NCBI GenBank assembly: GCA_035513155.1
Contig: DATKCO010000022.1
Span: 18,117 to 82,116, forward strand
DNA: 64,000 nt
DNA from: Gemmatimonadota bacterium
Lineage (GTDB): Bacteria; Gemmatimonadota; Gemmatimonadetes; JACCXV01; JAHWKZ01
Direction of reading: 5' to 3'
The position numbers were made by a program, and so were the translations under genes. Below the pieces are notes generated by a model. That model ran no database searches. It had not been told where the DNA came from and saw only the letters and a list, made by a program, of their open reading frames with translations. This document shows positions 1-64,000 of the stretch, piece after piece; position 1 is the first letter of the stretch, and the number at the start of each line of letters is the position of its first letter.

Positions 1-153
1 CTTGAGGACCTTCTGCTCTTCCGTGGCGTTCCTGACCTCCACCGTACGCAGATGATAGGGACTGCGCATCGTGGAGATCGGGCCCGTGCACGACACGAAG
101 AGCACCGCCAGACCAAGCCCTCTCGCTACCCTGGCTTGACGCATTTTCGCCAT
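1..153 (-). CDS. Lipoprotein, N-terminal fragment (gene continues past the left edge)
   Basis: A minus-strand ATG at 153 (alternative 144) opens MAKMRQARVARGLGLAVLFVSCTGP... This has a basic n-region, a hydrophobic core and an LFVSC lipobox. The frame stays open to position 1. The in-window part is too short to appear in the ORF track. Confidence 0.4.
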   Translation of the reverse strand, partial: MAKMRQARVARGLGLAVLFVSCTGPISTMRSPYHLRTVEVRNATEEQKVLK

Positions 154-164
154 CCCGCTAAGTT
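136..164 (+). promoter_or_regulatory. Candidate sigma-70-type promoter for rpsU
   Basis: TTGACG (136-141), 17 nt, TAAGTT (159-164), about 60 nt upstream of the rpsU ATG. The same TTGACN-N17/18-TAnnnT layout recurs upstream of other operons in this window. Confidence 0.3.
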
Positions 165-226
165 GAGAAGTTACCACGCGTTATCCGCGCCTCATTCCAA
201 CTGCCTCAGGGAGGGATGGAATCCGC

Positions 227-397
227 ATGGCCGAGGTCCAGGTTCGCGAAGGCGAAACACTCGAGAGCGCTCTGAAGCGCTTCCGTCGCGAGGTCAAAAA
301 GTCCAATATCTTCTCCGAGCTGAAGCGCAAGCGCCACTACGAGAAGCCCAGTGAACGTCGGCAGCGCAAGCTTCGCAGCCGCAACCGTCGCGGCTAG
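227..397 (+). CDS. rpsU: 30S ribosomal protein bS21
   Basis: A 57-codon ORF below the track size cutoff. It translates to [56 protein letters not shown], a typical S21 with the HYEKPSE core and basic tail. A GGGAGGGA Shine-Dalgarno-like run lies upstream. Confidence 0.9.
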
Positions 398-403
398 GGC
401 AAT

Positions 404-913
404 ATGGCGGCTCCCGTATTCAACGTCAACGACAAGGTCGTCCACCCCCAATACGGTGGAGGATACGTCGCGGGGATCGAGTCGATCGAGGTCGGCGGCG
501 AGACGATCGAATGTCTCAAGATCCGCTGCGTATCCAAGGGCCGGAAGATCTTCGTTCCCAAGGGGAGCGTGGAGCTCTCGGCCATCCGCCCACCCCTGAA
601 CGGACGGCGCTTCGCCGAGTTGAAGAAGACCCTCACGGGGGAGCCCGAGAAGCTGAACCGGAACTTCAACCGCCGCATGAAGGTCGTGAAGACCAAGCTG
701 GACTCGGGAGATCCCCTCCAGGTCGGCGAGGTCCTGCGCGATATGTATCCGAAATGGTCGGACAACTCCCTTTCCAGCTCCGACCAGCGGATCTTCGAGA
801 AGTGCCGTGACCTGCTCGTCAGCGAGCTCGCCCTGATCCGGAACGCCTCCTACGAGGAGGCGCTGGAGTACCTGGAAGAGACGATGTCCTCGGCCGCCGC
901 CGAGCACGCCTGA
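404..913 (+). CDS. CarD/CdnL family transcriptional regulator
   Basis: Track ORF of 169 aa. The N-terminus FNVNDKVVHPQYGGGYVAGIESIEVGGE... looks like a CarD_CdnL_TRCF (RNAP-interacting) domain. The C-terminal helical part LQVGEVLRDMY...LSSSDQRIFEKCRDLLVSELAL is typical of the family. Confidence 0.85.
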   Translation: MAAPVFNVNDKVVHPQYGGGYVAGIESIEVGGETIECLKIRCVSKGRKIFVPKGSVELSAIRPPLNGRRFAELKKTLTGEPEKLNRNFNRRMKVVKTKLDSGDPLQVGEVLRDMYPKWSDNSLSSSDQRIFEKCRDLLVSELALIRNASYEEALEYLEETMSSAAAEHA

Positions 914-926
914 AGCCCGCTACGAC

Positions 927-1841
927 TTACAGCCAGTTCGGATCGCGAGCCTCGTCCTCGTCGTAGTCGGTCAGGTTCCTGAGGTTCTTCCCGTCCGGAT
1001 CCACCAGCCAGAGATTCTGTTTCCTGTCCGGCCTGCGCGACACGAAGGCGATCCGCTCCCCGGTCGTGCTCCACGCGGGATCGCGGTCCTCCACGTCGTT
1101 TTTGGTCAGACGCGACACCGCTCCGCCGGCCACCACGGCGACCGCGATCTCCGCGGCCGAGCCCGTCCCCTGGGTGAACACGATCCGCGCGCCGTCGGGG
1201 CTCCAGTCCGGTTGCGACTGGCTCTCGCCCCCTCCCGAGGTCAGCGGACGGGGCGAGCCGCCGGCCACGTCGACCAGGAGGATCCGCCTCCGGTCTCCTT
1301 CGTCCCCCACGACCGCGAGCGTGCGGCCGTCGGGAGACCAGGCCGGCTCGCTGAACGACCGTCCGTCGCTCGAGAGCGGACGCGGATTCTCCCCGTCGAC
1401 GTCCGCGATCATCACCTGCGACCGGCCCCCCCGGGTCACGGTGTAGGCGATCCTCTGGTCCCGCGGTCCCACTGCCGGATCCCGGTAGTCCGCGTCGTCG
1501 CCGCCCAGCACGCGACGCTCGTCGTTCCCGTCCAGGTCCATGGACCAGATCTCGTCCCGTCCCGCCGGCGGGCGGCGGGTGAAGAACACGCGCCGCAACC
1601 CCGGGGCGAAGAAGGGCTGGGTGTCGATGCCTTCCTCGCCGGTCAGGCGCAGCTCGTTCCCCTTCCGGGCCACGACGAAGTAGATGTCCGTGCTGCCTGC
1701 GATGGAGTCCACGTCGAGCTTGGAGTAGAGGATCCGCACGGAGGACGGCAGCTGCGCGGGAGGCGAGTAGAGGCAGGCCGCGGCCACGAGCGCGGGCGCC
1801 ATGAGCGCGAACGGCACCCGATGGAGCGCGGACCGCGTCAC
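927..1841 (-). CDS. TolB-like PD40 beta-propeller lipoprotein
   Basis: Repeated PD40 motifs ([40 protein letters not shown]). A GTG at 1841 gives the signal/lipobox [23 protein letters not shown] and forms a GTGA overlap with the dcd stop. An alternative ATG lies at 1802. The upstream part of track ORF 927..2057 overlaps dcd and is rejected. Confidence 0.7.
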
Positions 1842-2392
1842 AGCTTCGGCAGCGTCACACCACGCTGCGCCTGGTACTTGCCGCCGCGATCGGCGTAGGT
1901 CATCTCGCACGGCTCGTCGGATTCGAAGAAGAGCACCTGCGCGATCCCCTCGTTGGCGTAGATCTTCGCCGGCAGTGGCGTCGTATTGGAGATCTCGAGT
2001 GTCACATGTCCCTCCCACTCCGGCTCGAATGGCGTAACGTTCACGATTATGCCGCAACGGGCATAAGTCGATTTTCCGACGCAGATCGTCAGCACGTTGC
2101 GGGGGATTCGGAAGTACTCGATCGTGCGGGCGAGCGCGAACGAATTGGGCGGCACGATGCAGGTCTCTCCCTGCCAGTCGACGAACGAGCGCGGATCGAA
2201 GTTCTTCGGGTCGACGGTCGCGGCGTACACGTTGGTGAAGATCTTGAACTCGTCGGCCACCCGGACGTCGTAGCCGTAGGAAGACACCCCGTAGGAGATC
2301 ACGCCCTCTCGCACCTGGCGGTCGGAGAACGGCTCGATCATCCCGTGCTCCTTCGCCATCCGTGCGATCCAGCGGTCGGGCCGGATGCTCAA
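1838..2392 (-). CDS. dcd: dCTP deaminase
   Basis: [21 protein letters not shown]...[18 protein letters not shown]...[33 protein letters not shown]...[17 protein letters not shown] is colinear with the roughly 188-aa Dcd type. A TTG start at 2392 gives a TTGA overlap with the upstream gene's stop. The 355-aa track ORF is an Arg/Pro-rich over-extension. Confidence 0.9.
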
Positions 2393-3222
2393 AGCGCCTC
2401 GTTCATGCTGCCGCTCCGGTACCCCTCCAGGTCGCAGGCGACCCAGACGTAGCCGAGCGCCTTCAGCTCGGGGACGACCTCCCCGGCCGCCGCCAGCAAC
2501 CGGGCGCGGTCTCCCGGCGGCACCTCGATGCGGGCGACGTCCCCGTGGTGGCGCACCCGGACGACCTCGAACCCCGCCTCGCGCAGCACCCGCTCGGCCT
2601 TCCCGACGCGGCCCAGCTTCTCGGTCGTGATCGTCTCCCCGTAGGGGAAGCGCGAGGCGAGGCAGGCGTTGGCGGGCTTGTCGGCCGTCGGCAGCCCGAG
2701 CCGTCGGGAGAGCTCGCGGACGTCGGCCTTGGTGAAGCCGGCCTCCTTCAGCGGCGACAGGATTCCGCGCTCGTCCAGCGCCCGGAGCCCCGGACGGAAG
2801 TCGAGGGCGTCCTCGGCGTGGGAGCCGTCGATCACCGCCCGGAACCCGCGGGTGGACGCCAGCTCCTTCAGGTCGCCATACAGGTCGGCTTTGCAGTAAT
2901 AGCACCGCTCGGGCGGGTTCAGCAGGAATCCTTCGTCCTCCAGCTCGGTGGATTGGACGCGCTCGTGCGCGGCCCCCAGCGCCCCGGCCAGGCGCGTCGC
3001 CTCGTCGACCTCGTCGGCGTCGTAGGTGGCGCTCGCGGCCGTGACGGCGAGCACGTTCGCCGCCCCCAGTACGTCCAACGACTTCCTGAGGAGCAAAGTT
3101 GAATCGACGCCGCCGGAGTATCCGAGGAGCACCGAGCCGGCGTCTCGCAGGATCGACTCCAGCCGGCGCTCCTTCTCCTCGAGCGCGGCGGACGTGGAGA
3201 TGGGGGACGGCATCGGCTTCAT
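2389..3222 (-). CDS. LarE-family PP-loop ATP pyrophosphatase (TIGR00268-type sulfur transferase)
   Basis: SGGVDS PP-loop, then [14 protein letters not shown] and [13 protein letters not shown] near the C-terminus. ATG at 3222 (MKPMPSP...). Confidence 0.8.
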
Positions 3223-3245
3223 GGAACCGGCAAGGTACCGGGGGG

Positions 3246-4091
3246 TCACCCCGAGCGCACGCCGTTCACCGCGACGATCCGGCCCGCGGGATCGACCGCC
3301 AGCAGGTGGTTCCTGTCGTGCCTGTGAGGGGCTTCGAACCGCTCGAGCGTGCGCACGAGGTCGGGCAGCCGCGAGGCGGCCACGACGAAGGCGGTGCCGT
3401 AGATCCCCGGCGGCTCGCGCGCCTCGACGCGGATCTGGTGGTCCCCGGCAAGGAGGGGTGGATCGGTCTCCCGGGCGGCCTTCCCGGACTCGGGATCCGA
3501 CGCCATGGGGCCGATCCCCAGGGACTCGAGGAAGCCCGCGAGCGCGGCGGTGTCGGTGGCGCCCAGGGTGACGCCCAGGAGACCAGGGTTCTCCAGGCCT
3601 CTCCACACCTTCGTCCGGCGATAGAAGGGACCGTGCCGGCTCCGGGCCACCACCGTCGCGGCGGGTAGCGGAACGTGGAGGTCGACCCGCACGTCGGCCG
3701 GCGCGTCGAGCGAGACGACGTAGCGGTTCGACCCGGCGGGGTCGTCGTCGGGGACCAGCTCCGCGTCCGGCCAGGCCGCGCGCATCTCGTCGCCGTCGTC
3801 GGGGAAGGCCACCACCCGCGTCGGGGAGAGGCCCAGCCCGACGAGCCAGGCGGCGGTATCGGACGGCTCTCCCGCCTCGATCCGGATCTCGATCACCTCG
3901 GGGGTCTCGGGATCGGCCGCGGCGTCGACCAGGATCACCCGGTCCTCCTTCCCCCAGCCGAGGCTCGCGGTTCCCCCGACCGGGTCCTCGGCCGAGGCCT
4001 TCATTCCCAGTACCCAGCGGTAGAACTTCTCGGCCGCGGCGAGATCGGGAACAGGCAGGATGACGGCCTGGAGGCGGAGCGCACTCGACAT
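3246..4091 (-). CDS. VOC (glyoxalase/bleomycin-resistance/dioxygenase) family protein, two domains
   Basis: Two VOC-like modules ([24 protein letters not shown]... and [24 protein letters not shown]...). ATG at 4091. The upstream 139 codons of the track ORF are Arg/Gly-rich and overlap the helicase gene. Confidence 0.65.
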
Positions 4092-4138
4092 GCGCGCGAA
4101 ACCTAGCGGGGCCGGGCGTGGCAGACGAGGAACGCCCA

Positions 4139-5608
4139 TCAGGCTCCCGCGCGCTCGAGCAGCCCCGCCTCGACCAGGAACCGGCTGGGCCGGGCCTCGT
4201 CGCGAGGCACCGCGACCCAGGACGCGACGAGCTCGTTCGAGGCGCGCGTGAGCGCCACGTAGAACAGCCGCCGCTCCGCCTCGACGTCGGCGCGCGGGTG
4301 GGGCAGGACCCCCTCGTTGCATCCCGGGAGGAAGACGACCGGCCATTGGAGTCCCTTGGCGCGAAAGTAGGTCGCCACCGTGACCGCGTCGGCGGGGCCT
4401 TCGTCCCGCTGCGGCGCGCCCGCCCCGCGTTCCGCCCTCACCCGGCACGGCACACCCGCGGCGCGAAGCCGCTCGGCCAGCGCTGCGCAATGCGCGTTCG
4501 TGCGGCACAGGACCGCGAGCTCCGACGGCCGGCGGCCACCGTCGATCGCCTTGCGCGCGCGCTGTGCGAGACCCAGGCCCTCGGCATCGGTCCCACCGGT
4601 CGCGGCGACGATCACGCGAGCCGCATCGGACCGGGCCGCCACCGGGGACTTCGGGATCCTCCCCCGGTTGTGCCCCACCAGCCGCACGGCGTGCGCCAGC
4701 AGGTTCGGCGGGTTCCGGTAGTTGATCGCCAGCTCGTGGGACTCGACCGGGCGGCCGAGCTTCCGCTCAAGCCCGACAATGAACTCGGACGAGCAGCCGC
4801 GGAAGCCGTAGATCGCCTGGTCGTCGTCTCCGGTGACGAGCAGGTCGGCGCGCGCGGCCAGCCGGCGCACGAGCTCGAAGTCCAGCCGATTGATGTCCTG
4901 GAACTCGTCGACCACCACTTCGATCCACCGGGCCTCGACCGCCGGGCGCAGGTCCGACCGGTCCAGCAGCCCGAGCGCCCGGAGCTTCTGGTCGTCGAAG
5001 TCGAGCACGCGGGCGGCCCGCATCTCCCGCTCCGTGGCCGCGAACAGCGCGGCGATCAGCCGGGGCTTCACGCCCGAGACGTCGGTGTCGAGGTGGTCGA
5101 GTCGTTCCGCGGCCACGGGGTCGCGCGCGAGGAAGCGCGCGAATGCCCGCTCGTTCCCCGAGCGGGGGTCGTGGAGCGCGTTCTTGAGGAGTGCGAAGAG
5201 CTCGCGGACGACCGGGCCCCGGTCCGCGAGCTCTGCCGGCGCCCCCAGCGCGGCGCACGCGCGGGCCAGCAGCCGATCGGCTTCGGCCTCGTCGACCACA
5301 CCGCGCGCCTCCTGCGGCGCGTGGCGCCGCAGGAGCGCGGCCCCGAACGCGTTCAACGTCGAGATCGTGCAGCCCGTGGTATCGATCCCCCGCTCGCGGG
5401 AGCGCGCTGCGAGCCGCTCGACCAGCGAGGCGCGGGCGGCGCGGTCGAACGTCAGGACCAGGATCCGCGAGGCGGGGGCGCCCTCCTCGATCCGGCCCAG
5501 CGCGCGTTCCACGATCGTCTGGGTCTTCCCCGATCCCGCCGGAGCCACCATCCGGATCGTCCGCGCCCGGCATTCGACGACGCGCCGCTGGTGCTCGTCG
5601 ACCGGCAC
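4139..5608 (-). CDS. UvrD/REP-type superfamily 1 DNA helicase (short form, 489 aa)
   Basis: Walker A APAGSGKTQT, DEFQD motif II, GDDDQAIYGFRG, and C-terminal VALTRA. Confidence 0.85.
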   Translation of the reverse strand: MPVDEHQRRVVECRARTIRMVAPAGSGKTQTIVERALGRIEEGAPASRILVLTFDRAARASLVERLAARSRERGIDTTGCTISTLNAFGAALLRRHAPQEARGVVDEAEADRLLARACAALGAPAELADRGPVVRELFALLKNALHDPRSGNERAFARFLARDPVAAERLDHLDTDVSGVKPRLIAALFAATEREMRAARVLDFDDQKLRALGLLDRSDLRPAVEARWIEVVVDEFQDINRLDFELVRRLAARADLLVTGDDDQAIYGFRGCSSEFIVGLERKLGRPVESHELAINYRNPPNLLAHAVRLVGHNRGRIPKSPVAARSDAARVIVAATGGTDAEGLGLAQRARKAIDGGRRPSELAVLCRTNAHCAALAERLRAAGVPCRVRAERGAGAPQRDEGPADAVTVATYFRAKGLQWPVVFLPGCNEGVLPHPRADVEAERRLFYVALTRASNELVASWVAVPRDEARPSRFLVEAGLLERAGA

Positions 5609-5612
5609 GGGG

Positions 5613-7157
5613 TCACCCCGTCCTCACCCGCGCCTCCTTCGAGTCCCGGTCGTCGGGCTCCGGCGCGGGACGATCGAGCGCGCGGTACTGGATCGCCTCG
5701 GCGACGTCTGCGGACCGGATCTCTTCGCGCCCCTCCAGGTCGGCGATCGTCCGGGCGACCCGGAGCACGCGGACGTGCGCCCGGGCCGACAATCCGAGAC
5801 GGGCGTGCGCCCCTTCGAGGATGCGCCCCCCCTCCCGGTCGAGCCGGTCCCAGCCCATCCCCGGCTCGAGCGCGGAGTTGAGGCGGCCGCGCGCCCGCTG
5901 CCGCGCCCGCGCGGCCTCCACGCGTCGCCGCACGGGTCGGGAGCGCTCGGCGGCGTGGCCGCCCACGAGCTCACGGAACTCGAGCGAGCGGAACGGGACG
6001 TGGAGGTCGATCCGGTCGAGCAGCGGTCCGGAGACCCGCGCCCGGTAGATCCGACGCGCCCCGGGTGTGCAGCGGCACGCCCGGCGGTCGTCGCCCCACC
6101 ACCCGCACGGGCACGGGTTCATCGCGCCGACCAGCAGGAAGCGGGTCGGGAACCGGAGGCGTCGGGTCGCGCGGCCGATCACGATCTCCCCGTCCTCCAG
6201 CGGCTGCCGGAGCCCCTCCAGCGCGTCCCGGCGGAACTCCGGCAGCTCGTCGAGGAACAGGACCCCCCGGTGCGCCAGGCACACCTCGCCCGCGCGGGGC
6301 GGCCGCCCGCCGCCGAGAAGCCCGGCCGCGGAAACCCCGTGGTGCGGGGCGCGGAAGGGCGGCGTCGTCACGAGCGGCCGATCGGGGGAGAGGATCCCCC
6401 AGGCCGAGTGGATCGCGGTGACCTCGAGCGCCTCGGCCGGGTCGAGCGGCGGCAGGATGGTCGGGAGCCGGCGGGCGAGGAACGTCTTGCCGGCGCCCGG
6501 AGGCCCGATCAGGAGCGCGTTGTGAAACCCCGCCGCCGCGATCTCGAGCGCCCGCCGCGCGACCTCCTGGCCGCGGACCTGCCCCCAGTCGGGCCCGAGC
6601 CGGGGGAGCCGGGCGGGGGACGGTGGCGCGGTGGCGGGCTCGATCCGGGCCAGGCCCGAGACGTGGTCCACCGCCTCGCGCAGCGACCCCACCGGGATCG
6701 CGTCTAGCCCGCGGACGAGCGCGGCCTCGCAGGCGTTCTCCGTCGCGACCAGCACCTGGCCCGCTCCGCGTTCGGCGAGCGCGGCCGCCGCCGGGAGCAC
6801 GCCCCGCACCGGCCTCACCCGGCCGTCCAGGGCGAGCTCGCCGAGGGCGCAGAGGGGCGCGTCCGCCGGAGCCACGATCCCGTCCGCCTGGAGGATCGCC
6901 AGCGCGATCGGCAGATCGAAGGCCGATCCGCTCTTCGGCTCGTCGGCCGGCGCCAGATTGACGGTGATTCGACGGAGCGGCAGCGCGAACCCGCTGTTGC
7001 CGAGGGCCGCCGTCACCCGCTCCCGGCTCTCGCGCACGACCCCGTCCGGGAGCCCGACCAGGTGGAACGTGGGAAGCCCCCGGGAGAGATCGACCTCGAC
7101 CGTGATCGGTCGGGCGGTGAGGCCCAGGAGCGACGCGGTGTGGACGCGCGCGAGCAC
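5613..7157 (-). CDS. YifB/ComM family Mg-chelatase-like AAA+ ATPase
   Basis: Lon-protease-like N-terminal domain (DLSRGLPTFHLVGLPD...VRESRERV). Walker A GPPGAGKT, LFLDELPEF, and C-terminal SARAHVRVLRVARTIADLEG. Confidence 0.9.
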   Translation of the reverse strand: MLARVHTASLLGLTARPITVEVDLSRGLPTFHLVGLPDGVVRESRERVTAALGNSGFALPLRRITVNLAPADEPKSGSAFDLPIALAILQADGIVAPADAPLCALGELALDGRVRPVRGVLPAAAALAERGAGQVLVATENACEAALVRGLDAIPVGSLREAVDHVSGLARIEPATAPPSPARLPRLGPDWGQVRGQEVARRALEIAAAGFHNALLIGPPGAGKTFLARRLPTILPPLDPAEALEVTAIHSAWGILSPDRPLVTTPPFRAPHHGVSAAGLLGGGRPPRAGEVCLAHRGVLFLDELPEFRRDALEGLRQPLEDGEIVIGRATRRLRFPTRFLLVGAMNPCPCGWWGDDRRACRCTPGARRIYRARVSGPLLDRIDLHVPFRSLEFRELVGGHAAERSRPVRRRVEAARARQRARGRLNSALEPGMGWDRLDREGGRILEGAHARLGLSARAHVRVLRVARTIADLEGREEIRSADVAEAIQYRALDRPAPEPDDRDSKEARVRTG

Positions 7158-7218
7158 GGCTGGAGGCGGTGCAAGAGGCGGACCGACCCGACGGCTGCGG
7201 CTGGCCCCCGGAACGTAA

Positions 7219-7246
7219 GAAGGCCCGCGCCGGAGCGCGGGCCTTC
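7219..7246 (-). terminator. Candidate intrinsic terminator after the 7278..8105 gene
   Basis: Perfect 12-bp GC-rich stem GAAGGCCCGCGC/GCGCGGGCCTTC with a 4-nt loop, about 30 nt downstream of the stop. On the minus strand it is followed by TTACGTT. Confidence 0.5.
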
Positions 7247-7277
7247 CGCGGAACGTCGGCCGGCGTTCGCGATCGCC

Positions 7278-8105
7278 TCAGTCCACCAGCTCGATCTTCT
7301 CCTCGCGCTGCTGGACGATCGGGATCAGGAGGTTCTGGCCTCCGGCCACCACGAACGCGTCCATCTTCATCTCGCTCGTCTCGGTGCCGCCCAGGTAGAG
7401 GCCGGCATCGGTGACGAAGTAGAACGAGCCCGTGCCCGTTCCCTCACCGGACAGGGATATGTCGGCGCCCTGCTGGCTGCCACTGCCCTCGATCGCCACC
7501 TCGGACGTGTAATCCACCTGCAAGGCGTCCTGGCCCGCGTACTCCCCCTCTCCCCTCGCCGTGTAGTGGTTGACCCGCTCGATCGTCATGTCGAGACCGT
7601 TCTGGTTGGTCGTCAAGTTCATCGTGTCCGACCAGGTCTGGCCATCCGCGATCGGCTCGGCCGGCAGGATCGGGTAGAAGCCGCGGTAGGTCATGGCGAA
7701 GTCGAGTCGGGACGCGGCTTCCGGCAGCGAATCGGGCAGGACGACATCGGTGACGTTGCCCCGATCGTCCATGACGATCTGGATCGTCTTGCCGTAGAGC
7801 AGCGTGAAGTCCTGATCCCCGCCGCCGGGCTGCGTCACGAGCGAGAGGCTGTCGTGGACGACCTCGACCGTGCGACCGCTCTCCCCGGCGTCCTTCACCG
7901 TCGTGTCGAACCGCCAGTAGCTGCTCACCTCGGCCTTCTGCTCGGCTCCGTTGACGGTCTGGGTGACGTTGTCGTGCTGGGTCCGCACGTAGGTGTGGGT
8001 CGTGCCGGGATCGGCGCCGTACCGAAGCGTCTGGGAGATCGCGACGTCCGCGCTCCCGGCCAGCCACGCCAGGGTGGCAAGGGAAATAGCGGTCAGGGTC
8101 TTCAA
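7278..8105 (-). CDS. Secreted hypothetical protein
   Basis: A TTG at 8105 is preceded by AGGAGG at about 6 nt. The N-terminus MKTLTAISLATLAWLAGSADVAISQ is a signal peptide. The mature part is beta-rich and I recognise no family. Confidence 0.6.
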   Translation of the reverse strand: MKTLTAISLATLAWLAGSADVAISQTLRYGADPGTTHTYVRTQHDNVTQTVNGAEQKAEVSSYWRFDTTVKDAGESGRTVEVVHDSLSLVTQPGGGDQDFTLLYGKTIQIVMDDRGNVTDVVLPDSLPEAASRLDFAMTYRGFYPILPAEPIADGQTWSDTMNLTTNQNGLDMTIERVNHYTARGEGEYAGQDALQVDYTSEVAIEGSGSQQGADISLSGEGTGTGSFYFVTDAGLYLGGTETSEMKMDAFVVAGGQNLLIPIVQQREEKIELVD

Positions 8106-8315
8106 GGGCTTCCTCCTGGGAATGCGGGGCGGGAGCGAACGGATGTCCGTTCCTCCCGTGACTGGACTGAGATGGATGAATGGGCAATAATGTTCGCTTG
8201 TAGGTACCCGCTCGGGCAAGGCGGGTTCCGACATTCCTTCGCGCGATCGCGTTCATCCTAGCGAGCACGAACTCTACGGGATCGTGGGCTCGTCCCATCG
8301 CATCGACGGGGGCCA

Positions 8316-10616
8316 TTGGCGCCGCTGAAATCCTGGTCGAAGAAGCGCACCCTCGTGGCACTGCGCATCTGCGCCACGGCCGCGGCGGGGGTGCTGCTCT
8401 GGATGTACGCACCCCCCGAGGGCCTCTCCATCTGGCTGTTCGCCATCTGGGGCCTCTACCTGGCGACCACGGTCACCTACGCGATCCTGCCGGTCGACTG
8501 GTTCACTCGTCCTGGCTTCGACCTGGTGTTCGTGCTCGTCGAGCTGTGTCTGCTGGGGACGCTCCTCCTCGCCTTCCCGCTTCCCGGCTCCTGGGTCTTC
8601 TACGCGTTCTTCCTCCTGGCCGTCCTGCTCTCCGCGCTCGCTCGCCGGCTGGTGTGGGCGATGGCGCTGGGAGCGGCGGTGGCGGGGGCCCACGTCCTCG
8701 CCCATGCCGATCGACTCACCGCCGAGCCGGGGGTCCTGATCCTCCAGGTCGCCCTGCTGCTGACGACCACCGGCATCGTCGGCTATCTCACCGAGGAGCT
8801 CGACCGCGAGGAGGCGACCAGCGCCCTGCTCGACAACGCGCTCGAGATCAGCACCCTGCTCGCGGGAACGCTCGATACCGACTCCGTCTACGATCACCTG
8901 ACGGAGTTCGTCGCCCGCGTCTTCCGCGCCGACCGGGTGGCCGTCATCCTGACCGACCGGGAGCGCCGATCGGCGCGCGTCGTGTCGGCCATCGATCGCG
9001 GGGAGCCGCACCACGATCTCACCATCGAGCTCGACGACTATCCCGAGATCCAGACCGCGATGGACGAGCGCCGGCCGGTCGTCATCACCCGGGCCAGCAC
9101 CCACCCCCAGATGTCCGAGGTCCGGGAAACTCTCCCTTCCCGCGCGCTCGCCTCGTCGATCCTCGCCGTGCCCATCGTGAAGGACGAATCGGCGCGCGGC
9201 GTCCTGTTCGTTCGGCTGGAGGATACACGGCGCGACTTCTCGGAACAGGAACTGAAGCTCGGGGGCATCCTGGCGGAGGTCGCCGGTCGGGCCCTTCATC
9301 GGGCCGACGAATACGCCGAGGTCGCGGAAGCGGCGCGACGGGATCCCCTGACCGGCCTCTTCAATGTGCGCGCGTTCCACCGGGCCCTGGCCGACGAGAT
9401 CGAGCGCTCGGATCGCACCGGCTCTTCGTTCAGCCTGCTGATGATCGACATCGACTATATGAAGCGGGTCAACGATCGTTTCGGCCACCTGGCGGGCGAC
9501 CGCGTCCTCCGGCGCGTGGCCGCGGTGCTCGCCGATCAGGTGCGGGGCATCGACACGGTCGCGCGCTACGGGGGCGAGGAGTTCGCCGTCCTCCTGCCCG
9601 AGACCAGCAACGAGCGCGCGCTGCTCGTCGCCGAGCGGCTGCGATCCCGGGTGGCCTCGGCCGGCCATGAGGAGCTGCTGGAGCCGGTAACGATCTCGGT
9701 GGGGATCGCGACCTGCCCGAGTGACGCGGTCACGCCCAGCGACCTCCTCCACAAGGCCGACGTCGCGCTCTACGCCTCGAAGTTCAACGGCCGGAATCGT
9801 TCGACGCCGTTCACCGATTCATCGGGAGACAGACAGGCCGCGCCGCCGGAGCCGCCGGACAGCGAGCTCGGCGCCCGTCTGGCCGATGACTCGGCCGTGC
9901 GATCGGTGCGACTGGCCCTGGCGGGCTTGTCCGACGACCGGAACCTGATGCGGCACCTCGACGTGATCGCCGCGCTGGCGAACATCATGCGGGCCAAGGA
10001 TCCCAACGCGATCCGGAGCTTGCGGGACATCTCCACGCTCACCGAGCTCTTCCTGGCTCATCTTCCCATGCCCGAGCGGAATCGCTGGACGATCCATGTG
10101 GCGTGCCTTCTGCGGGACATCGGCAAGCTGGCGATCAGCGACGACGTCCTGCAGAAGAAGGACTTCCTGACGCGGCAGGAATACGAGATCGTGCGCCGCC
10201 ACCCGATCGTCGGCGCCCGGATCGTGGAGCCGCTCAAGGGTCTGGAGGACGCGCTGCCCCTGATCCGACACCATCACGAGCGTTGGGACGGGAAGGGGTA
10301 TCCCGACGGCCTCGCCGGGGACGAAATCCCCTATGGCGCCCGCATCGTGGGGCTCGTCGACGCCTTCTACGCGATGGCCCGGAGCCGACCCTACGCCGAC
10401 CGCGCGCGAGGCTTCCGGTACGCCCGCGAGGAGATCCGGCGGAACGCGGGGTCGCAGTTCGATCCCGACCTCGCGCAGCGCTTCCTCGAGGTCCTCGACG
10501 GGAACCGCGACATCGTGGCCACGATGGTCGAGGAGACGGCCGAGGAGGGAGAGGCGATCCCGCCTCCCGAGCCCCGCGCGCTCCGCAGCGCTCCCCCCAC
10601 CGAGCCGGTGGGCTGA
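8316..10616 (+). CDS. Membrane-anchored GAF / GGDEF diguanylate cyclase / HD-GYP phosphodiesterase fusion
   Basis: Hydrophobic N-terminal segments. GGDEF domain with an intact GGEEF and an RGID (RxxD) I-site 5 residues upstream. C-terminal HD-GYP with HHERWDGKGYPDGL. The start (TTG at 8316) is uncertain. Confidence 0.85.
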   Translation: MAPLKSWSKKRTLVALRICATAAAGVLLWMYAPPEGLSIWLFAIWGLYLATTVTYAILPVDWFTRPGFDLVFVLVELCLLGTLLLAFPLPGSWVFYAFFLLAVLLSALARRLVWAMALGAAVAGAHVLAHADRLTAEPGVLILQVALLLTTTGIVGYLTEELDREEATSALLDNALEISTLLAGTLDTDSVYDHLTEFVARVFRADRVAVILTDRERRSARVVSAIDRGEPHHDLTIELDDYPEIQTAMDERRPVVITRASTHPQMSEVRETLPSRALASSILAVPIVKDESARGVLFVRLEDTRRDFSEQELKLGGILAEVAGRALHRADEYAEVAEAARRDPLTGLFNVRAFHRALADEIERSDRTGSSFSLLMIDIDYMKRVNDRFGHLAGDRVLRRVAAVLADQVRGIDTVARYGGEEFAVLLPETSNERALLVAERLRSRVASAGHEELLEPVTISVGIATCPSDAVTPSDLLHKADVALYASKFNGRNRSTPFTDSSGDRQAAPPEPPDSELGARLADDSAVRSVRLALAGLSDDRNLMRHLDVIAALANIMRAKDPNAIRSLRDISTLTELFLAHLPMPERNRWTIHVACLLRDIGKLAISDDVLQKKDFLTRQEYEIVRRHPIVGARIVEPLKGLEDALPLIRHHHERWDGKGYPDGLAGDEIPYGARIVGLVDAFYAMARSRPYADRARGFRYAREEIRRNAGSQFDPDLAQRFLEVLDGNRDIVATMVEETAEEGEAIPPPEPRALRSAPPTEPVG

Positions 10617-10617
10617 C

Positions 10618-11442
10618 TCAAGCCCCGCCTCCGGGGCGCCGACGCGAGCGGCGCCGCCATAGCCACAGCCCGAAACCGATCCAGACGATCGCCGTCGGCA
10701 GGCCGGCCTCGAGGCCGAACGCGCCGCCCGTCAGCCACCCCGGCCCTTCCAGGATGCCCGCGTGACACGGCGCGGGCATCATCAGGCCGCTGACCGGAAC
10801 GGCGGCTCCGATCACGATCGCCGCGTTCCAGCCGGCGTGCGCCCCGACCGCCACCCAGACATCCCTCTCGGCGAGCACCCAGAATCCGAGGACCACCCCC
10901 ACGAGCGCGAGGTTCGCGGTCGCCGGCCAGCCGAATCCGGGGTTGGCCTGATGGAGGAGGGCGAAGAAGAACGAGGTGACTCCCACGGCCACGGCGGGCC
11001 CCGCAAGGTCGCGCAGCGAGAACAGGCCGTAGCCGCGGAACAGCGCCTCCTCGAACAGCGCGGCGAGTCCGACGAACGCCAGCGTGCCGGCGAGGAACCG
11101 GAGCAGCGAATCGGCGCGGCACGCCCGGGGGGCGAGCTCGTAGGCGCCGAGGAGGGCGAGGATCGCGACCACCACGACCACGAGCCCCACCCCGATCGCC
11201 CCACCCCGGACGAGCGCCCGCGGCGCGCGGGCCGGTGCCAGCGGCGTCCGCGTCGGGGACCGCCGGTCCAGCGCCCACCAGCACCCGAGCGTCACCGCGA
11301 GCAGGACCACGTCGAGGATCGCGTACCCGGTCAGGCTCTGCAGCCCGGCAGCCCCGACCACCTGGCCCGCCACCGCCAGCGCCAGGAAGACCGCGACCAG
11401 CCACGTGACGAAGCGGAGCCCGGCGCGAGCGCGGACGTTCAT
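10618..11442 (-). CDS. CPBP family intramembrane glutamic endopeptidase (CAAX protease-like)
   Basis: Polytopic membrane protein with EEALFRG and FFFALLHQ / HAGWN motifs. The ATG at 11442 forms an ATGA overlap with the YraN stop. Confidence 0.8.
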   Translation of the reverse strand: MNVRARAGLRFVTWLVAVFLALAVAGQVVGAAGLQSLTGYAILDVVLLAVTLGCWWALDRRSPTRTPLAPARAPRALVRGGAIGVGLVVVVVAILALLGAYELAPRACRADSLLRFLAGTLAFVGLAALFEEALFRGYGLFSLRDLAGPAVAVGVTSFFFALLHQANPGFGWPATANLALVGVVLGFWVLAERDVWVAVGAHAGWNAAIVIGAAVPVSGLMMPAPCHAGILEGPGWLTGGAFGLEAGLPTAIVWIGFGLWLWRRRSRRRPGGGA

Positions 11443-11798
11443 GGCCGGAAGGCATCCTCCAGATGCTCGATCGCCGGCCCGCCGGGACCCCACGTGACTC
11501 CGATCACGTCGAAGCGGAGCGCGCGCGCCGCATGCCAGCGCGCGGCCGCCACGGCGCCCGCCGCCGCGAGCTGGCGGCGCTTCCGCCAGTCGACGGCCGT
11601 GACCGCGTGGGCGAGCCCTCCCGGCCGGCGCGTCTTCACCTCCACCAGGGCCAGCGTGCCCGCGCGCTCCGCCACCAGGTCGATCTCCCGCCCGGCCGCG
11701 CGCCAGCGGCGCGCCAGGATCCGCCAACCACCGGCCTCCAGATGCCGGGCGGCGGCCTCTTCTCCCGCCACTCCGAGGTCGCGGCGGGCGATCGTCAC
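11439..11798 (-). CDS. YraN (UPF0102) family endonuclease-like protein
   Basis: GEEAAARHLEAGGWRILARRWR..GREIDLVAERAGTLALVEVKTR is the characteristic core. The GTG at 11798 forms a GTGA overlap with the upstream MBL gene's stop. Confidence 0.8.
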   Translation of the reverse strand: MTIARRDLGVAGEEAAARHLEAGGWRILARRWRAAGREIDLVAERAGTLALVEVKTRRPGGLAHAVTAVDWRKRRQLAAAGAVAAARWHAARALRFDVIGVTWGPGGPAIEHLEDAFRP

Positions 11799-12592
11799 AG
11801 CGCCACCCGCAGTCCGTCCACCCCGAGGTCGACCGGCTCGCGGGCGTAGCTCGCACGGATCCGACGGAGGATCTCGTCCCGGCCGAGTGCCAGGGCGCTG
11901 GGATAGAGGTGGGTGACCACCACGCGCCGGACAGCGGCCGCCGCGGCCAGCCGCCCCACCGCGCCGGGCGTCAGGTGCCCCGCGACCCGGTCCTCGTCGG
12001 CCACCGAGCACTCGGCGATCAGGAGGTCGGCGTCGCGCGCCAGGTCGACGACCTCCCGGCACTCCTCCGTGTCGCCCGTATAGGCGACCACGACCTCCCG
12101 CCCGGACGCCCCGAGCACCAGCCGGTAGCCGACGGCTTCGGGGGTGTGGACGACCGGGCGGCCGTCGATCTCGACCCACGCGTCCTCCCGCTCGATCTCC
12201 AGCGGGCACTCGTCGACCTGGCGGATCTCGAGGGGGAACCCCGGCTCGACGACCCAGCCACCGAAGACTCCCGCGAGCTTCTCGAGGTCGCCGGCGAATC
12301 CCGGGTAGCCGAGCAGCGTGAGCGGACGGACGCGTGCCGTGCCGGGAGCGTTCTTCAGCGCGAAGAGCAGCGGCAGGAGGTCGGCGACGTGATCCTGATG
12401 GCGATGGGTCACCGCCACCAGATCGAGCTCCGACCAGGCGAGGCCGAGGCCGTCCAGGCGGCGCAGGGTCCCGGAGCCGAGGTCGCAGAGGACCTGCAGG
12501 TCGCCGCAGGTGAAGTGATGGGCGGCCGGTCCCCGGTCGGCGTCGGGAATCACCGTCCCGCTGCCGATCAGCGTGTATTCGATGGGCTCCAT
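11795..12592 (-). CDS. MBL-fold metallo-hydrolase (RNase Z/ElaC-like)
   Basis: THRHQDH (HxHxDH) motif and a GSGT N-terminus. 265-aa track ORF. Confidence 0.8.
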   Translation of the reverse strand: MEPIEYTLIGSGTVIPDADRGPAAHHFTCGDLQVLCDLGSGTLRRLDGLGLAWSELDLVAVTHRHQDHVADLLPLLFALKNAPGTARVRPLTLLGYPGFAGDLEKLAGVFGGWVVEPGFPLEIRQVDECPLEIEREDAWVEIDGRPVVHTPEAVGYRLVLGASGREVVVAYTGDTEECREVVDLARDADLLIAECSVADEDRVAGHLTPGAVGRLAAAAAVRRVVVTHLYPSALALGRDEILRRIRASYAREPVDLGVDGLRVAL

Positions 12593-12619
12593 GGCGAGCG
12601 CCCTCCCGGGTCGCGGGTA

Positions 12620-13513
12620 TCAGTCGAGCCGATCGATCGAGATCAGATCGGAGGGGACCGCTCCCTGGTCGAGGGCGTCGCGGTCCCGCGCGCCGGCCTC
12701 GTGGAGGAGGTGCGCGGCCCACAGGTACCCGGCGGGGTTCCCGGCGTCGACGATCGTCCCCCGCCACGGCAGCGCGCGCAGGAGACCGCGCTCCACGAGC
12801 CGGCGGAGGACCTCGACGTCGTCGGACTCGCGGCCGGCCAGCGTCGCCTCCGCGGCCACCCGCCGCGCTTCCTCCAGCCACGGCCGCGTCACCGCGGTGC
12901 GGGGCATCAGCCGCCAGCCTCCTTCGGGAGGGGCGTGGAACGGCCCGGGTGCGCGACGCGGCTGGATCTCCAGGACCCGGGACCCCGCGCCGGCGGGCGC
13001 CATCTCGTCGAGGTCGATCCGGCCCACGTTCCCGAAGAAGTGCCGGGTCTCGGGGCCTACCCGGTGGCACGCCGCCAGCACGACGTCGCGCCGCCGGGCC
13101 TCGGCGAGATCGTCGGCTGTCAGCGGCGGCCCCCCGGCGATCCGGACGTTGTCGGGCAGGAACACCGCGAACGCTCCTTCCTCCACCCATGGGCGGGCCG
13201 ACAGCACCGCGTCGACCACGCCGGTCGGCGCCGCCTGCTCAAAGGTCGTCACCGTCACCTCCGCGGCGCGCTCCTCGAGGGACGGGAGCAGCCCCTCGCG
13301 CCACCTCTCCTCCCGCACGTACGAGACGAGCGCGGGCTTGACGGGGGAGATCACGATCCCGATCTCCTCGAACCCCCCCTCGAGCGCCTCGGTCAGGCAC
13401 CACTGGAGCATCGGCCGGGTGCCGACCGGCAGGAGCTCCTTGGGCACCACGCGCGTGGCGGGGCGCATCCGCGTCCCCCGCCCCGCCGCCGGGATCAGGC
13501 AGCGCGCCTTCAC
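12620..13513 (-). CDS. Sugar-phosphate nucleotidyltransferase (GalU/UDP-glucose pyrophosphorylase-like)
   Basis: The N-terminus IPAAGRGTRMRPATRVVPKELLPV matches the nucleotidyltransferase signature. Confidence 0.75.
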   Translation of the reverse strand: MKARCLIPAAGRGTRMRPATRVVPKELLPVGTRPMLQWCLTEALEGGFEEIGIVISPVKPALVSYVREERWREGLLPSLEERAAEVTVTTFEQAAPTGVVDAVLSARPWVEEGAFAVFLPDNVRIAGGPPLTADDLAEARRRDVVLAACHRVGPETRHFFGNVGRIDLDEMAPAGAGSRVLEIQPRRAPGPFHAPPEGGWRLMPRTAVTRPWLEEARRVAAEATLAGRESDDVEVLRRLVERGLLRALPWRGTIVDAGNPAGYLWAAHLLHEAGARDRDALDQGAVPSDLISIDRLD

Positions 13514-13520
13514 GCCCGCG

Positions 13521-14279
13521 TCACAGCAGGACCCTCAGGTACCACTCGATGAGCGGATCGCCCAGGTAGAACGCCAGCGCCGCCCCGAGCGCCAGGAAGA
13601 GACCGAACGGCACGAGCTTGTCGGACTTCCACGCGATCGGGACGAACACGAGCGTTCCCGCGAGGGCTCCCAGGAAGACGCTGAGGAGCGCCCCCTTCCA
13701 CCCCAGAAAGGCGCCGATCATCGTCATCATTTTGATGTCTCCGCCCCCCATCGCCTCCTTCTTGAACGCCCACGTGCCGACGATCGCCACGAGCCACAGG
13801 ACCCCGCCTCCGATCACGGCCCCGATGACGGCCTCGGGGACCGTGGGGCCGGTGGGGAGCGCGGCCAGCGCGGTCCCCAGGACCGCGCCTCCCAGCGAGA
13901 GCTCGTCGGGGATGAGATAGAAGCGGGCGTCGGTCACCGCGATCGCGAGGAGCAGCGTCAGGAGGGCGATCCCGCGGACCGCTTCGGGGCTCACGCCGTA
14001 CGCCGCGACGTTCCCGGCCCAGATCGCGGCGGTGGCCGCCTCGACCAGCGGGTACTGCCAGCCGATCCAGGTCCGGCACGAGGCGCAGCGGCCACGCAGG
14101 GCGAGCCACGAGACGAGCGGGATGTTGTGGAACCAGCGCAGTGGCGTCCCGCAGGCGGGACAGTGGGAGGGCGGGGAGACGATCGACTCCTCGCGCGGCA
14201 GGCGCAGGATCACGACGTTGAGGAACGAGCCGATCACCAGACCCACTATCCCGCTCAGGATGATCGCGAGACCGTCCAC
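13521..14279 (-). CDS. pilD: Prepilin peptidase (A24 family)
   Basis: GSFLNVVILRLP, zinc-ribbon-like CPACG...RGRCASC, and a polytopic C-terminal domain with GGGDIKMM. Confidence 0.85.
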   Translation of the reverse strand: MDGLAIILSGIVGLVIGSFLNVVILRLPREESIVSPPSHCPACGTPLRWFHNIPLVSWLALRGRCASCRTWIGWQYPLVEAATAAIWAGNVAAYGVSPEAVRGIALLTLLLAIAVTDARFYLIPDELSLGGAVLGTALAALPTGPTVPEAVIGAVIGGGVLWLVAIVGTWAFKKEAMGGGDIKMMTMIGAFLGWKGALLSVFLGALAGTLVFVPIAWKSDKLVPFGLFLALGAALAFYLGDPLIEWYLRVLL

Positions 14280-14338
14280 ATCCCCTCCGGCGAGTTTTCC
14301 ACAGGACCGGCACAGGATAGGGCCGAGGGGATGTCAAA

Positions 14339-16447
14339 TCAATGTGGACAACCGGTGGATGGCTCCACCACCTTCCCGTCCGCGACGCGCCGGATCAGGC
14401 CCGACGACGGCTCCTGCCCGAGGCGGTATCGCGGGTCGAAGTCCCCCCGCTCGATCCCCAGCAGCTTGAGCTTGTAGATGAGGGTCGTCCGGTTCAGTCC
14501 GAGGAGCCGCGCCGCGCGGGTGACGTTACCGCGGCAGAGCCCCAGCACCCGGAGCACGTGCTCGCGGCGCACCGCGTGCCACGACAGGTCCGTCGCCGCC
14601 GGCGCCGCGCCGAGACCCAGGTCCTCGAGACCGATCCGGCGCCCGGCCGCCAGATGGAAGCCACGGTCCAGCACGGCATTGAGCTCGCGCACGTTCCCCG
14701 GCCAGTCGTGCCGGGCGAGCGCCTCCCAGGCATCGAGTCGCAGCGACCTGCGGCGGCCGTAGCGGGCGTTCAGGCTCGCCAGCCGGAGCTCGGCAAGCGG
14801 CACCACGTCCTCGCGCCGCTCGCGCAGCGGCGGGAGGTGGACGCGGAAGCCGGCCAGGCGATAGAACAGGTCGGCCCGCAGCTCGCCGTCGGCCAGCATC
14901 CGGTCGATGTCGCGGTTCGTGGCGGCGATCACGCGGAAGTCCGATCGCTTCTCCGCGCGCCCGCCCACCGGCCGATACCGCTGCTCCTCGATCGTATACA
15001 GGAGCTTGGCCTGGATCTCGACCGGGAGCTCTCCGATCTCGTCGAGGAACAGGGTCCCTCCGTTCGCCTGCTCGACGAGACCCACCGCGTCGCCCACCGC
15101 CCCGGTGAAGGCGCCCCGCACGTGGCCGAAGAGCTTGGACTCGAAGAGGTTCTCCTCGAGGTTCGTGCAGTCGACGACCACGAACGGGGCCTCGCGCCGC
15201 CGCGCGTCCGCGTGCATCTGCCGCGCGAGGAACGTCTTGCCCGTGCCCGACTCCCCCTCGATGAGGATCCGCACGTCCGAGGCGATCAACCGCCGCAGGC
15301 GGGACTTGGCGGCCCGGATCGTGGGACAGAAGGTCAGGAACTCGGGGAACGGGTCCACCGGCCGCCCTGTGGCCGGCCGGTCGAGGACGGCCACCACGCG
15401 GGAATAGTGGGCGGCCAGCGCGCGGGCTCCTTCCTCGTCGCCGAACACCGACCGTGCCAGCGAGTCGTACCGCTCGCCCTCACAGCCCCAGCGGCGCGCG
15501 CAAGCGGCGGCGAGGAGATACACCATCGCCGCGTCGTACCGAAGGTCCCGGCCGTGCAGGTCGGCGGCCGCGGCCTCGACGTCCTGGAGCACCCCGGCCT
15601 CGCCGCGCTCTTCGAGAAGCGCCTTCCACACCAGCGCCCGCGCCTGCACGGCCGGGAGCGGGACCTGGACCGCGATCCGCGCGGCGGCCTCGAGCCGGAT
15701 CGCCGCGCTCTCCAGGTCGCCCGTGGCGAGCTCCGCCTCGGCCCGCCCCAGCTCCAGGACCGCGTCGAGCCGCAGACACGCACCCCTCCCGGCCAGCTGG
15801 CGGCTGCGCTCGAAGAGGTCGAGCGCCTCGTCGTAGCGGCCCTGCAGCGACACGTGAATGCCCATGTTGCACAGGACGAGGCCCGCGCTCGCGGCCTCGC
15901 CCCGGTCCTCCAGCCGCCCCAGGGCGTTCCGGTTCATCCGCACCGCCTCGCCGGGGAGCCCCACTTCGAACAGGTGACGCGCCCGGTTCGCCATCGCGTA
16001 CGCCGCGAACGGGTCTTCCGGCCGCGGGCGCGCCGCCTGGAGCGCGAGGCCGAAATGTCGCTCGGCCTCGCCGAAGCGGCAGAGCTCCATGAGCACGGTG
16101 CCGACGAGGTTGTGGACGCAGACCCGGCTGACCTCGGCGCGCTCCATCCGCTCCAGCGCGCGCAGCAGGCCGAGGCACTCACGCGGCGACCGGTAGAGCG
16201 CGATCCGCGCCAGGTCGAGGGTCGTGGCGGCCATCAGGCGCGAGTCGAAGGACCGCGCCGCCGCACGATGCGCGCCGCGGAGGACGACCTCCGCTTCCGC
16301 GAGCCGGCCCTGCCCGGAGAGCCGAAGGCCGATGTGGCGTTGCTGGGAAGGGGGTGGGAGCGCCGCGGGATCGGCGCCACCCTCCCCCAGCGTGTCGAGA
16401 AGGTTCCGCGTCTCCGGGTCCAGGCCCGGCGCGTCGTCGTGGGGCAT
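14339..16447 (-). CDS. Sigma-54-dependent transcriptional activator with a long TPR-like N-terminal domain
   Basis: AAA+ core GESGTGKTFLARQMH, the ESKLFGHVRGAFTGA (GAFTGA) motif, and a C-terminal Fis-type HTH (GNVTRAARLLGLNRTTLIYKLK). About 370 N-terminal residues are helical-repeat-like. I recognise no receiver, PAS or GAF domain. Confidence 0.9.
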   Translation of the reverse strand: MPHDDAPGLDPETRNLLDTLGEGGADPAALPPPSQQRHIGLRLSGQGRLAEAEVVLRGAHRAAARSFDSRLMAATTLDLARIALYRSPRECLGLLRALERMERAEVSRVCVHNLVGTVLMELCRFGEAERHFGLALQAARPRPEDPFAAYAMANRARHLFEVGLPGEAVRMNRNALGRLEDRGEAASAGLVLCNMGIHVSLQGRYDEALDLFERSRQLAGRGACLRLDAVLELGRAEAELATGDLESAAIRLEAAARIAVQVPLPAVQARALVWKALLEERGEAGVLQDVEAAAADLHGRDLRYDAAMVYLLAAACARRWGCEGERYDSLARSVFGDEEGARALAAHYSRVVAVLDRPATGRPVDPFPEFLTFCPTIRAAKSRLRRLIASDVRILIEGESGTGKTFLARQMHADARRREAPFVVVDCTNLEENLFESKLFGHVRGAFTGAVGDAVGLVEQANGGTLFLDEIGELPVEIQAKLLYTIEEQRYRPVGGRAEKRSDFRVIAATNRDIDRMLADGELRADLFYRLAGFRVHLPPLRERREDVVPLAELRLASLNARYGRRRSLRLDAWEALARHDWPGNVRELNAVLDRGFHLAAGRRIGLEDLGLGAAPAATDLSWHAVRREHVLRVLGLCRGNVTRAARLLGLNRTTLIYKLKLLGIERGDFDPRYRLGQEPSSGLIRRVADGKVVEPSTGCPH

Positions 16448-16511
16448 GAAGGCCTCGAGGGCGACGGGACCGCGCCCGCCGACCGGCTGGGGTGGGGTGA
16501 CGAGCTTCTTT

Positions 16512-16541
16512 GTCTTACCCGATTCGCGATCCGCTTGTCAA
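16512..16541 (-). promoter_or_regulatory. Candidate promoter for the sigma-54 activator gene
   Basis: Minus strand: TTGACA (16536-16541), 18 nt, TAAGAC (16512-16517). The -10 is weak. Confidence 0.25.
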
Positions 16542-16663
16542 CGCGACCGAATGCAAACCTCGCGCCGGCCCGGGCGGGCCCCTGCGGAGGTTCCATTCCG
16601 GCCTTCCAGGTCGTCGAATCTCCGACACCTGCGATGTGGACAACTGGCCACGGAGGCCGGTCG

Positions 16664-17656
16664 TCAGGGGAGCGGGAGGCTCGCGTGGATCTCGAACTCG
16701 CCGGGCCGGACCGCCTGATCCGCGCGCAACAGCGCCGTCCGCGCGATCATCGCGCCGTTGTCGGTACAGAGGATCGGCGAGGGCCACGCCACCGAGCGGC
16801 CGGAGAGCCGCGCGGCGAGGGCCTCGCGCAGCGCCCGGTTGCACGCCACGCCTCCGGCCAGGATCACGCTCGGGACCCCGAGCTCGTCCGCGGCGCGCGC
16901 GCTCTTCTCGACCAGCACGTCGACGACCGCGGCCTGGAACGAGGCGCAGACGTCGGCCCGGCGGGCCGCCACCTCACTCGCCTCCCGCCCCTCGACCCAC
17001 TGTAGGACCGCCGTCTTCAGCCCCGAGAAGGAGAGGTCCAGATCCCCGCTCCCCAGCATCGGACGCGGGAACTCGATCGCCCGCGGATCGCCGCTGCGCG
17101 CTTCGCGCTCGATCGCGGGACCGCCGGGGAACCCCAGGCCAAGCAGCTTGGCCACCTTGTCGAACGCCTCGCCGGCCGCGTCGTCGCGGGTCCGTCCCAC
17201 GACCTCGTAGGAGCGCCACGCCCGGACGTGGACGAGCAGGGTGTGGCCGCCCGACACGATCAGCGCGACCGCGGGCAGGCGCAGTCCGGGATGCTCGAGC
17301 AGGATCGCCACGGCGTGGGCCTCGAGGTGGTGGACGGGCACGATCGGCCGGTCGAGAGCGAGCGAGAGGCCCTGGGCGAACGCGCCGCCGACCAGCAGGG
17401 CGCCGGCCAGCCCGGGCGCATGGGTGACCCCGATCAGGTCGATCTCCTCGGGCCGGGCGCCGGCCTCCTCGAGCGCGCGGTCGAAGACCGGCAGGACGTT
17501 CGAGACGTGGGCGCGGCTCGCGAGCTCCGGCACGACGCCCCCGTAGGCCGCGTGCTCGATCTGGGAGCTGACCAGGTTGGCCCGCAGGTCGGTCTCGCCC
17601 TCGAGGAGGGCGATCGACGTGTCGTCGCAGGACGTCTCGATCCCGAGTGTCAGCAC
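16664..17656 (-). CDS. tsaD: tRNA N6-adenosine threonylcarbamoyltransferase
   Basis: LTLGIETSCDDTS..., HLEAH, SGGHT, and GVACN near the C-terminus. The GTG at 17656 lies directly after the upstream stop. The longer 593-aa track ORF overlaps the YbbR gene. Confidence 0.9.
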   Translation of the reverse strand: MLTLGIETSCDDTSIALLEGETDLRANLVSSQIEHAAYGGVVPELASRAHVSNVLPVFDRALEEAGARPEEIDLIGVTHAPGLAGALLVGGAFAQGLSLALDRPIVPVHHLEAHAVAILLEHPGLRLPAVALIVSGGHTLLVHVRAWRSYEVVGRTRDDAAGEAFDKVAKLLGLGFPGGPAIEREARSGDPRAIEFPRPMLGSGDLDLSFSGLKTAVLQWVEGREASEVAARRADVCASFQAAVVDVLVEKSARAADELGVPSVILAGGVACNRALREALAARLSGRSVAWPSPILCTDNGAMIARTALLRADQAVRPGEFEIHASLPLP

Positions 17657-17658
17657 GG

Positions 17659-18348
17659 CTACGAGTCGGCGTCGATCGTGTCCCGCACGGCGCGGCCACG
17701 GATCCGGACCGTGTCGGGAGTGACGGTCACGGTCCCGAGACTCTCGGGGACCGCGATCTCCAGCCGCTGGTCGAACTCCCCTTGCACGTCCTCCACCTGA
17801 GAGAGATCGAGGGCCAGGGAGCCGATTGGACGCACCTCGGCGGTCACGCCCCGCACCTGCACCCGCTGCGGGGTCACCTCCACGCTGTCGATCCGGAATC
17901 CGTCGACAGGCCGCGGCGCTCCCACGGTCTGGAGCGGCACCGTGCGCTCGATGAAGCGATCGGTCACGACCGTAACCTGGCTGGGGGTGATCGAGACCGG
18001 GGTCACGCCGAGACCGGCCGGCTTCCGCACGTCGGCCAGCTCCAGCGTCACGACGACGGAGTCGTTCTCCCCGCCCTGGACCCGCTCCTGAACGGCGAGG
18101 TCGTCCTTGTCGAGACGGAGGAGCTCCTTCCCTGTTCCGGAGAACGTGACCTCCACCTCGGACGGGAGCTGCTCGCGGTTGGTGATGATCATGTCCGCGC
18201 CCTCCACGGCGATCTGGAGAGGCACCGGATACTCGATGACCGCGGTTTCGTCGGACGTGACGTCGAACCAGAGCAGAAGGGCCAGCACCAGGGCGACGGC
18301 CTTGTAGCCGGGGTTCCGGGTGAAGAAGTCGCGGATCCGCGAGGCCAA
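17659..18348 (-). CDS. YbbR-like domain-containing protein
   Basis: N-terminal membrane anchor (YKAVALVLALLLWF) followed by repeated beta-rich YbbR-type modules (VTVVTDRFIERTVPL..., VEVTPQRVQVRG...). TTG start. Confidence 0.75.
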   Translation of the reverse strand: MASRIRDFFTRNPGYKAVALVLALLLWFDVTSDETAVIEYPVPLQIAVEGADMIITNREQLPSEVEVTFSGTGKELLRLDKDDLAVQERVQGGENDSVVVTLELADVRKPAGLGVTPVSITPSQVTVVTDRFIERTVPLQTVGAPRPVDGFRIDSVEVTPQRVQVRGVTAEVRPIGSLALDLSQVEDVQGEFDQRLEIAVPESLGTVTVTPDTVRIRGRAVRDTIDADS

Positions 18349-18351
18349 CGG

Positions 18352-18534
18352 CTACTGCCCGTCGCCCTCGGACCCGCCCCGCGTGTGCTTGACCGCGCTC
18401 ATGACCGCGACGCCGAAGAGAGCCAGGCATACGACGAAGATCCACTGGGCGCCGATCCCGATCATGTTCATCCCCATCGCGACCGCGCCGATCAGGACCA
18501 GGAAGCCGATGAAATACAGGTAGAACCAGTCCAC
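18352..18534 (-). CDS. Small (60 aa) two-helix membrane protein
   Basis: A GTG at 18534 is preceded by GGGAGGGG. It encodes VDWFYLYFIGFLVLIGAVAMGMNMIGIGAQWIFVVCLALFGVAVMSAVKHTRGGSEGDGQ. The stop lies 3 nt before the YbbR gene start. Confidence 0.45.
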   Translation of the reverse strand: MDWFYLYFIGFLVLIGAVAMGMNMIGIGAQWIFVVCLALFGVAVMSAVKHTRGGSEGDGQ

Positions 18535-18653
18535 GGAGCCCCTCCCTTCCCCACGTTGCAGTGACGACGCACCGGTGGGTCGGAATCTAGACCCCCGGCC
18601 CCCACCCGTCGACCGCGACGCCGCACCCCACCATTCCCTTGAGCCATGCCCTT

Positions 18654-18774
18654 GAGGTCGCTCAAAATGAGTCGATTTCAAGGCGCGCGACGCAGGGGCT
18701 CCGAGGCGTACGACTCGTACGCCGCAGGAGCGCCGAGGAGCGCAACGCCGAAATCGGCCATTTTCAGCGACCTC
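18654..18774 (+). repeat. Copy A of a ~120-nt imperfect-palindrome intergenic repeat
   Basis: Terminal arms GAGGTCGCTCAAAATG / CATTTTCAGCGACCTC. Conserved blocks AAGGCGCGCGACG (18680-18692) and GAGGAGCGCAACG (18735-18747). Apical hairpin GGCGTAC-GACTC-GTACGCC (18705-18723). The right end overlaps the ccdA stop codon (18774-18776). Confidence 0.8.
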
Positions 18775-19529
18775 TAGATGTTCTCGGCGATGAAGGGGAA
18801 CAGCGGCAACAACCACCGATTCAAATAGGCGGCCAGGACCGCGAAGTAGTTCGTGAAGATCAGGATCCCGACCGCCACGAGCATGAGACCACTGGCGATC
18901 TCGATCGGGCGCATCCAGGAACGGATGCGGCGGAAGGTCGTCAGGAAGGCGTTGAACCCGACCGCGGCGACGAAGAACGGCACGCCCAGTCCCAGTCCGT
19001 ACACGACCAGCAGCCCCACCCCCGCCCGGAGCTCTCCGCTCGTCCCGGCCATGGTCAGGATGGCGCCGAGGATCGGGCCGATGCAGGGGGTCCATCCGGC
19101 TCCGAAGGCGAACCCCACGACGACCGAGCCCAGCATGCCCGCCGGACGTTCCTGCAGGTGCACGCGACGCTCGCGCCGGAGGAAGCCGAGGTTGAGGAGT
19201 CCCGTGATGTGGAGCCCGAACAGCACGATCACGAGGCCCGCCACGCGACGGATCCAGATCTGGTTGGAGCGCATGAACTGGCCCAGGGCGGACGCCGACG
19301 CTCCCAGCGCGACGAACACCATCATGAACCCGAGGATGAACAGCAGCGAATGGATGACGGTCAGGCGGCGGACCCGGGCGCGCGCTCCGGGATCGGGGTC
19401 GGAGAGCTCGTCGAACGTGAGCCCGGTGATGAACGAGAGGTAGCTGGGGAAGAGCGGAAGGACGCAGGGGCTCAGGAACGAGACGACGCCGGCGGCGAAC
19501 GCCACCGCGAGCGACAGCTCACCGCCCAT
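18774..19529 (-). CDS. ccdA: Cytochrome c biogenesis / thiol-disulfide transporter CcdA (DsbD-core family)
   Basis: Polytopic protein with FLSPCVLPLFPSYL and GAGWTPCIGPILG motifs. ATG at 19529 (alternative 19559). Confidence 0.85.
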   Translation of the reverse strand: MGGELSLAVAFAAGVVSFLSPCVLPLFPSYLSFITGLTFDELSDPDPGARARVRRLTVIHSLLFILGFMMVFVALGASASALGQFMRSNQIWIRRVAGLVIVLFGLHITGLLNLGFLRRERRVHLQERPAGMLGSVVVGFAFGAGWTPCIGPILGAILTMAGTSGELRAGVGLLVVYGLGLGVPFFVAAVGFNAFLTTFRRIRSWMRPIEIASGLMLVAVGILIFTNYFAVLAAYLNRWLLPLFPFIAENI

Positions 19530-20157
19530 CTCCGTCCCGCCCGCGCACCTCCGTGACATCCTCCATGAGATCCGACGCCGCGGGGGCGAGGCCGAGCGCC
19601 ACCTTCACCGGGTGCTCGAACTCTTCCCGCGAGCGAGGGCCGATCCACTCCTTGACGACCTGGCCGTCCTTGATGAGGAGCGAGGTGGGAAGCCACGGCG
19701 AGAGCTCGTACGCCTCGAGCATCTGAGGCGTGCCGATGACCGAGGGATAGCTCATCGCGATCCCGACCGCGAACTCGCGCGAGTCCCGCGGCATGTCGTT
19801 CACCGTCACGCCGAGGACCATGAACCCCCTTGGACCGTAGGTCTCGTGAAGGGCCATCAGGTCGGGGATCTCGACCTTGCAGGGACCGCACCACGAGGCC
19901 CAGAAGTTCATCAGGATGACGGGGACCGAGTCGAGGGCGGCGAGCGTCAGGGTGTCGCCACCCAGGGTCTCGAGCTCGAACGATGGCGCCTCGCGGATCG
20001 CCTCGAGGGCCGCCCCCCCGGGCGCGCCGGCCGCTCCCCCGTCCGCCCGGGCGTCGTGCTCCCGTCCGCAGCCGGTCACGAGGCCCGCGACGAGGAGCGT
20101 TCCGAGAAGGAGGCGAACGATGGAAGCTGTCGTGAGCATGGACGGGAAATGTACCAT
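19519..20157 (-). CDS. TlpA/ResA-like thiol:disulfide oxidoreductase lipoprotein
   Basis: Lipobox LVAGLVTGC and a thioredoxin fold with FWASWCGPC. Alternative ATG at 20139. Confidence 0.85.
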   Translation of the reverse strand: MVHFPSMLTTASIVRLLLGTLLVAGLVTGCGREHDARADGGAAGAPGGAALEAIREAPSFELETLGGDTLTLAALDSVPVILMNFWASWCGPCKVEIPDLMALHETYGPRGFMVLGVTVNDMPRDSREFAVGIAMSYPSVIGTPQMLEAYELSPWLPTSLLIKDGQVVKEWIGPRSREEFEHPVKVALGLAPAASDLMEDVTEVRGRDGDGR

Positions 20158-20193
20158 TCCCGGGGGCGATGCGAAAACCGGGCCGGAGGCGGA

Positions 20194-20901
20194 CTACTCG
20201 ATGGCCCCCAGCGCCCAGGCCACGGCTTTCCGGACGTCGGGGTCCGCATCCCGTTCCAGGATCGGCAGGAGGTAGGGGATCGCCCGCTCGTCCTCGATCG
20301 CTCCCAGCGCCCAGGCCGCCGTCGCACGGACCTCGACGCGCGCGTCCCCGAGCGCCTCCGCCAGCTCCCCGATCGTCGCCGGGTCCTCGGCGTACCCCAG
20401 CCCCAGGGCACCGGCCGCGCGGACGCCCGGGTCGGGCGCGGCGAGCGCCGCGCGTAGCTCGGAGGTCGCGCGCGGATCCCGCATCCGGCCGAGCTTGAGA
20501 GCGGCCATCCGCCGGACGCAGGGATCCGACTCCCGGAGACCCGCAGCCAGGGGATCGATCGCCGCGGCGTCCCCGGCAGTGCGGCCCCGATCCTGGACCG
20601 CCCACTGGACGGTGGCGCGCTGGAGGGGATTCAGGGGCACCCCCACGCCGACCAGCTCGTCCCGCGTCGAGGACCAGCCGTGACGACCGTCGACGGCCCG
20701 GACGGCGAGCTCGCAGACGACGGGGTCGGCTCCCCGCACGGTGGCGAGCAGCGCCGCCGCGAGGGAGTCGGAGGGGACGGCGGGCTCCGCCGCCTGCGCC
20801 GCCGGGCCGGGCTCGCCCGCGCGGCACACGACCACGACCGCCGCGACCAGGAGCAGCGCCGAGGCGAGCGCGGGGATCCGGTCGGGCCCGAAGGACCTCA
20901 C
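20194..20901 (-). CDS. HEAT-repeat protein with N-terminal signal/anchor
   Basis: N-terminal hydrophobic segment (ALASALLLVAAVVVVC). PBS-lyase/HEAT-like repeats (VRATAAWALGAIEDERAIPYLL, VRKAVAWALGAIE). The ATG at 20901 forms an ATGA overlap with the upstream gene's stop. Confidence 0.7.
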   Translation of the reverse strand: MRSFGPDRIPALASALLLVAAVVVVCRAGEPGPAAQAAEPAVPSDSLAAALLATVRGADPVVCELAVRAVDGRHGWSSTRDELVGVGVPLNPLQRATVQWAVQDRGRTAGDAAAIDPLAAGLRESDPCVRRMAALKLGRMRDPRATSELRAALAAPDPGVRAAGALGLGYAEDPATIGELAEALGDARVEVRATAAWALGAIEDERAIPYLLPILERDADPDVRKAVAWALGAIE

Positions 20902-23171
20902 TGGTTCCCCAGCGCCTGAGCCGCCTGCTTCCGGACCTCCGGGTCCTCGTCCTTGAGGAGCTCGATCAGCATGTCGTACGCGATCGGGTCGTCCATCTCG
21001 GTCAGCGCCCAGATGGCGGTCTTCCTCACCTCCTTGTTGGCGTCCCGGAGCAGCGGCCGGAGGGCGGGAGCGGCGCTCGGGTCCTCGATCTCCCCGACCG
21101 CCCAGGCCGCTGTCTTCCGCACCTCGGCGTTCCCGTCCCGGAGCGCCGCGATCAGCGCCTGGGGCGCCCGCGCCGGCTGGATCTCGCCGATCGCCCAGGC
21201 CGCGGTCTTCCGTACCTCGGCGTTGTCATCGGCGAGCGCCTGGGCGAGCGCGGGAACGGCCTCGACGCTCTCGATCTCGCCGATCGCCCAGGCGGCGGTC
21301 TTCCGCACTTCGGCGTCGGAGTCCGACAGGGCGCCTGCGAGCGCGTCCACCGCGGCCTCGCTCTCGATCTCGCCCAGCGCCCAGACGGCCTTGCGGCGGA
21401 CGTCGACGTCCGCGTCCCGGACCGCCGGGATCAGCCACGGGACCGCCTCCTCGCTCTCGATCTCGCCCAGGGCCCAGATCGCCATGCGGCGGACCTCGAC
21501 GCTCGAGTCGCGGAGCGCGGCGCCCAGCGCGGGCACGGCCTCCTCGCTCTCGATCTCGCCCAGCGCCCACGCCGCCATCGAGCGAACGTCGGGCGAGGCG
21601 TCGTTCCGCACAGCCTGCGAGAGTGCCGGCACCGCCCGCGGGCTCTCGATCTCGCCCAGGGCCCACGCGGCCATCTTCCTCACGCCCGCGTCGGCGTCGT
21701 TCGCCAGGGCCCGGACCAGCGCGTCGACCGCCCGGGGATCGTCCAGGCCGCCCAGCGCATGGGCGGCCGTCTCCCGCACGTCGGCGTCCGGGTCCCCCAT
21801 GGCCGTCAGGAGCGCGGTCACCGTGCGCGGGTCGGCGCCCGCTTCCCGCTTCGGGTCCTTCCCCGGCTCGGCCTGGATCGGCCCCATGCCGTCGAGCGCC
21901 GTCTCCGAGTCGAAGTCGGCGGAGGTGTCGAACCCGGAGCTCGAGTCGACGCTCTCGCCGGACGGGGCGAGCCGCTCGGTCCACCCCTCCGCCGGGTCGA
22001 CCCGGATCGGCTCGTCCGCGCTTTCCGCACGCTCGGCGACGAGCTCCTCGGCCTCGAGCGACGGCCGAGCGGGCGCCATCGCGGCGAGCGGGAGGACGAC
22101 GAGCGCGAGCGCCGCCGCCACCGCCGCCTTCCGTCCCGGGGTCAGCGAGTGCCGCGCCACACCGGGCTCGAGGATCGCCAGGAGGCGGCCCTCGAAGCTC
22201 GATCTCTGGGCCATGGGCACCGCCGCGACCGGCGCGCGTCCCCGACCCGCCGCGCGGACGATGTCGAGCAGGTGCGTCGCGTACTCGGAGGCCCGGGTGC
22301 CCGCTCCGAGGACGAGGTCGTCGCAGGCCCGCTCGCTCTCGTGGCGCAGGCGGCGGGCTGCGATCCAGGCGAGGGGGTGGAACCAGTACAGCGAGCACGC
22401 AACCCACGCGACGAGGTGGGTGGCGAGGTCGCCCCGGCGGACGTGCGCGAGCTCGTGGAGGAGGACCGCCTCGCGGCGCTCCTCGTCCCACGCCTCCGAT
22501 TCCAGCGGCAGGACGACCGCCGGCCGGATCACCCCGCAGGTCACGGGCATCACCGCGGCGTCGCTCCGGACCACCCGCACGGCGGTCCGCAGGTCCAGTC
22601 GCTCCGTCACCCGCCCGAGGGGCAGGAGCCACGCCGGTCCCGAGAGCGGCTCGGCGCGACGCGCCAGTCGCCACATCCACGCCATCCCGACGAGGATCCG
22701 GCCGAGGACGAGCGCGCCGATGGCGAGCCAGGCGTAGAGCGCGAGCCGCCACGGGTCGTGCGGGAGACCGAAGCGGGAGCCGCCGTCACCGGACGCCGGC
22801 CCCCAGGGCTCCGGCGCGTCGATGGCGCCGGCGGAGAGCGAAGCGGGTCCGCCGGGCTCCTCGACGGCGGCGCTGACCGGAGCGCTCATCGGCCAGTTGG
22901 CCGACGAGCGCGACGGCTCGGCCACCGGGGTCGTCGCGGTCGTCGGCGCGGGAGTCTCGATCGCCGCCCCTCCCCATCCGGCGGGAAGGATGGACATCCT
23001 CCACGGCACCGCCAGGGTGACGAGCGGGATCGCGACGACGCCGGCCAGGGCCGCGCTCCACACGGCGTGCCGGGCGGCGGCCGAGGTCCCGCGCATCGCG
23101 GACGTGACCCCGAAGGCGGCCAGGAGGAGCAGGGTTCCCTTGACGAGCGATCCGACGAGGACGGATTCCAT
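20898..23171 (-). CDS. BlaR1/MecR1-like M56 peptidase with a C-terminal array of about 10 HEAT repeats
   Basis: N-terminal TM helices, HELAHVRRGD (HExxH) and ESERACDD, typical of M56 signal transducers. After a Pro/Ala/acidic linker the last ~310 aa are 31-aa repeats (consensus about VRKTAAWALGEIESEEAVPALAQAL.D.DAE). Confidence 0.85.
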   Translation of the reverse strand: MESVLVGSLVKGTLLLLAAFGVTSAMRGTSAAARHAVWSAALAGVVAIPLVTLAVPWRMSILPAGWGGAAIETPAPTTATTPVAEPSRSSANWPMSAPVSAAVEEPGGPASLSAGAIDAPEPWGPASGDGGSRFGLPHDPWRLALYAWLAIGALVLGRILVGMAWMWRLARRAEPLSGPAWLLPLGRVTERLDLRTAVRVVRSDAAVMPVTCGVIRPAVVLPLESEAWDEERREAVLLHELAHVRRGDLATHLVAWVACSLYWFHPLAWIAARRLRHESERACDDLVLGAGTRASEYATHLLDIVRAAGRGRAPVAAVPMAQRSSFEGRLLAILEPGVARHSLTPGRKAAVAAALALVVLPLAAMAPARPSLEAEELVAERAESADEPIRVDPAEGWTERLAPSGESVDSSSGFDTSADFDSETALDGMGPIQAEPGKDPKREAGADPRTVTALLTAMGDPDADVRETAAHALGGLDDPRAVDALVRALANDADAGVRKMAAWALGEIESPRAVPALSQAVRNDASPDVRSMAAWALGEIESEEAVPALGAALRDSSVEVRRMAIWALGEIESEEAVPWLIPAVRDADVDVRRKAVWALGEIESEAAVDALAGALSDSDAEVRKTAAWAIGEIESVEAVPALAQALADDNAEVRKTAAWAIGEIQPARAPQALIAALRDGNAEVRKTAAWAVGEIEDPSAAPALRPLLRDANKEVRKTAIWALTEMDDPIAYDMLIELLKDEDPEVRKQAAQALGNQ

Positions 23172-23173
23172 GG

Positions 23174-23563
23174 CTACCTGCCTTCCTTTCGGGCCTCTTC
23201 GATGCGCTCGGCGAGCCTCTCGAGCTCGGCCGGCGAAAGGCCGGTGTCGGACATGCGCAGGAGCGCGACCGCGGCCTGCTCGGCCGAACCGCCGAAGAAC
23301 GTGGTCACGATGTGCTGGAGCGCGTTCTTGCGGGCGCGCTCCGGCGCGACGGCCGGATAGTAGACGTACTTGCGGCCTTCTTCCTTGTGATGGAGCCGGC
23401 CCTTTTCCTCCAGGACCCGCATGGTGGCCCGGACCGCGGAGTAGCTCGGCGGGTCGGGCATCTCGTCCTGGACCTCCTGGACGGTGGCCTTGCCGCGCCG
23501 GTACACGACGTCCATGATCTGTCGCTCGCGCGGGCTCAAGCCGTGGGGGGCCTTTTCGCTCAT
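23174..23563 (-). CDS. BlaI/MecI/CopY family transcriptional repressor
   Basis: 129 aa. Winged-helix N-terminus LSPRERQIMDVVYRRGKATVQEVQDEM...YSAVRATMRVLEEKG and a C-terminal dimerisation helix. Confidence 0.9.
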   Translation of the reverse strand: MSEKAPHGLSPRERQIMDVVYRRGKATVQEVQDEMPDPPSYSAVRATMRVLEEKGRLHHKEEGRKYVYYPAVAPERARKNALQHIVTTFFGGSAEQAAVALLRMSDTGLSPAELERLAERIEEARKEGR

Positions 23564-23611
23564 GCGTCCTCCATCGGAATCTGGTCGTGAATCGGGGTCC
23601 GATCCGTGAAT

Positions 23612-23625
23612 GCTAGAATTCTAGC
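23612..23625. promoter_or_regulatory. Perfect 14-bp palindrome, candidate BlaI-type operator
   Basis: GCTAGAATTCTAGC lies about 50 nt upstream of the repressor gene and covers the predicted -10. Confidence 0.5.
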
Positions 23626-23647
23626 AGATTCCGTCGCTCGCTGTCAA
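23618..23647 (-). promoter_or_regulatory. Candidate promoter of the blaI-like operon
   Basis: Minus strand: TTGACA (23642-23647), 18 nt, TAGAAT (23618-23623). The -10 is embedded in the palindrome. Confidence 0.45.
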
Positions 23648-23656
23648 CCCCCGGCC

Positions 23657-23686
23657 TTGACCGGTCCGACGACCCGATGGTAGCGT
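23657..23686 (+). promoter_or_regulatory. Candidate promoter for the divergent lipoprotein gene
   Basis: TTGACC (23657-23662), 18 nt, TAGCGT (23681-23686), with TG immediately upstream (extended -10-like). Confidence 0.3.
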
Positions 23687-23717
23687 CGTTCCCTTCCGTG
23701 TCCCGAATCCAGGAGGA

Positions 23718-24089
23718 ATGTCCGTGCGCTCGATTCTCTGCCTGACCGCCGCCTGCTCGCTGCTCCTCGCGGGATGCGAACCCCCCGAGCCCGAGCAGGC
23801 GATGATGCCGCCCGCGCCTTCCGACACCGTCGCGCCCGTGCGGCAGCGGGCGACCGGGCCTGACGCGTTCGACGGGTGCTACTACCAGGGGCAGCGATAC
23901 AGTGTCGGCGGAGTCCGGGCCCAGGACGGGGTCCTGAAGAAGTGCGTCGACGAGGGGCGCTGGCAAAACGTGGACGGTTTCGGCAACCTGATCCCCGAGG
24001 ACCCCACGGTCGAGGACACGCTCTCGGTGTCGGACACCCTCGCGGTCCCGGACACGACCGACACGGCCTCCACGACCGGATTGCCCTAG
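23718..24089 (+). CDS. Small lipoprotein, hypothetical
   Basis: MSVRSILCLTAACSLLLAGC has a lipobox. AGGAGGA lies immediately upstream, and its spacing favours the in-frame GTG at 23724. I recognise no family. Confidence 0.6.
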   Translation: MSVRSILCLTAACSLLLAGCEPPEPEQAMMPPAPSDTVAPVRQRATGPDAFDGCYYQGQRYSVGGVRAQDGVLKKCVDEGRWQNVDGFGNLIPEDPTVEDTLSVSDTLAVPDTTDTASTTGLP

Positions 24090-25210
24090 CCGACAGGATC
24101 CTCCTTCGACTCCGCGAACAGCGGTCCCAGCGCGCTTCCCTCGGCCACCGCGCGCTCGAGGTCCAGCAGCCGCCGCTTCCGCCAGAGGCCCCCGCCATAG
24201 CCCGTCAGGTTCCCGTCGGCGCCGATCACCCGGTGACACGGGATCACGATCGCGATCCGGTTGTCCCCGTTCGCCCGCGCGACTGCTCGCACCGCCTCGG
24301 GACGCACCCCCAGCCGGCGGGTCTGCTCGCCGTAGCTGCGGGTCTTCCCGTAGGGGATCGCTTGGAGCCCCTCCCACACCGCGCGCTGGAACTCGCTTCC
24401 GGGGGTCTCGAGCGGAAGCGTGAACTCCCGCAGCTCGCCGGCGAAGTAGGCGTCGAGCTCCTCGCCGGTTCGACGGATCACGTCGTTGACGCCCGGAACC
24501 GCCACCCGCCCGGTCCCCGCCCTCACCCGCTCGATCTGGGTCTCCAGCATGCGGCGGTCGGCGAACTCGAGCAGGAAGAGCGCGGTCTCCGAGGCGCCGG
24601 CGATCATCGGGCCCAGCGGGGTCGTCAGCCGGTGGAGGACGATCGGCTCCGTGGCGGCGGCGCGGCCCGGTGTCGTCCCGGTCGTCCGCACGAACGCCTC
24701 GTGGAACCCGCTCAGCGACTCGTAGCCGCTCTCGTACGCCGCGCTCGCCGGCCCCGCGCCGTCCTTGAGGCGGCCGATCGCCCGCCCGAGCCGCCGGGCT
24801 CGATGATAGGCATGGAACGTCATCCCGTGGTGGCGCTTGAACCAGCGCCGGACGCGCTCGGGCTCGAGGCCCCGCTCCCGGAGGTCCGCGTCCCTCCAGC
24901 GGCGCGAGGGATCCGCCTCGACCGCGTCGAGGAGCCCGGCGATCCATTCCGGGGCCGCGCCGTTCGCCATCGGCCGGCAACGCTTACAGGGGCGGTAGCC
25001 TGCGGTCAGGGCGTCGCGAGCGCCGGGAAAGAACTCCACGTTCCCCCGGGCCGGCTTCCTGGCCGGGCACGTCGGACGGCAGAAGATCCCCGTCGTCGTG
25101 ACGCCGGTGACGAACACCCCGTCGTACTCCGGGTCGCGCCGCTCGAAGGCGTCCCACATCTCGGCGGGCGGGGGGAGGGTGGCGTGCTCCATGCCCTCAG
25201 CGTAGCGCAT
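24086..25210 (-). CDS. ada: Bifunctional Ada: methylphosphotriester-DNA methyltransferase / AraC-type regulator / O6-methylguanine-DNA methyltransferase
   Basis: N-Ada zinc motif GIFCRPTCPARKP...CKRC, an AraC HTH region, and C-terminal PCHRVIG (MGMT active site). ATG at 25210 (alternative 25192). Confidence 0.85.
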   Translation of the reverse strand: MRYAEGMEHATLPPPAEMWDAFERRDPEYDGVFVTGVTTTGIFCRPTCPARKPARGNVEFFPGARDALTAGYRPCKRCRPMANGAAPEWIAGLLDAVEADPSRRWRDADLRERGLEPERVRRWFKRHHGMTFHAYHRARRLGRAIGRLKDGAGPASAAYESGYESLSGFHEAFVRTTGTTPGRAAATEPIVLHRLTTPLGPMIAGASETALFLLEFADRRMLETQIERVRAGTGRVAVPGVNDVIRRTGEELDAYFAGELREFTLPLETPGSEFQRAVWEGLQAIPYGKTRSYGEQTRRLGVRPEAVRAVARANGDNRIAIVIPCHRVIGADGNLTGYGGGLWRKRRLLDLERAVAEGSALGPLFAESKEDPVG

Positions 25211-25269
25211 CGAGGATTGCGGTTCCACCGGAGAATCGACGCGGAATTCCGCCGGCCTCCCTTCGGTCG

Positions 25270-25914
25270 TCAGCGGCCACCGAGGCGGTACGTCACGCCG
25301 GCCGAGACGCCGGCCAGGTGGATCGCACGGCGATCGCCGGTCGGAACCGAACCGTCCCCGATGTCCGCGCCCAGGCGTTCCTCCTGGAACACGACCCAGT
25401 CGGTGAACGTCACACGGGCTCCCCAGGGCGAATCGGGTACGCCGCTCCAGGCGACCCCCAGGGCGAGCGGCACGAGCCAGTCGGTCTCGGTCTCGTCCAC
25501 GCCCCGCACGTCCAGGCGGCTCGTGATCCCGCCGATCCCTACGGCTCCCACGAAGTCGAGTGCGCCCCCCGACGCGACCCGACGCTCGACGCGCACGTGG
25601 TAGAGGTAGCTCGTCACCTCCGTGTCCAGCCACGCGACTTCGAGGCCGCAGCCCAGGCCCCACTGCGGCGTAAGCTCCGCGAGAGCGATTCCTCCCGCCA
25701 GCAGCCGGGTTTCATCCAGGGGGTGGAGACCCTCGAGCGACTGCCGTCCCAGGACGCCGGTCGCGTGGAGGTCGATCTCCCAGGGCGGCCTGGAGCGCTC
25801 CTGGGCGACGGCCGGGACGGCGACAGCCAACGCCAGGAGGGCGACCGCTACCGATCCGATTCTGCCGGATTTGACGGATCTGATCCTACGCGTGCACGCG
25901 AGACTCCACTTCAC
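25270..25914 (-). CDS. Putative outer-membrane beta-barrel protein
   Basis: A GTG at 25914 gives the signal peptide ...GSVAVALLALAVAVPAVAQE. Alternating beta-strand pattern with a C-terminal ...GVSAGVTYRLGGR. Weak family assignment. Confidence 0.5.
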   Translation of the reverse strand: MKWSLACTRRIRSVKSGRIGSVAVALLALAVAVPAVAQERSRPPWEIDLHATGVLGRQSLEGLHPLDETRLLAGGIALAELTPQWGLGCGLEVAWLDTEVTSYLYHVRVERRVASGGALDFVGAVGIGGITSRLDVRGVDETETDWLVPLALGVAWSGVPDSPWGARVTFTDWVVFQEERLGADIGDGSVPTGDRRAIHLAGVSAGVTYRLGGR

Positions 25915-25979
25915 GAATCTAATTGTCACGGTCGGAGACTGGAAGCCTGGGCGAGTCGGGGGATCGCGACGGGATTGAC

Positions 25980-26852
25980 CTACCAGTCGTGGAACTTGTA
26001 CCCGAGGCAGCGGTGGACGAGGCGGGCGATGACGAAGTCGGGGGCGTGGAGGCCCTCGATCGGGGCCAGCTCCACGACGTCCATCCCGACCACGTTCTTC
26101 TCCTGGAACACGTAGCCGAGGAACCGCATCGTCTCGTGCCAGAACCCGCCCCCGGGCTCGGGGGTGCCGGTGGCGGGGACGAGCGCGGGGTCGAGGAAAT
26201 CCACGTCGAACGTGATATACACGGTGTCGGTCAGCGTGTTGAGGACCGTGTCCATCCATTCCTCGCCGTGCGCGATCCGATGGGACCAGAAGACCGGCAG
26301 ATCCTCGTCCTGGGCGAACTCCGCCTCCTCGACCGAGACCGCGCGGATCCCGACCGGCACCGCCGGCACTCCGAGCTCGAACACCCGGCGCATCACGCTC
26401 GCGTGGGACCAGGGCGTCCCCTCATAGCTCTCGCGCAGGTCGGCGTGGGCGTCGAGCTGGAGCACGGAGAGGTCCTCGAAGGCAGCCCGGGCGGCCCGCA
26501 CGGGCGCCGTCGTCAGCGAGTGCTCGCCGCCGAGGAACAGGGGGAACTTGCTGTCCCCGTAAAGCCGCGCAGCCACTTCCTCCAGCTCGGCGAGAAACAC
26601 GACCGGGTCGGAATGCGAGACGTCGACGGCGGGCGTCGTGTGGATCCCGCCCTTCCGGTACGGCTCCTCCCGGAGCACCTCGTCGTAGAGCTCCACGTAG
26701 CCCGAGGCCTCGAGGATCGCCGCCGGCCCCTTCCCCGTTCCCGCCCCGTACGACACCGTCGCCTCCCACGGCACCGGCACCACCACCCCGCGCGCGTCCT
26801 CGTACCGCGCGTCGGTATCCGAGAGCCCCAGGAAGTTCTTCGCTTCGGGCAT
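25980..26852 (-). CDS. speB: Agmatinase (arginase/ureohydrolase family)
   Basis: GGEHS, QLDAHADL, TFDVDFLDP and the C-terminal VELAP-type motif arrangement of ureohydrolases. Confidence 0.9.
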   Translation of the reverse strand: MPEAKNFLGLSDTDARYEDARGVVVPVPWEATVSYGAGTGKGPAAILEASGYVELYDEVLREEPYRKGGIHTTPAVDVSHSDPVVFLAELEEVAARLYGDSKFPLFLGGEHSLTTAPVRAARAAFEDLSVLQLDAHADLRESYEGTPWSHASVMRRVFELGVPAVPVGIRAVSVEEAEFAQDEDLPVFWSHRIAHGEEWMDTVLNTLTDTVYITFDVDFLDPALVPATGTPEPGGGFWHETMRFLGYVFQEKNVVGMDVVELAPIEGLHAPDFVIARLVHRCLGYKFHDW

Positions 26853-26877
26853 GCTAGACGACTCCCTCCCAACCGTG

Positions 26878-26999
26878 GAGGTCGATCAAAACGGGTCAGA
26901 TGCAAGGCGCGCGACGAGGGAGAGCCGAGGCGTACGACTCGTACGCCGCAGGCTCGCACGAGGAGCGCAACGCCGCAGATGGCCCGTTTTCATCGACCT
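26878..26999 (+). repeat. Copy B of the ~120-nt imperfect-palindrome repeat
   Basis: Arms GAGGTCGATCAAAACGGG / CCCGTTTTCATCGACCT. Blocks AAGGCGCGCGACG (26904-26916) and GAGGAGCGCAACG (26960-26972). Hairpin GGCGTAC-GACTC-GTACGCC (26929-26947). The right end overlaps the pdaD stop (26998-27000). Confidence 0.8.
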
Positions 27000-27546
27000 A
27001 GTCGATCAAAACCGCAGCCGCCACCACCGTCGTCCACAACCCACCCTTGTCCCCCACCGCCGACTGCGTGACGTTCCGGGTCGTCACGATCTCGTTGGAG
27101 ATCTTCCACTGCTCCTTGCGGGCGTCCCACGCGGCCTCGGGGTCGAAGTCGACGCCCATCGCCGTCGCCAGCATCTGGGCCGCCAGGTCCTCGGCGTAGT
27201 CGCCCGCGATCTTGTCGGTCTGGCCGTAGCCATGGTGCTCGGAGAGGTACCCGTAATGGTCCGGATCGCGCGGGATCGCCACGCCGATCGACGACGCGAT
27301 CAGCCGGTGCGGCTCGTTGGTCGCCGTCTCGGCGACCACGGTGAACAGCACCTGGCCGGCCCGCAGCTTCTTCACGCCCTCCTTGCCCGACACCATTCGG
27401 CACTGCGGCGGGAAGATGCTCGAGACCCGGACGATGTTGTACTCGGCGATCTTCGCGTCCCGAAGCGCGAGCTCGAACGACGCCAGCTTCTCGCGGTGAC
27501 GACCCACTCCGTGCGTCAGGAACATCTCCTTGGCGACGAATGGCAC
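26998..27546 (-). CDS. pdaD: Pyruvoyl-dependent arginine decarboxylase
   Basis: 182 aa. LTHGVG...[24 protein letters not shown] (self-cleavage serine context), typical PdaD length and motifs. Confidence 0.9.
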
Positions 27547-27559
27547 CGGCCTCTCCTCC

Positions 27560-28588
27560 TCAGCTCTGGGGACTCTTCAGGCGGATCGACTCGTCGTCTC
27601 CGCCGGGCTCTCCGGGCGGGATCGCGCCGGGGACCTGCATGGACTCCAGCTCCTTCTGCATCAGGGACCGCTGCTCCTCCTCGTAGCGAGCGAACAGCGA
27701 GTCCAGCCGGGGATCGTTGGGCAGGGAGGGCTCCATCACGATCAGATCCCCCTCCACCCCGGCTACCTGCGCCGCCTCGTCGGGGCCGCCCGCGAACTCG
27801 AGCCGCGCCCGTCCCAGGAACCGGCCGAGGTCCCCGGCCGCCACGATCCACGTCCCCGGCGACGCCTCCTCCGGGGCGTTCAGGGTCTTGCCGCCGTGCC
27901 CCGAGACGATGAGGTCGATGCCCGGCACCATCTGCGCCAGCGCGCGGTCCCCCTTGTAGGAGAGATGGCTGAGCGCGACAACGAGGTCGACGTCCTGCCG
28001 CTCGAGCTCGGCCACGCCGCGCCGGGCGCTGGCGACGATGTCCTCCTCGACGACCACGCTGTCCCGCATGGCGGCGTTCAGCAGGATCGTGGGGTTGAAC
28101 AGCCCGATGAGGCCGATCCTCCGGCCGCCCTTCTCCACCACCAGCGTCTTGTTCCCGAGACCCTCGAGGCCGACGACGTCGTAGTTCGTGTGGACCCAGG
28201 CGATGGGATTGTCGGTCACGATCTCGCGCACGTAGGCGGGCCCCTGGTTGAGGTCCCACTCCCCGAGCGTGAACGCGTCGTACTCCATCAACCGCATGGC
28301 GTCGACCATCACGCGGCCCAGCGCCGCGCCGTAGGCGCTCTCGCCGCCCGTGAAGTCGCCCGCGTCGACGAGCAGGATCGGCACGTCCGACTCGCGCCGC
28401 AGCGAGTCCACCACCCAGGCACGCTTCGCGAGCCCGCCAGTCGAATCCGCGCGACAGCCGCAGTCGTCGAAGTACCCGTACCCGTCCGCCGTGTGGAGCA
28501 CCAGCAGCTCGTCCGCCGGCCCTCCGCCACACGCGAGCAGGGCGATGGTCAGGATCGGCGCCCCGACCCGTAGGGCGTTTCGAATCAT
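27560..28588 (-). CDS. Metallophosphoesterase/5'-nucleotidase-like lipoprotein with divergent catalytic motifs
   Basis: The ATG at 28588 is preceded by GAGGAGG. Lipobox [11 protein letters not shown]. Calcineurin-like layout ([24 protein letters not shown]), but GEWDL stands where GNHE/D is expected. Confidence 0.7.
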
Positions 28589-28655
28589 GCCCCTCCTCGG
28601 TTCATGTGGGTTCGAGCTTGAGGGGGCTCGAGCCCGACCCGGTCTTAAACGCACG

Positions 28656-28777
28656 AAGGTCGCTCAAAACGGCTCAGATTCAAGGCGCGCGACGACGGCC
28701 GAGCGAGGCGTACTGAAAGGTACGCCGCAGTGAGTGCCGAGGAGCGCAACGCCGAAGATGAGCCGTTTTCAGCGACC
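28656..28777 (+). repeat. Copy C of the ~120-nt imperfect-palindrome repeat
   Basis: Arms AGGTCGCTCAAAACGGCTCA / TGAGCCGTTTTCAGCGACC. Blocks at 28682-28694 and 28739-28751. Hairpin GGCGTAC-TGAAAG-GTACGCC (28707-28726). Ends 3 nt before the stop of the PorV-like gene (28780). Confidence 0.8.
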
Positions 28778-28779
28778 GC

Positions 28780-29787
28780 CTAAAACCGGAATCCGACCGC
28801 GAAGTGCGTCTCGTCACCCAGCTCCGACACCGAAACCTCCCGCGCGATGTCCGCCTCGAACCGGTCGTACCGGATCCCGATCCCGAACGAGCCGCCGGTC
28901 GCGCGGTCGGCCTCGCCCGAGTCCACATAGGGGTTGTCGATCATGACGATCCCGCCGCGCAGGACGAGCACCTCGTAGACCATGACCGTGGCGCCGCCGT
29001 GGAAGCTCGAGTTCGCGAGCTCGCGCAGGTCGCTCTCCGCGTCGAACGACAGGCCCACGTCGTATTCGGGCGGCAGGCCGAAGAAGCTCTCCGGCTTCGC
29101 TTCCACGCCCACCCGGACGCGGCTGGGCAGGTTGTCGCTGTCCCCGCCGCCGGAAGTGGCGTCGGTTTCGTCGTAGCTGAAGTCCCCGCCCAGGTTGCGC
29201 ATCGAGACGCCGAACGAGACCGGCACCGAGCCCGGGCGCGGGAGGTAGACGAGACCGATGTCGAACGCCGCGCCGCTGCCCGACGTCACGCCGAGATCGG
29301 AGTTGTACCATTTCGCCGTGACCCCGTACGACAGGCGGTCCCGCCAGTGGTTCGCCCAGGTGAGCCCCACCGCCCAGTCGCTGACCTCAGCCGTCCCCAC
29401 CACATCGGGCGACGTCTCGGTCAGCGGGATGTCCCCGTAGTCCTGGTAGATCAGCTGCGCGGCGAAGGTCCCGTAGGGAGAGACCACCGCGCCCGCCACG
29501 TAGTTGCCGTCGTATCCCGCGTCCTCCGCCCCCTCGATCCGGCTGAACGTGAGCGCGCCGCGCTCGAGGCCGTCGACGGTGGCCGGGTTGTACGGCATCG
29601 ACTGGAGCTCGCCTCGCGTCGCCACGACCGCGCGCCCCTGGCCGATGGCGCGCGCGCCGACCGGCAGCACCAGCCCGACGATCCCCCCGTCCGACGTGTT
29701 GCCGCTCGTCTGGGCGCGAGCGGAAGCTCCCGGCCAGGAGACCAGGGCGAGCAGGCAAAGCGCGGAGACGGCAAGGCGGCCGGGCAT
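28780..29787 (-). CDS. PorV/PorQ-like outer-membrane protein
   Basis: Signal peptide MPGRLAVSALCLLALVSWPGASARAQ. The LPVGARAIGQGRA...YNPA motif is typical of the PorV/PorQ (UPF0164-like) family. Beta-barrel ending in ...HFAVGFRF. An alternative ATG at 29832 would form an ATGA overlap with the upstream stop. Confidence 0.7.
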   Translation of the reverse strand: MPGRLAVSALCLLALVSWPGASARAQTSGNTSDGGIVGLVLPVGARAIGQGRAVVATRGELQSMPYNPATVDGLERGALTFSRIEGAEDAGYDGNYVAGAVVSPYGTFAAQLIYQDYGDIPLTETSPDVVGTAEVSDWAVGLTWANHWRDRLSYGVTAKWYNSDLGVTSGSGAAFDIGLVYLPRPGSVPVSFGVSMRNLGGDFSYDETDATSGGGDSDNLPSRVRVGVEAKPESFFGLPPEYDVGLSFDAESDLRELANSSFHGGATVMVYEVLVLRGGIVMIDNPYVDSGEADRATGGSFGIGIRYDRFEADIAREVSVSELGDETHFAVGFRF

Positions 29788-29828
29788 GAAGGCATGAATC
29801 TGCCCGGCGAAGAGGGACCCTGCAACCA

Positions 29829-31310
29829 TCATCGCAGCTTGAGCGCCCGCACCACGGACGTCCCCTGGGAGGTGGTCAGGCGGATCACGTAGACCCCGGA
29901 CGGGACCTCGCGACCGTTCAACGAGCGACCGTTCCAGGCCACCGTATAGGTGGCGGGCTCGCGGTGACCGGCGGCCAGCCTCGTCACGACCTGACCCATC
30001 GCGTCGAAGACCTGAAGGCTCACGTCGCCCCCCGCCACGATCGAATACTCGATCGTCGTCTCGTCGGTGAACGGGTTGGGGTAGTTCTGGAGGACGACGT
30101 TGAGGTTCCCGGGTCCGGGCTCCGCGGGTCCGGCCGGAAAGTCGAGCAACACCGGCAGGCCGGCGATCCGCTCGTCGTACGCTTCGCGCACGGCCCGCAC
30201 CGCGGCCACGAGGTCGGTCAGGAACGGCGCGTCGGCCGCGAGCTCGGGGCTCGAGGGGAGGAGCTGCTCGGGGACCTCGCCGACCGCTTCCGCCCACACC
30301 CAGGCCATCGCCGCGCGCGCGACCTCGTCCTGCGGCAGATCGGCGCCGCCCATGCCGATCAGGACCCGCAGGTCGAAGAACGGCGAGGCGAACGTGGGGA
30401 TGCGGATCCCCGTCAGGGCCTCGTACTGGCTGGAGTCGGTCTGCGGCACCGGCTGAACGCCCGGACGACCGTCCCCGCTGAGCTGGGTCATGTTGATCTC
30501 GGCGCCCGGGTTGTCGAGCGGCACCAGCGCCAGGAAGCCGGGCCGTCCGGTGAACGCCTCTTCCTCGAAGTCGAAGTCCCAGACCAGCAGGACCGGCTCG
30601 CCGTCGATCTCCAGCGGGGCCGCCGTGTCGTCGGTCGGCTCGCCGATGTCGGGATCCAGCACGAGACCGGTCCACATGTCGCGGATCGTGTATCCGGTCT
30701 CCCGGATCCGGCCGGAGATGTTCAGGATGTCCCACTGGAACACGACCGCCGTGTCGAGGTCCGGCTCGGTGAACGCGAACGATCGCTGCCGGACCTCGAC
30801 CCCGAGCGGGATCGAGGGCCGCGCGATCGGGCCCACGCTGAAGCGGTCGTCGAACACGGTGAACAGCTCCTGGGCCGCGATCGGCTCGTCGGGGAAGATC
30901 TCCTGATCGCTCGCCACGGTCGTGTCCAGCACGCGGAACCGGGGGTCGTTGGGACTCTGCCCCACCACGCCTTCGATGTACTCGTTCTCGCTGGTCGATT
31001 GGGGGTTGTAGCCGATCGTGGTGATCGTGTCGGGAACCCCGTTGGCGTCGACGTCGCCGATTCCGCCGATCCAGAGACCCGCACCGAACAGGTACCGGTT
31101 CGCGGTGCCGCGCGGGAAGTTGCCCGGCGGAGTCGTCTCGTTGAGCCGCAGGCCGTAGGAGCCGCGGTTGGTCACACGCAGGAATACGTCGTTTACGTCG
31201 TGGGCGGCCAGCGAAGCGACCGAGGGTGAGATCTCGCGCTGACCGAGCGCCGTGGCGGGCAAGGACGCGAGCGCGCCCAGGACGACGATCGAGACGGTCA
31301 GTCGTGGCAT
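29829..31310 (-). CDS. Secreted protein with a T9SS-type C-terminal sorting domain
   Basis: Signal peptide MPRLTVSIVVLGALASLPATALGQ. The C-terminal ~80 aa LQNYPNPFTDETTIEYSI...VSLQVFDAMGQVV...GVYVIRLTT...RALKLR matches the Por-secretion CTD pattern. The ATG at 31310 lies 13 nt inside the 3' end of fur. Confidence 0.75.
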   Translation of the reverse strand: MPRLTVSIVVLGALASLPATALGQREISPSVASLAAHDVNDVFLRVTNRGSYGLRLNETTPPGNFPRGTANRYLFGAGLWIGGIGDVDANGVPDTITTIGYNPQSTSENEYIEGVVGQSPNDPRFRVLDTTVASDQEIFPDEPIAAQELFTVFDDRFSVGPIARPSIPLGVEVRQRSFAFTEPDLDTAVVFQWDILNISGRIRETGYTIRDMWTGLVLDPDIGEPTDDTAAPLEIDGEPVLLVWDFDFEEEAFTGRPGFLALVPLDNPGAEINMTQLSGDGRPGVQPVPQTDSSQYEALTGIRIPTFASPFFDLRVLIGMGGADLPQDEVARAAMAWVWAEAVGEVPEQLLPSSPELAADAPFLTDLVAAVRAVREAYDERIAGLPVLLDFPAGPAEPGPGNLNVVLQNYPNPFTDETTIEYSIVAGGDVSLQVFDAMGQVVTRLAAGHREPATYTVAWNGRSLNGREVPSGVYVIRLTTSQGTSVVRALKLR

Positions 31311-31729
31311 TCTTCGCACAGCCCGTAGATCTCCAGCTTGTGTCGCGAGGGACGAAAGCGATGCAGCGCGGCGATCTCTCTCTCCAGCCGGTCGACCGCG
31401 TCGGACTCGAACTCGATCACCTTGCCGCACCGGGTGCAGACGAGATGCTCGTGGCGCGGGCGCGCGGGTCGAGCCTCGTAGCGCCGGAACCCTTCCCCGA
31501 AATCCTGCTCTCGGGTCAATCCCGCCTTCGACAGCAGGTCCAGCGTACGATAGATCGTGGCCTTGCCGATCGACTCCCCCCGGGCCTCCAGCGCCTCGCG
31601 GATCTCCTCCGCGGAGATGTGGCGGTGGGTGCCGAACAGCACCTCGGCGACCCGTAAACGCTGGGGCGTGACCGGATGGTTGTATGCGCGGAGATATTCC
31701 CGAAAGCGCTCGACGCCGTCGGGCGTCAC
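31298..31729 (-). CDS. fur: Fur family transcriptional regulator
   Basis: Winged helix (ISAEEIREALEARGESIGKATIYRTLDLL), HEHLVCTRCG and C-terminal GLCEEC metal-site cysteines. The GTG start forms a GTGA overlap with the upstream ORF's stop. Confidence 0.9.
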   Translation of the reverse strand: MTPDGVERFREYLRAYNHPVTPQRLRVAEVLFGTHRHISAEEIREALEARGESIGKATIYRTLDLLSKAGLTREQDFGEGFRRYEARPARPRHEHLVCTRCGKVIEFESDAVDRLEREIAALHRFRPSRHKLEIYGLCEECHD

Positions 31730-32169
31730 GGCCCGTCACCGGCGGGAGCCATGAGCTCCGCCAGGCGATCGAGCGATCCCTCTCGTCCCGCGCCCCCCGT
31801 CAGCGGCACCTCGCGATACAGCGCCCCTTCGACTCCGCAGCGGTCGATGAACTCGGACAGGATCTCGGGCAGGACCGCTTCGGGAAACCGCGCCCGCCGT
31901 ATGAAATCGTGGGCCGCGGCTCGCTCTCCTTCGGCACGGCCCCCGACGGCCACCATCTCCAGCCGATCGCCGCCCAGGCGCTTGGTGACCAGCGCCAGCG
32001 TGAACGAGACGTCCCGCCGCTCTACCGGCTCGAACACGTACGCGCGGTCGAGCGCCTCCCCTTCCTCCAGCCCCACGGCGGCCTCGAGCGCGGCCACGAG
32101 CGCGGCGCGGGCGGCCTCCGCGTCCGAGGGAAGCTCGGGCGCGGCCGGGCCGTCCCGGGGGTCGTCCAT
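31726..32169 (-). CDS. Hypothetical protein co-transcribed with fur
   Basis: Coding-like composition and translational coupling to fur. I recognise no family. ATG at 32169 (the track start, GTG at 32214, is an alternative). Confidence 0.5.
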   Translation of the reverse strand: MDDPRDGPAAPELPSDAEAARAALVAALEAAVGLEEGEALDRAYVFEPVERRDVSFTLALVTKRLGGDRLEMVAVGGRAEGERAAAHDFIRRARFPEAVLPEILSEFIDRCGVEGALYREVPLTGGAGREGSLDRLAELMAPAGDGP

Positions 32170-32174
32170 CCGGG

Positions 32175-32204
32175 TTGACACGGGCCGGGGGTCTCGTCTA
32201 CTCT
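32175..32204 (+). promoter_or_regulatory. Candidate promoter for the DUF4870-like gene
   Basis: TTGACA (32175-32180), 18 nt, TACTCT (32199-32204). Confidence 0.3.
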
Positions 32205-32222
32205 CCGCGCTCACCGCCGGCG

Positions 32223-32251
32223 AATCTCGCGGCGCGCATCTGCAGGGTCAA
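32223..32251 (-). promoter_or_regulatory. Candidate promoter for the hypothetical-fur-T9SS cargo operon
   Basis: Minus strand: TTGACC (32246-32251), 17 nt, GAGATT (32223-32228). Confidence 0.25.
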
Positions 32252-32286
32252 CCGCGGCCCCATCCCGAACGGACCCCCTCGTCGCC

Positions 32287-32628
32287 ATGTACGCCTCGCG
32301 AGCGGAAAGCCCGAATCGATCGATTGCCGCGGTCGCGTACCTGCTGGGGCCGGTGACCGCCGTCGCCTGCATCCTGCTCTACCGGGACGATGCCTACGTC
32401 CAGTTCCATGGCTGGCAGTCGCTGCTCCTGAGCGCGTTCGTGGCCGTCGCCGTGGCCGCGCTCGACCTCGTTCCCCTGCTCGGGCTGGGGCTGGTCTTCT
32501 TCCTGTTCGTGGGGGTCGTGCTGCTGACCGTCCTGCTCGTATGGCAGGCGTTCCGCGGCCGCTGGTTCCTGCTCCCGCTCCTCGGAGACGTCGCGCTGGA
32601 GCTGGCGAGCCGCCGCTGGCGGGGCTGA
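32287..32628 (+). CDS. DUF4870-like small membrane protein
   Basis: IAAVAYLLGPVTAVACILLYRDDAYVQFHGWQSLLLS is the characteristic N-terminal pattern. It is followed by two further TM helices. Confidence 0.7.
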   Translation: MYASRAESPNRSIAAVAYLLGPVTAVACILLYRDDAYVQFHGWQSLLLSAFVAVAVAALDLVPLLGLGLVFFLFVGVVLLTVLLVWQAFRGRWFLLPLLGDVALELASRRWRG

Positions 32629-32652
32629 GCCGTGGACCCTCCGGGGTCGGTC

Positions 32653-35600
32653 TCAAGCGCTGGCGGCCAGCGCCTCCTCGCTCTCCTCCCGCTCCGGCTC
32701 CTCCGCTTCCCGCCGTTCCTCCTGCGTCTCCCCTCCGTGCAGGGATACCGACACCAGCGCGCTCACGCCGGGCTCCTCCATCGTGATCCCGTAGAGATAG
32801 TCCGCTTCCGCCATCGTCCGCTTGTTGTGGGTGATGACGACGAACTGGGTCTCCTCGCTGAAGTGACGGATCATCCGGAGGAACCGGCTGACGTTGGCGT
32901 CGTCCAGCGGCGCGTCCACCTCGTCGAGGATGCAGAACGGGGAGGGCTTCACCAGGTAGATCGCGAACAGGAGCGCCAGCGCGGTCAGCGCCCGCTCGCC
33001 GCCCGACAGCAGGCTGATGTGCTGGACCCGCTTGCCGCGGGGGCTGGCGACGATCTCGATCGGGGACTCGAGCGGATCGTCGGGGTTCTCGAGCCGGATC
33101 TCCGCGTGGCCCCCCTCGAACAGCGTCTTGAACGTGACGTCGAGGTTCCCCCGCACCGCCTCGAACGTCTCGACGAACAGCTCCCGGGCCGTCGCGTTGA
33201 TCGTGCGGATCGCCCCTTCGAGCTGACGCTTCGCCTGGACGAGGTCGTCCCGCTGGCGCACGAGGAACTCGTGTCGCTCCGCCTCCCGCTCGTACTCCTC
33301 CACGGCGAGCATGTTGACCGGCCCCAGGTTCGCGAGCTTGCGGCGCACCTCCTCCAGCCGGGTCCTTAGCTCCACCTGGGGCAGCCCGATCTCCCCCTCC
33401 GCCAGCGGATGGGCCGCGAGGAGCTCGTCCAGCGGGCGGTCGTATCCCTCCGCCAGGTGGTCGAGCAGGACCTGGCGGCGGAACCGTAGATCCTGCCGCG
33501 CGAGCGCCAGCTCGTGGCGCTTCTCGGTCGCGGCCTCGTGCTCGCGCCTGAGCTCGCGCAGCTCGGACTCGAACCCGGTCCGCCGGGTCTCGGCCTCCCT
33601 GAGCGCCTCGCCGCTCTCGACGAGCTGCTTCTCGATCCCGTCGAGCTGCGCGTAAAGCGACTGGATCTCGACCAGCGTTGCCTCGCGCTCCTCCTCCAGC
33701 GCGGCGTTCGCTTCCTCCAGCCGGCGGCGCTCCGCTACCCGCTCGGCCCGGCCGCTCGCCAGGCGGTCCTCTTCGTCGGCGAGGTGCTCAAGCTCCCGCT
33801 CGACCGCCCGGAGCGCCGCCTCCGCCTCGGTCCGCTCGAGCTCGATGGCGTGACGCGCGGAGATCCGCTCGGCCCGCACCTCCTCGTGGCGCTCGATCGC
33901 CGCCCGGACGTCGTGCATCCGGGCGCGGGACCGCTCGAGGTCGGCCTCGATCTCCTCCACCGTCTCGGCGATCGCGCGGCCGGCCAGGGTGGCCCGTTCC
34001 TGCGCCTGGCGCTGCTCGTCCGCGTGAGCCTCGATCTCCTCCACGCGGCGGGCCGCCTGCCGCGCCTCCTGCTCGGCCACGACCGCGGCCTCGCGCGACT
34101 CGCGGTAGCGGGCTTCGGCCTCCAGCGCCTCCGCCTGCGCGGTCGAGAGCGCCGCCTCGGCGGCCGACACGGCGGCCTCCGCGGCCGCGGCCTCCCGCGC
34201 CGCGTCGGCGGCGTCGGCTCTGCGATCCTCGAGCTCGGCCTGCGCCTCCTGCAGCAGCCGCCGGCGCGCGAGCAGCCCGCCGTCCCCCTCGTCCCCGGCC
34301 GTGCGCCACCGTCCGGTGGGCTCGATCAGGGTGCCGTCCATGCCGGCGATCACGTAGTGGCGCGCGGCCTCGGGCGACGCGGCGAGCGCCTCCCGGCAGG
34401 CGAGCGCGCGCCCCCGGTCGGCGACCACGAGGAGCCGCGCGAAGAGCGGAGCGATGGCCTCGCCGAGTGCTGGATCCGCCGTCCACCGGAGCGCCCGGTC
34501 ACCGCGGGCCACGACGTGCGCGGCGGCCGCGTCGGGGATCTCGGGTGGAGGACCGACCGCGATCAGGGCGGCCACGAGGAAGTCCGCGCGACCCAGTCCG
34601 CCGGCGGCCAGCCGGTCCGCCCCGCGGGACGCCCCGGCCAGATCGGCGGCCACGATCGCGTGGCCCAGGCTCTCCAGGTACCGGTCGAGCGCGCGCTCGA
34701 ACGCGGGCTCGGCCGCCTCCACCGCGCGCGGCAGCGCCCCGGCCAGGCCATCGACCGGAGCCGCGCCGGCGAGGAGCGCGCGGGCCCCCTGGCCGTACCC
34801 CTCGAAGCGCGCTTCCATCGCCCGTAAGGTCTCCAGCCGACCCGCCGCCGCGTGCTCTCCGGCGCGGGCGGCCGCGAGAGCTTCGCGCGCGTCCTCGAGC
34901 GCGACCACCGCGTCGCGGACGGCCGTCTCCAGGCCATCGATCCGCGAGCCCCGCTCGCCACGATCCACGTCGGCGCCCTCCATTGCGCTCCGAGCCGCCG
35001 CGTCGCCTTCGGCGGCGGCGGCCGCCTCGCGGCGACGGTCCTCCAGCTGGTCCTCGAGCGCGGAGAGCCGCTCGGCGGCGCTCTCCGCGGCGCTCGCCTG
35101 CCGCGCCGCGGCCTGGCGCGCCTCGCCGAGCCGCTCCTGCTGATCCTCGATCTCCCCCACCAGGTGCGCCCGCTCCGCGCGGAGCTCGGCCTGGTGCGCC
35201 TCCTCGGAGCCGACTTCGCCCTCGGGCCCCAGCCGGCCGCCGACGCCCTTCAGCCGCTCGGCGGCCACCTGGCGATCGACCTCCAGATTGGCGCGTCGCT
35301 CCTCCAGGTCGTCGGCCCGCGAGGTCGCGCGGGCGTCTTCGACGCCCAGGCCCTCCAGCCGCTCCACGTTGTGCCGCAGGGTCTCGCCGGTGACGAGCTG
35401 CGAGTCCTCCCGGCGCGAGATCCGGCGCCTCAGTCCCTCGGCCTGCTCCCGCACCCCGGCCTCGCGCCGCCGCGCCTCGACGATCTCGAGCTCGAGCGTC
35501 TCGAGACCGGCCTCGCGATCCCCCAGCCGGGCGGCCCGCTCGGCCTCGAGCGTCTCCAGCCGCTCCAGCTCCTCCACCACCGGGCCCTCGCGACCTCCCA

Positions 35601-36309
35601 GCGCCTCCAGCTCCTCGGCCGCCACGTGGACGTCGAGTCGCGCCTCTTCGGCCGTGTAGTCCCGCCAGCGGCGCGCCTTTCCGACCTGGCGCCTGAGCGA
35701 CCCCACGTTCTTGTCGACCTCGCCCACGATGTCCTCGACGCGCAGCAGGTCCGCCGTGGTCGCCTCGAGCTTCCGCTCCGTCGCCCGGCGCCGGCTCTTG
35801 TAGCGGGTCACCCCGGCCGCCTCCTCGAACATCACGCGCCGCTCCTCGGCCTTGTCCGACAGGATGCTGTCGACCATTCCCTGCTGGATGAGCGAATAGG
35901 TGTGCGTGCCCACCCCCGTGCCCATGAACAGGTCCTGGATATCCTTGAGTCGACATACATGTTTGTTGAGGCGATACTCGCTCTGCCCTTCGCGGAACAC
36001 GCGCCGGGCGATCGCTACCTCCGAGTAATCGAGCGGAAGGGTGCCGTCCTCGTTCGAGAACCGGAGCACGACCTCGGCCAGGTTGACGGGCTTCCGAATG
36101 CGGCTGCCGGCGAAGATCACTTCGTCCATCCTGCTGCCGCGCACGAGCGTCGGACGCTGCTCGCCGAGCACCCAGCGGATGGCATCGGAGATGTTGCTCT
36201 TGCCGCATCCGTTGGGTCCCACGATGGCGGTGACCCCGGGATTGAAGTCGATCGCGACGCGATCGGCGAACGACTTGAAGCCGTACATCTCGAGACGCTG
36301 GAGTTTCAC
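32653..36309 (-). CDS. smc: Chromosome segregation protein SMC
   Basis: 1218 aa. N-terminal Walker A GPNGCGKSN, long coiled coils, a hinge, and C-terminal LSGGERALTALALLFAIY and ILDEVDAPLD. Confidence 0.95.
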   Translation of the reverse strand: MKLQRLEMYGFKSFADRVAIDFNPGVTAIVGPNGCGKSNISDAIRWVLGEQRPTLVRGSRMDEVIFAGSRIRKPVNLAEVVLRFSNEDGTLPLDYSEVAIARRVFREGQSEYRLNKHVCRLKDIQDLFMGTGVGTHTYSLIQQGMVDSILSDKAEERRVMFEEAAGVTRYKSRRRATERKLEATTADLLRVEDIVGEVDKNVGSLRRQVGKARRWRDYTAEEARLDVHVAAEELEALGGREGPVVEELERLETLEAERAARLGDREAGLETLELEIVEARRREAGVREQAEGLRRRISRREDSQLVTGETLRHNVERLEGLGVEDARATSRADDLEERRANLEVDRQVAAERLKGVGGRLGPEGEVGSEEAHQAELRAERAHLVGEIEDQQERLGEARQAAARQASAAESAAERLSALEDQLEDRRREAAAAAEGDAAARSAMEGADVDRGERGSRIDGLETAVRDAVVALEDAREALAAARAGEHAAAGRLETLRAMEARFEGYGQGARALLAGAAPVDGLAGALPRAVEAAEPAFERALDRYLESLGHAIVAADLAGASRGADRLAAGGLGRADFLVAALIAVGPPPEIPDAAAAHVVARGDRALRWTADPALGEAIAPLFARLLVVADRGRALACREALAASPEAARHYVIAGMDGTLIEPTGRWRTAGDEGDGGLLARRRLLQEAQAELEDRRADAADAAREAAAAEAAVSAAEAALSTAQAEALEAEARYRESREAAVVAEQEARQAARRVEEIEAHADEQRQAQERATLAGRAIAETVEEIEADLERSRARMHDVRAAIERHEEVRAERISARHAIELERTEAEAALRAVERELEHLADEEDRLASGRAERVAERRRLEEANAALEEEREATLVEIQSLYAQLDGIEKQLVESGEALREAETRRTGFESELRELRREHEAATEKRHELALARQDLRFRRQVLLDHLAEGYDRPLDELLAAHPLAEGEIGLPQVELRTRLEEVRRKLANLGPVNMLAVEEYEREAERHEFLVRQRDDLVQAKRQLEGAIRTINATARELFVETFEAVRGNLDVTFKTLFEGGHAEIRLENPDDPLESPIEIVASPRGKRVQHISLLSGGERALTALALLFAIYLVKPSPFCILDEVDAPLDDANVSRFLRMIRHFSEETQFVVITHNKRTMAEADYLYGITMEEPGVSALVSVSLHGGETQEERREAEEPEREESEEALAASA

Positions 36310-36349
36310 GCCAGGTGCCTCCGTCGGTCGGGGTGCGGTGGAAGGAGAG

Positions 36350-38107
36350 TCATCGCTCGCGTCGGGACAGCTCGACCGCCTCGTCCGCCGCCGCGTCGAG
36401 CGCGGAGGCGAGGAGACGGGATTCCGCTTCGTTCTGGAACGCTCCGGCCCATACCCGGAAGGGCCCCTCGCCGAGCGCGTACGCCGGAATGCCGCGAGCC
36501 GCGAGCTCGGAGATCCGCTGGCCGGCTTCCTCCGGCGTGGCGTACGTCCCGAGCGGGAACGCGAGGGGCGTGTCGCGCACCGACCCCTCGGGCACGACCC
36601 CCGCCGACGTCAGCCGGCTCAGGGCGGCGCGGGCCTCCTCCGAATCGTCGTAGGCGCCCACGTAGACGCGGACCCATTCTCCCTTGTCGGGAAGGACGAC
36701 TGGGGCGGCGAAGGCGACGAGCCCGCGCTGCCCGAGGTCGCGCACGACCCCATGGGCTGCCTCGGCGGTCCGGTACGATCCCACGTGGACCGAGTACGGC
36801 GTGGGCTCCCCGCGCGGCGCGGCCGCCGCCTCCAGCCCGGCAATGGCGCCGGCTCCGACGGCCGTGTCGCCATCCGTAGCGCCCGGTCCGACCGCGTCGG
36901 GGACGGCCTCGTCTCCGAGGGGCGCCGCGCCGGTCAGGGGGATCACGGTGCCGGGCTCCCCGCTCGCCGTCGGCGACCGGTCGGGATCGTCCCAGGCGAT
37001 CTCTCGATCACTTCCCATCCAGCCGGCGAAGAGCGGCGCGAACCAGCGCGAGCCGAGCGCCAGGGCCGCCACCGCGACCAGCACCACGGTGGCGAGCGTC
37101 AGCGCGCGCCGGTCCAGCGGTCGCCGCCCGCGCTTCGGCTCGCGCGCCGTCCGGGCCGATCGGGCCCCCCGCCGCTGGCGGGTGCCCTGGACGACCTCCT
37201 CGAGCCGCTGCCGGGGGCGCCCTTCGGCGATCCCCGCCGTCGCCGGCTCGGGCACAGACCGGCCCTCGAACGCGCTCAGGAAGTCGAGCTCCTCGGAGCC
37301 GGACCTCGCCTCGGTCACGAAGAAGGGATCGGTCGGCCGGGGCCTGGCCGGCTCCGCGGCGGCCCGCTCCGCCGGTCGCGACTTCCGTTCGGCGACCGGG
37401 CCGCGGGCCAGCAGCGCGGGAAGGGGTCCCACGAAGCGATGGCAGAGACGGGCGAGCTCCCGAGCCGCTCGGGGATCGCCCGAGAGCCGCACGATCCCGC
37501 GCTCGGTTCCCAGCGCCGTGCCGGACCGTCCCTCGGTGTCCTCGATCGTCACGACCGCGTCGCAGAGGGCCGGCACACCGGCGCCGTCGGCGCTCTCCGC
37601 CGGGGGCGGCAGGGCCACGAGGACCGCGTCGCGGCCCTGCTTGAGCGCCAGCAGCGAGGCGCGGAAGCGGGGCGGATCGTCCAGCGGAGACCCGGCGAGG
37701 AACGCGGCCCCGCCACTCATGACCTCGAGGCCGTCGACCGCCGAGCGCCGCGCGCATTGATCGAGCGGGATCCCGAACTGGAGATGGTCGACGACGCCCT
37801 CCTTGAAGTCCTCTCCGAGAAGCTGTTCGAGCCACCGCACTTCCGGATCGAGGTCGAGCAGGAGCGTGCGCAGTCCCTCACGCGCCAGGAAGACCGCCGA
37901 GAGGAACGCCAGCAGCCGCGGGTTCTCGTCCGCCGCCGCGTGTCGCAGGCCGATCAGGACCGGCTCCGCGGCCGCGTCGATGGCGAGCTCGCCGATCAGG
38001 GCGGCGTAGTCCGGATAGCGGTCGGCCAGCGCCTCCACCGGCTCGCCGGCCTCGAGGGCGGCGAGCGCGTCGCGCCAGAACGAATCGTCGAGCTCGAAAT
38101 CCCGCAT
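36350..38107 (-). CDS. SPOR-domain membrane protein with an N-terminal ParA/MinD-like domain lacking a P-loop
   Basis: C-terminal tandem SPOR modules (YSVHVGSYRTAEAAHGVVRDL..., VRVYVGAYDDSEEARAALSRL, FRVWAGAFQNEAES). A central TM helix (LTLATVVLVAVAALALG). The N-terminal region has LRTLLLDLDPE but no GKT/S motif. ATG at 38107. Confidence 0.75.
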   Translation of the reverse strand: MRDFELDDSFWRDALAALEAGEPVEALADRYPDYAALIGELAIDAAAEPVLIGLRHAAADENPRLLAFLSAVFLAREGLRTLLLDLDPEVRWLEQLLGEDFKEGVVDHLQFGIPLDQCARRSAVDGLEVMSGGAAFLAGSPLDDPPRFRASLLALKQGRDAVLVALPPPAESADGAGVPALCDAVVTIEDTEGRSGTALGTERGIVRLSGDPRAARELARLCHRFVGPLPALLARGPVAERKSRPAERAAAEPARPRPTDPFFVTEARSGSEELDFLSAFEGRSVPEPATAGIAEGRPRQRLEEVVQGTRQRRGARSARTAREPKRGRRPLDRRALTLATVVLVAVAALALGSRWFAPLFAGWMGSDREIAWDDPDRSPTASGEPGTVIPLTGAAPLGDEAVPDAVGPGATDGDTAVGAGAIAGLEAAAAPRGEPTPYSVHVGSYRTAEAAHGVVRDLGQRGLVAFAAPVVLPDKGEWVRVYVGAYDDSEEARAALSRLTSAGVVPEGSVRDTPLAFPLGTYATPEEAGQRISELAARGIPAYALGEGPFRVWAGAFQNEAESRLLASALDAAADEAVELSRRER

Positions 38108-38144
38108 GACCGCCGGAGTTGAGGTGGGCGCGCCGCGACGCTCC

Positions 38145-38174
38145 AAGATACGAGCGCGAGCGCGCGTCCGTCAA
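38145..38174 (-). promoter_or_regulatory. Candidate promoter for the SPOR-smc operon
   Basis: Minus strand: TTGACG (38169-38174), 18 nt, TATCTT (38145-38150). The predicted transcription start lies downstream of the TTG at 38146, which favours the ATG at 38107. Confidence 0.35.
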
Positions 38175-38314
38175 CGAAAGACCACAACATGTAGGGGTTC
38201 CGCCGGTCGGGACCCCCATCCCTCGGTCCCGCGGACGCGAGGAGGGGTCGGGCCGCGGACGGACCCGTTCGTGCGGGCGCAACTCGGATGGGAAAGCTGG
38301 CCGTGCGGATGGGG

Positions 38315-38337
38315 CGTCGCCGGACGCGCCGGCGACG
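38315..38337 (-). terminator. Candidate terminator hairpin after the 1083-aa OMP gene
   Basis: Perfect 9-bp stem CGTCGCCGG/CCGGCGACG with a 5-nt loop, about 20 nt downstream of the stop at 38357. There is no clear U-tract. Confidence 0.35.
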
Positions 38338-38356
38338 GGTCATCAATCTGCCCGAA

Positions 38357-41300
38357 TCAGAACTCGGGCGCCAGGGTGAAGATCACCCGACTCCGGTCGA
38401 GGTCGGCCAGGTCGGTCTGCTTCGCCCAGTCCACGCGCATGACGGCGAAGCCGAACAGGTTCATGCGGACCCCCGCACCGAACGAGGCGCGGGCGTCGGC
38501 CAGCCGGAAGCCGAACGGACCGGCGTCCTGCGAGGTCGCGAACTGGAACGGCACCCCGGGGATGCGAGCGAAGCCGGTATCGAACCATACCGCCCCGCGG
38601 ATCGGTGGCAGCCCGCCGGCTCCGAACGATGGCCGGTCGATCAGCGGGAAGCGGAACTCGAGGTTCATGAGCCCGACCTGGCTGCCGATCAGCTCGGGGT
38701 GCGGATCGTCGCGGTCCCGGGCGTCGTAGCCCCGCAGGAGCGTGGGGCCGGCGATGGAGCGGAACCGGATGTTGTCGGTCTCGGAGCCGAACTCGCCCAG
38801 GAACAGGAAGCGGGTGGCGAGTGTGAGGCTGCGGCGGAACATCCAGTACTTCCGCACGTCTCCGTAGAGCTGGGTGAACTGGCGATCACCGATCGCGCGC
38901 ATGACCTCCAGGCGCTGGCGGCTTCCGCCGATCGGCCCGGTGGAGCCGTAGAACGCCGTGTCGTAGACGTAGGACACCGAGGGGGCCGCGTACGCCTCGT
39001 TCGACAGGTCCTCCTCGATCTCCGGGCTCGGGCTGAAGAAGTCGAACCGGGCGATGCGCCGGTCGACGTGGGTTGCGACCGCGCCGACCTCGAAGCGCCG
39101 GAACCGGCTCAGGGGATACGACCCGAACACCTGGACTCCCCGCAGCACGTCACTGCGGTACAGGAACAGGTCGTCGGACGTCGTGGCCGCCAGCGGCGCG
39201 AAGTCGTTCCGCAGCTGGAACACCGCGGCCCCCCAGTTCATCCGCTTCTTCAGGTTCGCGTAGGTGAACAGCAGGTCGCTGTCGCTGATCGAGCCGTAGA
39301 CCGAAGCGGCGACGTACATGTTGTGGTCGCCGAGCAGGTCGCTGAACGCCAGCTGGGACGCCCCGAAGGCGCCGACACCGGAGACGAACCCGACCTCGGG
39401 CTGGCCCACCAGGTCGGGCTGGAAGCGGACCTTGTAGTCCCGCTTCTCGAACCCGCTCGTGTCACGCGGCAGGCCGATCGTGGGATCCGAGAGCAGGGTC
39501 GCGATGTCGACGGGCTCCTCGAAGGTCGGCAGGTCCCGCCGCGCGATCCCCACTCCCTCGGCCCGGCGCGGCGGCTGCCTCTCCCCCAGATAGTAGGAGA
39601 CGGCGTCCGGCCGGGCTTCCGCCGGGGGTGCCGCCGCCACCTCGCCGCCGCCCGCGTCCGATTCGGCGCCCTCCGTCTCGCTCCCGGGCTCTGGATCCGC
39701 CGCCGCGGTGGGCTCGGCGGCCCGTCGGGAAGCGGCATCGGCGGGCGAGATCTCCCGCGCCGGCGTGGCCCCCGAGTCCGACGGCGGGCGCAGGAACGCC
39801 CCGGCGGCCAGGTCGTACTCCTGCCGCGGACGGGGCTGGTAGGGTTCGACCGCCAGCGAGAGGGGGTCGTCGAGCCGGTAGAGGTCCCAACCACCGTCGC
39901 TGAAGGCGCTGAACACCATCCGCCGGCCATCGGCCGACCAGGCGAGCGCGGGGCTCGACTCGATGATCCCGCTCACGCCGGTCAGCAGATCGGTGAGCTG
40001 GAACGTCTCGGCCTTCTCGAAGTCGTGGAGGAAGATGTTCGGGATCCCCGTCCGATCGCTGACGAACGCGATCGTGCGGCCGCCGGGCCCCCACTGGGGA
40101 TTGATGTTCTTGCCGGCCGGATCCGGCAGGAACGTGACCTGGCGGGTCGCCACGTCGTAGAGCCCGATCTGGTAGTCGTCGTACGACAGCAGCTCGAAAT
40201 CCGTGCCGGCGCCGAAGTCCGTCGTGAACGCGATGCGCGTCCCGTCGGGCGACCACACCGGGTCGCGCTGCGCGTACCGGTCGTTGGTCAGCTGCTGGAG
40301 GCCGCTGCCGTCCCGGTTGATCACATAGAGGTCGCTGACCCCTCCTTCCAGCCCCGTGAACACGAGCCGCCGTCCGTCCGGCGACCACGACGGGGTCTCG
40401 ATCCCTTCCATCCCGAAGCGCAGCGAGGCGACGATCTTCTCGTCGCGCACCCGCATGATGTAGATCGCGTCCTGCTCCCCGACCTTGCTGGAGAACGCGA
40501 GGAACTGGCCGTCGGGCGAGAACGAAAGCCCGACCCGCAGGAAGCGCAGGCTCTCGAACGATGCCGTGCGCTCGCCCTTGAGCAGCTTGTCGACGCCACC
40601 GCCCGTCTCCGCGTCGGCGATGTAGATGTCGTTGAAGTAGTCCCGGTCGCTCACGAACGCGACCCGGCTTCCGTCCGGCGACAGCGCGGGCGCCAGGTTG
40701 ATGGTGGCCTCATCGCGCACGTGGTTCGTGAGGCGCGTGGCGAAATCCTCGGCGTGCTGGAACTCGCCGACCTGCGGCAGGTAGGTGAGCCGCACCGCGT
40801 CCAGCCACTCCCTGGACAGCTGGTCGAGGTCCACGTTCAACGAGGCGCGGAACGCCTCCCGCACGCCGATGAGCGGCGCCTTCTGCATGATCTCGCCGAT
40901 CTTCTCGTCGCCGTACTTGGTGCCGATGTAATACCAGAGCGCCTGGCCGAACCGGTAGACGCGGATGTCACCCACCCGCGAGAGCTGGTCGATCGTCGTC
41001 AGGTAGCCGGAGAGCGAGCCGTCACGCAGCCACATCGCCGTCTGCGGGTCGATCTTGCCCGTCGTCAGGTACTCGGCCATCCCCTCCATGAACCACAGCG
41101 GCGGGCGGAAGGCGAACGGGTTCGAGCCCTGCGACAGGGCACCCTGGCGCATGATGTCGATCTGGAACGCGTGGACGAGCTCGTGGGTGAGCGTGTGCTC
41201 GAACTCGGGGTAGGCGCTGGGGAAGAACAGGACGATGCGGTCGCGCAGCCGCTCGGTGATGCCCGCGGTGCCCTCGGAGATCTGGAAGCTGAAGATGTTC

Positions 41301-41608
41301 GTCTGCTGGAAGTCCGACTGCGAGGCGTACAGGATCAGCGGCTTCCGGCGCTCCCAGTCGTGGCGGAACACCTTCGAGAGCCGCGCGTATGCGCGCTCCG
41401 CCATGCGGGCCGCGTCCATGACGGCGGCCTCTTCCTCCGGATAGTAGTGGATATCGAAGTGCTCGGTGCGGAGGACCTTGAAGTCGAATTCGTCGTACTG
41501 GACCTTGTTCTTCCCGAACTGGGCGTGGGCGGGCGCGGCGAGGACGAGTCCGACGGCGAGCGCGACGAAGGCGAAGGTTATGCGACGCGTGATGATCCTC
41601 CTGACCAA
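38357..41608 (-). CDS. Large outer-membrane protein: HExxH peptidase-like domain + PD40 (TolB-like) beta-propeller + Omp85/surface-antigen-like barrel
   Basis: Signal peptide ...FAFVALAVGLVLAAPAHAQ and HELVHAF. At least six PD40 motifs (LSPDGSRVAFVSDR, FSPDGQFLAFSS, WSPDGRRLVFTG, WSPDGTRIAFTTD, GPGGRTIAFVSDR, WSADGRRMVFSA). A Pro/Ala/Glu linker, then a C-terminal beta-barrel ending in ...VIFTLAPEF. TTG start. Confidence 0.8.
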   Translation of the reverse strand: MVRRIITRRITFAFVALAVGLVLAAPAHAQFGKNKVQYDEFDFKVLRTEHFDIHYYPEEEAAVMDAARMAERAYARLSKVFRHDWERRKPLILYASQSDFQQTNIFSFQISEGTAGITERLRDRIVLFFPSAYPEFEHTLTHELVHAFQIDIMRQGALSQGSNPFAFRPPLWFMEGMAEYLTTGKIDPQTAMWLRDGSLSGYLTTIDQLSRVGDIRVYRFGQALWYYIGTKYGDEKIGEIMQKAPLIGVREAFRASLNVDLDQLSREWLDAVRLTYLPQVGEFQHAEDFATRLTNHVRDEATINLAPALSPDGSRVAFVSDRDYFNDIYIADAETGGGVDKLLKGERTASFESLRFLRVGLSFSPDGQFLAFSSKVGEQDAIYIMRVRDEKIVASLRFGMEGIETPSWSPDGRRLVFTGLEGGVSDLYVINRDGSGLQQLTNDRYAQRDPVWSPDGTRIAFTTDFGAGTDFELLSYDDYQIGLYDVATRQVTFLPDPAGKNINPQWGPGGRTIAFVSDRTGIPNIFLHDFEKAETFQLTDLLTGVSGIIESSPALAWSADGRRMVFSAFSDGGWDLYRLDDPLSLAVEPYQPRPRQEYDLAAGAFLRPPSDSGATPAREISPADAASRRAAEPTAAADPEPGSETEGAESDAGGGEVAAAPPAEARPDAVSYYLGERQPPRRAEGVGIARRDLPTFEEPVDIATLLSDPTIGLPRDTSGFEKRDYKVRFQPDLVGQPEVGFVSGVGAFGASQLAFSDLLGDHNMYVAASVYGSISDSDLLFTYANLKKRMNWGAAVFQLRNDFAPLAATTSDDLFLYRSDVLRGVQVFGSYPLSRFRRFEVGAVATHVDRRIARFDFFSPSPEIEEDLSNEAYAAPSVSYVYDTAFYGSTGPIGGSRQRLEVMRAIGDRQFTQLYGDVRKYWMFRRSLTLATRFLFLGEFGSETDNIRFRSIAGPTLLRGYDARDRDDPHPELIGSQVGLMNLEFRFPLIDRPSFGAGGLPPIRGAVWFDTGFARIPGVPFQFATSQDAGPFGFRLADARASFGAGVRMNLFGFAVMRVDWAKQTDLADLDRSRVIFTLAPEF

Positions 41609-41638
41609 TTCGCCCGGCCGGCGGCCGGGCGTCGCTGA

Positions 41639-41668
41639 AGGGTATCACCGCCGCGGGAGCAGGGTCAA
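41639..41668 (-). promoter_or_regulatory. Candidate promoter for the large OMP gene
   Basis: Minus strand: TTGACC (41663-41668), 18 nt, TACCCT (41639-41644). Confidence 0.3.
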
Positions 41669-41716
41669 CGCCCGCGTCGGTCTCTGGTAATGGAAACGAA
41701 AGCGGGGGGGCCGGGT

Positions 41717-42130
41717 TTAATCCGGCTCGGGCGGGCCATCCTCCGGATCCAGCCGCTGTGCGGGCGCGTCCGCCCAGAGCCGCTCGAGGTCGTAGAACGC
41801 GCGCGCCTCGTGATGGAAGACGTGGACCACGAAGTCGACATAGTCGAGCAGGATCCAGCGCGTCTGCTTGAGACCCTCGACGTGCCAGGGCCGGGCGTCG
41901 AGCTCCCGCGCCAGCCGTTCCTCGATGCGCTCGGCGATGGAGCGGACCTGGATGTCGCTCTCACCGCTGACGAGGACGAACCAGTCGGTCGCCGACGTGA
42001 CGCCTCGCAGGTCGAGGAGGACGACGTCGCGCCCCTTCCGCTCGATCGCCTCCTCGGCCGCCGTCCCCACGAGCATGCGGATCCGCCGCGGGTCCGTGCG
42101 GCCGCGGCTGCGGCGGGCCGGGTGGCTCAA
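41717..42130 (-). CDS. rsfS: Ribosome silencing factor RsfS
   Basis: KGRDVVLLDLRGVTSATDWFVLVSGESDIQVRSIAERIEE...DYVDFVVHVFHHEARAFYDLERLW. The TTG at 42130 forms a TTGA overlap with the rplI stop. Alternative ATG at 42076. Confidence 0.85.
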   Translation of the reverse strand: MSHPARRSRGRTDPRRIRMLVGTAAEEAIERKGRDVVLLDLRGVTSATDWFVLVSGESDIQVRSIAERIEERLARELDARPWHVEGLKQTRWILLDYVDFVVHVFHHEARAFYDLERLWADAPAQRLDPEDGPPEPD

Positions 42131-42588
42131 CCCTCCGTCCGCTCCACGCGCGCGTGGATGATCTGCGTGACCCGGGGGTGCAGGCGCAGCGGGACCTCGA
42201 ATTCGCCCAGCGACTTGATCGGCTGATCGAGCTTCACCTGGGTGCGCTCGACCTCGAATCCGAGCGCCTCGAGACGGTCGGCGATGTCGGCCGAGGACAC
42301 CGAGCCGTAGAGTTGGTCCTCCTCGCCGGCCATCTCGCGGAACTCGAGGACCAGACCCTCCAGCCGGCCCGCCAGGGCCTCCGCGGCGGCGCGCTGCTGC
42401 TCGAGCTTCTCCTCGTACTTCCGCTTCTCCTGGGACACGCGTTGCTTGTTGGACGCGGTCGCCACATAGGCCAACCCCCGCGGGAGCAGGTAGTTCCGCG
42501 CGTAGCCCGGCGCCACCTCGACCACGTCACCCACCCGACCGAGGTTCTCGATCTCGGTCCGCAGGATCACTTCGGTGCTCTTCGCCAT
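42127..42588 (-). CDS. rplI: 50S ribosomal protein bL9
   Basis: MAKSTEVILRTEIENLGRVGDVVEVAPGYARNYLLPRGLA... The ATG at 42588 is preceded by GAGGAGGAAGG. Confidence 0.9.
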   Translation of the reverse strand: MAKSTEVILRTEIENLGRVGDVVEVAPGYARNYLLPRGLAYVATASNKQRVSQEKRKYEEKLEQQRAAAEALAGRLEGLVLEFREMAGEEDQLYGSVSSADIADRLEALGFEVERTQVKLDQPIKSLGEFEVPLRLHPRVTQIIHARVERTEG

Positions 42589-42601
42589 GATGCCTTCCTC
42601 C

Positions 42602-43498
42602 TCACGAGGTCTGTTCACGGTCGCGAAACGCGACCCATACGTCCGCCAGCCCGATCGTCACCCACGCCGCCGCAGCGAACGGGGTCAGGAACACGGCCGC
42701 CACGCCGACCAGCGCCGCGCGCCAGAGAGCGCCCATCCCGCGCCGGCCCAGCCACCACCACGTCAGCGCCAGCCCGACCATCGCGTAGACGACGCCGAGG
42801 GCCAGCGCCACGTTGACCGCCACGCGGTGGAGCCACGTCGCGTCCACCCACAGCCCGGCCAGGGCGGCGATCAGCGGCCAGACCGCTCCCTCGGCGGGAC
42901 GAAACCGCTCGAACGGCCGCGGCACCAGCCGCCGGTCGAGCGGGGAGGGGACCCGCCCCCAGCGACCCAGGAGCCGCAGCCCGAGCCAGGCCCCGAGCCA
43001 GAGGGCCAGCGCCACCAGCGCCGGCCAGACCGCGATCAGCGCGGCCGCCACGTCCGCGCTCAGGGCCGCGAGCGCGTCGAGCGACTCCGCGCCCATCCCG
43101 AAGGCCCGATACTGCTCGACGGCCCGGCGCCCCCCCTCCATCACGCCGCGCTCCAGCGCGGCCTCCCACGCGGCCACCACCTCGCCCGCCAGCGCCATGG
43201 CCGCGACCAGCGCGATCCCCGCCGTCGCCAGCGCCGGAGCGGCGAGCGTGTCCAGTCCCAGCTGCCCGTCGCCGCGTGCCACGAAGGCGCCGGAGACGAT
43301 CGCCACCGCCGCTCCCGTGGCCAGCATGACCCCGCCGAACCGGGTGCTCAGCATGACCGCCGCGACCAGCGCCACGACGACCGCTCCTCCGGCGCGCGCC
43401 GCGAGGCGCCGGTCGAACAGGGCGAACGCCAGACCCGCGGGCAGGGCGATCGTCAGCCAGGGCCCCGGCAGGCTCGCGAACAGGAGCGTGAGCGCCAC
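42602..43498 (-). CDS. DUF2232 (YybS-like) polytopic membrane protein
   Basis: Hydrophobic multi-pass protein between rpsR and rplI, the position YybS homologues occupy. The start is uncertain (GTG at 43498, CTG at 43513). Confidence 0.6.
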   Translation of the reverse strand: MALTLLFASLPGPWLTIALPAGLAFALFDRRLAARAGGAVVVALVAAVMLSTRFGGVMLATGAAVAIVSGAFVARGDGQLGLDTLAAPALATAGIALVAAMALAGEVVAAWEAALERGVMEGGRRAVEQYRAFGMGAESLDALAALSADVAAALIAVWPALVALALWLGAWLGLRLLGRWGRVPSPLDRRLVPRPFERFRPAEGAVWPLIAALAGLWVDATWLHRVAVNVALALGVVYAMVGLALTWWWLGRRGMGALWRAALVGVAAVFLTPFAAAAWVTIGLADVWVAFRDREQTS

Positions 43499-43545
43499 CG
43501 TCCACTCGGCCAGCCCCCATCCGCCGCTCGTCGAATCGCGCGGAC

Positions 43546-43764
43546 CTATCGCTGGTGATCGGGAATGTAGGGGATGAGCGCCAGGAACCGTCCGCGCTTC
43601 ACCGCCTGGGACAGCTGGCGCTGATGCCCCGCGCAGGTCCCCGACACGCGTCGCGGCAGGATCTTGCCGCGGTCGTTGGTGAAACGGTCCAGCAGGTGCT
43701 CGTCCTTGTAGTCGATCGCCTGCTTGTTCTCGCAGAAGTGACACGTCTTCTTGCGGGGCGGCAT
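43546..43764 (-). CDS. rpsR: 30S ribosomal protein bS18
   Basis: KKTCHFCENKQAIDYKDEHLLDRFTNDRGKILPRRVSGTCAGHQRQLSQAVKRGRFLALIPY. The ATG at 43764 is preceded by GAGGAAGAG. An alternative ATG at 43782 overlaps rpsF. Confidence 0.9.
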   Translation of the reverse strand: MPPRKKTCHFCENKQAIDYKDEHLLDRFTNDRGKILPRRVSGTCAGHQRQLSQAVKRGRFLALIPYIPDHQR

Positions 43765-43765
43765 G

Positions 43766-44110
43766 CTACTCTTCCTCGGCATCGCTCTCGCTCGTCGTCC
43801 GCGCGGCGGGGGCCGCCGGCACGATGGGGTTGACGACCGTGAGCTGGCGCAGGACCTGCTCGTCGAGCCGCATCACGCGCTCGAACTCGGTCAGGGCGGT
43901 AGGCTCGGTGTCGTACCGCAGCACGGCGTAGATCCCCTGCTCCTTCTTGTCGATCGGGTAGGCGAGCTTCCGCTTGCCCCACACGTCGACCTGGACGGAG
44001 TCCCCTCCGTTGGGGGCCAGGAGACCGGTGAGTCGCTGGATCTTCTCCTGCACCTGGGGATCTTCCAGGGCGGAGTCGAAGATGATGACGGTTTCGTAGG
44101 GTCGGGTCAC
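43766..44110 (-). CDS. rpsF: 30S ribosomal protein bS6
   Basis: MTRPYETVIIFDSALEDPQVQEKIQRL...VDVWGKRKLAYPIDKKEQGIY with an acidic C-terminal tail. GTG start with GAAGGGAG upstream. Confidence 0.9.
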   Translation of the reverse strand: MTRPYETVIIFDSALEDPQVQEKIQRLTGLLAPNGGDSVQVDVWGKRKLAYPIDKKEQGIYAVLRYDTEPTALTEFERVMRLDEQVLRQLTVVNPIVPAAPAARTTSESDAEEE

Positions 44111-44181
44111 GCGGCGCTCCCTTCGGTCTCTGGGCGGTCCGCCCCCGCGCGGGACGAACAGGGTGTGGGAAAGAGATCGAG

Positions 44182-44210
44182 AAGGTACTCGTGGACCGGC
44201 GCTCCGTCAA
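44182..44210 (-). promoter_or_regulatory. Candidate promoter for the rpsF-rpsR-DUF2232-rplI-rsfS operon
   Basis: Minus strand: TTGACG (44205-44210), 17 nt, TACCTT (44182-44187). The leader is about 65 nt. Confidence 0.35.
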
Positions 44211-44216
44211 CGCGTT

Positions 44217-44245
44217 TTGACCCTCCTGGTGGACCCGCCTATCTT
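44217..44245 (+). promoter_or_regulatory. Candidate promoter for bolA-grxD
   Basis: TTGACC (44217-44222), 17 nt, TATCTT (44240-44245). Its -35 lies 6 nt from the divergent rpsF -35. Confidence 0.4.
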
Positions 44246-44282
44246 GCCCTCGACGAATGCGAAAGTCGATGCGGGAGGTGCA

Positions 44283-44558
44283 GTGAGCGAGGGGGGATCG
44301 GTGCGTGAGCGCGTCCGCGAGCGTCTCGAGCGAGCGTTCGACGGGCGGGTCGAGGTGCTCGACCTGACCGGGACCGACAATCACTTCGAAGTGCGGGTCG
44401 TCTCGGCGGCGTTCGAGGGCAAGTCCCTCATCGAGCGCCACAAGATGGTCTACGCCCCGCTCCTGGACTGGATCGAGGACGACACCGTCCACGCGCTCTC
44501 GGTGCGCGCCTATTCGCCCGCGCAGCATGATTCCTTCACGCAGGAGAGCGAGCCATGA
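44283..44558 (+). CDS. BolA family protein
   Basis: RERVRERLERAFDGRVEVLDLTGTDNHFEVRVVSAAFEGKSLIERHKMVY. The GTG at 44283 follows GGGAGG (alternative GTG at 44301). Overlaps the glutaredoxin gene in an ATGA. Confidence 0.8.
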   Translation: MSEGGSVRERVRERLERAFDGRVEVLDLTGTDNHFEVRVVSAAFEGKSLIERHKMVYAPLLDWIEDDTVHALSVRAYSPAQHDSFTQESEP

Positions 44559-44887
44559 AGACCGAGGTCAAGGAACGGATCGATCGCGAGATCCGGGAGA
44601 ATCCGATCACGATCTATATGAAGGGGACCGAGATGTTCCCGCGCTGCGGCTTCTCCGCGGCCGCCGTCGAGGCGCTGCGGCGGGCCGGGGCCGAGGGCAG
44701 CATCCACTCCGTGGACGTGCTGGCCGATCCCGAGCTGTGGGAGTCGGTCAAGGAGTACAGCGACTGGCCGACGATCCCCCAGATCTACATCGCGGGGGAA
44801 TTCGTCGGCGGGGCGGACATCACCCGCGAGCTGTTCCAGTCGGGAGAGCTGCAGACGCGGGTGCGGAAGGCGCTCGCCGCCGGCTGA
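44555..44887 (+). CDS. grxD: Grx4-family monothiol glutaredoxin
   Basis: CGFS active site (MFPRCGFSAAA), WPTIPQIYIAGEFVGGADI. Confidence 0.9.
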   Translation: MKTEVKERIDREIRENPITIYMKGTEMFPRCGFSAAAVEALRRAGAEGSIHSVDVLADPELWESVKEYSDWPTIPQIYIAGEFVGGADITRELFQSGELQTRVRKALAAG

Positions 44888-44908
44888 TCCTCCCCACGGC
44901 CCGGAGGA
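44888..44908. terminator. Candidate bidirectional hairpin between convergent grxD and the P450 gene
   Basis: TCCTCC / GGAGGA 6-bp stem with a 9-nt loop. It fills the 24-nt convergent gap. Confidence 0.3.
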
Positions 44909-44911
44909 GGG

Positions 44912-46258
44912 CTAGCCGCGCCGCCGCAAGATCCCCCGCAGCCCGCCGGTCGGGCGCAGCGTGATGCTCGCCATCGGCGCGGGCGGCTCGCCGCCCCACT
45001 CCAGGCGAAAGCGCTGCGCGATCGCGGCCACGATCAGGACCAGCTCCATGCGGGCGAACTCGCGCCCGATGCACATCCGCGGCCCGCTGCCGAACGGGAG
45101 GTAGGCGAGCCGCGGCAGGCTCCGCTCGAAGTCGTCGGTCCAGCGGTCGGGATCGTAGCGCAGCGGCTCGGGAAAGAAGCGGGGATCGCGGTGGAGCACC
45201 CACGGGAAGACGAACAGCGTCGTGCCCGCGGCCAGCGGCCAGCCGGCGATCTCGTCGTCCTCCAGCGCCTCGCGGCCGAACGAGTACGCGGGCGGGTACA
45301 GCCGCAGCGACTCTTTGACCACGCGCTCGGTAAAGGGCAGGCGTGGCAGGTCGTCGATGACGGGAGGCCCGTCCAGCGCGTCCACCTCCGCCTCCAGCCG
45401 CTCCGCGACCTCCGGGTGGCGAGACACCAGGAACCAGGTCCACGTCAGCGCCAGCGCGGTCGTCTCGTGCCCAGCCAGCAGCATCGTGATCGTCTCGTCC
45501 CGCAGCTGCACGTCGCTCATCGGGCGTCCCTCCTCGTCCTCCACCCGCATCAGTGCCGACAGCAGATCCCCGCGGTCGCGCCCATCCCGATGCTCGTCGA
45601 TGATCCGGTACACGAGGCGGTCCATGCGGCGGACCGCGCTGCGGTAGCGCCGGTTCCCACGCGTCGGGACCCAGTCGGGCAGGAGGACGGGCCGGCGGAT
45701 GCGGCGGGCGATCTCCTCGATCCCGGTGTCGAACGCGGCGGCGATCTCGGCCACGTCGCCGCTCACCTCCGCGTCGAAGAGGGTCTTGGCGACCACGCGA
45801 AACGTGATCGAGGTCATCTCCGCCCGCACGTCCCGCTCCTCGCCGTCCTCCCAGCCGGCTACGCGGTCGAGCGTGTAGTCGACCATGATCGCGGCGTAGT
45901 CGGCGATCCGCGCGTGGTGGAAGGCCGGCTGGGCGAGGCGTCGCTGGCGGAGCCAGGCATCCCCTTCGTTGGTGAGGAGGCCCCGACCGAAGATCGCCTC
46001 GACCTTGCGCCAGAAGAACGTGTGCTTGACGTAGCTCCGGTGATTGTCGACGAGCACCCGCTCGACCGCCTCCGGACCGCTCAGGAGCCAGGCCTCGCGG
46101 TTCACCAGCCGGAAGCGCGCCACGTCGCCGTGCTCACGGGCGAGGCGGGTGGCGAAACCCAGCGTGTCGGCCGCAAACTCCCGCAGGTTCCCGAGGATCA
46201 GGTGGCCGGGCGGGCCGGGGGGAGTCCGCCGCCCGGTCTTCCTCAGCGGCGGCGCCAT
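44912..46258 (-). CDS. Cytochrome P450
   Basis: Heme-binding FGSGPRMCIGREFA, the AGHETT I-helix motif, and ExxR (ESLR). Confidence 0.9.
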   Translation of the reverse strand: MAPPLRKTGRRTPPGPPGHLILGNLREFAADTLGFATRLAREHGDVARFRLVNREAWLLSGPEAVERVLVDNHRSYVKHTFFWRKVEAIFGRGLLTNEGDAWLRQRRLAQPAFHHARIADYAAIMVDYTLDRVAGWEDGEERDVRAEMTSITFRVVAKTLFDAEVSGDVAEIAAAFDTGIEEIARRIRRPVLLPDWVPTRGNRRYRSAVRRMDRLVYRIIDEHRDGRDRGDLLSALMRVEDEEGRPMSDVQLRDETITMLLAGHETTALALTWTWFLVSRHPEVAERLEAEVDALDGPPVIDDLPRLPFTERVVKESLRLYPPAYSFGREALEDDEIAGWPLAAGTTLFVFPWVLHRDPRFFPEPLRYDPDRWTDDFERSLPRLAYLPFGSGPRMCIGREFARMELVLIVAAIAQRFRLEWGGEPPAPMASITLRPTGGLRGILRRRG

Positions 46259-47754
46259 CGCATCCAGCGATCGAGGAGTGAACGGGCGCGGGGGCCGAGC
46301 CTAGTGCGCTGGTACTGGTCCGCGATCGCGCCCAGCGCCCGCATGCGGGTGGGATAGGGATGGACCACGGCCGCGAGGTCGGTAAGCCCGATCCCCTTCT
46401 CCATCGCCAGCGTGACCAGCGAAATCGCCTCGCCCGCGTGGCGGCCGACGATCGTGGCGCCCAAGATCTCGTCGCCCTCGGCGTCGACCAGCACGCGCGC
46501 GAACCCGGCCGTCTCCCCGTCCAGGACCGCCCGGTCGACCGCGTCCCACGGCTCCTCGAACGCCCGGACCTCGCGTCCGGCCGCGGCCGCAGCCGCGCGG
46601 TCGAGGCCCACGCCCGCGACCTCGGGGTCCGTGTACGTGCACCACGGCAGCGTGAGCGCGCTCGCCTTCGCGCTTCCCGGGAACAGCGCGTTCCGGATCA
46701 CGAGGCGGGCGTGCGCGTCGGCGACGTGAGTGAACTGCTGCCCGCCGGCCGCGTCCCCGGCGGCGTAGATCCGGCGGTTCGACGTCCGCAGCCGGTCGTC
46801 GACGATCGGCGCTCTGCGCCCGTCGAGGCGCACGCCGGCGGCCGCCGGGTCGAGACCGCCGATCTCCGGCGCCCGACCGACGGCGACGAGGATCGCGTCG
46901 ACCTCGAGGTCGCGAGGGTCCGCCCTCGACTCGAGGGTCAGGCGGCACTCGCCGGCGGTCCGCGCGACGCGGGCGAGCCGGCTCCCGAGCGCGAGATCGA
47001 CCCCGTCGGCGCCCAGCGCCGCCGCCACGATCGCGGCCGCGTCGGCGTCCTCGGCGGGGAGCACCCGATCCTCCACCTCGACGACCGTGACCCGGGAGCC
47101 GAAGCGGGCGAAGGCCTGGGCCAGCTCGCACCCCAGCGGACCGCCGCCGACCACCGCCAGCCGCGGCGGCAGGGCGGCGAGGTCCCATACGCTCTCGCTC
47201 GTCAGGAACCCGGCGTCGGCGAGACCGGGAACGGGCGGGACGACCGGTCGCGCGCCGGTCGCGATGACAGCGCGCGCGAACCGGAGGCGGACGCCCTCGA
47301 CCTCGACCGCGTCGCGAGCCACGAAGCGGCCCTCCCCGAGGAAGACGTCGACCCCCAGGGCGCGGAAGCGGGCGGCGGAGTCGTGGGCGGCGAGGTCGGC
47401 GCGGAGCCGCCGCATCCGGCCCAGGGCCGCGGCGAAGTCTGCGCTGACGTCGGGGATCCGGACGCCCAGCCCCCCCGCGGCGCGCGCGTCCGCGACGGCG
47501 CGGGCGGAGGCCAGCAGCGCCTTCGACGGCACGCAGCCGGTGTTCAGGCAGTCGCCGCCCATCAGCCCGCGCTCCACCAGGGCCACGCGGGCGCCGAGGC
47601 CGGCCGCGCCGGCGGCGGTCACGAGCCCCGCGGTCCCGGCTCCGAGGACGACGAGGTTGTAGCGGTCGGCCGGGGTGGGGTTCGTCCAGCCCGGCGGCCG
47701 CACCCGCTCCAGCCGGCGCCGCTCGTGGGGGTCGATCGGCGCGGGAGCGGTCAT
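46243..47754 (-). CDS. FAD-dependent pyridine nucleotide-disulfide oxidoreductase (mercuric reductase/dihydrolipoyl dehydrogenase-like)
   Basis: GAGTAG dinucleotide fold and the redox-active GGDCLNTGCVPSK. The ATG at 47754 forms an ATGA overlap with the TVP38 gene's stop. The 705-aa track ORF is over-extended. Confidence 0.85.
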   Translation of the reverse strand: MTAPAPIDPHERRRLERVRPPGWTNPTPADRYNLVVLGAGTAGLVTAAGAAGLGARVALVERGLMGGDCLNTGCVPSKALLASARAVADARAAGGLGVRIPDVSADFAAALGRMRRLRADLAAHDSAARFRALGVDVFLGEGRFVARDAVEVEGVRLRFARAVIATGARPVVPPVPGLADAGFLTSESVWDLAALPPRLAVVGGGPLGCELAQAFARFGSRVTVVEVEDRVLPAEDADAAAIVAAALGADGVDLALGSRLARVARTAGECRLTLESRADPRDLEVDAILVAVGRAPEIGGLDPAAAGVRLDGRRAPIVDDRLRTSNRRIYAAGDAAGGQQFTHVADAHARLVIRNALFPGSAKASALTLPWCTYTDPEVAGVGLDRAAAAAAGREVRAFEEPWDAVDRAVLDGETAGFARVLVDAEGDEILGATIVGRHAGEAISLVTLAMEKGIGLTDLAAVVHPYPTRMRALGAIADQYQRTRLGPRARSLLDRWMRWRRR

Positions 47755-48464
47755 CCGGCCGCCGTCCGCCCGGCGAGCGCGCGGCGCGCGGCGCGGGTCA
47801 CGACCAGGACCGCGAGCGCGGTGGCGAGGATCCCCGCCGCGAACGCGGCGAGCCACCACCCGCTCCGATCCGTCGTCCCGGTCGCCAGGGCCGCGATCGA
47901 GCGCGCGCCGGCCCCCAGCCCCACGTAGAGGACGGTCCCCGGGAGCATCCCGAGCCACGATCCGAGCACGAAGTCCCGCAGCGAGACGCCGGTGAGGGCG
48001 AGCGCGTAGTTGAGGGCGTTGTAGGGGACGATCGGCGAGAGCCGCAGAAGAAGGACGACCTTGAGGCCCTCCTCGGCGATCCCCCGGTCGACCCCCTCGA
48101 GCGCCTCGCGGCGGCCGACGCGCCCCCGCACCCACTCGCGGCCCAGCCGGCGCCCGACCAGGAAGGCGATCGTCGCGCCCAGCGTGCTGCCGAGCGAGAC
48201 GACGGCGATCCCCCAGCCGGGTCCCAGGACGAAGCCCGTCCCCAGCGTGATCAGCGAACCGGGGACGAGGAGGACGGCCGCGGGCAGCCACACGAGAGCG
48301 AGGGCGAGGGCGGCCCACGGGCCCAGGTCCCGCGTCCAGCGGAGGAGGGCCTCGAGCCACGCCCCGACCGGAAGGAAGGCGCCGGCCAGGGCGAGGAGGA
48401 TGACGGCGCCGGCCAGGAGCGCCGCGCGGAGGGTGGCTCGATCGCGCATGCCGGACGCTACCAC
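47751..48464 (-). CDS. TVP38/TMEM64 (DedA-related, SNARE-associated) family membrane protein
   Basis: Polytopic protein with LLRLSPIVPYNALNYALALTG, typical of the family. Alternative ATG at 48449. Confidence 0.8.
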   Translation of the reverse strand: MVASGMRDRATLRAALLAGAVILLALAGAFLPVGAWLEALLRWTRDLGPWAALALALVWLPAAVLLVPGSLITLGTGFVLGPGWGIAVVSLGSTLGATIAFLVGRRLGREWVRGRVGRREALEGVDRGIAEEGLKVVLLLRLSPIVPYNALNYALALTGVSLRDFVLGSWLGMLPGTVLYVGLGAGARSIAALATGTTDRSGWWLAAFAAGILATALAVLVVTRAARRALAGRTAAG

Positions 48465-48500
48465 GGGCCGCGCGGCCGGTCCATTCCCTCAGGGACCGGT

Positions 48501-48529
48501 TTGACGGAGACGCCGTCGGCGTTCATCAT
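48501..48529 (+). promoter_or_regulatory. Candidate promoter for the amidohydrolase pair
   Basis: TTGACG (48501-48506), 17 nt, CATCAT (48524-48529). Confidence 0.25.
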
Positions 48530-48581
48530 CGTCCGGCCAGCCGCACCGCCACCTCGACGAATTTCCCGCCGGAGGCTCGCC

Positions 48582-50009
48582 ATGCGACCCGTACGGTTCC
48601 TCGTGCTGCTCCTCGCCGCCGGGCTGACCGCCTGCGCCGCGGCCCGTTCCGAGACTCGCGCCGGCCAGGACGGTGCCGGTGACTCCCTGGAGAGCCGGCG
48701 CGCGTTGTCGGGCATGCGAAACGGAGCCTGGGAGTCCACCTACACGCCTCTCCCCTCGCGTCCGACGGTGATCCGGGGCGCCACCGTCATGACCGCGGCG
48801 GGCCAGGAGATCGAAGGCGGCGACGTGCTCCTCGAGGACGGCCGGATCGCCGCGGTCGGCCGGGGCCTCGAGGCTCCCGCCGGGGCGGTGACGGTCGACG
48901 GCGCGGGTAAGTTCGTGACGCCGGGGCTGATCGACACCCACTCCCACCTGGGGGTCTATCCGAGCCCCGGCGTCTCGGCCCACTCGGAGGGAAACGAGGC
49001 GACCGCCCCGACTACCGCCCAGGTGTGGGCGGTCCACTCGGTCTGGCCCCAGGATCCCGGCTTCGTTCGGGCGCTGGCCGGCGGGGTGACCACGCTCCAG
49101 ATCCTTCCCGGGAGCGCGAACCTGATCGGAGGTCGCGGCGTGACCGTGCACCCGATCCCGGCCCGCAGCGCCCAGGAGATGATGGTGCCGGGCGCCCCCA
49201 TGGCGCTCAAGATGGCGTGCGGCGAGAACCCGAAGCGGGTCTACCAGAGCCGAGGGCCCTCGACCCGGATGGGCAACTGGGCCGGCTATCGCGAGGCGTT
49301 CATCGCCGCCGAGGGGTACCGGAAGAAGTGGGACGAGTGGGTGGAGAACGGGGGCGAGCGGCCGGATCGCGACCTCGCGAACGAGACGCTGGCCGAGGTG
49401 CTGCGCGGGAACATCCTCGTCCACAACCACTGCTACCGCGCCGACGACATCGTCAACATGCTGAACCTGTCGCGGGAGTTCGGCTTCAAGGTCCGCTCGT
49501 TCCACCACGCGGTGGAGGCGTACAAGGTCCGCGACCTGCTGGCCGCGGACTCGATCGGGGCCTCGATGTGGTACGACTGGTGGGGGTTCAAGATGGAGGC
49601 GTTCGACATGGTTCCGCAGAACCTCGCGCTGGTCTCCGAGGCCGGGGCGCCGGCCATCCTCCACACCGACGACCCGATGGGCATCCAGATCATGAACCAG
49701 GACGCCGCGCTGGCGATGTACGCCGGGCGCGAGGCGGGGATCGAGGTCGGGCGCGACGAGGCGCTCCGCTGGATCACCGCCAACCCCGCGTGGGCGCTCG
49801 GGATCGCGGATCGGACCGGCACCCTGGAGGTCGGCAAGGCGGCCGACGTGGTGCTGTGGTCCGGCGACCCGTTCAGCGTCTATACCCGGGCCGAGAAGGT
49901 GTGGATCGACGGCGCGCTTGCGTGGGACGTCGAGCGGGTCCGTCCGATGACCGATTTCGAGCTCGGGGTCCTGCCCCCGGACGAGGCCATGGAAGTAGGC
50001 CCGCGATGA
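48582..50009 (+). CDS. Secreted amidohydrolase family protein
   Basis: The ATG at 48582 follows GGAGG. Signal/lipobox MRPVRFLVLLLAAGLTAC. GLIDTHSHLG metal-binding motif. Confidence 0.85.
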   Translation: MRPVRFLVLLLAAGLTACAAARSETRAGQDGAGDSLESRRALSGMRNGAWESTYTPLPSRPTVIRGATVMTAAGQEIEGGDVLLEDGRIAAVGRGLEAPAGAVTVDGAGKFVTPGLIDTHSHLGVYPSPGVSAHSEGNEATAPTTAQVWAVHSVWPQDPGFVRALAGGVTTLQILPGSANLIGGRGVTVHPIPARSAQEMMVPGAPMALKMACGENPKRVYQSRGPSTRMGNWAGYREAFIAAEGYRKKWDEWVENGGERPDRDLANETLAEVLRGNILVHNHCYRADDIVNMLNLSREFGFKVRSFHHAVEAYKVRDLLAADSIGASMWYDWWGFKMEAFDMVPQNLALVSEAGAPAILHTDDPMGIQIMNQDAALAMYAGREAGIEVGRDEALRWITANPAWALGIADRTGTLEVGKAADVVLWSGDPFSVYTRAEKVWIDGALAWDVERVRPMTDFELGVLPPDEAMEVGPR

Positions 50010-51307
50010 GCCCGCGGGGACGCACGCTCCTGCCGGCGGCGGTGGCGCTCGCGGCGGTGGCGCTGGTGCCGAACGCGACGCGCGCCCAGGAGATCGCGAT
50101 CGTCGGCGGCACCGTCCATCCGGTCAGCGGACCGCCGATCGAGAACGCGACGGTCCTGATCCGCGACGGGCGCATCGTAGCGGTCGGCGCCGATGTCGCG
50201 GTCCCGGACGCCGCGCGCCGCATCGACGCGCGCGGCAAGGTCGTCACGCCGGGCCTCTTCGTTCCCTACTCCCAGCTCGGCCTCGTCGAGGTCGACCTGG
50301 TCGGCCAGACGCGCGACGAGCGGATGCAGGACGACCAGGTCACGCCGGCGTTCGACCCGGTCGCGGGCCTCAACCCCCGCTCCACGCTGATCCCGTTCGC
50401 GCGCTCGGGAGGGCTGACGACCGCGGTCGCGGCGCCGAGCGGCGGGCTGATCGCCGGACTGGCCTCGGTCATCGACCTGGCGGGGGACACGCCGGCCGGG
50501 ATGCTGGTCGCCCGCCGGGTGGCGATGATGGCGGACTTCGACGAAGGCGCGGCCGCCGCGGTCGGCGGCTCGCGCGGAGCCGCCGCTCTCCGCCTCCGCG
50601 AGGCGCTCGAGGACGCCCGCTTCTGGGCGGCGCGCCGGGCCGCTTTCGACCGCGGCGAGTCGCGGGAGCTCACCCAGTCCCGGCTCGACCTCGCGGCCCT
50701 CCAGCCCGTGCTGGCGGGCGAGATCCCGCTCGTCGTCGAAGCACACCGGGCGAGCGACATCCTCGCCGTCCTCGACATCGCGGCGGAGTTCGGCCTGCGG
50801 CCGGTGATCCTGGGGGGCACGGAGGCGTGGATGGTCGCCGGGGCGCTGGCCGCGGAGGCGGTGCCGGTCATCCTCAAGCCCCGGACCAGCCTGCCGAGCG
50901 GCTTCGAGCGGCTGGGCGCGCGGTTCGACAACGCGGCCCTGCTGGCGGCGGCGGAGGTCCCGATCGCGTTCACGCCGTTCGAGAACCACCGCGCGGGCGA
51001 GATCACGCAGGAGGCCGGCAACGCGGTCCGGTGGGGACTCTCCTGGGAGGAGGCGTTGCGAGCGGTGACGCTGACGCCGGCGGAGATCTACGGGGTATCC
51101 GACCGCTACGGGTCGCTGGCGCCTGGGCGGGTGGCCAACGTCGTCGTGTGGAGTGGCGACCCGCTCGAGCTCTCGACCCGTGCCGAGACCGTCCTCGTCC
51201 GCGGCCGGGTCATGCCCGACTGGTCGCGCCAGAAGGAGCTCCTCGAGCGGTACCGCGCCCTCGACGACGCGCCACGTCCGGCCTACGACGTGCCTGGAAG
51301 CCGGTAG
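50006..51307 (+). CDS. Secreted amidohydrolase family protein (paralogue)
   Basis: ATGA overlap with the upstream gene. Signal peptide MSPRGRTLLPAAVALAAVALVPNATRAQ. Amidohydrolase-like N-terminal beta domain (IAIVGGTVHPVSGPPIENATVLIRDGRIVAVG). The HxH motif is not obvious. Confidence 0.75.
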   Translation: MSPRGRTLLPAAVALAAVALVPNATRAQEIAIVGGTVHPVSGPPIENATVLIRDGRIVAVGADVAVPDAARRIDARGKVVTPGLFVPYSQLGLVEVDLVGQTRDERMQDDQVTPAFDPVAGLNPRSTLIPFARSGGLTTAVAAPSGGLIAGLASVIDLAGDTPAGMLVARRVAMMADFDEGAAAAVGGSRGAAALRLREALEDARFWAARRAAFDRGESRELTQSRLDLAALQPVLAGEIPLVVEAHRASDILAVLDIAAEFGLRPVILGGTEAWMVAGALAAEAVPVILKPRTSLPSGFERLGARFDNAALLAAAEVPIAFTPFENHRAGEITQEAGNAVRWGLSWEEALRAVTLTPAEIYGVSDRYGSLAPGRVANVVVWSGDPLELSTRAETVLVRGRVMPDWSRQKELLERYRALDDAPRPAYDVPGSR

Positions 51308-51319
51308 CGAACGAGCCGC

Positions 51320-51336
51320 GGGAGCGGACCGCTCCC
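51320..51336 (+). terminator. Weak candidate terminator hairpin
   Basis: GGGAGCG-GAC-CGCTCCC lies 13 nt after the amidohydrolase stop. The stem is short and there is no U-tract. Confidence 0.25.
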
Positions 51337-51547
51337 CCGGAACCAGAGTGCGAGCGAGCCGACGCGCTCAGTTTCCCCGTGCCGCGGCCAGGAGCTCGCT
51401 CGCCGTCCTGGGCCCACCCGCGCACGTATCGTGGTGCTCAAGCGGGGCGCCGATTGAACGAATGCGCCGGCGTACGCGTCCAATCCCGGGTCTTCGTCCA
51501 CAGCGGTCCTCGCCCCGCATCCGCGGTATACTCCATCCGAGCATGCC

Positions 51548-52837
51548 ATGCGTCGACATCTCGCCCTCCTGCTCGTCCCGGTCCTGATCTCCGGATTCGC
51601 TCGGTCCGCCCGCGCCCAGGAGACGGTCACGCTCGCCGAGGCGGTGCGTCTGGCGCTCGAGCGGAGCCCGGACGCGGTCGGGGCGCGCGGATCGACCCGG
51701 GTGGCCCAGGCCGGGGTGCTCGAGGCCCGCGGGGCCTGGCTACCGTCGCTCATCGCCAACTCCACCTACTCGAACTCCAGCAACGAGCGGTTCGACCAGT
51801 CCACCGGACGACTCGTCTCCGAGAGCTACACGGCCCAGGTGCAGGCCGGCTACGATCTCTTCACGGGCGGCCGCAAGGTCGCCACGTGGCAGGCCGCCTC
51901 CGCCGCCCTGCGCGCCGCCGAGGCCCGCGAACGCGGCCAGCGCTACGACACGATCCTCGACACGACGATCGTCTTCTACCAGGCGGCGGCCGCCGAGGAG
52001 CTCCTGGTGGCGGCCCGCCAGCGGCTCGAGCGGGCGACCCGGCAGCAGGAGTTCGCCGAGACCCGGCGGCTGGTCGGGACCGCCACGCGCTCCGACGCCC
52101 TCCGCGCCGAGCTCGAGAAGGCGGACGCGGAGCTCGCGGTGATCGACGCGGAGGCCCAGCTCCGGACCGCACGCCTGGCGCTCGGGCGCCAGGTCGGCCG
52201 GCCGGGAGCCGTCCAACCCGCCCCGGGCGCACTCCCCGAGGAGCCCCCCGCCGTCCCGCCCCTCGAGACCCTGATCGAGCGCGCCGAGGCCAGCTCGCCC
52301 GACGCGGTCGCGGCTCGCGCGGAGCTCGACCGGGCCGGGAGCGTGAAGCTCCAGGCGTGGAGCCAGTACTCCCCCTCGCTCCGGCTGACCGGCGGCTACG
52401 ACTGGTTCTCGTTCGAGTGGCCGCCGGACCAGGAGAGCTGGAGCGTCCGGCTGACCGCGTCGCTCCCGATCTTCAACGGCTTCTCGCGCGAGGCCCAGGT
52501 CGCGCGCGCGGAGGCGGACCGGCGGACGGCCGAGGCCGAGGCGCGCGACGCCGCCCTGCTGGCGCGGGCGGCGGTCGAAGACGCCGCGGGCCAGATCGAG
52601 ACCACCGCACGGCGGATCGAGATCGCGGCCCGGGCTCTCGAGCTCGCGCGCGAGGACCTGCGGGTGATCGAGGAGCGCTATCAGCTGGGGGCGTCGACGA
52701 TCCTCGACCTCCAGACGTCGCAGGTCGCGCTGGCAGAAACCGAGGTCGGCTGGGTGCGCGCGCGCCAGGAGCTGGGGGTCGCGGTGGCGGCCCTCGAGGC
52801 TGAGCTCGGGGAGCCCCTGAGAGAGGTCGGGCCGTGA
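51548..52837 (+). CDS. TolC-family outer-membrane efflux protein
   Basis: Signal peptide, duplicated alpha/beta repeat organisation, and typical LxEAVxLAL, ARxxLxxAxxxY-type helices. Confidence 0.85.
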   Translation: MRRHLALLLVPVLISGFARSARAQETVTLAEAVRLALERSPDAVGARGSTRVAQAGVLEARGAWLPSLIANSTYSNSSNERFDQSTGRLVSESYTAQVQAGYDLFTGGRKVATWQAASAALRAAEARERGQRYDTILDTTIVFYQAAAAEELLVAARQRLERATRQQEFAETRRLVGTATRSDALRAELEKADAELAVIDAEAQLRTARLALGRQVGRPGAVQPAPGALPEEPPAVPPLETLIERAEASSPDAVAARAELDRAGSVKLQAWSQYSPSLRLTGGYDWFSFEWPPDQESWSVRLTASLPIFNGFSREAQVARAEADRRTAEAEARDAALLARAAVEDAAGQIETTARRIEIAARALELAREDLRVIEERYQLGASTILDLQTSQVALAETEVGWVRARQELGVAVAALEAELGEPLREVGP

Positions 52838-53970
52838 CCCGGCGCATGGACCACACCCGGCGCGGGCGGCGGCTGCTGCCGGCCGCCGTCATGGCGATCG
52901 CCCTCGCGGCATCTCTCTCCTGCGGCGAGGACGAATCCCCGGCGGCGGGCCCGGGCGGGCCTGGTGGCCCGCGCGTCTCGGTGGTCGAGACGGCCTCGGT
53001 CGAGAGCGGTCCGATCGCCCGGCAGGTCGAGGTGACCGGGGTCGTCCAGCCCATCCGGACGGTCAGCGTCAACAGCCAGCTCGCCACCACCGTGCGGGCG
53101 ATGCTGGCCGAAGAAGGAGACCGCGTGGCCGCCGGCACCGTGCTCGCCCGGCTGGAGGACGCGGAGCTGGCCGTCGAGCTGGTGAGCGAGCGCGCCGCCC
53201 TGCAAGCGGCCCGGGCCGCGTTCGAGCGCGCCGAGCAGCTCCGCGAGCGAGAGGTGATCACGCTGCCGGAGTACGAGCGCGACCGCACGGCACTGGCCGC
53301 GGCCGAGGCCGCGGTCCGCCGCCTCGAGACCCGCGTCGCCTACGCCACCATCCGCTCACCGATCGCGGGCGTCGTCACCGCCAAGTACGTCGAGGCCGGA
53401 GACGTCGTCGGGGCGCAGACCCCGCTCTTCGAAGTCGCCGACATCTCCACGCTGGTCGTGCCGATCGGCGTCTCCGAGCTCGACGTCGCGCGGCTGTCTC
53501 CGGGCGACGTGGTCGAGATCACGCTCGACGCGCTCCCCGACCGGCCGTTGACCGGCCGCATCCGCCGCATCTTCCCCGCCGGCGATCCCGCCACGCGCCT
53601 CGTCCCCGTCGAGATCGCGCTCGAGCCCGGCAGCACGGCCCGGCCCGGCTACCTGGCGCGTGTGTCGCTCCGCCTCGAGGAGCGGGAGTCCGTCCCCATC
53701 ATCCCCGCCAGCGCGATCCTGACCGGTGTCGGCGGCGACGAGTCCACGTTCGTCGTCGAGGACGGGAAGGCCTTCCGGCGCACGGTGGAGACGGGCCTCG
53801 TTTCGAAGGGCCGGGTCGAGGTCGTCCGTGGCCTCCGCCCCGGCGAGATCGTGGTCGTGTCGGGTGGCTCTTCGCTGCGCGAGGGCGCGGCGGTGCGGTC
53901 GGTCGGGGATCCGCCCGCGGCCGCGGAGGCCCCGGCGGATTCGGCGGGCGCCGGGAGGCCGGGATCGTGA
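52834..53970 (+). CDS. Efflux RND transporter periplasmic adaptor subunit
   Basis: Lipobox LAASLSCG, a coiled-coil hairpin, and the IRSPIAGVV lipoyl-like motif. GTGA overlap with the tolC-like stop. Confidence 0.85.
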   Translation: MTRRMDHTRRGRRLLPAAVMAIALAASLSCGEDESPAAGPGGPGGPRVSVVETASVESGPIARQVEVTGVVQPIRTVSVNSQLATTVRAMLAEEGDRVAAGTVLARLEDAELAVELVSERAALQAARAAFERAEQLREREVITLPEYERDRTALAAAEAAVRRLETRVAYATIRSPIAGVVTAKYVEAGDVVGAQTPLFEVADISTLVVPIGVSELDVARLSPGDVVEITLDALPDRPLTGRIRRIFPAGDPATRLVPVEIALEPGSTARPGYLARVSLRLEERESVPIIPASAILTGVGGDESTFVVEDGKAFRRTVETGLVSKGRVEVVRGLRPGEIVVVSGGSSLREGAAVRSVGDPPAAAEAPADSAGAGRPGS

Positions 53971-56900
53971 GCGACCGGCGGAGCGGGATTCCGAGCTGGG
54001 CGATCCGGCGTCCCATCGGGACCGTGATGCTCGCCATGGTGGCGATCGTGCTCGGCCTGTTCTTCCTCGGCAAGCTCCCGATCGACCTCCTACCGAGCAT
54101 CGTCTATCCCCAGATCCGGGCGTCGGTCAGCAATCCCGGCGTGGCGCCGGAGGTCATGGAGGAGACGATCGCCAAGCCGCTCGAGGCCGCACTCGCGCCC
54201 ACCGAGGATCTCGAGGGGATCGAGACCGAGGTCCAGGAGGGCCAGGTCGGCGTCAACCTCCACTTCGCCTACAGCGCCAACATGGACTTCGCGCTGCAGG
54301 ACGCCTCCAAGAACCTGGAGCGCGCGCGGGGCGGCCTGCCGGAGGAAGCGAACCCCCCGTCGATCTTCAAGTTCGATCCCGCGCAGATCCCGATCTTCGA
54401 GGTCGGCTTCAGCTCCGCCGGCCGCGACCTGGTCTCGCTACGCGACTGGGTGGAGACGCAACTCCGTCCGCGGCTGCTCACGGTCGGCGGCGTCGCTTCG
54501 GTCGACGTCGCCGGCGGACTCGAGCGCGAGATCCAGGTGGTGCTCGACCAGGAGCGCCTCCAGAGCTACGGCCTGACGATCGCGGGCGTGATCGACGCCC
54601 TCCGCGCGGGCAACCAGGACGTGGCCGCCGGCGTCGTCTCCTCGGATCAATGGGAGGTCGTCGGGAAGACCGCTGGGAAGTTCCGCAGCGTGCTGGAGAT
54701 CCGCGAGCTGCCGCTGGAGATCACGGGGGGCGGGCGGATCCCGCTCGCCGAGGTCGCCGAAGTGCGCGACACGCATCCCGAACAGCGGCTGTGGGCGCGT
54801 CTCGACGGGACGCCCGCGGTCAAGCTGTCGATCCGCAAGCAGCCCGACGCCAACACCGTCCGCGTGGCCGAGGAGGTGGAGAAGCGGCTCGCGGATCTCT
54901 CGTCCTCCGGCTTCGTCCCCGGCGACATCGACTTCGAGGTCATCCAGAACCAGGCCGACTTCATCGACGCCTCGATCTCGTCGGTGCGGAACGCCGCCCT
55001 CGTGGGCGCCTTCCTGGCGATGGTCGTGGTCCTGCTCTTCCTCGGATCGCTCCGCAAGACGTTCATCATCGGCACCGCGATCCCGCTCGCCATCCTCGCC
55101 ACGTTCGTGATGATGGGGACCGGCAACCTGACCCTCAACATCATGACGCTGGGCGGGCTGGCGCTGGGGGTCGGGCTCCTCATCGACAACTCGATCGTCA
55201 TGCTGGAGAACATCTTCCGACATCGCGACGAAGAGGGTCGTGACCCGGAGGATGCCGCCCACACGGGCGCCGGCGAGGTGCAGAGCGCGGTCATCGCGGC
55301 CACGATCACGAACCTCGCGGCGGTGGTCCCGTTCCTCCTCGTGAGCGGACTCGCCGCGCTCATCTTCCGCGAGATGATCCTGACGATCTCGTTCGCGATG
55401 CTCGCCTCGCTGAGCGTGGCCCTGACGCTGGTCCCGTCGCTGGCGGCCGTGCTCGGCAAGGTCGAGCGGACGAGCGGCCTCTCCGAATCCCGCGTCCTGC
55501 GCACCGTGGACGGCACGATCCGGCGCCTGCGCGGGATCTACCGCCGGGTCGGGCCGGCGATCGTCCGCCGCCGCGGGCTGACGCTGGGCGCGGCCATCCT
55601 CGCGCTCGTGGGGGTCTGGTTCCTGACCCGCGACCTCGGGAACGAGTTCCTCCCGCAGGTCGACAGCGGGAACGTGGGCGTCTTTCTGCGCCTGGGGCCC
55701 GGCGCCTCGGCCGAGGAGACGAACCGGGTCGCGCTCGAGGTCGAGGAGATCGTCGCCGGGATGCCGCACGTCGAGCACATGTTCACGACCGCCGGCGGCT
55801 TCCTGTGGGGGGGATCGACCTCCGCCAGATCCGGCCGGGGATCGCTCGACATCGTGCTCACGCCCTCCAGCCGGCGCGGGATGAGCGCGGACGCGTGGGT
55901 GCAGGAGCTGCAGCAGCGGATCGACCAGCGCGGCTTCCCGGGTGCGAGGATCTTCGTCCGCCCACCCCGGATCCGCGGTCTCCGCACATCGTCGTCGGGA
56001 GAGTCGGTCGCGATCACGATACAGGGCGACGACCTCGGTGAGCTCAATCGCATCGCCGACGAGGTCATGCGGGAGCTGGACGGGGTCCCGGGGCTGGAGA
56101 ACCTGCAGCCGTCCACCGAGGAGGCGAGCCCGCAGCTGACCGTGCGGCTGGACCGCGAGCGCGCGGCCACGCTCGGACTCGACGTCGCTACGGTGGGCCA
56201 GACCCTGCGCACGGCGCTTGGCGGCACGATCGCGACCCGCTACACGGAAGGAAACCGGGAGTACGACGTGCGGGTGATCCTTCCGCGTGAGCGGTTCACG
56301 AGCTCGGAGGATCTCGAGACCGTGGCCCTGTTCCCCGGCGGCACGGGCGGAGCTCCCATCTATCTGCGCGACGTCGCCTCCGTCTCCTCCGGCCTGGGGC
56401 CGACGAGCATCCTGCGGGAGCAGCAGAACCGGGTTCTGCGGGTGAGCGGCGACGTGCTGACCGACATCGCCCCGGTGGGCGCGGTCAGCGACTCGATCGA
56501 AACCCGCCTGGCGGGATTCCAGCTCCCGGAAGGGTACGGGATCGTGATGGGCGGCGAGGCCGAGGCGATCCGCGAGAACAATCGCCAGCTCCTGATCGTC
56601 ATACTGCTGGCGATCTTCCTCGTCTTCGTCGTGCTGGCGGTGCAGTACGAGAGCCTGACCGATCCGCTCGTCATCCTGCTCGCGATCCCGCTGTCGTTGA
56701 TCGGCGTAGGCCTCGGCCTGTGGATCACCGGCACGCCGCAGAGCGCGCCCGTCCTGCTGGGGGTCATCCTGCTGGCGGGGATCGTGGTCAACAACGCGAT
56801 CCTGCTCGTCGAGTACGCGAACCAGAACCGGCGGCTCGGAGTCTCCCTGGAGGAGGCGGTCGTCGAGGCGGGCGTGATCCGCCTGCGGCCGATCCTCATG

Positions 56901-57206
56901 ACCACGCTGACCACGATGTTCGGCATGCTGCCATTGGCGATCGGCTGGGGCGAGGGCTCCGAGCTCATGCAGCCGCTCGCGATCGCGGTCGTCTCCGGCT
57001 TGCTGTTCTCCATGGCCCTGACCCTGCTGGTCGTACCCGGCGCCTACGTCGGCGTCCACCGCTTCGCGGAGCGGCTGAAGGAATGGATCGTGGGGCGCCG
57101 CGAGGCCGCGGACGACGAGGAGAAGCCGACCGTCGGGGGACCGGCGCCCGCCCCCGCCGGCGCCCGGATGTCGCTCGAGCCGCGCCCCGGTCGGCCTATA
57201 CGTTGA
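53967..57206 (+). CDS. Efflux RND transporter permease (AcrB/HAE family)
   Basis: 1079 aa with 12-TM RND topology and the N-terminus SWAIRRPIGTVMLAMVAIVLG. Conserved TM4-region LGGLALGVGLLIDNSIVMLENI. GTGA overlap with the adaptor stop. Confidence 0.9.
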   Translation: MSDRRSGIPSWAIRRPIGTVMLAMVAIVLGLFFLGKLPIDLLPSIVYPQIRASVSNPGVAPEVMEETIAKPLEAALAPTEDLEGIETEVQEGQVGVNLHFAYSANMDFALQDASKNLERARGGLPEEANPPSIFKFDPAQIPIFEVGFSSAGRDLVSLRDWVETQLRPRLLTVGGVASVDVAGGLEREIQVVLDQERLQSYGLTIAGVIDALRAGNQDVAAGVVSSDQWEVVGKTAGKFRSVLEIRELPLEITGGGRIPLAEVAEVRDTHPEQRLWARLDGTPAVKLSIRKQPDANTVRVAEEVEKRLADLSSSGFVPGDIDFEVIQNQADFIDASISSVRNAALVGAFLAMVVVLLFLGSLRKTFIIGTAIPLAILATFVMMGTGNLTLNIMTLGGLALGVGLLIDNSIVMLENIFRHRDEEGRDPEDAAHTGAGEVQSAVIAATITNLAAVVPFLLVSGLAALIFREMILTISFAMLASLSVALTLVPSLAAVLGKVERTSGLSESRVLRTVDGTIRRLRGIYRRVGPAIVRRRGLTLGAAILALVGVWFLTRDLGNEFLPQVDSGNVGVFLRLGPGASAEETNRVALEVEEIVAGMPHVEHMFTTAGGFLWGGSTSARSGRGSLDIVLTPSSRRGMSADAWVQELQQRIDQRGFPGARIFVRPPRIRGLRTSSSGESVAITIQGDDLGELNRIADEVMRELDGVPGLENLQPSTEEASPQLTVRLDRERAATLGLDVATVGQTLRTALGGTIATRYTEGNREYDVRVILPRERFTSSEDLETVALFPGGTGGAPIYLRDVASVSSGLGPTSILREQQNRVLRVSGDVLTDIAPVGAVSDSIETRLAGFQLPEGYGIVMGGEAEAIRENNRQLLIVILLAIFLVFVVLAVQYESLTDPLVILLAIPLSLIGVGLGLWITGTPQSAPVLLGVILLAGIVVNNAILLVEYANQNRRLGVSLEEAVVEAGVIRLRPILMTTLTTMFGMLPLAIGWGEGSELMQPLAIAVVSGLLFSMALTLLVVPGAYVGVHRFAERLKEWIVGRREAADDEEKPTVGGPAPAPAGARMSLEPRPGRPIR

Positions 57207-58305
57207 ACCGCACGTACGTGATGTCGCCGTCGGCCATCCGGTAGTCCTTTCCCTCGCTCCGCACGAGCCCCATCTCCTTCGCGCGCTGCATCGAGCGTCC
57301 GGCGGTCACGAAGTCGTCCCAACCCACGATCTCGGCGCGGATGAACCCGCGTGCCATGTCGGTGTGGATCGCCCCCGCCGCTTCGACCGCCGTGTCGCCG
57401 CGATGGATCGTCCAGGCCCGGACCTCCTTGGGCCCGGCGGTGAAGAAGGTCAGCAGCCCGAGCAGGTCGTGGGCCGCGTGGATCACCCGCCGGAGGCCCG
57501 ACTCGGGTAGCCCGATGTCGGCAAGGAAGGCGTGTCGATCCTCGCGGGGAAGCGTGGCGAGCTCCGCCTCGAGATCGCCGCAGACGGCCACCAGTCCCGC
57601 TCCCTCGGCGGCCGCCGCCGCGGCGAGCGCGGACACCGCCGGAACCGAGCCGGGGTCGGCCACCGCCGCCGCGACATCGGATTCGGAGACGTTGGCCGCG
57701 TAGATGACCGGCTTCCGGGTCAACAGGCCATACGACCGCACCGCCTCCTCCTCGGCCGCCGTCAGCGGGACCGTCCGGGCGGGGCGGCCCGCGCGCAGCG
57801 CATCGACCAGCTTCTCGAGGCCGGCCTGCTCGGCCAACAGCTCCTTGCGCCCTGTCTGGACCTGCTTCGACACCCGTTCGTGCCGCTTCTCGACCACCTG
57901 CAGGTCGGCCAGCGCGAGCTCGGTGTCGATGATCTCCTTGTCCCGCAGGGGATCGACGCCGCCGTAGACGTGGACAACGTCGGTGGACGGGAAACAGCGC
58001 ACGATGTGGACGATGGCGTCGACCTGGCGGATGTGGCTCAGGAACTGGTTCCCCAGCCCCTCTCCCGCGCTCGCGCCCTCGACGAGCCCGGCGATGTCGA
58101 GGAATTCGATGGCCGTGGGCGTCACCCGATCTGGTGAGAAAGCTTCGGCCAGCACGTCCAGTCGCTCGTCGGGGACGGCCACCACGCCGACGTTCGGGTC
58201 GATCGTGGAGAACGGGTAGTTCGCCGCCTGCGCCCCGGCCGCGGTCAGGGCGTTGAACAGGGTCGACTTCCCCACGTTGGGGAGTCCCACGATGCCGACC
58301 TGCAT
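57196..58305 (-). CDS. ychF: Redox-regulated ribosome-binding ATPase YchF
   Basis: MQVGIVGLPNVGKSTLFNALT, a TGS domain, and C-terminal GKDYRMADGDITYVRFNV. Confidence 0.95.
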   Translation of the reverse strand: MQVGIVGLPNVGKSTLFNALTAAGAQAANYPFSTIDPNVGVVAVPDERLDVLAEAFSPDRVTPTAIEFLDIAGLVEGASAGEGLGNQFLSHIRQVDAIVHIVRCFPSTDVVHVYGGVDPLRDKEIIDTELALADLQVVEKRHERVSKQVQTGRKELLAEQAGLEKLVDALRAGRPARTVPLTAAEEEAVRSYGLLTRKPVIYAANVSESDVAAAVADPGSVPAVSALAAAAAAEGAGLVAVCGDLEAELATLPREDRHAFLADIGLPESGLRRVIHAAHDLLGLLTFFTAGPKEVRAWTIHRGDTAVEAAGAIHTDMARGFIRAEIVGWDDFVTAGRSMQRAKEMGLVRSEGKDYRMADGDITYVRFNV

Positions 58306-58389
58306 GGGCGGAGGATCCTGGTGGAAGTGGAGGGATGGCCCGCGAGCCGCGGCCGGTCGGACTGGACGCGGGTCAGTATACCCCGCCGA

Positions 58390-58839
58390 TCAGGGTGCGG
58401 AAAGGCCGTCCGGCGCGGTGGCGCCGTCTTCCCCCAGCGCGGACTCGAGCATCGCTCCCACCATCTTGAGGATACGGTCCCCGTCCTTCCGACTCGACGC
58501 CCGGTCGAGGCGCTGGGCCAGGTCGGCCACCGCGGGACGACGGACGTCGGGGGTCTCGGACCAAGGGGTTCTCCGATGGTCGTACCCGATCGCCTGGATC
58601 AGCATCCGTCTCGTCACGTCGTCGCGCCGGGCGAGCTCGACGGCATACGTCAGCGGCTGGAGGCGGTCTCCCGACTCCCACTTCATCAGCGTCTTGTCGG
58701 ACACGCGGGCCAGGTCCCGGCACGCGTCCTTGAGCGAGAGATCCAGATGGCTCCGGCCGACCGCCAGTGCGGCACCCAGCCAGCTCTCGAGCCACTCGGG
58801 CCCGCCCTCGGGAACGCGTGAGACGAGTTCCTCCCCCAT
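58390..58839 (-). CDS. Putative helix-turn-helix (XRE-like) protein
   Basis: The ATG at 58839 is preceded by AGGAGG at 5 nt. LSLKDACRDLARVSDKTLMKWESGDRLQPLTYAVELA resembles an HTH_XRE segment. Weak assignment. Confidence 0.55.
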   Translation of the reverse strand: MGEELVSRVPEGGPEWLESWLGAALAVGRSHLDLSLKDACRDLARVSDKTLMKWESGDRLQPLTYAVELARRDDVTRRMLIQAIGYDHRRTPWSETPDVRRPAVADLAQRLDRASSRKDGDRILKMVGAMLESALGEDGATAPDGLSAP

Positions 58840-58930
58840 CTGACCTCCTGGACGCCGGGACGAGAGTCCTCCTTGACCACCGAGAAGGTAAAGACGTCGG
58901 AGGATTCCCACAACGGGCGTAGGTTCAGGC

Positions 58931-59063
58931 CCGTTGGCGGATCTCCTGGTCAGGAACGATGAGCGGGGTCGAGGCGCGCGACGAGGGAGGCCGGGGCGCA
59001 CTGAAAGGTGCGCCGCAGGCCCGCCCGAGGAGCGCAACGAAGAGATCGCCCGTTTTCAGCCGT
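58931..59063 (+). repeat. Copy D (degenerate left arm) of the ~120-nt repeat
   Basis: Blocks GAGGCGCGCGACG (58971-58983) and GAGGAGCGCAACG (59027-59039). Hairpin GGCGCAC-TGAAAG-GTGCGCC (58995-59014). The right arm CCCGTTTTCAGCCGT abuts the hppA stop (59064). The left arm is replaced, but GGCGGATCTC (58936-58945) can still pair with GAGATCGCC (59042-59050). Confidence 0.65.
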
Positions 59064-61103
59064 CTACGCCATAAACCAGGGGGCGAGGACGAGGGACACC
59101 ACGCTCATCAGCTTGATCAAAATGTTCATCGACGGTCCCGACGTATCCTTGAACGGATCCCCCACCGTATCCCCGACGACCGCCGCCTTGTGGGCGTCCG
59201 ATCCCTTGCCGCCCAGGAACCCGCTCTCGATGTACTTCTTCGCGTTGTCCCAGGCGCCACCGGCATTGGCCATGAACAGCGCCATCAGGACGCCCGTAAG
59301 CGTCGCTCCGGCGAGCATGCCACCCAGCGCCGCCACCCCCATCACCTTTCCGACGATGACGGGCGCGACGACGGCGATGACTCCCGGCACGATCATCTCC
59401 CGCAGGGCGGCGCGGGTCGAGATGTCCACGCAGCGCGCACTGTCGGGCTTCGCCTTCCCTTCCATGAGGCCGGGGATCTCGCGGAACTGACGTCGCACCT
59501 CTGCGACCATGCCCTCGGCGGCGCGACCCACCGCGGTCATCGTCAGAGCGGCGATCAGGAACGGCAGGAAGCCTCCGATGAAGAGCCCAATCACGACATT
59601 GGGGTCGATGATGTTGATCCCGGTCTCCCGCAGCCCGACCGCCGAGGCATAGGCCGAGAACAGGGCCAGAGCCGTCAGGGCCGCCGATCCGATGGCGAAT
59701 CCCTTGCCGATCGCGGCCGTGGTGTTGCCGAGCGCGTCGAGGCCGTCCGTGATGGCGCGCACCTCCTTGCCGAGCCCGCTCATCTCCGTGATCCCGCCCG
59801 CGTTGTCCGCGATCGGGCCATAGGCGTCGACCGACATCGTGACACCCACGGTGGCCAGCATCCCCACGGCCGCGATCCCGATACCGTACAGACCCGCGGC
59901 CTGGAACGAGACCCAGATCGCTCCGCAGATCAGCCCCACGGGGATCACCACCGACTCCATTCCCACAGCCAGCCCGGCGATGATGTTCGTCGCCGAACCG
60001 GTCTCGGAGGCGGCCGCGATGCGGCGGACCGGCTTGGACGACGTGTAGTACTCGGTCGCGAGCCCGATCAGGATCCCGACCAGCGTTCCCGACAGGAGCG
60101 CCCAGAAGGGCCCCGCGACCCCATAGTCGGGGTTGCCGGCGAACACGTCCGCCCGGGCGATCACGAAGTAGGCGGCCACCAGGAACAGGCCCGCGGCGAT
60201 GAACGTCGTGTTGCGCAGGGCCCCGGCCGGGTTCGTCCGTTCCAGCAGCTTCATCGCGCCGACGCCGATCAGCGACGCGATCAGCCCCACAACGATGAGC
60301 AGGATCGGCAGCGTGATGCCGGCCATGCGCTGCTCGGGGAGGATGAGCGGGCTGGTCGCCGCGATCGCGATCGTGGCGATGACCGCGCCCACGTACGACT
60401 CGAAGATGTCCGCGCCCATGCCGGCGACATCGCCGACGTTGTCCCCCACGTTGTCGGCGATCGTAGCCGGGTTCCGCGGGTCGTCCTCCGGGATCCCGGC
60501 CTCGACCTTGCCGACCAGGTCGGCACCCACGTCGGCGGCCTTGGTGTAGATCCCGCCGCCCACGCGGGCGAACAGGGCGATCGACGACGCGCCCATGGCG
60601 AACCCCGAGATGATCTCCGCGAACCCCCGGAACGCTTCCTCGGTGCCGGCCGCCCGGCCGACCCACAGGAACACGAGCCCGATCCCGAGCAGGCCGAGGG
60701 AGGCGACCGACAGGCCCATCACGCTTCCGCCGAAGAACGCGATCCGGAGCGCCGGGCCCTGGCCCTGGGAGCGGGCCGCCTCCGAGGTGCGGACGTTGGC
60801 CTCGGTGGCCGCGCTCATGCCGAAGAGGCCGGCCAGGATCGAGCACGCCGCGCCGGCGACGTAGGCTCCCGCTGTTCGCCACCCAACGGCCAGGCCGAGC
60901 AGGACGGCCACGACGGCGACGAAGGGCAGAAGCACGGAGTACTCCCGCTTGAGGAACGCCATGGCGCCGGAGCGGATCTGCTCGGCGAGGTCGCGCATGA
61001 CCTCGTTCCCCGAGGACTGCTTCTTCAGGTATACGTAAATGCCCCACGCCACGACGAGCCCCAGCAGGCCCCAGGCGGGAGCCGACGATGCGAACGTCTC
61101 CAC
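59064..61103 (-). CDS. hppA: Membrane-bound pyrophosphate-energised cation pump (K+-dependent subtype by motif)
   Basis: [26 protein letters not shown] and [17 protein letters not shown] (Ala form of the K+-dependence determinant). The GTG at 61103 is preceded by AGGAG. The 217 upstream codons of the track ORF overlap pth and are rejected. Confidence 0.9.
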
Positions 61104-61114
61104 GGCGTCTCCTC

Positions 61115-61693
61115 TTACGAAGGTTCCGGGTTGTATCGGTTCATGGCGATCAGCAGGTCCTCGGTCACCGCGCACTCGACGGCCTCGGCGGCCCGTACCA
61201 CGGCTTCGTCCACGATCGGCCGCTCGTGCCGGCGGAACGGCGACAGCACGAACTCGGATCCGTCCTCGATCGCCCGGTCCTCGGGCGCGATCCCGACCCT
61301 GAGGCGCGGAAAGTCGGTCGTTCCGAGCCGCTGAATGATCGAGCGCATTCCGTTGTGGCCGCCGTGCGAGCCGGCGGGCCGCAGCCGGATCCGTCCCAGC
61401 GGGAGCGCGAGGTCGTCGTAGCAGACCAGGATCTCTCCCGGCTCGCATTCGAGGTCGTCGCGCAGCTCCCTCACGGCAACCCCCGACCGGTTCATCCACG
61501 TCAGCGGCTTGACCAGCTCGATCTCCCGACCTCCCGCCGTCGCCCTCGACTGGAACCGCGCGCCCGAGCGGCGCCAGCGAACGGCCTTCCACCGCTCGAC
61601 CAGCCGGTCCACGATCCAGAACCCGAGATTGTGGCGGGTGTCTTCGTACTCCGGGCCGGGATTCCCCAGCCCGACGACGGCACGCAGGGCCAG
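61115..61693 (-). CDS. pth: Peptidyl-tRNA hydrolase
   Basis: Reading the frame upstream of the track start gives [24 protein letters not shown], the conserved Pth N-terminus, followed by HGGHNG. The only in-frame start candidates upstream of GLGNPG are CTG at 61693 or 61687. Confidence 0.8.
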
Positions 61694-61698
61694 GGCCG

Positions 61699-62388
61699 CT
61701 ACTCTTTCTCTTCCTCGCGTTCCCGCTTGGACCGCCCGGCCTCCTCTTCCTCACCGTCCTCCGGCTTGCCGCGGCCGATCACCTCGGGCTCGAGGTCCTC
61801 CTCCTCGGGCTCCTCCTCCTCCTCCTCAATGACGGTGGGAGCGAGGACGGCGACCACGGAGCGATCGAGATCGGTCAGGATCTCGATGTCCGGAAGCGTG
61901 ATGTCCCGCACGTGGACGGAGTCGCCGATGTCGAGCTCGCTGACGTCGATCTCCACCTTCTCGGGGATGTTGCCGGGCAGGCAGTAGACCTCGAGCTCCC
62001 GCAACTGGTGGTCGAGCACTCCGCCCTTGTTCTTGACCCCTGTCGAGACTCCCGTGACCAGGATGGGGATCTCCACCTGGATCTTCTCGTCCATCGCGAC
62101 GTGGAAGAAGTCGATGTGCAGGAATTCATCACGAAAGGGGTGCTTCTGAAGCTCCCGGATCAGGACCTTGTAGGACTCTCCGTCCATGTCCAGATCCAGG
62201 ATCGTGTTATCCACCGAGATCGTCGAGACGAGCTTCTGCAGCTCGCGGGCATCCACGCTCAACGCCACCGACTCCTCGCCGTGGCCGTAGAGGATGCCCG
62301 GCACCCTTCCACCCCTGCGCGCCGTGCGCGCCGCTCCTTTGCCGATTTCGTCGCGCGTCTGTGCGTTGATCGTTGCGGCTCTAGCCAT
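61699..62388 (-). CDS. rplY: 50S ribosomal protein bL25 / general stress protein Ctc
   Basis: The ATG at 62388 is preceded by [28 protein letters not shown]..., two-domain Ctc form with a long acidic C-terminal tail. Confidence 0.9.
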
Positions 62389-62416
62389 GCCGAAGCTCCT
62401 TCGTGAATGAGCCGGC

Positions 62417-63361
62417 TCAATCCGGGAACAGCGACGAGACCGACTGGTATTCGTGAGTGTACTTGATCGACTTGCCCAACAGGCCCGCGATGGAAAGCAC
62501 CTGGAGACTCGGGAACCGCCGGTCCTCCGGAATGTGAAGGGTGTTCGCGACACACACCTCCTTGAACGGCGCGTCCTGCAACCTGCGCGTCGCATCGCGC
62601 GACAGCAGCGCATGGGTCGCACAGCCGTAGACCGCCACCGCTCCGTTCCGCTCCAGCGCGTGGGCCGCCTGCGCGAAGGTCCCCGCCGTATCAATCATGT
62701 CGTCGATCAGGATCGCGGTCTTCCCCTCGACCTCGCCCACAAGATGGACGACCTCGGCTTCGTTCGGCTTCGGACGGCGCTTGTCGATCAGCGCCATCGA
62801 GGCGTCCATGCGGCGCGCGAACCCCCGCGCCATCTTCGCCGCGCCCACGTCGGGCGCCACCACCACGACGTCTCCTAGGTCCTTCGCCCGGAAGTACTCG
62901 AGGAACACGGGCGAGGCGTACAGGTGATCGACGGGAATGTCGAAGAACCCCTGGACCTGGTGCGAGTGCAGGTCGATCGTGATCATCCGGTCCGCCCCCG
63001 AGTTGACCAGCATGTTGGCGATCAGCTTCGCGCTGATCGCCACCCGCGGCTGATCCTTGCGATCGGCGCGCGCGTACCCGAAGTAGGGCACCACGGCCGC
63101 GATGCGGTGCGCGGATGCCCGGCGTGCGGCGTCGATCAGGAGCAGCAGCTCCATCAGGTTGTCGGCCGGGGGGTTCGTGGCCTGGATGATGAAGACGTCC
63201 CGGCCGCGGACGTTTTCGTTGATCTTTACGAAGATCTCCCCGTCGGCGAAGCGGTTCACCTCCACGTCGGTCAGCCGCGTTCCCATCTGCTCGGCGATCT
63301 CCCGCGCCAGATCGGGATTCGCGCTGCCGGTCAGCAGCCGGAGTTCGTGGTTGGCGCCCAA
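62417..63361 (-). CDS. prs: Ribose-phosphate pyrophosphokinase
   Basis: FADGEIFVKINENVRGRDVFIIQ, PYFGYARADRK, and the DDMIDTAGT PRPP-binding motif. TTG start. Confidence 0.9.
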   Translation of the reverse strand: MGANHELRLLTGSANPDLAREIAEQMGTRLTDVEVNRFADGEIFVKINENVRGRDVFIIQATNPPADNLMELLLLIDAARRASAHRIAAVVPYFGYARADRKDQPRVAISAKLIANMLVNSGADRMITIDLHSHQVQGFFDIPVDHLYASPVFLEYFRAKDLGDVVVVAPDVGAAKMARGFARRMDASMALIDKRRPKPNEAEVVHLVGEVEGKTAILIDDMIDTAGTFAQAAHALERNGAVAVYGCATHALLSRDATRRLQDAPFKEVCVANTLHIPEDRRFPSLQVLSIAGLLGKSIKYTHEYQSVSSLFPD

Positions 63362-63437
63362 CCCTCGCCTCTCGTTCTCCCGCGGTGCCGATTGTGTCGT
63401 GGATCGTAGAGAGCAACGTCCGATCAGCAGCCACGGA

Positions 63438-63466
63438 AGTTAATCGGCCGGTCGAAGGAGCGTCAA
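63438..63466 (-). promoter_or_regulatory. Candidate promoter for the prs-rplY-pth operon
   Basis: Minus strand: TTGACG (63461-63466), 17 nt, TTAACT (63438-63443). The -10 is weak. Confidence 0.2.
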
Positions 63467-63639
63467 CCTGACCGTTTCCGCTATCTTGGCGCCCGGAAAC
63501 CATGGGCATCTCATCCGATCTCGCGATCCGCGACGACCTCTATGGTCGAGGAACGACAGGCCGGCCGCGAGCTCCTCACAAAGGCGTTCACCGGTGACCT
63601 CGTGCCGGCGTCCGGCCCGGCGAACGACCCGCCGACCGC

Positions 63640-64000
63640 CTAGCCCGGAATGGGGCTCTCCTCGATCGCCAGCGAGACGTCGAGCTCGAGGTCGGGAGCC
63701 AGCGTGTGGAGCACCGAGCAGTACGTGGACCGGCTGAGCTCCACGGCGCGCTCGACGCGCGGCCGCGACAGCCCGCGGCCCACCACGCGGAAGCCGAGCC
63801 GGATCGAGGTGAACCGCCGTGGCGGGTCCATCCGGCGCTCCCCGGCGACCTCGATGTCGCACCGGTCCACCTCCTGGCGACCCTTGCGCAGGATGTCGAC
63901 GACGTCGATCCCCATGCAGGCGGCCAGCGATGCCAGCAGCCCTTCGGTCGGGGACGCGCCCCGCTCGCGCGTCCCGTCGAACGGGAGCTCGTGCCCGTCC
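63640..64000 (-). CDS. OsmC/Ohr family peroxiredoxin-like protein (5' end beyond the right edge)
   Basis: ...PTEGLLASLAACMGIDVVDILRKGRQ...AVELSRSTYCSVLHTL carries the two conserved Cys contexts of OsmC. The frame is open to position 64000. Confidence 0.75.
   Translation of the reverse strand, partial: DGHELPFDGTRERGASPTEGLLASLAACMGIDVVDILRKGRQEVDRCDIEVAGERRMDPPRRFTSIRLGFRVVGRGLSRPRVERAVELSRSTYCSVLHTLAPDLELDVSLAIEESPIPG

Follow-up and report, generated by a model that had tools for sequence, protein, structure and literature searches.

The window, a 64-kb stretch of DNA (64,000 nucleotides) from a Gemmatimonadota bacterium, raises the question of why one imperfect palindrome of about 120 nt recurs in it against the stop codons of different genes. 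Gemmatimonadota and Rokubacteria are abundant, poorly studied soil phyla for which, to our knowledge, no repeat families have been described. Extrapolated from the window, with its four copies per 64 kb, the expected number is a few hundred per genome, and the copies sit within operons of core genes, among them pdaD-agmatinase, the dcw cluster, ccdA and hppA. Should they act on mRNA stability, processing or termination, they would constitute a genome-wide layer of post-transcriptional control. If they are purely selfish, they would represent an unusually clean TSD-less hairpin element, whose near-exact adjacency to stop codons needs a mechanism.

Four hairpins against stop codons in the window

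A preliminary description of the window had reported four such palindromes in one shared orientation, each lying against the stop codon of a minus-strand gene that it named as ccdA, pdaD, a PorV-like gene or hppA. We searched the whole window, without filters, with a covariance model (R1) of 83 family copies. All four palindromes are present where they had been placed, their orientation is indeed the same, and they are separated from the stop codons by 0, -2, +1 and -2 nt. The gene names were likewise borne out by Pfam (DsbD_TM/CcdA, PvlArgDC for pdaD, and H+-PPase) and NCBIfam (PorV/PorQ family). The genes downstream of the copies encode YbbR-like, arginase/agmatinase-family and metallophosphoesterase proteins and YchF (ychF).

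Copy 1 is a full hairpin on the minus strand (18654..18774, model end 18773; 111.7 bits) directly after the TAG stop codon (18774..18776, minus strand) of the CcdA/DsbD_TM gene (18774-19559); the gap between this stop codon and the model end is 0 nt. Copy 2, also a full hairpin (26878..26999, minus strand; 131.7 bits), lies between pdaD and the arginase/agmatinase-family gene and overlaps the TAG stop codon of pdaD (26998..27000, minus strand) by 2 nt. Copy 3, the third full hairpin (28656..28778, minus strand; 124.1 bits), follows the PorV/PorQ-family gene, whose TAG stop codon (28780..28782, minus strand) is 1 nt away and not 3 nt as first stated. Copy 4 was found as expected beside hppA, which encodes an H+-pyrophosphatase, with its extent shifted by the covariance model from 58931-59063 to 58947..59065 (minus strand; 63.8 bits) and a 2-nt overlap with the TAG stop codon (59064..59066, minus strand). 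Its stop-proximal arm, core and apical stem are intact, and its distal arm has decayed and contains an insertion.

The four copies align over about 120 nt with a mean column identity of 73%, and are spaced 1.7-30 kb apart. Copies 1-3 fold as single long hairpins (-71 to -77 kcal/mol with z -8 to -10.5, and -65 to -77 kcal/mol with z -6 to -10.5 when either strand is taken), and the z-score of copy 4 is only -1.3. In copy 2, the core motif AAGGCGCGCGACG (26904..26916, plus strand) forms one strand of a core helix with an internal loop, CGAGGAGCGCAACGCC (26959..26974, plus strand) forms the opposite strand of the same helix and loop, and the apical stem-loop GAGGCGTAC-loop-GTACGCCGCAG (26927..26952, plus strand) has a stem that covaries family-wide. 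Exact matches to GAGGAGCGCAACG occur in the window only at the four copies; with up to 2 mismatches there are 15 matches, versus 5.7 expected by chance. The unfiltered R1 search of the window revealed no degenerate extra copies, the next match scoring 18 bits (E 0.065).

A large repeat family shared by several phyla

The four copies had been taken to imply a high-copy genomic family, and this proved correct. We scanned public genomes, one per species, for the two core motifs at fixed spacing. At least 110 stretches match, most of those listed coming from 13 Gemmatimonadota MAGs, a single MAG often contributing many loci, and nhmmer finds about 118 copies in the listed loci and the window. Since most copies were retrieved by the core motifs, the invariance of the core in this sample is partly by construction; covariation and conservation outside the search pattern are unaffected by this mode of retrieval. 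Four pattern matches (L002, L063, L075 and L102) were rejected by R1 as chance matches.

R1 detected homologues in six further lineages, among Rokubacteria (63-114 bits), Binatia (64-66 bits) and the Alpha-, Beta-, Delta- and Gammaproteobacteria. The deltaproteobacterial copies score 68-74 bits, those of an alphaproteobacterial MAG 62 and 45 bits, the betaproteobacterial copies 45-52 bits, and those of Microbulbifer and Burkholderia 41 and 40 bits, respectively. Outside Gemmatimonadota the core is retained and the outer and apical helices are quite different; the G+C content of the deltaproteobacterial copies goes down to 49-54%.

The window contained no match to Rfam 15 at the gathering threshold, and at E<=10 no Rfam model matched any copy within 18400-29000. 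A blastn search (word size 11) with copy 2 against 5,426 complete E. coli genomes, which contain ERIC, REP and BIME sequences, found nothing at E<=0.01. The plasmids and viral contigs searched were likewise free of the element, and the searchable literature held no relevant match to the core motifs or to the betaproteobacterial TIR described below. The preliminary description had been unable to name a family, and Rfam, the E. coli genomes and the literature offer none. Its comparison with REP, ERIC and MITE-type elements is supported at the level of a general class: further copies exist, their arrangement relative to genes is not random (see below), and they have no clear match to a described family. 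We regard it as secure that the copies belong to a structured intergenic repeat family of the REP/BIME/MITE kind that is both large and new (apparently undescribed), that turns over in evolution yet is constrained in place, and that keeps with unusual strictness to a position right behind the stop codon in gene-sense orientation.

Position and orientation relative to genes

The coding strand and frame of the flanking sequences were assigned from codon-position G+C (a local codon-phase test). In 73 of the 87 callable copies it is one and the same end that lies against a gene's 3' end, usually 0-3 nt from the stop codon, so that both orientation and position are strongly non-random with respect to genes. 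The distance to the stop codon is between -3 and +5 nt in 56 copies. It is -10 in 9 copies, in which an element-internal TGA is the stop codon used, and 7-17 nt in only 6. The next gene on the other side is typically 16-75 nt away (median 36-42), and of the two gaps the one on the stop side is shorter in 22 of 23 co-directional contexts and in all 6 convergent ones. The idea that the internal TGA is a selected in-frame back-up stop was ruled out, the gaps being in frame in about one third of cases, as by chance.

Convergent genes have tail-to-tail copies, one per gene (L101, L079, L029, L094, L077 and L091). Thus, the orientation follows the direction of the genes and not that of replication. 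The remaining 14 of the 87 copies are reversed; in these the same end precedes, by 2-24 nt, the start of a gene on the opposite strand, as with ftsA in two species. TAG is the stop codon next to 59% of the Gemmatimonadota copies, versus a background of 31% (Fisher p = 3e-5).

About 70% of the copies are followed by a co-directional gene without room for a promoter, and no U-tract (terminator-like) sites were called in 18300-29200. These close downstream genes, together with the lack of U-tract terminators, suggest that the element is read through and is probably not an efficient terminator.

A conserved core within covarying helices

On the gene-sense strand, the element begins 0-3 nt after the stop codon with NGGNCGN-UGA-AAAYGG, which forms one side of helices P1 and P2, followed by CAUCUG. 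P1 and P2 are separated by an invariant G.G mismatch inside UGA/UGA. After this first CAUCUG come GGCGUUGCGC-UCCUCG, a variable stem, the apical CUGCGGCGUAC-loop-GUACGCCUCGG and the variable stem's partner, and the 3' part consists of CUCGUCG-CGCGCCUUG, a second CAUCUG and CCRUUUU-GA-NCGNCC. The core, GCGUUGCGC-UCCUCG on one side and CUCGUCG-CGCGCCUUG on the other, encloses the variable stem and the apical stem-loop. It is flanked by helices that vary in sequence and keep their pairing.

RNAalifold predicted 37 base pairs, of which 26 show double-sided (compensatory) changes, with up to four Watson-Crick types per paired position. Standard pairs make up 97.0% of the cells; column shuffling gave 85.4%, with none of 500 shuffles reaching the observed value, and sliding the partners gave 31-49%. 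Compensatory changes in the core helix also occur in copies that break the search pattern (L032, L078 and L094). The maintenance of the hairpin by compensatory change is thus strongly supported.

The conserved loops differ between the two strands. Read on the gene-sense strand, they consist of three tandem U.C/C.U mismatches, and on the plus strand, as the window was first read, the same loops become three tandem G.A/A.G motifs. The pair between the two core motifs covaries from C-G to G-C in L095, L079 and L069. In 74 of 90 copies the plus strand folds more stably, with a mean advantage of 5.8 kcal/mol. This better fold and the G.A motifs hint that the other strand, rather than the gene-sense one, may be the one recognised. 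The core gains G.U pairs on the gene-sense strand; counts of 19 and 36 for the two kinds of intermediate, G.U and C.A, give neither strand a decisive preference. Hammerhead and K-turn readings were ruled out, either because the bases concerned covary like those of a stem or because the loop is symmetric.

Unit boundaries and the search for a mobilising enzyme

The most similar intragenomic pair, L046 and L093, is identical over exactly the width of the hairpin, and its flanks are unrelated. The flank profiles of 68 copies contain the stop codon as their only signal, with neither a TSD nor a target motif. In the downstream flanks of these copies, an A occupies the expected second TSD position in 4%, while the element itself is 80-90% conserved. 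TIR-like ends beyond the hairpin arms were found in none of the Gemmatimonadota loci. The sharp edges of the pair and the flank profiles show that the Gemmatimonadota unit is the hairpin alone, without TSD or TIR. A 12-nt repeat around copy 2, GTCGATCAAAAC, was considered as a TSD and ruled out, because the C-terminal codons of pdaD, GTTTTGATCGAT, are also present at the empty site of L113 and because the window copy has undergone a secondary loss of 18 nt in comparison with L111.

Genes bracketed by inverted copies were considered as transposase candidates and turned out to be mreB (L009), ftsA (L018) and other ordinary genes (L069 and L020). In tblastn searches, an IS630 query detected no related coding sequence in the window or the loci and an IS200-type TnpA query gave nothing in about 1.4 Mb of loci, and no gene for a mobilising enzyme and no autonomous parent lies next to any copy examined. 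The family has probably spread, in the past or at present, as mobile DNA.

Gain, loss and mosaicism of the copies

A metagenome scan with the PdaD protein yielded nine close relatives (85-97% identity). The junction between pdaD and the agmatinase gene contains the full element in the window, L111 and L117, and also in L021, L023 and L001 from the genome scan. It contains a core-deleted mini-hairpin in L116 and only a footprint, the last 8 nt of the element after TGA, in L112. It is empty in L113, L114/L115, L118 and L119, where the stop codon, SD and start codon lie within about 10-25 nt. The native stop codon of pdaD has an identical position in filled and empty sites; the stop codon overlaps copy 2 because of a secondary 18-nt deletion in the window relative to L111, its closest relative. 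The site after the PorV-family gene is full in five relatives, half-deleted in L118, reduced to a remnant in L114 and without an element in an 85% outgroup, and five or six related genomes contain orthologues of copy 3. The range of states at orthologous sites, from full and truncated to footprint and empty, shows that copies have been gained and lost between related species.

At the orthologous PorV-family site, identity is 86% for the element (91% for the outer arms), 84% for the coding flank and 34% for the downstream spacer. Retained copies thus evolve as slowly as coding DNA, which points to purifying selection or homogenisation as the probable cause.

The outer arms are locus-specific, and the inner module changes between a small number of types found throughout the genome. 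Across the family, the identities of the outer and inner modules are almost uncorrelated (r = 0.11), and 12 of the 28 pairs with arms at least 95% identical have interiors that are less than 70% identical. The family is therefore a mosaic. We infer that modules are exchanged between copies by recombination or gene conversion.

Proteobacterial MITEs with a related core

In a betaproteobacterial MAG and its relatives, the core lies inside a 301-nt unit, the copies of which are 95-99% identical and often situated at contig ends. The unit has imperfect TIRs of about 30 bp (GGGCCTGTTGACATTCA...) and junctions of the form cTA|...|TAg, that is, TA duplicated within CTAG. It comprises two internal hairpins: hairpin B has the standard core, and in hairpin A this module lies on the other strand and its loop strands have changed places. 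Judged by these sequence features, the unit is a textbook MITE. A long ORF stops in frame at the TAG in 3 of 7 betaproteobacterial copies, and the end of the unit concerned is the same each time.

Homologous MITEs of about 260-270 nt are found on an Azotobacter plasmid, a Citrobacter plasmid and a Burkholderia chromid. The Citrobacter MITE begins at the TAG stop codon of rfbD and has CTAG on both sides; the Burkholderia MITE has perfect 31-nt TIRs, begins at a TAG stop codon and lacks TA at its right end; the Azotobacter unit has the CTAG/TA feature at its right end only. An unrelated IS630-family IS beside the Azotobacter MITE has different TIRs and is inserted in the regenerated CTAG; no autonomous IS with the same ends was found. 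These proteobacterial MITEs carry hairpins with a related core, and in both classes, Beta- and Gammaproteobacteria, MITEs are often situated on TAG stop codons.

IS630 elements insert at TA within CTAG, as do some groups of the IS5 family, and in genomes of high G+C content stop codons are among the few places where CTAG or TA is found. This scarcity offers a simple reason for the stop adjacency and TAG enrichment of the proteobacterial MITEs, and the link provides a concrete, testable explanation for the accumulation of repeats at stop codons in high-G+C genomes. Since neither hallmark, TIR or TSD, is present in the Gemmatimonadota hairpins, these are related modules and not demonstrable members of the MITE class.

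Comparison with known elements

The family resembles the E. coli REP/BIME sequences in being high-copy extragenic palindromes of transcribed 3' or intercistronic regions, with no TSD, mosaic modules and a position near stop codons. It differs from them in several respects. A REP is a 20-40-nt palindrome with a GTAG head, whereas the present element is about 120 nt long with a conserved central core and with outer helices that vary and covary, and it has no sequence similarity in the 5,426 genomes. Between 11 and 50% of REPs lie within 15 nt of a stop codon, whereas most copies of the element lie within 5 nt; the element is also strongly biased in orientation and has hosts in other phyla.

REPIN-RAYT systems (PMC3116915 and PMC3337134) share with the element hairpins of about 100 nt, the lack of a TSD, vertical persistence, within-genome populations and compensatory pairing. 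Extragenic location, no TSD and a maintained hairpin, by which REPs and REPINs are recognised, are all found here. A REPIN, however, is built of two REPs in inverted orientation, whereas the halves of the element are not REP palindromes, no GTAG/CTAC head appears in an 83-copy alignment, and the core is common to several phyla, whereas REPIN sequences are lineage-specific. None of the loci examined contained a RAYT gene flanked by copies.

MITEs of the IS630/Tc1-mariner type (RUP, Correia/NEMIS, Nezha and ERIC-like elements) are likewise rod-like hairpins, 100-300 nt long, in transcribed intergenic DNA. The proteobacterial relatives are exactly of the TA-duplicating type, with long TIRs and often on TAG stop codons, whereas the Gemmatimonadota copies have no TA duplication and their conservation peaks in the middle of the element and not at the ends.

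Integron attC sites, too, are imperfect palindromes (60-140 nt) of constant orientation that begin at or beside the stop codon of the gene before them, and certain conserved bases, unpaired or mismatched, make their two strands distinguishable. Here, in contrast, there is no cassette array and no integrase, and the flanking genes are syntenic housekeeping genes. The attC reading was ruled out because the positions at the base of the stem covary freely instead of conserving R''/R' core sites (RYYYAAC / GTTRRRY); the triplets that would be the R-box AAC/GTT covary to GGC/GCC, GAT/ATC and others.

The mycobacterial TRITs are repeated, conserved terminator motifs, palindromes lying immediately downstream of stop codons in a high-G+C lineage. 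The element is similarly a repeated, conserved palindrome right after stop codons in such a lineage, but it is much longer, with conserved internal loops, and most of its copies are operon-internal with the next gene 16-75 nt away, which makes efficient termination unlikely.

The family is distinctive in its combination of a conserved centre with variable ends, no TSD, near-exact stop adjacency and a core common to several phyla and to MITEs.

Possible roles of the element

We favour, at about an even chance of its being right, the interpretation that the element is a non-autonomous, hairpin-forming repeat of the REP/BIME/MITE-like kind that serves as a co-transcribed, stop-proximal 3' element acting on mRNA. 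It would be retained mainly at sites of co-transcription, where it makes up the first ~120 nt of a 3' UTR or intercistronic spacer, and its stable hairpin could serve to protect, process or define the upstream cistron's 3' end. The base of the hairpin would lie inside the footprint of the terminating ribosome, so that P1 and P2 must melt, and might thereby modulate termination or coupling. E. coli REPs stabilise the upstream mRNA. When the distance between a REP and the stop codon is below 16 nt, ribosomes are stalled and translation is reduced (Liang et al. 2015, according to PMC12306157). By analogy with these stop-proximal REPs, the hairpin may act at the level of mRNA.

Several points count against this interpretation: the better fold of the plus strand, the failure of the searches to turn up a mobilising enzyme or autonomous parent, the 14 reversed copies among 87, a stop adjacency that comes without a target motif or TSD, and a core invariance that is partly built in by the mode of retrieval.

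The main rival, which we consider unlikely, holds that the element is a folded single-stranded DNA site for a strand-specific transposase or recombinase (HUH/RAYT-like or tyrosine-recombinase-like), with the plus strand active, the three tandem G.A motifs and a C.C mismatch as recognition marks, and the orientation arising from selection on mRNAs. A unit that consists of the hairpin and leaves no TSD is what REP/REPIN and IS200/IS605-type elements have, and the greater stability of the plus strand in 74 of 90 copies fits such a site. So does the conservation of asymmetric mismatches at places where Watson-Crick pairs would stabilise more, with a central pair between two G.A motifs that covaries from C-G to G-C, and of an exact core across phyla while the helices diverge. 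However, no such enzyme gene turned up beside any copy, the IS630 and IS200 searches by tblastn were negative, and the tail-to-tail pairs tie the orientation to gene direction and not to the replication strand. Moreover, the flanking genes have the plus strand as their template, the strand that is least often single-stranded, and the G.U pairs of the core favour the gene-sense strand.

A related proposal, tentative and in our judgement rather improbable, is that the core is a portable recognition module for a conserved factor, either a new kind of enzyme that mobilises hairpins without a TSD or a widespread protein that binds or processes RNA. The module itself would be, with similarly low confidence, two tandem G.A/A.G motifs (U.C/C.U on the other strand) around the covarying C-G pair, beside a GCGC helix. 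Targeting by such an enzyme could be coupled to gene ends or translation termination; alternatively, the element could be the protein's stop-proximal control device. If true, this would explain the exact core in Gemmatimonadota, Rokubacteria, Binatia and four proteobacterial classes, and also its presence as cargo, in both orientations, of TA/CTAG-targeting MITEs.

It is quite doubtful that the hairpins are instead functionless, inert relics of TA/CTAG-targeting MITEs (of IS630 or IS5/IS427 type) that inserted into the TA of TAG and TAA stop codons, TA and CTAG sites being few in a genome of 71% G+C, and later lost their TIRs and TSDs. The betaproteobacterial units are bona fide MITEs, 3 of 7 on in-frame TAG stop codons, the Citrobacter and Burkholderia MITEs begin at TAG stop codons, the Gemmatimonadota copies are enriched next to TAG (59% vs 31%, p=3e-5), and a decay series is visible. 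Loss of the ends is nevertheless hard to reconcile with an A at the expected TSD position in 4% of flanks when the element is 80-90% conserved, with the absence of TIR-like sequence, and with the sharp, hairpin-only edges of the youngest pair. Orthologous copies are conserved at the level of coding sequence while the neighbouring spacer is saturated, and a palindromic target alone cannot give an orientation bias of 84:16.

A portable transcription terminator for a high-G+C phylum, either an unusual intrinsic or a factor-dependent one, is very unlikely. Such a terminator would be expected directly after stop codons in the sense orientation, with each convergent gene having its own copy, as observed, and the very stable hairpin has arms resembling an A-tract and a U-tract (GAAAAC...GUUUUG). 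The U-rich segment, however, lies within the stem and covaries to CACCUUG, CAUCCUG and similar sequences, no terminator-like sites were called (18300-29200), and in about 70% of cases a co-directional gene follows at ~16-75 nt, as the agmatinase-family gene follows pdaD. Independently transcribed small RNA genes, or a cis-antisense RNA from the plus strand, would account for the better plus-strand fold and for purine-rich G.A-type loops typical of structured RNAs, but are scarcely credible for hundreds of copies tied to the stop codons of unrelated genes, gained and lost between species, with no conserved promoter or flanking sequence on either side and no Rfam match.

In practical terms, the family breaks assemblies, as is evident from the betaproteobacterial copies at contig ends, and can shift annotated stop codons; the covariance model is ready for use in annotation.

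Variant and rearranged copies of the element

The element did not always occur as a single intact hairpin. At the pdaD–agmatinase junction of L116 (a relative found with the PdaD protein) and at L016:4043–4103 (a scanned public locus), we found mini-hairpins of ~60 nt, in which both outer arms were kept without the core and the apical module; they apparently arose by deletion between the GCG/GCGC repeats. The orthologous copy at the PorV-family site of L112 (~721–1060), another such relative, is 139 nt long because its distal arm contains an extra small palindromic insertion (GGGTACCCAAGGAACTTGGGTGTT). Two loci of the same MAG (DASSPT), L017 and L032, show no difference across the upstream gene's final 40 nt and the initial two-thirds of the element, beyond which their sequences diverge completely. 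This pattern suggests either a rearrangement breakpoint inside the element or recently duplicated genes.

Short partial duplications, 9–14 nt in length, of the beginning of the stop-proximal arm were found in the interval between the stop codon and the full element (L111:2541–2570; also L001, L003, L052 and L108), as exemplified by the arrangement TGA-GGTCGATGAC-TA-GGTCGATGAAAAC. They may have originated by slippage, replacement or imprecise conversion.

The C-terminal pdaD codons GTTTTGATCGA(C/T) (window 27001–27012; also in L113 and L023), which are rare codons for this genome, match the distal arm seen in the most common subfamily of the element. They are not a target-site duplication, since they are also found at the element-free site L113. 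The match may be a coincidence or a trace of that subfamily's origin.

Proteobacterial MITEs with the core hairpin

The betaproteobacterial MITE at L009:1390–1690 (301 nt; equivalents in L033, L039, L068, L089 and L067) contains two core hairpins in opposite orientation, and has terminal inverted repeats (TIRs) of ~30 bp (GGGCCTGTTGACATTCA...) and a TA duplicated within CTAG. Its copies are 95–99% identical and are frequent at contig ends. On the Azotobacter chroococcum plasmid NZ_CP066311.1 (L191:1474–2931), a homologous MITE is directly followed by an IS630-family insertion sequence, whose TIRs differ from those of the adjoining MITE and whose insertion point is the CTAG that the MITE had regenerated. 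Internal stops interrupt the insertion sequence's transposase reading frame, as would be expected if this gene were frameshifted or decayed.

Other features of the window

Approximately 10 tandem units, with a period of 93/96 nt (31–32 codons) and 60–74% identity, occupy window positions 20165–21816 within the minus-strand ORFs 20194–20901 and 20898–23171. They suggest that the minus strand encodes a repeat protein, possibly HEAT/armadillo-like. The same strand has a near-consensus sigma-70-type promoter match (23647–23618; TTGACA and TAGAAT spaced by 18 nt, plus an extended TG) immediately upstream of the ORF at 23174–23563, and this match agrees at 11/12 positions; such a match is unusual for a sequence of 71% G+C.

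Follow-up and report, generated by a model that had tools for sequence, protein, structure and literature searches.

The element at positions 28657 to 28777 of the window (the whole 64-kb stretch of DNA that was analysed) belongs to a widespread family of structured palindromic repeats that is new. Members of the family are imperfect palindromes of about 120 nt. They share a covarying hairpin structure and a strand bias in its non-Watson-Crick pairs, follow a rule of position and orientation in which the element lies antisense to a gene that ends immediately beside it, and have been gained or lost between genomes at otherwise corresponding junctions.

Four copies of the element lie in the window

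Repeat finding and a covariance model identified four copies in the window, A to D, all on the + strand and separated by 8.2, 1.8 and 30 kb:

18655-18773, + strand, copy A (sequence, fold, covariance model)
26879-26999, + strand, copy B (sequence, fold, covariance model)
28657-28777, + strand, copy C, the element under study, a complete element (sequence, fold, covariance model)
about 58948-59063, + strand, copy D (sequence; covariance model, 81 bits)

When the window was scanned with the covariance model, exactly these four copies were returned (E = 6e-30 to 8e-17), the next, unrelated match having an E value of 0.31. Copy C scored 132 bits (E = 1e-28), and its fold of -72.5 kcal/mol compares with -42.2 +/- 3.3 kcal/mol for shuffles of the same sequence. 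The corresponding z-scores were -9.2 for copy C, -9.3 for copy A and -6.1 for copy B; in copy D, the outer 5' arm has decayed.

From the base upward, the predicted fold consists of P1, a C.C mismatch, an A/U-tract helix, a tandem-G.A helix, a GCGC helix flanked by GA-S-GA/GA-S-GA, an inner helix and an apical stem-loop. In copy C, the parts are placed as follows:

28658-28664 with 28771-28777, + strand, P1 (sequence, fold)
28665 opposite 28770, + strand, C.C mismatch (sequence)
28666-28676 with 28759-28769, + strand, P2 (sequence, fold)
28677-28681, + strand, 5' side of the first tandem G.A helix, GATTC (column counts)
28682-28694, + strand, block 1, AAGGCGCGCGACG (sequence, pairing evidence)
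28707-28726, + strand, apical stem-loop GGCGTAC-TGAAAG-GTACGCC (seven pairs, all with compensatory variants)
28738-28753, + strand, block 2, CGAGGAGCGCAACGCC (sequence, pairing evidence)

In the first tandem G.A helix, GATTC faces GAAGA at 28754-28758, giving a G.A and an A.G followed by T-A, T-A and C-G pairs, and alignment columns 31-124 and 43-123 of this helix covary. Next to the apical stem-loop is a G.A/A.G juxtaposition in which a C is bulged. Block 2 is a direct, not an inverted, repeat of block 1, with 10 of 13 positions matching.

The hairpin is supported by covariation

The preliminary description of this DNA had drawn attention to paired changes between the window copies that preserve the helices, and these changes are present in the sequence. 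The outer stem reads GTCGCTCAAAA/TTTTCAGCGAC in copies A and C and GTCGATCAAAA/TTTTCATCGAC in copy B, and AAAATG/CATTTT in copy A corresponds to AAAACG/CGTTTT in copies B and C. The inner arm is GGCTCA..TTC/GAA..TGAGCC in copy C and GGGTCA..TGC/GCA..TGGCCC, including one T.G wobble, in copy B, and the apical stem is GGCGTAC/GTACGCC in copies A to C and GGCGCAC/GTGCGCC in copy D. The C.C mismatch of the outer stem, described as a constant of the full copies in the window, is indeed found there (C28665 opposite C28770 in copy C) and is kept, beside the A/U-tract, in 72 of the 89 copies aligned from the genome set. Several compensatory changes in the arms also separate copy A from its orthologue in another genome (L014).

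The expectation that this covariation would persist in a larger alignment was clearly upheld in two sets of copies. For the genome set, 89 copies were aligned with MAFFT without structural input; RNAalifold predicted 34 pairs from this alignment, 28 of them with compensatory changes, and overall 28 to 30 of 35 to 38 pairs carry such changes. Pairing was seen in 94.8 to 95.0% of paired cells, compared with 80.0 to 80.5% in shuffles and 31 to 45% when the partners were slid, and double-change cells numbered 416 to 434, compared with about 100 in shuffles; none of 500 shuffles reached any of the pairing or covariation measures. The second, independently ascertained set comprised 95 metagenome copies aligned to the covariance model and showed 94.2% pairing, compared with 80% in shuffles, a figure that leans toward the structure of the model to which the alignment was fitted. 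The arms share GGNCGNTCAAAAYGG, and since their variable positions covary, the constraint on them is structural and more than one of sequence alone. Covariation and fold z-scores together bear out the earlier view of a folded nucleic acid; the element is a folded single strand under structural selection and much more than a generic terminator hairpin.

The core is an irregular helix

According to the preliminary description, the two best-conserved blocks face each other without being complementary, in an asymmetric internal region that is preserved as sequence. This proved correct only in part. The GCGC of block 1 (28687-28690) pairs with the GCGC of block 2 (28744-28747), and C28693 and G28741 form a further pair inside the blocks, a C-G pair that flips to G-C in some copies; GA-C-GA of block 1 lies opposite GA-G-GA of block 2. 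The invariance of the blocks in the 89-copy alignment is a product of the search pattern, which fixed both of them, and copies found by the covariance model without the pattern vary here. One (L033) has GGCACGC with GCGTAAC, a block pair changing from G-C to A-T; another (L084) has GGCGGGC with GCCCAAC, with C-G changed to G-C; and in two more (L074 and L085) GACGAG/CGAGGA is swapped for GAGGAG/CGACGA, again with C-G changed to G-C.

A metagenome scan anchored on the arms alone gave 120 loci, of which about 75 to 90 are real elements. The exact blocks occur in only about 5% of the copies found through the arms alone, and the remaining copies fall into many subfamilies with the common skeleton AGGCG / GA-S-GA / CAACG, which in full reads AGGCG .. 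GA-S-GA-G .. GAGGCGTAC-loop-GTACGCCGCAG .. C-GA-S-GA .. CAACG. The exact block sequences are a marker of one subfamily only. Variability of the blocks had been named in advance as an outcome that would count against the description; the exact blocks do vary across the wider family, but the skeleton is kept.

Pairs inside the blocks covary in the metagenome set (CG in 42 copies and GC in 19; GC in 49, CG in 9, AU in 6 and UA in 3; CG in 50 and GC in 25). The positions that are left unpaired are nearly all purine opposite purine, as 5'-GA-3' facing 5'-GA-3'. In 87 to 89 of the 89 copies of the genome set, columns 54.111 and 57.108 are G.A and columns 55.110 and 58.107 are A.G. Column 69.97 is G.A in 82 and column 70.95 A.G in 88 of these copies, and column 29.126 is G.A in 67 and column 30.125 A.G in 56, the last two columns carrying Watson-Crick pairs instead in about 10% of copies. 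There are three to four such tandem G.A/A.G juxtapositions in the core. Since the remaining unpaired positions are tandem G.A/A.G, the internal region is not an open loop; the core is an irregular helix of covarying Watson-Crick pairs and tandem G.A/A.G. Of the sequence conservation in the earlier account, the skeleton stands, and this helix takes the place of an unpaired, sequence-only loop.

The element abuts the stop codons of antisense genes

In all four window copies, the 3' end lies 0 to 3 nt from the TAG stop codon of a real minus-strand gene. The neighbouring features are:

18774-19559, - strand, DsbD-type membrane protein gene, neighbour of copy A, with its TAG (18774-18776) directly at the copy A 3' end
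25980-26852, - strand, arginase-family gene on the other flank of copy B, which lies between this gene and the next
26998-27546, - strand, pyruvoyl-dependent arginine decarboxylase (PvlArgDC) gene upstream of copy B, with its stop overlapping the last two bases of the element
about 28780-29800, - strand, gene upstream of copy C with a product ending ..RF* (ORF list; GC3 phase confirms the frame)
28780-28782, - strand, TAG stop codon of the gene upstream of copy C, 2 nt from the base of copy C
59064-59066, - strand, TAG of the H+-pyrophosphatase gene beside copy D, directly at the copy D 3' end

The same arrangement is seen across the family, in which the element usually lies 0 to 5 nt after a stop codon (range, 0 to 7 nt), with a sharp peak in the distance 2 to 4 nt past the hairpin. 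In the genome set, a confidently called antisense gene stops no more than about 10 nt from the 3' end of the element in 48 of 91 copies, a count based on a crude gene caller that misses some genes. In the metagenome set, 44 of 75 copies have an antisense stop codon at the 3' end by the same limit of about 10 nt, and a sense stop codon lies at the 5' end in 8 of 75. The U-tract ends about 8 to 12 nt from the adjoining stop codon, and in about one-fifth of cases the gene stops at the element's own TCA (TGA in the sense of the gene), which holds the mismatched C. TAG stop codons are mildly enriched next to the element (odds ratio, 2.4; p = 0.005), and the adjoining genes end in T-rich codons (odds ratio, 15.8; p = 3e-7).

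The element is flanked by housekeeping genes, including ftsA/ftsZ, ybaB/recR, cox, tuf and nusG. About two-thirds of copies lie between co-directional genes, and elements are found inside the conserved operons ftsA/ftsZ, ybaB/recR, cytochrome oxidase subunit III/IV and PvlArgDC/arginase. Convergent genes each have their own copy, arranged head to head (L030, L083, L085, L099, L102 and L109). Because convergent genes hold oppositely oriented copies, orientation tracks the gene and not the replication fork, which rules out an orientation set by the direction of replication. The exceptions to the orientation rule are + copies lying 2 to 6 nt upstream of tRNA genes (L043, L066 and L082) and one in a Microbulbifer isolate (L080), a + copy located in the rRNA spacer with a tRNA on either side. 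Among 130 neighbouring proteins scanned, no transposase, recombinase, integrase or Y1 transposase was found.

A small open reading frame in the mRNA sense, running from an ATG of the entering arm to a TGA of the exiting arm (34 codons in copy B), was also considered and rejected. Its "start" covaries with the pairing partner (CTG in 44, ATG in 20, TTG in 12 and GTG in 6 copies), its frame varies between copies, and conservation lacks a three-base periodicity.

The + strand is probably the one selected to fold

The two strands of this element are not equivalent. In the genome set, the + strand helices contain 94 G.T or T.G pairs and 34 A.C or C.A, and in the metagenome set the corresponding counts are 161 and 21. 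Of 183 copies, 166 are more stable as the + strand, with a mean difference of 6.8 kcal/mol, and on the opposite strand each tandem G.A turns into a pyrimidine-pyrimidine mismatch (U.C/C.U). Replication- and transcription-linked mutation has a C-to-T bias, and the window has a negative GC skew on its + strand and carries most of its genes on the minus strand. Given this skew, the C-to-T bias would yield A.C, not G.T, on the + strand. Because the G.T excess runs opposite to the expectation from mutation bias, we read the asymmetry as selection for + strand folding and the selected fold as that of the + strand, antisense to the abutting gene.

With regard to the placement of wobble pairs, a T.G near the U-tract, at a distance of a few pairs, recurs in 25 of the 89 genome-set copies and in 39 of the 95 metagenome copies.

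Copies have been gained or lost in an old family

A scan with the block pattern, using one genome per species, gave at least 111 loci; about 12 block-pattern matches are chance matches inside coding sequence. Among the matches listed, family loci were mostly from Gemmatimonadota metagenome-assembled genomes, with at least 9 to 12 loci in several single bins, and the other carriers were Rokubacteria, Binatia and Delta-, Alpha-, Beta- and Gammaproteobacteria. Two Halorubrum loci (L009 and L076) match both blocks, but both are missed by the covariance model; they lie in a different repeat and were set aside.

The window is syntenic with three family-carrying Gemmatimonadota genomes at 76 to 84% nucleotide identity, which places it in this phylum. 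Copies A and B are found at the same junctions in other genomes, with a flanking identity of only 76 to 84%. Copy B has three such orthologues (L001, L022 and L024), in which the arms are kept and the inner helices differ. Four other Gemmatimonadota genomes have no element at the B and C junctions (L236 to L239 at the copy B site), and in them the spacer between the arginine decarboxylase and arginase genes is only 3 to 45 nt; one of the empty-site contigs comes from the same assembly (DATLFH) as a family-carrying locus, L054. Native C-termini and stop codons are unaltered in the empty sites (..RF* at copy C, ..VLID* at copy B). The presence of both filled and empty sites between genomes means that copies have been gained or lost, 0 to 2 nt after an intact stop codon.

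No near-identical pairs of copies were found within a genome, the maximum identity being 0.79 to 0.94 and the median about 0.78. The identity of the arms and that of the inner part are uncorrelated (r = 0.04), which simple copy-and-diverge does not predict. These data suggest that the family is old and owes its present state to constraint or patchy gene conversion, with no recent burst. No consistent target-site duplication was seen in 75 + 89 copies. At copy B, CTAG flanks the element at both ends only when a non-conserved 22-nt tail is included in it, and a TA/CTAG target duplication of the IS630 or IS5 type was not found in general.

At copy B, the 12-nt sequence GTCGATCAAAAC occurs as a direct repeat, at 26881-26892 and 27001-27012. 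The idea that the arms are copied from the target was rejected; empty-site orthologues show that the gene end at copy B (..VLID*) is native, and across 41 copies there is no locus-specific homology between gene end and arm (5.56, compared with 5.66 in permutations).

Relatives of the element are carried by mobile DNA

In Betaproteobacteria bins, the module lies inside an element of about 300 bp that has terminal inverted repeats, with CTAG/TA at both sides, and also holds a second, diverged module. Burkholderia cenocepacia carries a 282-bp element (L235:1326-1607) with perfect 30-bp terminal repeats, TA on both sides and two modules that score 61 and 34 bits in the covariance model, and an Azotobacter plasmid has a similar element next to an IS630 transposase gene. 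A plasmid collection gave no match to the Gemmatimonadota element itself. The module is cargo of TA-targeting MITEs in Proteobacteria and stands alone in Gemmatimonadota.

Possible roles of the element

We put roughly even weight on the view that the element is a mobile or formerly mobile folded single strand, with a purine-rich core that serves as a protein platform and a selected fold antisense to the abutting gene. It would be a mobile element that is non-autonomous, or a long-lived descendant of such an element, of the REP/REPIN, ERIC or Correia kind, which lands or survives 0 to 5 nt after stop codons, also between the genes of operons. Its active form would be the folded single strand, a long irregular hairpin, and the mRNA would carry the reverse-complement copy, a weaker hairpin that operons may tolerate. 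Because the selected fold is on the antisense strand, the most likely role of the purine-rich core is to be the platform for a protein that is specific for strand and structure, and we infer that the sequence-specific protein partner expected in the preliminary description exists. Candidate partners are an enzyme working on single-stranded DNA to spread or homogenise the family and a host factor that acts on antisense-direction transcripts. Several observations weigh against this view: no target-site duplication and no partner gene among the neighbours were found, the lack of near-identical copies within a genome gives no sign of recent transposition, the uncorrelated identities of arms and inner part do not fit simple copying, and the conservation of positions in essential operons across deep divergence fits a host function equally well. 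Single-strandedness or transcription of the + strand at protein-gene sites would have to be assumed, and the orientation rule is broken by the four + copies upstream of tRNAs or in the rRNA spacer.

A location 0 to 5 nt after stop codons, between the cistrons of operons and at positions conserved across genomes, would also suit a function in the mRNA, where a 3'UTR or intercistronic hairpin could protect against 3'-exonucleases, attenuate transcription or modulate ribosome release, the strand asymmetry then being a by-product. REP hairpins confer stability on the cistrons upstream of them, and in Escherichia coli translation is affected by REPs that lie about 15 nt or less from a stop codon. 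In line with such a role, the minus-strand RNA of the element still folds at about -61 kcal/mol, and a consensus scan for intrinsic terminators over 14 to 33 kb, including copies, gave no sites, with no canonical intrinsic terminators in the 19 kb around the copies, compared with 4.7 expected. The mRNA sense, however, turns G.U into A.C and tandem G.A into U.C/C.U mismatches, and the 3- to 8-fold excess runs the wrong way for selection on mRNA-sense RNA, with known mutation biases pushing in the opposite direction; we regard this function as rather unlikely. The + strand RNA might instead be a one-directional terminator or insulator, a strong helix followed by UUUU that stops antisense or convergent transcripts at the gene border. 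The weak mRNA-sense version would let operon transcription through, the stability difference between the strands is in the required direction, the recurrent T.G lies near the U-tract, the U-tract ends within a short distance of the stop codon to be protected, and in the head-to-head pairs at convergent genes each transcript meets its partner's + copy. Most copies, however, have co-directional genes on either side, a setting in which antisense transcripts are not expected, termination just upstream of tRNAs or in an rRNA spacer would do harm, and the U-tract is just four U, paired with the A-tract; we judge this explanation unlikely.

It is quite improbable, in our view, that the element is a single-stranded-DNA recombination site, like attC or an HUH (Y1) hairpin, in which a recombinase reads the mismatches of the folded bottom strand. 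Its start at the stop codon of the upstream gene is that of attC, its stems keep structure and not sequence, and its fixed mismatch, length of about 120 nt and bottom-strand fold agree with such a site, as does the lack of target duplication with HUH enzymes. Against this stand arms (TCAAAAC/GTTTTCA) that are unlike RYYYAAC/GTTRRRY, the housekeeping-operon neighbours in place of cassette arrays, positions that are stable between genomes, and the finding of no integrase or Y1 transposase in the neighbouring proteins scanned. Covarying helices around a conserved purine-rich core of non-Watson-Crick pairs, an orientation biased against the mRNA sense, and sense-orientation copies only in precursors that are processed anyway would be compatible with a + strand RNA that is a self-cleaving ribozyme or another catalytic or processing RNA, counter-selected in mRNA and tolerated in tRNA and rRNA precursors. 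This is purely conjectural and very improbable, there being no Rfam ribozyme match and the element being an unbranched hairpin with no obvious cleavage site.

Returning to the folded strand with a protein-binding core, we hold as possible, though not probable, a more specific form of antisense-strand function, in which the family is a host-retained, strand-specific nucleic-acid device, either a protein-dependent one-way terminator or insulator RNA or a site for a single-stranded-DNA recombinase or nuclease, built on a GA-rich module that is found across at least five phyla and also as IS630-MITE cargo. If so, it would be a new class of structured nucleic-acid motif and not another selfish palindrome. 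Small palindromic repeats are common in bacteria, and few are understood. What is unusual here is the combination of very strong covariation, a conserved non-Watson-Crick core and an antisense fold abutting stop codons, together with the persistence of copies at given operon junctions in deeply diverged genomes and the existence of relatives in several phyla. Selection on a strand that is absent from the mRNA is hard to square with the usual account of 3'UTR hairpins and points to a protein partner, or to a role in antisense transcripts or single-stranded DNA. The relative in B. cenocepacia lies in a cultured, genetically tractable species, and the element is a potential new motif for RNA family databases and a test case for palindromic DNA made functionally one-sided through G.U and G.A pairs. 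It would also aid intergenic annotation in Gemmatimonadota, a phylum that is abundant in soil and has few cultured members (PMC8779627).

Comparison with known systems

The large repeat family is apparently uncatalogued. In Rfam 15, no family reached the gathering threshold for the window and 25 related loci, and permissive E values gave chance-level matches alone (E of about 0.2 or worse); in the literature, the block sequences, or such repeats in Gemmatimonadota or Burkholderia, were not found described. The family is without the defining features of REPs, REPINs, attC sites and intrinsic terminators and without the consistent target-site duplication of classical MITEs. From intrinsic terminators it differs in having only UUUU, paired with the A-tract, and in lying within operons.

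Like REP, BIME and REPIN sequences, the copies are dispersed, palindromic, hairpin-forming intergenic repeats, mostly at gene 3' ends, with vertical inheritance and long persistence, and a dedicated enzyme is likewise presumed to recognise REP-type sequences as single-stranded DNA. A REPIN consists of two inverted REPs, and the REPIN criterion also includes a flanked single-copy RAYT. In the present family, by contrast, the blocks are direct repeats in the middle of the hairpin, no RAYT was found among the 130 neighbouring proteins, and no master sequence with many identical copies was seen. A REP unit has a stem of 5 to 13 bp and a short loop beside its terminal tetranucleotide. REPs are 20 to 40 nt long with a GTAG or CGTC tag (PMC3733652), whereas the element is a single hairpin of about 120 nt that lacks a GTAG tag and has CGTC only inside block 1, on the minus strand and not terminal.

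ERIC/IRU, Correia (NEMIS) and Streptococcus pneumoniae SPRITE repeats are also imperfect palindromes, of 100 to 150 bp, which are transcribed within mRNAs and have orientation-dependent RNA effects, and SPRITE resembles a terminator (PMC10969869). They are, however, MITEs with conserved terminal repeats and TA duplications in narrow lineages, whereas the element has covarying arms, a conserved purine-rich core and no detectable duplication, lies antisense beside stop codons and has relatives in several phyla. The resemblance to attC sites extends to a start at the stop codon of the upstream gene, a bottom strand that folds, conserved structure with free stem sequence and conserved unpaired bases, and, for chromosomal attC sites, a length of about 120 nt. 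In the arms TCAAAAC/GTTTTCA of the element, though, only the AAC/GTT core fits RYYYAAC/GTTRRRY, and it lies inside P1 and not at the ends; housekeeping operons take the place of cassette arrays, with no integrase among the neighbours, and the central region, variable in attC, is conserved.

Palindrome-associated elements of the IS200/IS605 kind are hairpins read by a Y1 transposase and inserted, with no duplication, 3' of a fixed target of 4 to 5 nt. The finding of no duplication and the strand-specific fold would fit such an origin; the spacer between element and stop codon varies from 0 to 7 nt, and no transposase was found among the neighbours. The IS630/Tc1-type MITEs of Burkholderia, Azotobacter and Betaproteobacteria bins contain related modules. 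These MITEs are flanked by TA, are 282 to 300 bp long and have 30-bp terminal repeats, whereas the Gemmatimonadota element is a single module without separate terminal repeats or a TA duplication. Within them, both orientations of the module are seen, as though it were cargo.

Copies beside tRNA genes

Sites just upstream of tRNA genes and in an rRNA spacer are the only contexts in which transcription of the element's selected (+) strand is certain. The tRNA-associated copies in the sense orientation lie 2 to 6 nt upstream of tRNA genes, and in Microbulbifer sp. TYP-18 one sense-orientation copy is found between two tRNAs, within the interval separating the 16S and 23S rRNA genes. The sense-orientation copies near tRNAs are as follows:

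L080:1981-2099, + orientation, copy near tRNA
L066:367-500, + orientation, copy near tRNA
L043:5043-5175, + orientation, copy near tRNA
L082:131-266, + orientation, copy near tRNA

A consensus scan for canonical intrinsic terminators between window positions 14000 and 33000 found 0, versus 4.7 ± 2.1 in shuffles. Transcription termination in the window's lineage may occur by other means. The window also contains a repeat of a different kind:

20165-21816, tandem repeat array, placed in the minus-strand gene 20898-23171

This array consists of 10 units of 93 to 96 nt that are 60 to 74% identical, and it encodes HEAT/PBS-lyase repeats; the protein is 757 aa long and has an M56 peptidase domain of the BlaR1 type.

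Sequences flanking the element

In genes that the element follows, the C-terminal residue tends to be Ile, Phe or Leu and the final codons tend to be rich in T (..RF*, ..LF*), as seen at window positions 28783-28791 and at loci L089, L062 and L139. Of 41 element-adjacent genes, 10 have at least three T among the 6 nt that precede the stop codon, versus 9 of 450 other genes. The bias is consistent with two readings: the element may prefer A+T-rich targets, or C termini of the outer-membrane type may be in excess.

On the other side of the element, copy B and 7 to 9 of 72 metagenome copies (L116, L119, L130, L132, L187, L196 and L221) have the trinucleotide CTA exactly 32 nt 5' of the 5' arm's TCAAAA, and the intervening 22 to 23 nt show no conservation. 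Copy B is, in addition, flanked on both sides by CTAG (window 26854-26857 and 26998-27001). This arrangement could be what remains of a target duplication whose tail is not conserved, or it could reflect a measured cleavage distance.

In copy B, the 5' arm GTCGATCAAAAC (window 26881-26892) is identical, on the opposite strand, to the last 12 coding bases of the neighboring arginine decarboxylase gene (27001-27012), an end that is native as judged by orthologues at empty sites. Either this identity is due to chance, the probability of a 10/12 match between arm and gene end over 170 copies being estimated at ~0.006, or the element inserted beside sequence already resembling its own arm.

Element variants

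Two kinds of variant were observed:

L017:4037-4110, short derivative
L005:2501-2578, short derivative
L003:3197-3332, 3'-arm duplication
L055:2173-2308, 3'-arm duplication
L119, right flank, 3'-arm duplication
L160, right flank, 3'-arm duplication

The short derivatives (74 to 78 nt) keep the arms and have lost the whole stretch between the conserved core blocks 1 and 2. At their junctions (AAGGC|CCGCCGCAG and AAGGCGC|ACGACGCAG), the sequence appears to have been deleted between these direct-repeat blocks. At the other four loci, the interval separating the element from the stop codon contains tandem duplications of the final 9 to 21 nt of the 3' arm (for example, CATCATCCTGC CATCATCCTGC), which suggests slippage or repeated insertion at the element's 3' end.

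The core module in MITEs and possibly in haloarchaea

Candidate relatives of the core hairpin module were found in two haloarchaeal (Halorubrum) genomes, and TA-flanked MITEs carry the module itself:

L009:3329-3454, Halorubrum
L076:5552-5677, Halorubrum
L235:1326-1607, MITE, Burkholderia cenocepacia
L073, ~745-1050, MITE
L113, ~2922-3180, MITE

Both Halorubrum loci carry the two 11- to 13-nt blocks within a covarying stem, in a repeated noncoding region. Neither was recovered by the element's covariance model, so their homology to the element is uncertain. We found no annotation or literature description of TA-flanked MITEs bearing the module. These MITEs are 282 to 300 bp long, have 30-bp terminal repeats, and each contain two module copies; in Burkholderia the two copies share one orientation, and in the Betaproteobacteria genome bins they are oppositely oriented.
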